DNA of 20,000 nucleotides from an uncultured virus (IMG/VR IMGVR_UViG_3300005201_000352) (IMGVR_UViG_3300005201_000352); one strand, 5' to 3'; numbered from the stretch's first letter, positions 1 through 20,000 are shown. Translations and numbers: made by a program. Notes: a model not told the origin generated them from the sequence alone.

Positions 1-441
1 TCACCCCGCAATCTTCATGCTGTTTTTCTCCAACTGATCCAGTATCTCGTTAAACTTTTTGGTATTAACTCCGGCTTGGATCATCTCCGCTATTAGCCTG
101 TCTATTGTTTCCATGCGCTCTTTCTTTGTATAGTCTCTCCATGACTTAAGTCTGTAGTCTTCGCGCCCTTCGGGGCAGGGAGTGCCGTCAATGTTGACAA
201 GGTTGCAAAACTTCTCCATTCCCGCGCCCAAAAAAAGTTTAATCAATGCTCTGAAGTGTTCAAAACTTCGCGCTTTGTATGAATGACAGCCGCTTGACCA
301 ATAGACTTGTAAAAGACTATGCCAAGTCTTATTTTGCGCCGCCGTCCCCTCCGCCGCTGGCTCGCAGTTATAATAACAGCCGGTCTTAGGATCATCTCCG
401 TTGCAGGTGAATTGACCGGGGGCTGTTATTAAGATTTTCAT
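1..441 (-). CDS. NinB/Orf-like phage recombination accessory protein (putative)
   Basis: TAAQNKTWHSLL and LKSWRDYTKKERMETIDRLIAEM resemble NinB-like motifs (T/S-x-x-QN-x-x-x-H; S-x-x-x-x-T-K-x-E-x-x-x-x-ID); downstream of the ssb/SSAP genes. Confidence 0.5.
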   Translation of the reverse strand: MKILITAPGQFTCNGDDPKTGCYYNCEPAAEGTAAQNKTWHSLLQVYWSSGCHSYKARSFEHFRALIKLFLGAGMEKFCNLVNIDGTPCPEGREDYRLKSWRDYTKKERMETIDRLIAEMIQAGVNTKKFNEILDQLEKNSMKIAG

Positions 442-1025
442 TGTTCGTCTATACGCCCAACTTTTTCCGGCATAAAGGATAGTGCGCCTAAAACTCCGTC
501 AACATATTTACCGCCATGTAATTCAATAAGCGTTTCTGCGGAAAGCTGTTTTGTGTTCGGGATGTATTTCAAACTCCCTCCCTTTATGCGATTTCTCAAG
601 TAGGTATCCGAACATTGCAAGTATCTTGCGGCAGTCGCTAACGAAACAGGTTCATTGTATATCTCTACAGCCGTTATAACTTCGTATAGAGACGTATAAT
701 ACCCTCTCCTGTGTTTTTGCATATATTTTATAAACCTGTTAAAAATATCCCAAGATATTTTTCCTTGCAGAAAGCGTTTGTCAACATCCCAAAACTCAAT
801 TTCATGGTGTATTTTGTATCCAACCGCTTCCCTTACGTCTTCGTCCAGCCCCGCATAGATTCTATCTTCTCTTTCATATACTGTTGCCCACGGTACAAGT
901 CCGAATGTTTCTATACTGGCGATTGGCTGCTCTGCGATTTCAACGGCAAAATCATCATCGTCTTCCGCATTTAATTTTTTACGAAACAGATCAATAATTT
1001 CGTTTATTGTTACTGTTATTGTCAT
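438..1025 (-). CDS. Phage protein with C-terminal excisionase/MerR-like HTH
   Basis: VSLATAARYLQCSDTYLRNRIKGGSL is HTH-like; SD AAGGAGG upstream. Confidence 0.6.
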   Translation of the reverse strand: MTITVTINEIIDLFRKKLNAEDDDDFAVEIAEQPIASIETFGLVPWATVYEREDRIYAGLDEDVREAVGYKIHHEIEFWDVDKRFLQGKISWDIFNRFIKYMQKHRRGYYTSLYEVITAVEIYNEPVSLATAARYLQCSDTYLRNRIKGGSLKYIPNTKQLSAETLIELHGGKYVDGVLGALSFMPEKVGRIDEQ

Positions 1026-1041
1026 GTATTCGCCTCCTTAT

Positions 1042-1446
1042 TTACCAAGCAACTCCGGGAGTGAAACCATTATCGGAATTGTGGTTGCTGTTTGAATTCC
1101 CATTTGAATTACCGCCATTGGAATTCCCGTTGCCTAAAAGCTGTACGCTGTTGGCGTTAATCACTACCTTTGACCTGTTCTGCCCGTCCTGTTGCCAGTG
1201 GTCTTGCCTTAATTCTCCGCTGATTGCCACCTGCTTGCCTTTTACAAGGTACTGGTGAAGAGTTTCAGCCTGTTTGCCGAACAGGGTAATGTCAAAAAAG
1301 TTTGCCACATCCTCCCACCCGTCGCCCTGTTTCTTTCGATAATTTACGGCTATTGAAAAATTGCTAACCGCAAATCCGCTTGACGTTGTTTTCAATTCAG
1401 CGTCTCTTGTCAATCTTCCTACCAAAACTACACAGTTGGTATCCAT
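1042..1446 (-). CDS. ssb: Single-stranded DNA-binding protein
   Basis: NCVVLVGRLTRDAELK...FSIAVN...LVKGKQVAISGELRQDHW OB-fold signature; Asn/Gly/Ser-rich tail. Confidence 0.95.
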   Translation of the reverse strand: MDTNCVVLVGRLTRDAELKTTSSGFAVSNFSIAVNYRKKQGDGWEDVANFFDITLFGKQAETLHQYLVKGKQVAISGELRQDHWQQDGQNRSKVVINANSVQLLGNGNSNGGNSNGNSNSNHNSDNGFTPGVAW

Positions 1447-1456
1447 TCTTTTCCTC

Positions 1457-2551
1457 CTAAAATATTTCTATTTCTCCGCTTTTCGCGGTATTGCCCTTGT
1501 TTTCATTCCACGGAATGTCATCAATGAATTCAGCTGTTTCCTTCGTAGTATTGGTTTCTTCCGGGACAGTCGTAGTCTTTACAGAGGGGGCAGTCGCCGG
1601 GGCATCCCCGAAAGGGATCGGCTTATTCTCCGCCTCTCTTTTTGCCAGATCGTTTTTCAGCCTTAAATACTGGTTTTTAAGCACTTGCAAATTTGCCGCT
1701 CCGCTTGCAATGGCTTTTTCCTTTTCTTTTTCGCTGTCGGTAAAATAAGGGTAATGATCGGGGTTCGCTGTAAAGAGAATGGCTTTAATCGCGCCTAAAA
1801 GAGACTGCTGGTCATTCGGTATATTTTCAGTCTTTTTAGTTTCCGGGGTTACGTTTCTTTCGTGGGGTGTATTTCCGTCAGGTTCGCTATGATCATCCCC
1901 GTTGCCATTAGGTCCAAGATCGTCTAAATCCTGCGTGAAAATATCGCTTGCCGCAGTTGCGGTGATTGTCGCGTCCACGTAAGCGCGTTTCTTGCTTATT
2001 TTAAGCACTGTGTTATAGCAGTCGGCAATGTCGGTATTTTCTATTTTTCCTACTTTCTGTTCGGTTATAGCTGGATCATCTTCGTCAAATTTAGCACCGC
2101 AACCGCCTTTTTTCCCGTAACAAATCCACCCGCCGCCGTATTCCTTTTTTCCGGCAATGATTGTTTCCATGCCGCATTTCGGGCATTTTCTGCCCGCGTT
2201 TCTCCACCGGTATTTGCTTTCCATTGTGGAAGCTGAACCAACACCCTCGGCAATCTTATTTCCCGATTCAATGTGGAATACCTTGCAATGAGTAAGTACC
2301 TCCCTGTGTCCGTTTGGCAGTTCTTTTATTTCCTGCGTAAAATCGGGGCGTAGGCGGAACATGAACATTAGTTTATCCGCTCCGGGCTTTAGCAGATTCT
2401 TTTTTTCATCACCCGGAAAACTTTTACCGTAATGTGTTCCTTCCTGCATTAAATCGCGCATGAGGCTTTGAACCTTAGTCACTTGGGATTTTACTTCGAC
2501 TACCGATAATTCGCGCTGGTTTTCAATAACCGCAACCTCATTTTCACTCAT
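1457..2551 (-). CDS. Putative single-strand annealing protein with Zn-ribbon insertion
   Basis: HYG..FPG..KKNLLKPGADKL and NTVLKISKKRAYVDATITATAASDIFTQDLDD recall phage SSAP-like families; CPKCG...C...GGCG insertion; lies directly upstream of ssb and two small ORFs downstream of Gp157. Confidence 0.6.
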   Translation of the reverse strand: MSENEVAVIENQRELSVVEVKSQVTKVQSLMRDLMQEGTHYGKSFPGDEKKNLLKPGADKLMFMFRLRPDFTQEIKELPNGHREVLTHCKVFHIESGNKIAEGVGSASTMESKYRWRNAGRKCPKCGMETIIAGKKEYGGGWICYGKKGGCGAKFDEDDPAITEQKVGKIENTDIADCYNTVLKISKKRAYVDATITATAASDIFTQDLDDLGPNGNGDDHSEPDGNTPHERNVTPETKKTENIPNDQQSLLGAIKAILFTANPDHYPYFTDSEKEKEKAIASGAANLQVLKNQYLRLKNDLAKREAENKPIPFGDAPATAPSVKTTTVPEETNTTKETAEFIDDIPWNENKGNTAKSGEIEIF

Positions 2552-2622
2552 AGTTTCTCTCCTTCTCTTTATTTTCAGTTGCTAGACAGTTGTTTTTGTT
2601 TTAGTTTTGCTCTTTTTAGCTT

Positions 2623-2820
2623 TCATAAATCTTCCCCCTCGCTTTTTATTTTTTCTGCTCCCATAAAATTGATATTAGTTTTACCACCTGTCAAAAGCTC
2701 TCCAGTTAATAATTCGTATGCCCGATCCGATACCTCAACAATTTCTGTGTAGTAATAGTCCTTATATACATCAACACCGCATTGACCGTACCCATGTAAA
2801 ATAAAACGTATCTTTTTCAT
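2623..2820 (-). CDS. Hypothetical phage protein
   Basis: ATGA overlap with upstream gene; SD GGAGGGGG. Confidence 0.65.
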   Translation of the reverse strand: MKKIRFILHGYGQCGVDVYKDYYYTEIVEVSDRAYELLTGELLTGGKTNINFMGAEKIKSEGEDL

Positions 2821-3059
2821 TCTTCCCCCTCCGGCATTTCAAAGTATTCAAACGGCACATTGCAAAACATAAGCATTGCGTTGTTTTGGAAGTGAATGTA
2901 AAGCACGTTGTCAGTGCCGATTGTTATGTTTTCGATGATTGATGTAATAGCAAAGGTTTCTCTAACATAAGAAAAATCATCGCCGGTTTCAAATACCCTG
3001 CTTCCTTCAATCGGACAATAGACGATTGCGCTTTTTTTCTTTTTCATATTCTCCTCCAT
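2817..3059 (-). CDS. Hypothetical phage protein
   Basis: ORF coupled to the Gp157 stop (TAATG). Confidence 0.65.
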   Translation of the reverse strand: MEENMKKKKSAIVYCPIEGSRVFETGDDFSYVRETFAITSIIENITIGTDNVLYIHFQNNAMLMFCNVPFEYFEMPEGEE

Positions 3060-3694
3060 TACCTTATATAAAGAGCCTCTCCGCCTAAATACGTGACACC
3101 TGTTAATTCATGTTCGCCGTTTTGATCACGGTAGAACAGTTTCCCCTTAACAAGCTGATCTTCATCTGAGTTCTTTTCATACAGCCTGCCGTTTTCTATC
3201 GCTTCTTTTATTTTGGATTTATTTATATCTCTTGTGAGATATTCAACCGGAATATTGTCAGGATTGAAAAAGCCTTTTACTGTGTCTAAACTTTTCTGTG
3301 TTGCTTGCCAGTTTGCAGTGAACAGGTCAGTTTTTATTGTTTTCTTTCCTACTTTTTCCATGAGATAGGCAAGCAAGCCCTTAACTCTGTTCGCTTCGTT
3401 TTCCCTTGCCTTCGCTCTTTTTTGCAGCCTGTCCATTTCCGCTTTCATCGCGCTTTTTTCCGCTTCGGCGATCTCGGCTTGAAGTTTCAGGTTTTTGAAA
3501 ACCTTACAGATACCGTCCATTTTGTCTTTAATGTCATGACCAATCTTGTCGATCTGTTCAGATATAAAAGATTTTTCGTCTTCGGTTAATTCTCTGGTCT
3601 CGCCAGTGTCAGGATCGGTCAATTCGTTGATCAAGGACACCAGCGCGTCCCATTCGCCGCCTAACTGGTAGGCGGTCATTCGTTTTTCAGCCAT
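3059..3694 (-). CDS. Siphovirus Gp157 family (Gam-like coiled-coil) protein
   Basis: MTAYQL...IKDKMDGICKVFKNL...AMKAEMDRLQKRAKARENEANRVKGLLAYLME...IKTDLFT...INKSKIKEAI...EALYIR pattern; SD AAGGAGGT. Confidence 0.85.
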   Translation of the reverse strand: MAEKRMTAYQLGGEWDALVSLINELTDPDTGETRELTEDEKSFISEQIDKIGHDIKDKMDGICKVFKNLKLQAEIAEAEKSAMKAEMDRLQKRAKARENEANRVKGLLAYLMEKVGKKTIKTDLFTANWQATQKSLDTVKGFFNPDNIPVEYLTRDINKSKIKEAIENGRLYEKNSDEDQLVKGKLFYRDQNGEHELTGVTYLGGEALYIR

Positions 3695-3902
3695 TTTGCA
3701 CCTCCTTCACCTCAGCTTCTATGCACCCTTTTAGTCTTGTCAGTGAATCTTCCCCGTTGTTTCCTATCGACTCATCATAAAAAGCGGCGCACACAAACAT
3801 TTTTTCCATGCAAGGGTGATATTGATAAGGGTTAGAGTATTTTTTGCAAAAGCGGCAATATTTACAATTGCCTTCATGATTTATTTCAACTATAACTTTC
3901 AT
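3687..3902 (-). CDS. Small Cys-rich (Zn-binding?) phage protein; paralog of 6344-6601
   Basis: MKVIVEI..C..C..C...CAAF...R...CIEAE; SD GGAGGT. Confidence 0.7.
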   Translation of the reverse strand: MKVIVEINHEGNCKYCRFCKKYSNPYQYHPCMEKMFVCAAFYDESIGNNGEDSLTRLKGCIEAEVKEVQNG

Positions 3903-4036
3903 TTTACCTCCGCTATTATTTGTTCTAATAAACTTGATCGCGTTTCTCTCAACGAGCCGTTAATTTGATCAATGCGCTCTAAAATTTCTTTAAACAACCT
4001 GTTCGTTTTTTCTATTTCTTTTTCCAGTTCACTCAT
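3899..4036 (-). CDS. 45-aa coiled-coil hypothetical protein (MSELEKEIEKTNRLFKEIL...IIAEVK)
   Basis: Translated by hand; ATGA overlaps at both ends; below the ORF-track cutoff. Confidence 0.6.
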   Translation of the reverse strand: MSELEKEIEKTNRLFKEILERIDQINGSLRETRSSLLEQIIAEVK

Positions 4037-4263
4037 TTTTCAATCCTCTCTATTGCCAGCGTTTCAATTTCTTCAACCGCCTTATCGGTTAATACTTCAA
4101 TGATTGATTCTCCGCAGTGGAGAATATCAATGTCATCAATAGTCGCACCTTCGCCGGGATAACCGGGATCGCCGTTTCTCATGTGCATCTTTCCTTCGTA
4201 TCCCGGCTGATAATCGCCTGTAACCGTGAGATCAACGCCGTTGTAATTAACTGTCGCTGTCAT
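4033..4263 (-). CDS. Acidic phage protein with NGDPGYP motif; paralog of 6610-6858
   Basis: ATG at 4263 after SD AAGGAGG; YQPGYEGKMHMRNGDPGYPGE. Confidence 0.75.
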   Translation of the reverse strand: MTATVNYNGVDLTVTGDYQPGYEGKMHMRNGDPGYPGEGATIDDIDILHCGESIIEVLTDKAVEEIETLAIERIEK

Positions 4264-4378
4264 TTTCAACCTCCTTCACTTCCATAAACGCAAGCGGACA
4301 CCTGTTCAGCCAGACCATAAGCTCAAACCTTATGCCGTCTTTTTCGTCTTTTTCTGTTACCAAATCTCTAAGCAACAT
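4247..4378 (-). CDS. 43-aa hypothetical protein (MLLRDLVTEKDEKDGIRFELMVW...)
   Basis: Strong SD TAAGGAGG before ATG 4378; fills the gap between genes. Confidence 0.5.
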   Translation of the reverse strand: MLLRDLVTEKDEKDGIRFELMVWLNRCPLAFMEVKEVENDSDS

Positions 4379-4388
4379 ATCAGCCTCC

Positions 4389-4715
4389 TTAAAGCCTTGT
4401 ATTCATGCCGGTCGCCAGAGTAAAAAACTCTTGCAGTTGGTCAAACATTAAATCTTTATGTTCCTTTACAACTTCGTTTTTGCCGCCAGTGATTTTTCCG
4501 GTGTTGATGTTTATTTTTTCCGTTGTAACATACCTAAATTCCATGTCGTAAAGATCAAGTCCGTTCAGCGTTACCGACAGGTAGTTTGCCTTTGATCTGT
4601 TTCTGCCAATTCTCATGCTCAAAGAGTTTTTTCCGCCTAATAAGTTTTTTGCGCCTGTCATCGCTATAAACTTGTTGCCGCCTAACTGGTCTAAAATTGT
4701 TTGCGCTATTGTCAT
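4389..4715 (-). CDS. Conserved phage early hypothetical protein (IAQTILxQLGGNKFIAMTGAK family)
   Basis: Recognisable N-terminal motif and DLYDMEF...QLQEFFT..TG..TRL; SD AAGGAGG. Confidence 0.8.
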   Translation of the reverse strand: MTIAQTILDQLGGNKFIAMTGAKNLLGGKNSLSMRIGRNRSKANYLSVTLNGLDLYDMEFRYVTTEKININTGKITGGKNEVVKEHKDLMFDQLQEFFTLATGMNTRL

Positions 4716-4726
4716 TTTGATCCTCC

Positions 4727-5467
4727 TTATACTGTGGCGAACCTCGCCATTGCGTTTTGCATAATACAGTGAGCTTCAAACATTCCGCGCACCTTAAAAC
4801 CTGCCGGTATAAATCCGCTTCTTGCCATAAGATCACTCAGCCTGTTCAATCTTTCTTCATGCTCTAATTCTTTTGTCAGCTTTTTGTTCTCCTCGACCAG
4901 TGGATAGAGGATATTTACCTCAGCCATTATCTTCCGCTCTTCCGCTGTTATCGGTCTCGCTACATAGACTTCTTTCATCGGCTTGGTCTTGTTAAGCCAT
5001 TTCTGGTCAAAGATTTTCTCAAGCGGAACGAGATCAAACTTTTTGGTTGCAAAAAAGTCTTCGATTTCAATTTGTTTGTGTTTTTGCTGTTTCTCCACAT
5101 AAACCTTAACTGCGTTGTCAACAATTCCAGATGCTTCTTTGATTACCTTGCGAATCTGTTTGATGTTCTCGTCAATGTTTTGCAGGGGTTTCTCATAAGC
5201 TTTTTTCAATATCGCGTACTGGTCTGCGATATTCTTTTCTGCCTTGTTTAATTCTGCCCTGTCTTTTTTTGCGACATCCTCAAGCGGGACATAATTCGGC
5301 TCAAGGTATTTGCGGTACGCATCATCTGCGTCTTGCATACTTGCCTGAATAGACCTTACAGCGTCCTTATGTGCAACCACTACACGCTGAAAGGTATTCT
5401 CCAAGTCCTTCTCGCTGATTTCGCTGATTTCTAGATCGGCGATAACCATTGGTACTGCTTCATTCAT
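4727..5467 (-). CDS. DUF1351 family phage protein
   Basis: AKKDRAELNK...LKKAYEKP...IKEASGIVD..VK...LEKIFDQKWLNKT matches the DUF1351 pattern. Confidence 0.75.
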   Translation of the reverse strand: MNEAVPMVIADLEISEISEKDLENTFQRVVVAHKDAVRSIQASMQDADDAYRKYLEPNYVPLEDVAKKDRAELNKAEKNIADQYAILKKAYEKPLQNIDENIKQIRKVIKEASGIVDNAVKVYVEKQQKHKQIEIEDFFATKKFDLVPLEKIFDQKWLNKTKPMKEVYVARPITAEERKIMAEVNILYPLVEENKKLTKELEHEERLNRLSDLMARSGFIPAGFKVRGMFEAHCIMQNAMARFATV

Positions 5468-5612
5468 CTTTCTTCTCCTCCTTTTTCTTTGGTTTAATAC
5501 GACATTTCATACACTCGGCATACGGACAAATAGTCCACGGTGTATGGGTTTGGGGACATTCTAAACTCTGACACAATATGCCTGTATTTATCATTTTAAT
5601 TTCCTCAACCAT
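5460..5612 (-). CDS. 50-aa Cys-rich protein (MVEEIKMINTGILCQSLECPQTHTPWTICPYAECMKCRIK...)
   Basis: Translated by hand; SD AAGGAGGT; overlaps both neighbouring genes. Confidence 0.6.
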   Translation of the reverse strand: MVEEIKMINTGILCQSLECPQTHTPWTICPYAECMKCRIKPKKKEEKKDE

Positions 5613-6130
5613 TTTGCACCTCCTTTGGCGGAAATAACCGCCTGCCGCATGATGGGCAGTATTTATAATTTTCCCAATCTGGNNNNNNNNNNNNNNNNNN
5701 NNNNNNNNNNNNNNNNNNNNNNNNNNNNNNNNNNNNNNNNNNNNNNNNNNNNNNNNNNNNNNNNNNNNNNNNNNNNNNNNNNNNNNNNNNNNNNNNNNNN
5801 NNNNNNNNNNNNNNNNNNNNNNNNNNNNNNNNNNNNNAATCCTTCACAAAATCTGTACTCGATCCGGCAGTGAGGGCAGTTCACGCTATCATAATGATCT
5901 ATGTCATCTAACCACCATCTTTCCGGCTCGGTAAAATCGCGCTCCCATTTTTCGTTGAGAGCTTGAGTTACAAACCGGAATAATTCAGTTTCTATAAAAC
6001 CGGCTTCTTTACGCGGTATAGATTTGTTATGATTAATCACGTTAACCCATATCATCTGTCCTAAATGTACGGCTCCAAACTTACTGCAAGTAAATGGCGG
6101 CTTTAATAATTTTTTAAGGGTTTTTGTCAT
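5605..6130 (-). CDS. Phage protein with C-terminal Zn-ribbon, spanning an N gap
   Basis: MTKTLKK... to VNCPHCRIEYRFCEG [gap] PDWENYKYCPSCGRRL; the two halves form one CxxC...YCPxCG finger. Confidence 0.6.
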
Positions 6131-6131
6131 T

Positions 6132-6347
6132 TTAAGCCGCCTTATCTTCATCAAGCCGCAGAGTAACAGCATCATAAACCTCAATGATTCTTTCATACTT
6201 GATAAGATGTGTTGATGTCTGTATCGCGGCGAAAAGATTTTTATAGTAGTTGTATCCGCGCTCTATATTGAGTAACCAGTTTTTCTTTCCGCGTTCGGAA
6301 TTAAGATAATCGATTACTTTCTGTACCCGCTTTTCTAAAATGTTCAT
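6132..6347 (-). CDS. Hypothetical phage protein
   Basis: ATGA coupling; SD GGAG. Confidence 0.65.
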   Translation of the reverse strand: MNILEKRVQKVIDYLNSERGKKNWLLNIERGYNYYKNLFAAIQTSTHLIKYERIIEVYDAVTLRLDEDKAA

Positions 6348-6601
6348 AAATTCTCCACACTTACAGCAAAATCAGAAGCCGCTTTTGAAATCTCGTATAG
6401 CCGGTTGTATTCTTCCTCTGCCGCTTTACACACAGGAAGGCGTAACGGATAGTCATCTTGTTCTGGCACTAAAAGAATTTTTCCAAACGCAGAACATCTA
6501 ACTTCAATATTCCTCTCATCATGCGGATATTTGTATTGCATACAGATACAGCCGATACAATGTGTCACTCTAGTTGGTTTAATTTCAATAATGATCTTCA
6601 T
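6344..6601 (-). CDS. Small Cys-rich phage protein; paralog of 3687-3902
   Basis: MKIIIEI...CIGC.C...CSAF...R...CKAAE. Confidence 0.7.
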   Translation of the reverse strand: MKIIIEIKPTRVTHCIGCICMQYKYPHDERNIEVRCSAFGKILLVPEQDDYPLRLPVCKAAEEEYNRLYEISKAASDFAVSVENL

Positions 6602-6609
6602 CTAACCCC

Positions 6610-6858
6610 CTACCCTGCTATACCGCAAGGTTGATTTATTTGATTAACCGCCATCGCTTCAATCTCACGAATCATATTGTCGCTTAATACGTCGATGATT
6701 GATTCTCCTTTGTGGAGAATATCAAACTCTTCAAAGCCTGCCGGTTCGCCGGGATAACCCGGGTCTCCGTTGCTCATGTACATTCTGCCTTCATAGCCCG
6801 GCGAATATTCGCCTACGAGCGTAAGCTCTACGTCGTTGATAGTGATGTTAATTTCCAT
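6610..6858 (-). CDS. Acidic phage protein with NGDPGYP motif; paralog of 4033-4263
   Basis: ATG at 6858; YSPGYEGRMYMSNGDPGYPGE...DILHKGESIIDVLSD. Confidence 0.75.
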   Translation of the reverse strand: MEINITINDVELTLVGEYSPGYEGRMYMSNGDPGYPGEPAGFEEFDILHKGESIIDVLSDNMIREIEAMAVNQINQPCGIAG

Positions 6859-7111
6859 TTTCGCCCTCGATTTCATCAAAGAACTTTTTTAGGACAGGGA
6901 AGTAATCTTTCCTTAAACCAAGACCGGAACTTATCCAGAGCCATTTATGATCACCATCACAATACTCTCTGAAACTGTAAATTGTGATACCGTAATCTAG
7001 TGATTTTCTGTCATCAACAACAGCTATCATTTCTCCGTTTTCACCTTCACAAATAGCGTGCTTGGGGTTGCCTCTGCTTTCAAGCCATTCTGTTAAATTT
7101 CTGTATTCCAT
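6848..7111 (-). CDS. Hypothetical phage protein
   Basis: ATG 7111 with SD GGGAG. Confidence 0.65.
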   Translation of the reverse strand: MEYRNLTEWLESRGNPKHAICEGENGEMIAVVDDRKSLDYGITIYSFREYCDGDHKWLWISSGLGLRKDYFPVLKKFFDEIEGENGN

Positions 7112-7122
7112 AATCAATCTCC

Positions 7123-7359
7123 CTATTTCCAAAAATCGCTGTTAGCATCTACAATCTTTAATTTTGTAGATAATCCCTCGATACAAAGCCTGAGCATTGA
7201 AACAAATACGTTAGCCGCTAATGTATCAACTCCTTCCTTAAAGCAGCACCAAAGCTCATCTTCGTCCCAGTAGAACTTAAAACTGCTTTCTGAAAAATGC
7301 TGCCTTGCTGCGTCCCGTGCATTTCTAATCGTTATGCTGTTTGCTTTTACCATTTTCAT
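7123..7359 (-). CDS. Hypothetical protein, first gene after promoter cassette copy 1
   Basis: Start re-assigned to ATG 7359 (SD AAGGAG); the track's upstream extension lies inside the duplicated non-coding leader. Confidence 0.65.
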   Translation of the reverse strand: MKMVKANSITIRNARDAARQHFSESSFKFYWDEDELWCCFKEGVDTLAANVFVSMLRLCIEGLSTKLKIVDANSDFWK

Positions 7360-7547
7360 CTTCAACTCCTTCGGTTGCCTCAGTAACCTATTTAATTTTT
7401 TATAAGATTTATTTATCATCTTATATTTATATTATAGCGTATAAGTAAATATATATCAATAGTTTTTAGAAAATATTTTATCTTTTTTGAAAATATTTTT
7501 TTGTTTTACTTAACATTTGTTTACTTTTTTGTAATTGCGCGTAACGG
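7355..7547 (-). repeat. Promoter/leader/RBS cassette, copy 1 (direct repeat of 15346-15541)
   Basis: 7390-7510 is nearly identical to 15383-15504 (one indel in a T-run, one mismatch); flanks are also similar. Confidence 0.95.
7431..7459 (-). promoter_or_regulatory. Strong sigma70 promoter TTGATA-17-TATAAT with AT-rich UP region
   Basis: -35 at 7454-7459, -10 at 7431-7436; TATAAGAT/ATCTTATA inverted repeat (7401-7425) at the predicted start site. Confidence 0.85.
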
Positions 7548-7588
7548 TTAGTTAAAAATGTTTTAATCTCCTTTTTTAATTAAAGTTT

Positions 7589-7653
7589 ACTGGTAGGTGA
7601 GAATCGAACTCACATACAACTCTGCCGAGCTGCCGTTTCCACTAATCAACCAG
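7589..7653 (-). ncRNA. Truncated tRNA-like RNA (65 nt): acceptor stem and T-arm, no D-stem, anticodon arm closed by a GGCA tetraloop
   Basis: CUGGUUG-AUUAGUGGAAACG-GCAGCUC(GGCA)GAGUUGU-AU-GUGAG(UUCGAUU)CUCAC-CUACCAG-U. Confidence 0.7.
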
Positions 7654-7662
7654 TACCTACTT

Positions 7663-7780
7663 GCGATGAACCAATTCTGCACCCCGGGTTACTATGCCTA
7701 GTTCCCATCTTCCTTCTGGCTGGCGCCTGACACTGGATTTCGTGCGCCATTTAACAGACTGTCATTTACGGCATCATCGC
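7663..7780 (-). ncRNA. Putative multi-stem structured RNA domain between the two tRNA-like RNAs
   Basis: Nested helices GCGAUGA/UCAUCGC, UGCC/GGCA, UCUG/CAGA, UGGCGC/GCGCCA; GC-rich relative to flanks; no credible ORF. Confidence 0.45.
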
Positions 7781-7810
7781 TTTCGTTCTTTTCCTTAGGA
7801 GGGGAAAAGA

Positions 7811-7933
7811 AGGGGGAGGCAGGAGTCGAACCTGCAACCACGGGCAGCGACCCGTTAGCGGAATATCTACTATGCTTATGCGCACTAGACATAATCCTTA
7901 TCCGCCGCGATACTACCGTTATACGACACCCCC
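7811..7933 (-). ncRNA. Expanded tRNA-like RNA (123 nt), tRNA-Gly-like scaffold with ~50-nt extended anticodon arm and long variable arm
   Basis: GGGGGUG/CUCCCCC acceptor stem, D-arm UC-GUAU-AACGGUA-GUAU, GGCGGA/UCCGCU + AUGUCUA/UAGAUAU + GUGC/GCAU extended arm, ACGGG/CCCGU variable arm, GCAGG(UUCGACU)CCUGC T-arm. Confidence 0.75.
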
Positions 7934-7936
7934 AAA

Positions 7937-8068
7937 TCATCCGCACAGACTATTTTCTTCATCCGCACGGGTTGTCGGTAAGCCTTTCACCACCGAAGCC
8001 TCCGACAAGCTCCTATTGGCTATCCTGTTTATCCACAGGCAATATCCAGTCATTCAGGCTGGCAATAG
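7937..8068 (-). ncRNA. Putative structured RNA rich in GGAU motifs
   Basis: Three-way junction CUAUUG/CAAUAG with CCAG/CUGG and CCUGU/ACAGG; hairpin UUGUCGG/CCGACAA; tandem GUGCGGAUGA at 7937-7946 and 7959-7968. Confidence 0.45.
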
Positions 8069-8110
8069 ACGGCTCTCTTTTGTCCGCCCTGTCAAGCGGC
8101 TTTTTTATCA

Positions 8111-8383
8111 TTATTTCAATTTCAATTCTTGCGCAGCAATTTTATTTAAGTCTATGTATTGCTCTTTAAGAATTGCAAGTTGTTCTGCTATAGCCTTCTT
8201 TGCAATACCCGGCAGAAGGAAAACATTTTCTCCTTCTTCGTCTTCGTTGAGATAGACGTTGATAACACATCCGGGTATCGCTGGTTTATTCCTTCTTTGC
8301 TTGAACAGTGCTAGTGCCTTTTCACAATTTTCAATCTCAATACATTCATCATTCAACCGCTGTGCAATTTTTTGACTTATCAT
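8111..8383 (-). CDS. Hypothetical phage protein
   Basis: SD AGGAG; 90-aa ORF. Confidence 0.7.
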   Translation of the reverse strand: MISQKIAQRLNDECIEIENCEKALALFKQRRNKPAIPGCVINVYLNEDEEGENVFLLPGIAKKAIAEQLAILKEQYIDLNKIAAQELKLK

Positions 8384-8428
8384 CTTTTATCTCCTAAAAT
8401 AATATTTAATCCTTCAACGAAGGTTTAC

Positions 8429-8911
8429 TCACAATCCTTTTTCAATTTTTAATTGTTTAACTTTCTCGCGGTATTCTTTAATTTTTATCTGCAACCAGTA
8501 ACAGTCATAATTGCCGCCTAAATAAGCAAGGCGTTCAATTTCTTTAACTTCGTCTTCTCCGTATTTCTCAATCAATTTTTGTCTGTATAGATATATTTTT
8601 CCACTATGAAAAGAATTACAACTTACGCATTGTGGATTACAATTGACTTCATTAAACCTGACTATTTTTACATCCCTGTTAATATAATGCCCATCATGTA
8701 TGTCGTTCCATTTATGGTAAGAACCGCAGGTTATACATCTAACATAACCGTTATCGTCAGCGTCTCTCAATCTGATAAATTCTGAAAATACCCTGTCAAG
8801 AATTTTCTCCAATTCTCTATAACTCTTTTCCGCAAGAGTTTTTCTTTTTCCATGAGTTTTGGAATATATATTTTTTCTGTGGTTTAGGTAGGGCATACTC
8901 TCTTTTTCCAT
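8429..8911 (-). CDS. ninG: NinG/Rap family recombination endonuclease (start may be 8896)
   Basis: LDRVFSEFIRLRD...CITCG...DGHYINR...RFNEVNCNPQCVSCN...G...YRQKLIEKYG. Confidence 0.88.
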   Translation of the reverse strand: MEKESMPYLNHRKNIYSKTHGKRKTLAEKSYRELEKILDRVFSEFIRLRDADDNGYVRCITCGSYHKWNDIHDGHYINRDVKIVRFNEVNCNPQCVSCNSFHSGKIYLYRQKLIEKYGEDEVKEIERLAYLGGNYDCYWLQIKIKEYREKVKQLKIEKGL

Positions 8912-9054
8912 GCGGCGATTGAATCTATCAATCTCTTTTTAGGCAGACCCCAAGAGCCGCAGTTAAAACAGTAAACCCAAAAAGATTTTTCATCTGCTTT
9001 AACCCTTACGTTTTTACTCATGCAAAATGGACATGGTTTTAATTTCTTGCTCAT
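8884..9054 (-). CDS. Lar-family restriction alleviation protein (56 aa, not in ORF track)
   Basis: MSKKLKPCPFCMSKNVRVKADEKSFWVYCFNCGSWGLPKKRLIDSIAAWKKR: LKPCPFC...V.C..CG...AAW..R signature. Confidence 0.8.
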   Translation of the reverse strand: MSKKLKPCPFCMSKNVRVKADEKSFWVYCFNCGSWGLPKKRLIDSIAAWKKRVCPT

Positions 9055-9164
9055 TCAATGTCTCCATGATGTTTTCGCCAAAAGAATCTCCAACTGTTTT
9101 TATTATTGTAAATCCACTGAGTAATTAAACTGAATAAAATACCCACTATTATAAGAACTAACAT
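9051..9164 (-). CDS. 37-aa single-TM peptide (MLVLIIVGILFSLITQWIYNNKNSWRFFWRKHHGDIE)
   Basis: SD GAGGAGG; ATGA coupling to the Lar gene; hydrophobic N-half, aromatic/basic tail. Confidence 0.6.
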   Translation of the reverse strand: MLVLIIVGILFSLITQWIYNNKNSWRFFWRKHHGDIE

Positions 9165-9180
9165 TCTTTCCTCCTCATTG

Positions 9181-9235
9181 AAAAAAGCCAGGCAGCGCAG
9201 GAACGGTATTGGGTGGTAATTCCCACGCTACCTGG
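9181..9235 (-). terminator. Rho-independent terminator after the Cro/Xis-like gene
   Basis: CCAGGUAGCGUGGGAAU...GUUCCUGCGCUGCCUGG-C-UUUUUU. Confidence 0.7.
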
Positions 9236-9261
9236 ATTTAACAAAATCACCTCCTTAATTT

Positions 9262-9474
9262 TCATTTACCCGCAGGTATTCGCACAGCTTCAAGCCATGC
9301 AAGTACATCAGCGAGACGTGATACGCGTTTTGTCGGGGTTACTTGGTAGTATTCCCAAGGTAGAGTCTGAGCTTTCATCATATGGTAAATAGTGAATATA
9401 CTTAGTCCTGTTAGTTCTGCCATTTCTTTTACATCAACCTTTTTTTCATTGTTAATTGTGTTTCTTTTACTCAT
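9262..9474 (-). CDS. Cro/excisionase (AlpA-like) HTH protein
   Basis: VKEMAELTGLSIFTIYHMMK...LP...DVLAWLE; SD AGAGGT. Confidence 0.8.
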   Translation of the reverse strand: MSKRNTINNEKKVDVKEMAELTGLSIFTIYHMMKAQTLPWEYYQVTPTKRVSRLADVLAWLEAVRIPAGK

Positions 9475-9483
9475 CAAATACCT

Positions 9484-9693
9484 CTATGCCGGGGACACGT
9501 CTGGTAATGCTTGCATTAGACTTTCGTTATGCCAGCCTTCTACCCATGACTGTTTAACGATTTTAATCTGCAATTCACTGAGACCACTACAAAAGCCCGA
9601 TGGTATTTTAGGATCGCAATCTGCACCTGCCAAAAAATCCATGCGCCCATGCTCGTAGGCGGCTTTAAGTTTGCTCTCAATGCTCGTTATCAT
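9484..9693 (-). CDS. Hypothetical phage protein
   Basis: AYEHGR...WVEGW; SD GGAGGGAG; TAATG coupling. Confidence 0.7.
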   Translation of the reverse strand: MITSIESKLKAAYEHGRMDFLAGADCDPKIPSGFCSGLSELQIKIVKQSWVEGWHNESLMQALPDVSPA

Positions 9694-9932
9694 TACGCAA
9701 CTCCCTCCGGTTTCCGTTTCAACACGTCTTCCTCGGCGAACTGGTCTTCACTGCCGTCCTCAAGCTTGATAACGAAATAAGTTGATTTATTACCGCAATA
9801 TTCATGTAACTTCACTTCAACAACCTCTCCGGCACATACCTCCGGGCACAGACAGAGTACTTTGTCACCTATCTCCGGGCGGTATTTGCTCATTTCATTC
9901 CATGTTTCATCCCATTCAATGTCATAAGACAT
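9693..9932 (-). CDS. Small beta-barrel (SH3/KOW-like) phage protein, first gene of the leftward early operon
   Basis: ATG 9932 with SD GAGGAGG; IGDKV...GEVVEV...YFVIKLEDG...FAEEDV. Confidence 0.6.
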   Translation of the reverse strand: MSYDIEWDETWNEMSKYRPEIGDKVLCLCPEVCAGEVVEVKLHEYCGNKSTYFVIKLEDGSEDQFAEEDVLKRKPEGVA

Positions 9933-10078
9933 TCCCACACCTCCTCTATCAGCCAATATTCCCCTCCCAGCACCGCCGGACACATTTATCTATTACCGCA
10001 CGAGCCTGGGACCGGGTTATTTCCGGTCATTAATTGCTTTTCTGCCGGCTGCCGGCGACGAAACAGCCTGGCAGGGAC

Positions 10079-10151
10079 AAAAAAAGCGTTTTATTCAGCC
10101 TCCTCCGAACCTCTTTCGAGGCTGCCGCCGGATCGGGCTGGATAAAACGCT
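10079..10151 (-). terminator. Attenuator-like long hairpin with U-tract in the 5' leader of the early operon
   Basis: AGCGUUUUAU-C-CAGCC...GGCUG-A-AUAAAACGCU-UUUUUU with inner AGCCUC(GAAA)GAGGUU. Confidence 0.6.
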
Positions 10152-10204
10152 CTAACGTTTTCCCAGGCGGCTTCTGGGTTTATAAAACATTTAAAGTTTT
10201 ATAT

Positions 10205-10239
10205 ATCCCAATTATATCCTAATTGGGATTTTTTGTCAA
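10205..10239 (-). promoter_or_regulatory. Perfect-consensus sigma70 promoter (TTGACA-17-TATAAT) overlapped by a palindromic operator ATCCCAATTA-N5-TAATTGGGAT
   Basis: -35 at 10234-10239, -10 at 10211-10216; 10-bp inverted repeat 10205-10229; divergent from the RHH gene. Confidence 0.88.
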
Positions 10240-10291
10240 GTGATTTTATTAAAAATTAATTTTTTTTGTACAAATAAGCCGATAATGACTT

Positions 10292-10528
10292 ATGGGTCAA
10301 AAAACAAATGAAGGAAAAATACAAAAACCTATTAGATTTGATAAATGGATGGCGGACGCCATACAAAAAATTGCTGAAAATCGTGGACTTACTTTTACAG
10401 CCGTTGTTATTGAGCTTTTAAGACAAGAACTTTCCTTTATGGGTTTTAGTATGGGTATTGGACGAGAAGCCTCAGAAGTAAAAACTGAAATAAAAGGGGA
10501 TACGCAGTTACAGTCAAAAACGGCGTAA
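10292..10528 (+). CDS. Ribbon-helix-helix DNA-binding protein, probable prophage repressor
   Basis: IQKPIRFDKWMADAIQKIAENRGLTFTAVVIELLRQEL fits RHH beta-alpha-alpha; occupies the cI position. Confidence 0.7.
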   Translation: MGQKTNEGKIQKPIRFDKWMADAIQKIAENRGLTFTAVVIELLRQELSFMGFSMGIGREASEVKTEIKGDTQLQSKTA

Positions 10529-10581
10529 TTTACCCACATATCTGGTTTAGAAAATAGTTTAGAAAATAAAGGAAGATTTCT

Positions 10582-11304
10582 ATGCTCTATAGGGTTATTA
10601 CGTGGAACATGGACTGGTGGAAAAGAACTGATGACCAGCGCAAGGCAGGGTGGGAATACCTTCAAAAACAAGATTGCGACTTCGCGCTCTTGCAGGAAGT
10701 TAAACCTGATTTGACTTCAATGCCGGGATACAATATCAGCTTTCATAGGTTCATTGTAAAACAAGAATGGGGATCGGCAATTATCTCAAAGGGGTATAAT
10801 TTCATTCACCACTCCTTCCCCAGTTCTTATGATGGTTCGCCTGGGTTATTGTGTTATGAATTCCTATTGCCATGTGGCGAGCCTATAATCATTATCAACT
10901 TATACGGAAAAATTGATACCTCAAAGTTTGCCAGTACAACAATTCACCACATGATTTCAGATATTACCTCATTAGTTTATTACAATAAACGTAAATATAT
11001 CCTGCTTGCTGGTGACTTCAATCTTTCTGAGCAATGGGACGAAAAATATAAAGAGCGCTGGCCGCTTCACAAACAGTGCTTTGACCGGCTTGATGACCTT
11101 GGCTTTGTCAATATCACAAAGTTAAAATTCGGCGGTCATTTCCAAACCCATGTTCATAGTAGAAGCGATTTCCAGTGGCAGATAGATTATTTTTTCTTGA
11201 ACAAAAAATTATATGCAAAAATAGGCGACTGCAAAGTCAATAATCAAGAAGGTATGTTGGAATTAAGCGACCATTTCCCTATTGAATTGACTTTGGATTT
11301 GTAA
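10582..11304 (+). CDS. Endonuclease/exonuclease/phosphatase (EEP) family protein
   Basis: Motifs ITWN, LQEV, INLY, AGDFN, IDYFF, LSDHFP. Confidence 0.9.
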   Translation: MLYRVITWNMDWWKRTDDQRKAGWEYLQKQDCDFALLQEVKPDLTSMPGYNISFHRFIVKQEWGSAIISKGYNFIHHSFPSSYDGSPGLLCYEFLLPCGEPIIIINLYGKIDTSKFASTTIHHMISDITSLVYYNKRKYILLAGDFNLSEQWDEKYKERWPLHKQCFDRLDDLGFVNITKLKFGGHFQTHVHSRSDFQWQIDYFFLNKKLYAKIGDCKVNNQEGMLELSDHFPIELTLDL

Positions 11305-11491
11305 CCGATTTTATTTTAAATCTAGGCAATATAAACGCAACCTATACAACTCAGGCAAACACCCCGAATTTCGCGCAAGGAAGCCTCTTGGTGCGGTTTT
11401 ATGGGTAAATAAATAAAAGGTTACAGAATATAAACACGATAGAACGACGTTATTGAGCAAATAAAGGCATTTTGAAACTAATTACAGACTG

Positions 11492-11728
11492 TCAATGATT
11501 TATAATACCAGCAAATTGTCCTTCTACAATAATGGGTTCTTGTCCTGTCTTTATCTTCCAGTGTTTGCAATCGGTCTCTGGGGAATTATTTGTATCACAA
11601 AGTATTGCTTCACCTTCTTTGAGATTATGAATGCGACACTCAAAGTGTCCGCAAGGGGTAAATTTTCGCAGGTTTCCACACGAAAAACAGTTGCCAGGTT
11701 TTTCAGATAATTCTTTTATGGCTACCAT
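11492..11728 (-). CDS. Cys-rich hypothetical protein
   Basis: CFSC...C...C...C...CKHW; starts right after the upstream stop codon. Confidence 0.65.
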   Translation of the reverse strand: MVAIKELSEKPGNCFSCGNLRKFTPCGHFECRIHNLKEGEAILCDTNNSPETDCKHWKIKTGQEPIIVEGQFAGIINH

Positions 11729-12151
11729 CTATTTTTTACGACCACGTTTCGGAACAATGTCCGTTGCATCTTTGCGCGGTCGCCCTACGGGTTTTTTTGG
11801 AGTGGTGTCTACCGGCTTCTCTTTACGCGGTCTTCCTGGTTTACCGGGGATTTTGGGAGGCTTGGGCTTCGCTCGTTTACCGGGCTTTGGTCTGTTTGCA
11901 AATGCAGTTTCGGCTTCTTTATCGAAAAGATAAAATTCAACTGTTTTCCCGCCATCAAAGCTGACATATGGAAGATCGTTTTCAAGAGCATATTGCCGAA
12001 CACGAACTTGAGTAACTCCGTATTCTTCGGCAATCTGTTTTGTTGGCTTACCATTTAGCTGTATCATTCCCATGTCTAAAAGATTAGCGGATACGTTGGC
12101 CTTTTTCAAGGGCTTTTTACTACGAAATAAGACCGGTTTCTTGGAATCCAT
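11729..12151 (-). CDS. HTH plus multiple AT-hook DNA-binding protein (alternative start 12073)
   Basis: TKQIAEEYGVTQVRVRQYA HTH; PGRPRK, VGRPRK, KRGRKK AT-hook-like motifs. Confidence 0.75.
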   Translation of the reverse strand: MDSKKPVLFRSKKPLKKANVSANLLDMGMIQLNGKPTKQIAEEYGVTQVRVRQYALENDLPYVSFDGGKTVEFYLFDKEAETAFANRPKPGKRAKPKPPKIPGKPGRPRKEKPVDTTPKKPVGRPRKDATDIVPKRGRKK

Positions 12152-12573
12152 TACGCCACCTTCTCCTTAATCCAGTTCAAAATTGCCTCTTTGAATATGA
12201 TTCCGCCTTCCTTCGGAAGCATTACAACAAATTCTTTCTTGAAATCTTGATGATACCTCTCGGCTACTTCCTGTCCGACAAAGATTGAAAGAATATTCAG
12301 AGCAAAGTCAGCCGGTCCCGAACCGCCGTAACCCCACTCAAACCCAGTTGGGCTATGGTACGTAATACGGCATGGTACGTTTGTATGTATTCCATTTTCA
12401 TCACGCGAACAAACAATATCCTCTCGCCAGTTTTCGATTTTTCCTACTTTTTTCATAAAACCAAACTCCATTTGCTTTTCATCTTTTCCCCTGCATACTG
12501 GACCAATACCCAATTTTACCGACAGCGGGTTTTTAAGAAGCCGTCTGCAGATACGACAGTGCGAACTCGGCAT
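12151..12573 (-). CDS. DUF6011-like Zn finger fused to DUF6166-like domain
   Basis: CRICRRLLKNPLSVKLGIGPVC and HSPTGFEWGYGGSGPADFALNIL. Confidence 0.75.
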   Translation of the reverse strand: MPSSHCRICRRLLKNPLSVKLGIGPVCRGKDEKQMEFGFMKKVGKIENWREDIVCSRDENGIHTNVPCRITYHSPTGFEWGYGGSGPADFALNILSIFVGQEVAERYHQDFKKEFVVMLPKEGGIIFKEAILNWIKEKVA

Positions 12574-12582
12574 AACGACCTC

Positions 12583-13017
12583 TTAGGCAACCTCAACAAG
12601 TTCCTCAACATGCTCTTCTATTCCATCGTCCAAGGGCGGGACTTCGGTCTCGAAGTCCATTGAAGGTATCTCTTCCTGTTTTTCCTTTTTGAACTCGGGA
12701 CGGAACTCAACATGCTCGGAAGCGATAACAATCCGGGCGTGAGTTTTACCATCTTCGCCTGCCCAGCGATCCTGTCTGAGCCGGCCAACCACTCTGACGC
12801 CGCGTCCTTTCTTCCCTATCCCGTAACAGCTCTCAGCGAGTTTCCCCCACGCTTCGATGTCGAAAAAACTGACTTCTTTCTCGATCCCATTCTCTGCTCT
12901 GTAATATCTGTTTGAGGCAAGGGTAAAATTACAGACCGCTGTTCCTTTCTTGGTGTGCCTTACCTGCGGATCTCTGACAAGGTTTCCTTCGATCAAGATT
13001 GAATTTAGATTATTCAT
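12583..13017 (-). CDS. ssb: Single-stranded DNA-binding protein (second, spirochete-type)
   Basis: LNSILIEGNLVRDP...FTLASNRYY...EVSFFDIEAWGKLAE...KKGRGVRVVGRLRQDRW...EHVEFRP. Confidence 0.93.
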   Translation of the reverse strand: MNNLNSILIEGNLVRDPQVRHTKKGTAVCNFTLASNRYYRAENGIEKEVSFFDIEAWGKLAESCYGIGKKGRGVRVVGRLRQDRWAGEDGKTHARIVIASEHVEFRPEFKKEKQEEIPSMDFETEVPPLDDGIEEHVEELVEVA

Positions 13018-13027
13018 ATACTCTCCT

Positions 13028-13087
13028 TGGCTTTCGCCGACCCCTTTCGGGGTTTCGACTGGTTGCCATCCAGTCTCATCAGGGCGA
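13028..13087 (-). ncRNA. Type I hammerhead ribozyme
   Basis: UCGCC-CUGAUGA-GACUGG(AUGGCAA)CCAGUC-GAAA-CCCC(GAAA)GGGG-UC^-GGCGA; complete core, three perfect stems; loop II UGGC can pair with downstream GCCA. Confidence 0.93.
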
Positions 13088-13088
13088 T

Positions 13089-13406
13089 TTAATTTGAGAT
13101 GATTTTATTTATCATCACTTTTAATTCTTGCGCATCCTTATCGGATAACGAACCGAAGTCAGTTCCCTTATCAGCACATATAAAAAAATCACCAACTATC
13201 GGGCGACGATAAAGACGACACCCGACTTTATTTAACGGGCTTCCGTTCAATAAACCTTCTTCGTCGACAACCATTATGTATCTGAGATCAAGTCCCATTG
13301 GTCTTACAATTTCAGCAAAGCCACTCTTAAATTGTTTCTGCATTTGCTCAAAAGTGAAATTGCCAATTACTACGTCATTGTTTGCTTTGACTAAAATTGC
13401 TTTCAT
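13089..13406 (-). CDS. DUF3846-like protein
   Basis: MVVDEEGLLNGSPLN...PIVGDFFIC...DFGSLSD. Confidence 0.75.
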   Translation of the reverse strand: MKAILVKANNDVVIGNFTFEQMQKQFKSGFAEIVRPMGLDLRYIMVVDEEGLLNGSPLNKVGCRLYRRPIVGDFFICADKGTDFGSLSDKDAQELKVMINKIISN

Positions 13407-13864
13407 ATATTTTTTCTCCTCGTTTTATTCTCCTCATATATTTCAACTTGCTTTTTCTTGGCAAGTTTCAAGCCGTGCTGTAGCCTTTCGTCTTTTTCAA
13501 TATCCTCTGGCTCTAATCCAAGAGCGTCCAGTGTAGAAGAAATATCCCAAGAAACTATAAACTCGTGATCTGAAAGTTCATGGTTGAACATCTCAAAGAT
13601 AAAACCTTCACCTGTAGGATCGGCGGCTATTGCATCGTCCATTTCCTTAGAATGCCGATCCAACATTTTATGGAGACGCATTGCATCGGTGCGGAGATAA
13701 AACCCGCCTGTATTGCCGAACTTGTAAATCTTATCCGTATCGTTCGGTGATAATCCGAACTTCGCCATACCTTCTTCAAATTGTTTGTCACTGAAAGCAA
13801 AGAAAAACGGGAAGTCGTTTACTTCTGACTGGTGTCTGTTTTTCATCTCAACATAAGCGTTCAT
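13403..13864 (-). CDS. Conserved phage/MGE hypothetical protein (FFAFSxxQFEEG...GGF...FIxEMFxxELxDHE family)
   Basis: Recognisable conserved motifs; SD AAGGAGGT. Confidence 0.8.
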   Translation of the reverse strand: MNAYVEMKNRHQSEVNDFPFFFAFSDKQFEEGMAKFGLSPNDTDKIYKFGNTGGFYLRTDAMRLHKMLDRHSKEMDDAIAADPTGEGFIFEMFNHELSDHEFIVSWDISSTLDALGLEPEDIEKDERLQHGLKLAKKKQVEIYEENKTRRKNI

Positions 13865-13875
13865 TTAATACCTCC

Positions 13876-14082
13876 TTATACGGTTTTAATTGCAAAGTAA
13901 TCCGCTTTTTTTCTGTCATACTTTACAATAACGCCATTTTGTTTTGCGATTTTTTTTGCTCTTGTAAATATGGTTTTATTGGTGATAAAAAAATGCTTTC
14001 CGTTTTCAGCGGCTTCGGTTATTCTGATCGCTATACTGCTAACGGCATAATGACCAAAATTAGGATTTATTCGCTTACTCAT
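13876..14082 (-). CDS. Basic hypothetical protein
   Basis: SD GGGAGGT; start abuts the upstream stop. Confidence 0.65.
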   Translation of the reverse strand: MSKRINPNFGHYAVSSIAIRITEAAENGKHFFITNKTIFTRAKKIAKQNGVIVKYDRKKADYFAIKTV

Positions 14083-14592
14083 TTAATACACCTCCCTTCT
14101 ATCGTGTATGGCAAGAGCGCCACGAAAACCGTATAATTCAGTAAATCTTGAATCACAACTATAGCCAAAATTACCGCCAAACATATAGTGCTTCTTGTCA
14201 TCGTCCATCGGTGCGAGGTGCCAAACATCTTTGCCGTAAATAACCCGGTGAACAACATGGACTAGGTTTTCTTCGTCCCCGTTAATTTCAAGATTGCCGT
14301 CTTTACAAGCGATAAGCAGTTCATCAAATCTTTCTGAAATGCCGCCATTCGCGCAGTGGTATTTTGGATTACGGTAAACATTTATATCAATCGCTTTCAT
14401 TTTCTTAACTGATCTGGTTTCCCAAGCTCCGTTAGGATAAGTAACGTCAATTTCTTCCCGCACTTCGTCTGCGCTTTCTTTGTCTCTAAAAAGTTTGCGC
14501 TTTGACTTTTTAGCGGTTGGCTTATAGTCATCTCCAATAAAGCAAACTTCACCGTCTTCTACGCTTTCAATATAATAGATAAAATCATTCAT
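14083..14592 (-). CDS. Phage protein with C-terminal CxNGGIS...MFGGNF..SCDSRF...AIHDR domain
   Basis: ATG 14592 with SD AAGGAGG; the C-terminal half (from Met at 14400) looks like a common stand-alone phage domain. Confidence 0.75.
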   Translation of the reverse strand: MNDFIYYIESVEDGEVCFIGDDYKPTAKKSKRKLFRDKESADEVREEIDVTYPNGAWETRSVKKMKAIDINVYRNPKYHCANGGISERFDELLIACKDGNLEINGDEENLVHVVHRVIYGKDVWHLAPMDDDKKHYMFGGNFGYSCDSRFTELYGFRGALAIHDRREVY

Positions 14593-14962
14593 TCTTTGCC
14601 TCCTTCTTGCACGTTTCATAATTTACAGCTACAAGACTTTGAATCTTGCTTAATAAGCTTTCCGCTCTTGTTTTTACATCATCCGAAGTAATTAAAAGTT
14701 CGAACATTGGTTTATTAAATCTTTTGGCTTCTGCGACTGTTTCGTTATTGAGATTAAAAAACATAGACAAATCAATACCTTTGTCAGCAGTTATATAAGG
14801 GACAAGTTGGTAAACACCATAGCTATAAACCAAGTCAACTCTATATTTATTTACATAAGATAAGATGTGTTTATGGCAACCGCCAAAATACGGGTCATTT
14901 GCCCTCTTTTCACAAAGCGTTGCTTCTCTTTTTTGTTTCTGGTAATTATAAGTAATTCCCAT
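14585..14962 (-). CDS. Hypothetical phage protein
   Basis: SD AAGGGA; overlaps the next gene. Confidence 0.65.
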   Translation of the reverse strand: MGITYNYQKQKREATLCEKRANDPYFGGCHKHILSYVNKYRVDLVYSYGVYQLVPYITADKGIDLSMFFNLNNETVAEAKRFNKPMFELLITSDDVKTRAESLLSKIQSLVAVNYETCKKEAKNE

Positions 14963-14973
14963 AATCTAATCCC

Positions 14974-15156
14974 TTAATAACCGTAAGCGTCCGAGCCGCC
15001 GCGCTGTTTTGCATAACTTTCCGCTTCGGCGCGTGTTTCAAAATCGCGGTATTCGCTTTTACAGGTAAACCCACGATAGCCACTCCAACCACTGGTAAAC
15101 TCGTGGTAAATAAAATTACCATTGACTTCCCTTATCTCATAAAGAAGTTGTGTCAT
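14974..15156 (-). CDS. Hypothetical phage protein
   Basis: ATGA coupling; FETRAEAESYAK helix motif. Confidence 0.65.
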   Translation of the reverse strand: MTQLLYEIREVNGNFIYHEFTSGWSGYRGFTCKSEYRDFETRAEAESYAKQRGGSDAYGY

Positions 15157-15350
15157 TTCATTACCCCTGTGTTTTTGAAATACGCAATAGCGTGATGTAT
15201 TGCTTCGGCTTCTTCAAGGTAAATACCTTGAGACATATTTGAATCTTTGTGTTTAAAAACAACTCTTTTACCAGAAGAATATCCATTATCTTCAATCCAA
15301 ACCTCAATATCACCTTCAACGCTTTCCCAAACTTGGCTTTTAGTCTTCAT
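15153..15350 (-). CDS. Hypothetical protein, first gene after promoter cassette copy 2
   Basis: ATG 15350 after SD AAGGAG, same geometry as 7359. Confidence 0.65.
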   Translation of the reverse strand: MKTKSQVWESVEGDIEVWIEDNGYSSGKRVVFKHKDSNMSQGIYLEEAEAIHHAIAYFKNTGVMK

Positions 15351-15541
15351 CTTCAATCTCCTTCGGTTATCGTAATAACCAGATTTAATTTTTTATAAGA
15401 TTTATTTATCATCTTATATTTATATTATAGCGTATAAGTAAATATATATCAATAGTTTTTAGAAAATATTTTATCTTTTTTTGAAAATATTTTTTAGTTT
15501 TACTATACAAATGTTTATTTTTTGTTAATGGCGCGTAACGG
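15346..15541 (-). repeat. Promoter/leader/RBS cassette, copy 2 (direct repeat of 7355-7547)
   Basis: Direct sequence comparison; offset 7993 bp. Confidence 0.95.
15424..15452 (-). promoter_or_regulatory. Strong sigma70 promoter TTGATA-17-TATAAT
   Basis: -35 at 15447-15452, -10 at 15424-15429; identical to copy 1. Confidence 0.85.
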
Positions 15542-15557
15542 GTTGCGCGTAACATAA

Positions 15558-16829
15558 TCACACAACCTTGAACATTTTATTCTCAAGTGAAAGTTCAGGC
15601 TGTTGCGCTTTCTCACTCACCTTCTTGCTAATCTTATTCATCGTGTTAGCCGGTTCGTGCAGATACCCAAGCGTAGTTTCCATTCTGGAATGACCAAGCA
15701 TTTTTTGAATGTAACGTAACGGTACACCGTCATTTTCCAGTATTGACGCAAGGCTGTGTCTTGAGCTATGCGGAACAATATTGCGCCCTTCTGTATTAAT
15801 CCCTGCTTTCTTTAACCATCGCGGCACCCAATAAGGCAGATAACGCGGACCTGGTACGCTTCCGTCTTTTCTACAAAAAACAAACTCGTATTTACCGTAA
15901 GCCTCCCATAGTTCTTTTATAGCTTCCTGTAATTGCAATGGAAAAATAGTTTCTCTTGTCTTATGACATTTTGGATCACCCATTTCGCGGTTCTTTGAGG
16001 CAAAGCGTTTCCATGCGTGTAAAACTTTAATACGAGGAGTTTTCCAATCTAGGTCATCAGGCTGTAATGCGAATATCTCAGAGCGTCTTAATCCTGCATA
16101 GAACATCGCGGCGCAAACCGCTTTCTGCAAGGGATCGGTCAGTACATTGGGCTGGAACAGTGCGATTAGTTCGTCTTGAGTGAGAGCGTCTCTCTTTACT
16201 GCTTTTCTACCCTTCGGAGCTTTTATATTTCTGAACGGATTAAACCAGCCGTGATTAGCATCTTCATACATATTAAACGCCATGCGGAGAAATGAAAGCA
16301 AGGTTTCAAACGTTCTCGTTCCGACAATTACTTTAGTTCCTTTGTGATTCTTTTTGAGCCCAAGCCGTCCGATAAATGCTAGTAAATCAGTCTCAACAAC
16401 AGAAGCCATGCTAAACTTCATAAATGGATCTTCTTTCAGATATAAATCGAACTTTATCCTGTACCCTTCTATTGTGTCCGGCGAATAAGGCAATCCTTCT
16501 GAAATAAGCACTGCGCTACGAGGGTTATCATCAAGAGAAATGAATTTATTAAGCCAGTCGCCAACGGTTATATCTTTCGGAGCAACTCTCTGACCGCTAG
16601 AGATCTGTTTTTTAAGAAACTCGATAAGCACATCTGCTGCATTATCAGCGGCAGACTTTGATTTCGGTTCTCTGAGATGAGCAAGCTCGATAGGAAAGCG
16701 CGAAAAACTTACCCTTGTCCATTCTTTGCAGATATTCAATGGCAGTCCTGAGACTGGAGTAATAGTGATCATAAACTTTTTGGTATCTTTGCGGCGATAT
16801 GTTTTAAATCTTGACATAGCTCTCGGCAT
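15558..16829 (-). CDS. int: Phage tyrosine recombinase/integrase (423 aa)
   Basis: GLRRSEI, HSSRHS, LGHS and TLGY catalytic motifs; start MPRAMS at 16829 after SD AGGAG. Confidence 0.95.
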   Translation of the reverse strand: MPRAMSRFKTYRRKDTKKFMITITPVSGLPLNICKEWTRVSFSRFPIELAHLREPKSKSAADNAADVLIEFLKKQISSGQRVAPKDITVGDWLNKFISLDDNPRSAVLISEGLPYSPDTIEGYRIKFDLYLKEDPFMKFSMASVVETDLLAFIGRLGLKKNHKGTKVIVGTRTFETLLSFLRMAFNMYEDANHGWFNPFRNIKAPKGRKAVKRDALTQDELIALFQPNVLTDPLQKAVCAAMFYAGLRRSEIFALQPDDLDWKTPRIKVLHAWKRFASKNREMGDPKCHKTRETIFPLQLQEAIKELWEAYGKYEFVFCRKDGSVPGPRYLPYWVPRWLKKAGINTEGRNIVPHSSRHSLASILENDGVPLRYIQKMLGHSRMETTLGYLHEPANTMNKISKKVSEKAQQPELSLENKMFKVV

Positions 16830-16851
16830 AAGGTTTTCTCCTGAGAAAAAA

Positions 16852-16895
16852 TAACGTGTTAACGTGTAAAATAAAATACACGAATCGTACACGTT
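16852..16895. promoter_or_regulatory. Putative integrase arm-type binding sites
   Basis: TAACGTGT x2 in tandem (16852-16867) and inverted TACACG / TACACGTT (16877-16882, 16888-16895) between int and the tRNA. Confidence 0.5.
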
Positions 16896-16931
16896 TTACC
16901 CTATACCGAAAATTCTTTAAAAACAGAAATC

Positions 16932-16961
16932 AAATATGTCCTGTCCTATCAAGACATATTT
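16932..16961. repeat. Inverted repeat adjoining the tRNA 3' end (att region)
   Basis: AAATATGTC-N12-GACATATTT two bases from the tRNA-Val discriminator. Confidence 0.6.
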
Positions 16962-16963
16962 AC

Positions 16964-17037
16964 TGGGCACACCCGGATTCGAACCAGGGACATCTTGCGT
17001 GTAAAGCAAGCGCTCTAACCAGCTGAGCTATGCGCCC
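16964..17037 (-). tRNA. tRNA-Val(TAC), probable attB target
   Basis: GGGCGCA-TA-GCTC..GAGC-G-CTTGC(TTTACAC)GCAAG-ATGTC-CCTGG(TTCGAAT)CCGGG-TGTGCCC-A; CCA not encoded. Confidence 0.97.
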
Positions 17038-17102
17038 GATTTTTCAAAAAGCGACTACCCAAAAACAGCCGCCGATACATTAGATCATAAAATAGTCGAT
17101 CA

Positions 17103-17159
17103 AGCGGCTGACCGAAGGCAGCCGCTCAAATAAGGGATTTGAGCTGAAAGCTCAAATCC
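17103..17159. other. Two stable hairpins in the tRNA-Gly/tRNA-Val spacer
   Basis: AGCGGCTG/CAGCCGCT (17103-17126) and GGATTTGAGC/GCTCAAATCC (17135-17159). Confidence 0.55.
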
Positions 17160-17169
17160 TTCAAAACCG

Positions 17170-17241
17170 AGCGGCTGATGGGAGTCGAACCCACGTCTCC
17201 AGCTTGGAAGGCTGGGGTAATAGCCGTTATACGACAGCCGC
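17170..17241 (-). tRNA. tRNA-Gly(TCC)
   Basis: GCGGCTG...CCAGC(CTTCCAA)GCTGG-AGAC-GTGGG(TTCGACT)CCCAT-CAGCCGC-T; upstream TTGACA at 17276-17281. Confidence 0.97.
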
Positions 17242-17300
17242 CTGATAACAAGATATTCCCAAAAATAGGCATTTTTGTCAAGAGCATTTATATTGAAATT

Positions 17301-17411
17301 AACCGCGGATTACACGGATTTAAGAGGATAACACGGATAATTCTTATAGGGATTCCCTATTAATTCATTCTTATCCGTGTTTATCTGTGTTCATCCGCGC
17401 TATCCGTGGTT
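17301..17411. repeat. MITE/REP-like palindromic element built of ~9-nt ACACGGAT units
   Basis: Terminal inverted repeats AACCGCGGAT / ATCCGTGGTT with internal CACGGAT and ATCCGTG units; intergenic, just downstream of cadA. Confidence 0.65.
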
Positions 17412-17425
17412 CAAAAAAATAAATT

Positions 17426-19427
17426 TTACTTCCGTAAAATGCGCATGGCGTTTAAAACGGCGATTAGCGAGACGCCGACGTCGGCGAATACGGCTTCCCA
17501 CATGCCGGCGACGCCGAATGCGCCGAGTACCAGAAAGGCGGTTTTTACGCCAAGCGCAAAAATAATGTTTTGACTGACAATGCGCTTTGTATAGCGGGCA
17601 ATGTCTACAGCTTGCGCAAGTTTTGAGGGCTCGTCCGTCATCNNNNNNNNNNNNNNNNNNNNNNNNNNNNNNNNNNNNNNNNNNNNNNNNNNNNNNNNNN
17701 NNNNNNNNNNNNNNNNNNNNNNNNNNNNNNNNNNNNNNNNNNNNNNNNNNNNNNNNNNNNNNNNNNNNNNNNNNNNNNNNNNNNNNNNNNNNNNNNNNNN
17801 NNTCGGCGGCTTCGATAGCGGCGTCGGAGCCGAGGCCGCCCATGGCGACACCTATGTCCGCAATCGCGAGAACGGGAGCGTCGTTTATGCCGTCGCCGAT
17901 AAAGGCCAGTTTGCAGTTCTTCTCCTTTTTAGCGTTGAGTTTTTCCAGTATCTCAACTTTTTCCTGTGGAAGAAGGCCTGAGTATACTTCGTCAAGTCCC
18001 AATTCGCCGGCGATTGCCTCTGCAATTTGCGGACTGTCGCCTGTAAGCATAACGGTTTTTCTCACTCCCCTTGCCTTCAGCGACGACACAAGGCCGCGGC
18101 TGTCGGGTTTGATTTCATCAGATATGACAATACAGCCGGCAAAAATATTATCAAAGGCCACATAGACTTTTGTTCCGTTGTTACTCGAAACTTGATAATT
18201 AATTTTTTTGTCGGCCATTAGTTTTTCGTTTCCGGCAAGGATCAATTTTCCGTTTTGTTTAACGCTTACTCCGTATCCTGCAAGTTCGGTATATTCGCTA
18301 AGGCCGCTCCTGTTCACTTCCCCGCCAAACTCCTGCATGACAGATAACGCGATGGGATGATTCGAAAAAGCTTCGGCATTTGCAGCTAACTCAAGCAGGC
18401 TGTTTTTATCAAAACCGTTTGCCGGCTGGACAGAAGTTACTTTGAACACTCCCTTTGTCAGTGTTCCCGTTTTATCAAAGACGGCGATATCGAGATGATT
18501 GAAAGCTTCAAGATAATTGCCGCCTTTTACAAGTATGCCGCTTTTTGCCGCCCTGCCGATGCCGCCAAAAAAACTCATCGGAATTGACAGCACGAGTGCG
18601 CACGGACATGAAATGACAAGGAAGACAAGCGCGCGGTGTATCCATTGTGGCCACCCGCCAAGAAAGAGAGGCGGCAGTGTTGCAAGAAGGAGCGCAAGGA
18701 AAATAACTACAGGCGTGTAGTAGCGCGCGAAGGTCGTGATAAAATTTTCAGTTTTCGCTTTTTTACCCGCGGCATTTTCAACAAGATCGATAATTTTTGA
18801 AACAGTCGACTCGCCGAAAGTCTTTGTAACTTCTACCGTTAACAAGCCGCTTATGTTGACACAGCCCGATAAAACGTTATCTGAAACTCCCGTCTTTCTG
18901 GGAACGGACTCTCCTGTAAGAGCCGATGTGTCGAGCATGGATTGGCCTTCGATGACAATTCCGTCGAGGGGGATTTTTTCTCCGGGTTTTACAATTATTG
19001 TATCGCCGACACATATGGTATCAGGAGACGTTTTGATTATTTCACCGTCTCTTTTCAGATTGGCGTAATCGGGCCTTATGTCCATCAGGTTTGTGATGGA
19101 CTTTTTTGAGTTCGCTACTGCCATTTCCATCAGGAACTCGCCTGTCTGATAAAAGAGCATGACGCCTACAGCTTCGGCGGACTCTCCGATAGCGAAGGCC
19201 CCGATAGTGGCGAGGCTCATCAAAAAGTTTTCGTCAAAAAACTGCCCCCGCAAAATGTTTTTAAGCGCGCGTAAAATTACATCGCTTCCCAAGAGGAGGT
19301 ATCCTGTTATAAAAATGACAAGCGGAATATAGCCGCTCATAATTTCTGTTTTTTCGATAATCATTCCGGCGGCCAAAACAAGCGCGCCAAAAATCAGTCT
19401 GGTTATCATCATACTTTCTTTTTTCAT
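17426..19427 (-). CDS. cadA: Heavy-metal (Cd/Zn/Pb) translocating P1B-type ATPase, spanning an N gap
   Basis: DENFLM, LTGES, ISCPCAL, DKTGTLT, NHPIA, GDGINDAP; C-terminus MTDEP...AVFADVGV...LNAMR in another frame after the gap; no N-terminal HMA domain seen. Confidence 0.92.
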
Positions 19428-19590
19428 AAACCCTCTGTTACGTCGCGTGAGCGACGATGTAAATCGAAGTTTCCGCAATGCGGAAACAAAACCCCTTCCA
19501 ATTAATTCTATAATTGCTCAATCATTCAACTATCATACAAAAAAAACAACTCATCAATATAAATCCGGATCAGAAATTAATTTCGATCCT

Positions 19591-20000
19591 TTATTCATGA
19601 ATATGTTCGAAGCCCTTTTCAAAGATGTCTTTTACATGGTCGTCCGCAAGAGAGTAAAAAACAATCTGNNNNNNNNNNNNNNNNNNNNNNNNNNNNNNNN
19701 NNNNNNNNNNNNNNNNNNNNNNNNNNNNNNNNNNNNNNNNNNNNNNNNNNNNNNNNNNNNNNNNNNNNNNNNNNNNNNNNNNNNNNNNNNNNNNNNNNNN
19801 NNNNNNNNNNNNNNNNNNNNNNNNNAAGGTTTGAAAGACGCAAAGATTTCAGCTGGTGGGAAATCGCCGACTTTGTCATTCCCAGCAGAACCGCCAAATC
19901 ACAGACGCACATTGAATGGCAGGACAGCGCCCACAGAATCTTCACGCGGGTGCTGTCGGAAAACATTTTGTACAGATTCGCAAGATCATAAAAATCCCCG
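19591..20000 (-). CDS. ArsR/SmtB family metalloregulator (5' end outside window; spans an N gap)
   Basis: KMFSDSTRVKIL...MCVCDLA...KSAISHQL..LR [gap] QIVFYSLADDHVKDIFEKGFEHIHE* with alpha5-type DxH...HxxE ligands. Confidence 0.9.

Follow-up and report, generated by a model that had tools for sequence, protein, structure and literature searches.

The 20,000-nt window analysed here, the whole stretch of DNA from an uncultured virus (IMG/VR IMGVR_UViG_3300005201_000352), raises the question of whether the sequence between a DUF3846 gene and ssb is a working ribozyme and, if so, what its cleavage would mean for the ssb message. The DUF3846 stop codon (13091-13089) and the ssb ATG (13017-13015) enclose a 71-nt gap, as ORF calls confirm, and the gap is filled by a hammerhead, as the first-pass annotation had described it. 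The elements in and around the gap, read from the sequence, are as follows.

13087-13083, minus strand: 5' strand of stem I (UCGCC), which pairs with 13034-13038 and starts 1 nt after the DUF3846 stop codon
13082-13076, minus strand: catalytic core C3-A9 (CUGAUGA), which aligns to the core of the covariance model R1 described below
13075-13070 with 13062-13057, minus strand: stem II (GACUGG/CCAGUC), 6 bp, with G10.1-C11.1 as closing pair
13069-13063, minus strand: loop II (AUGGCAA), 7 nt
13068-13065, minus strand: 5' strand of the pseudoknot (UGGC) in loop II, complementary to GCCA
13056-13054, minus strand: core G12 A13 A14 (GAA)
13053-13049 with 13044-13040, minus strand: stem III (ACCCC/GGGGU), 5 bp, made of A15.1-U16.1 and four C-G pairs
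13048-13045, minus strand: GAAA tetraloop of stem III
13039, minus strand: C17, with G1.1 at 13038
13038-13034, minus strand: 3' strand of stem I (GGCGA), with which the ssb message would begin once the RNA is cut
13033-13015, minus strand: tail, Shine-Dalgarno and start codon (AAGCCAAGGAGAGUAUAUG)
13031-13028, minus strand: 3' strand of the pseudoknot (GCCA), abutting AGGAGAG
13027-13021, minus strand: ssb Shine-Dalgarno (AGGAGAG), directly adjoining the 3' strand of the pseudoknot

Judged by its sequence, the minus strand from 13087 to 13034 is confirmed as a canonical type I hammerhead ribozyme. All positions of the hammerhead consensus used in PMC3088659 are present (C3 U4 G5 A6 N7 G8 A9, G12 A13 A14 and an H17 other than G), the core-adjacent pairs G13075-C13057 (10.1-11.1), G13038-C13083 (1.1-2.1) and A13053-U13040 (15.1-16.1) contain no mispair, and the stems of 5, 6 and 5 bp are Watson-Crick throughout, giving three helices without multiple mispairs or bulges. 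The topology is that of type I, with stem I open and loops closing stems II and III. Sequence and comparative data confirm the intact type I hammerhead with full core and three perfect stems that the first-pass annotation had placed at 13028-13087, and its extent and every coordinate are correct on the minus-strand sequence. The predicted scissile bond, placed by the hammerhead consensus, is C13039|G13038, and a cut there would leave a 21-nt leader before ssb; both positions, which had been proposed earlier, are supported by the sequence and by comparison with homologues. The ribozyme is almost certainly able to cleave itself.

Folding calculations recovered the same architecture. The unconstrained minimum-energy fold of 13088-12980 (RNAfold) was the hammerhead three-way junction, at -28.7 kcal/mol, with the hammerhead helices by themselves contributing -23.9 kcal/mol, and the minimum-energy fold of 13120-12980 was the hammerhead junction as well. 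A fold computed in shorter context was an alternative in which stem I was replaced and part of the core paired to the Shine-Dalgarno, indicating that stem I is the weakest helix.

Two kinds of search were used to gauge how specific this match is. A strict descriptor, requiring the core, A15.1-U16.1, H17 and three stems of at least 3 bp each, gave 39 strand-sequence matches in 3000 Markov-simulated 20-kb sequences, and just two of the 39 had at least 16 stem pairs, as the real copy does. Loose patterns were uninformative, because a loose gapped pattern gave 10 matches in the window where 2.3 were expected. For a homology-based score, a pattern that fixed the core, a GGC-containing loop tetramer, the tail and the length of stem II was matched by 13 viral and 4 bacterial-genome loci, in which the stems vary freely. 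Eight non-redundant hammerheads from these were aligned (alignment A2), L212 and L221 being left out for their register and L214 for its 2-bp stem III, and the covariance model R1 was built on these eight independent phage or bacterial hammerheads with the window copy excluded. With filters off, R1 gave the window copy 74.8 bits (E 2e-16), a score in which the loop, tail and core letters agree partly by construction of the pattern whereas the stems do not. Every other match to R1 in the window scored at most 9.5 bits, leaving a single hammerhead copy. Identical copies of a hammerhead-like sequence, in which the core, stems I and II and the pseudoknot are all intact but stem III has 2 bp only, occur on five contigs (L214, L218, L219, L223 and L224); this sequence is possibly a minimal or defective variant.

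A generic hammerhead pattern found at least 124 loci in viral contigs, and among these at least 124 listed loci a descriptor recognised 70 unique type I hammerheads with open stems I of 4-6 bp. A narrower pattern, in which the stem I and tail of the window copy were fixed and stems II and III left free, matched 56 metagenome, 10 viral and 4 genome loci, the last comprising three Treponema MAGs and one Dehalococcoidia MAG. The metagenome and viral loci yielded 49 other unique hammerheads. These matches place the window copy in a widespread prophage and phage lineage, UCGCC...GGCGA-AAGCC, which occurs often in prophages of Treponema and in related contigs from metagenomes. R1 found 65 hammerheads in 50 sources of this lineage, including arrays of five copies in 2.7 kb (L272), four copies (L237) and three copies (L271), and pairs of copies in L247, L268, L274, L284 and L291. 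The arrays punctuate short genes, which agrees with the clustered arrangement described in the available text of PMC3088659.

The stems covaried strongly across the 65 hammerheads (alignment A3): 98.1% of 1079 cells paired, compared with 74.5% in shuffles and 34-49% in slid controls, and 14 of 17 pairs had changed on both sides (215 cells), which none of 500 shuffles reached, with the caveat that A3 was fitted to the model structure and its pair counts are inflated by this. Two-sided changes affected five of the six pairs of stem II across the 65 homologues. Stem I (helix 1 of A3) was paired in 99.1% of cells, and its conservation and that of the tail arise partly by construction, since the selecting pattern fixed both in most lineage members. 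The catalytic nucleotides were invariant across the 65 homologues, which precede unrelated genes. In about half of the lineage one more unpaired U (at times A, AU or UG instead) separates A9 from stem II (A3 columns 16-17), and the window copy has no extra nucleotide at this point.

A second structural element, the pairing of loop II with the tail, had been proposed in the first-pass annotation as a UGGC/GCCA pseudoknot beside the Shine-Dalgarno, and the sequence and the homologues support it. The duplex of 13068-13065 with 13031-13028 has a computed energy of -6.5 kcal/mol, and its three core pairs were paired in all 61 scorable homologue cells, with one or other flanking pair forming in about half of the sequences. 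Over the five proposed pairs, two-sided changes were seen in four cells (three pairs), among them UAGC/GCUA (L268) and UGGU/ACCA (L272), and none of 500 shuffles matched this, whereas 12 of 500 reached the observed percentage paired. As most rows had their tail fixed by the selecting pattern, covariation support for the pseudoknot is real but thin. In the wider class, an unselected sample of 70 viral type I hammerheads (among the matches listed), 25 could form an unbroken run of at least four Watson-Crick pairs joining loop II to the 14 nt past stem I. When the tails were permuted 1000 times, the mean number was 8.5 and the highest 17, and when the upstream 14 nt were used instead of the tail, 15 of the 70 could form such a run. 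The 4-bp loop II-tail pseudoknot is predicted to brace the active fold.

The genes around the ribozyme, with which its possible function must be considered, and the other features of the locus are these.

13089-13406, minus strand: DUF3846 gene (Pfam DUF3846 1.6e-12), upstream of the ribozyme
12583-13017, minus strand: ssb, 144 aa (Pfam SSB 4.1e-26; PHROG 44), downstream of the ribozyme
13403-13864: DUF7659 gene, from the ORF call with Pfam and PHROG scans
13876-14082: 68-aa ORF, with a tblastx match in the related locus L230
12151-12573: gene with DUF6011 and DUF6166 (Pfam)
11729-12151, minus strand: basic protein of 140 aa carrying two GRPRK motifs; its Sigma70_r4 match (E 0.004) is weak and falls below the cut-off
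1042-1446, minus strand: second SSB gene, its product 37% identical to the ribozyme-linked SSB
3059-3694: Gp157 gene, in a recombination-type block with the second SSB gene
4727-5467: DUF1351 gene, in the same recombination-type block
15558-16892: tyrosine integrase gene, adjoining tRNA-Val and tRNA-Gly
17400-19478: P-type ATPase gene, marking the host flank
15452-15424, minus strand: best promoter-like site (TTGATA-17-TATAAT, 11/12), a consensus match only, between the integrase and the early genes

Pfam bore out the labels ssb, DUF3846 and DUF6011/6166 given in the first-pass annotation. The GRPRK motifs of the 11729-12151 protein we take to be AT-hook-like. Further down lie the phage genes Gp157, DUF1351, NinG and the second SSB, and the integrase beside the tRNAs together with these phage genes indicates that the element is a prophage integrated beside tRNA genes; the second ssb suggests either one prophage with two ssb genes or two elements in tandem. 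A single gene on the plus strand (10582-11304; Pfam 5.8e-07), belonging to the endonuclease/exonuclease/phosphatase family and flanked by gaps (about 11305-11491), breaks the long run of minus-strand phage genes. No exact 31-nt match was found in viral contigs, and the phage collection gave none to 12000-14000 by blastn.

The promoter-like site near 15430 is a candidate start of the ribozyme-bearing transcript. No promoter-like site was found in a scan of the minus strand from 14361 to the ssb start at 13017, the sole terminator-like site on the minus strand of the scanned stretch lies inside the DUF3846 gene (13207-13188), and the scan found none in the ribozyme gap. Because that stretch has no promoter-like site and the gap no terminator-like one, ssb is likely to be co-transcribed with the upstream genes.

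Comparison with a related locus, L230, revealed that the junction between hammerhead and ssb is conserved. L230 and the window share 71% identity over 471 nt covering the hammerhead and ssb (blastn) and 73% over the promoter region, their SSB proteins are 70% identical, and tblastx matched the 68-aa ORF and the GRPRK protein, which is conserved in L230. The DUF7659 and DUF3846 genes are absent from L230, where, in their place, an ORF of 55 aa runs right up to stem I. The L230 hammerhead lies directly before ssb, with stem I, tail and Shine-Dalgarno the same as in the window, and differs by two pairs changed on both sides in stem II (A-U to G-C and U-A to G-C), two in stem III (C-G to G-C twice) and one U inserted after A9, with no pair broken. 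Since L230 keeps the junction despite a different upstream gene, the ribozyme travels here with the 5' side of ssb.

This link is local rather than general. We collected 87 loci, L003-L087 through relatives of the SSB (80 genome and 5 viral loci, mostly Treponema MAGs) and L001-L002 through relatives of the DUF3846 protein, for which genome contigs gave these two weak loci only. A regular-expression search found no hammerhead in the SSB- or DUF3846-seeded loci, and R1 found one in the 87 (L085), placed after the gene that follows ssb.

The sequence, its fold, its homology, the covariation and the conserved linkage to ssb together make it probable that this is a genuine type I hammerhead that cuts a polycistronic early RNA and separates the DUF3846 side from the ssb-DUF6011/6166 message, a reading in which cleavage in vivo, co-transcription and the effects on stability are what we infer. 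The ribozyme would form part of a polycistronic early transcript, which probably starts at the promoter-like site near 15430, and would cut itself between C13039 and G13038. The upstream message, whose last gene is DUF3846, would then carry a 2',3'-cyclic phosphate at its 3' end, preceded by the two stable hairpins of stems II and III. The ssb-DUF6011/6166 message would have a 5'-OH and a leader of constant length (21 nt), in which GGC and GCC, once released, may form a small 5' hairpin with a GAAA cap immediately ahead of the Shine-Dalgarno. The two halves of the RNA could then have separate stabilities and expression levels. 5'-OH ends, 5' hairpins and 3' hairpins protect bacterial mRNA from decay. 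The earlier suggestion that cleavage uncouples or stabilises the ssb message is plausible and fits the published record.

The first 10 nt of the leader (13038-13029) form the GGC-GAAA-GCC hairpin, with GGC at 13038-13036, at -5.1 kcal/mol. Refolding would favour release of the products, because this hairpin uses both segments that had held the 5' fragment, namely the 3' strands of stem I and of the pseudoknot. Such 5'-terminal hairpins were found in 29 of 66 3' products of the unselected viral sample (among the matches listed), a number that none of 300 shuffles of the tails reached (16.6 +/- 2.9), and in 39 of 79 compared with 21.9 when the pattern-selected loci were added.

An extension of this reading, which we regard as possible and hold tentatively, is that the conserved unit is a portable cassette of ribozyme and ribosome-binding site, acting as a natural insulator with a refolding hairpin and ribosome gating. 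The cassette would span the stop codon, UCGCC, the core and the cut site, up to GGCGAAAGCC and (A)AAGGAG. After the cut, a GNRA-capped 5' hairpin would promote product release and block religation, every downstream gene would receive the same protected 5'-OH leader, and the stop codon at stem I would let the terminating ribosome gate when the ribozyme folds. RiboJ-type synthetic insulators offer a functional analogy, without a claim of homology, in that a hammerhead just before the ribosome-binding site removes the variable upstream RNA, and what remains is a short, constant leader that bears a hairpin. RiboJ itself was engineered, its starting point being the hammerhead of a plant satellite RNA.

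Several regularities of the lineage are consistent with such a cassette. The identical leader precedes unrelated genes and the 5' hairpins are enriched, as described above, and the stop codon of the upstream gene is close to stem I: an upstream reading frame was present in 41 of 50 unique copies, the window included, and the gap from its stop codon to stem I was 0 nt in 23 of the 41 and at most 2 nt in 31. At junctions without a gap, a ribosome that terminates there would sit over stem I and the core, which suggests that upstream translation and ribozyme folding are coupled. The distance from cut to start, callable in 39 unique copies, was 13-26 nt in 16 of them, with a second cluster at 30-40 nt. 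It was mostly about 18-45 nt in the viral class sample (among the matches listed), so the 21 nt of the window are typical, and a ribozyme abutting the ribosome-binding site is a trait of the class and not a peculiarity of this locus.

A separate group within the lineage, with its start codon about 59 nt past the cut, has an extra hairpin. In this subgroup (L234, L235, which is the same as L085, L242, L252, L257-L259, L261, L276, L281, L292, L295, L296 and L298) the second hairpin comes right after the pseudoknot strand, within 60 nt after AAGCC, and its stem differs between copies yet stays paired. Most members continue with a near-constant AAACCAUGNAGAAGGAGAUU-like stretch and then the start codon, about 59 nt past the cut. 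The second hairpin and the near-constant stretch constitute an unnamed conserved module.

It is unlikely that the main role of the element is translational, with the folded hammerhead and pseudoknot hindering the 30S subunit until cleavage and release of the 5' fragment switch ssb on. The 3' strand of the pseudoknot (13031-13028) does touch the Shine-Dalgarno (13027-13021), the same direct abutment, with AGGAG, AAGGAG or AAAGGAG immediately after AAGCC, occurs in 14 other unique copies of the lineage (manual count), and in the short-context fold mentioned above the Shine-Dalgarno is base-paired to part of the core. However, the first-pass proposal that cleavage exposes the Shine-Dalgarno found no support in folding, as its mean unpaired probability was 0.33-0.48 before and 0.455 after cleavage, which is no clear gain (a calculation on secondary structure alone, not on tertiary sterics). 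The minimum-energy fold in longer context is the hammerhead with the Shine-Dalgarno outside it, and many members of the class lie 30-115 nt from the start codon, both of which argue against a translational switch.

Slight, too, is the probability that the ribozyme is active and essentially a selfish or neutral cassette, spreading among phage intergenic gaps without specific benefit to ssb. This reading would account for the variety of neighbours, since among 38 downstream genes of the lineage Pfam named one SSB, two AAA_24, one ParB-like protein and one GATase and left the rest unnamed, for L085, where the hammerhead follows a different gene, and for the array of five copies in one 2.7-kb locus. 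Almost all upstream genes lacked a Pfam name, and the inconstancy of the downstream genes agrees with a remark on flanked genes in the available text of PMC3088659. Against the selfish reading, the very regular placement after stop codons, the clustering of start codons 13-40 nt past the cut and the hammerhead-ssb junction, which a relative 71% identical has preserved through compensatory changes, argue for selection on function.

Another explanation is that the gap encodes a non-catalytic structured RNA that resembles a hammerhead, such as a terminator, an attenuator or an operator for SSB autoregulation. The ssb genes of some phages are autoregulated via leader structures, and the absence of an Rfam call at this locus could be counted in favour of this reading. 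The first-pass annotation had proposed a covariance scan with Rfam hammerhead models; at gathering score this reported the two tRNAs alone and no hammerhead family in the window, and the best hammerhead score was that of RF03152 (RAGATH-1), 24.3 bits against a cut-off of 56.3. Among the matches listed for 12950-13150 at E<=10, RF03152 was the sole hammerhead family and the rest were chance matches. The missing call is weak counter-evidence and reflects a gap in library coverage, because 20 loci with clear sibling phage hammerheads were equally missed, none reaching the gathering score, with two matches to RF03152 and one to RF02275 listed for these loci, all below threshold. A terminator was rejected, as neither hairpin is followed by a U-run and no terminator-like site from the scan falls within the gap. 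The presence of every invariant catalytic nucleotide, and their invariance in 65 homologues before unrelated genes, makes a non-catalytic RNA very improbable.

A chance match, to which the excess of loose-pattern matches might have pointed, is effectively refuted by the R1 score, the covariation in A3, the two comparable matches in 3000 simulated windows and the orthologous L230 copy with its compensatory changes.

The preferred reading, a genuine hammerhead that processes an early transcript, accords with known systems. The available text of PMC3088659 (Perreault et al. 2011) describes hundreds of bacterial hammerheads, many near integrases in prophages, with pseudoknots in all three types and in about 40% of representatives, and with clustered copies that flank genes. 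In a type II representative studied there, disruption of the pseudoknot sharply lowered cleavage and compensatory changes restored it, and three Agrobacterium copies cleaved in vivo in E. coli. The window copy resembles the prophage hammerheads described in that text in its canonical core, its short stems and a pseudoknot of at least 4 bp in place of loop-loop contacts, and in its intergenic position next to a gene, in a prophage and near an integrase. It differs from the type used in those pseudoknot assays in being type I, with loop II paired to the 3' tail, and its lineage, UCGCC...GGCGA-AAGCC, is not named in the part of PMC3088659 that is available.

A parallel in position is HHphage of the haloviruses HF1/HF2, which likewise lies in an early region, a few nucleotides ahead of where a replication gene starts; according to the available text of PMC3088659, it is 13 nt before the start of the helicase gene, and a transcript 5' end was mapped at most 3 nt from the cut. 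HHphage is a core-variant hammerhead of an archaeal virus and precedes a helicase gene, whereas the window copy precedes ssb. RAGATH-1, or 'PK hammerhead' (RF03152; crystal structure PDB 8YDC; PMC11300833), shares with the window copy the catalytic core and a pseudoknot as stabiliser. In the available description of RAGATH-1 (PMC11300833), a pseudoknot to which an extra stem-loop on helix I contributes takes the place of helix II. In contrast, the window copy has a normal 6-bp hairpin as stem II, to which the pseudoknot would be an additional tertiary brace, and it does not belong to RAGATH-1.

By 2011 the architecture, the association with prophages and integrases and the short distance to start codons had already been reported, as the available text of PMC3088659 makes clear, and the ribozyme is real but ordinary, in a typical place for a class that phages are already known to carry. 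Functions of these hammerheads are stated as unproven in that text, which proposes a role in the processing of long phage transcripts, and a search of the literature on phage hammerhead function for a later functional study found none. The additions made here are modest: a lineage with an invariant post-cleavage leader, the regularity with which a stop codon meets stem I, the enrichment of 5' hairpins and the gap in Rfam. Current Rfam hammerhead models miss the type I pseudoknot lineage, and genome annotation under-reports such ribozymes as a result. The value of the locus lies in its being a clean test case, with one ribozyme, a compact operon and a defined downstream ssb, together with a syntenic relative bearing compensatory changes and about 50 siblings with an identical post-cleavage leader. 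It opens to direct test the long-standing question of whether hammerheads in phages determine how stable neighbouring cistrons are, and how well translated, relative to each other.
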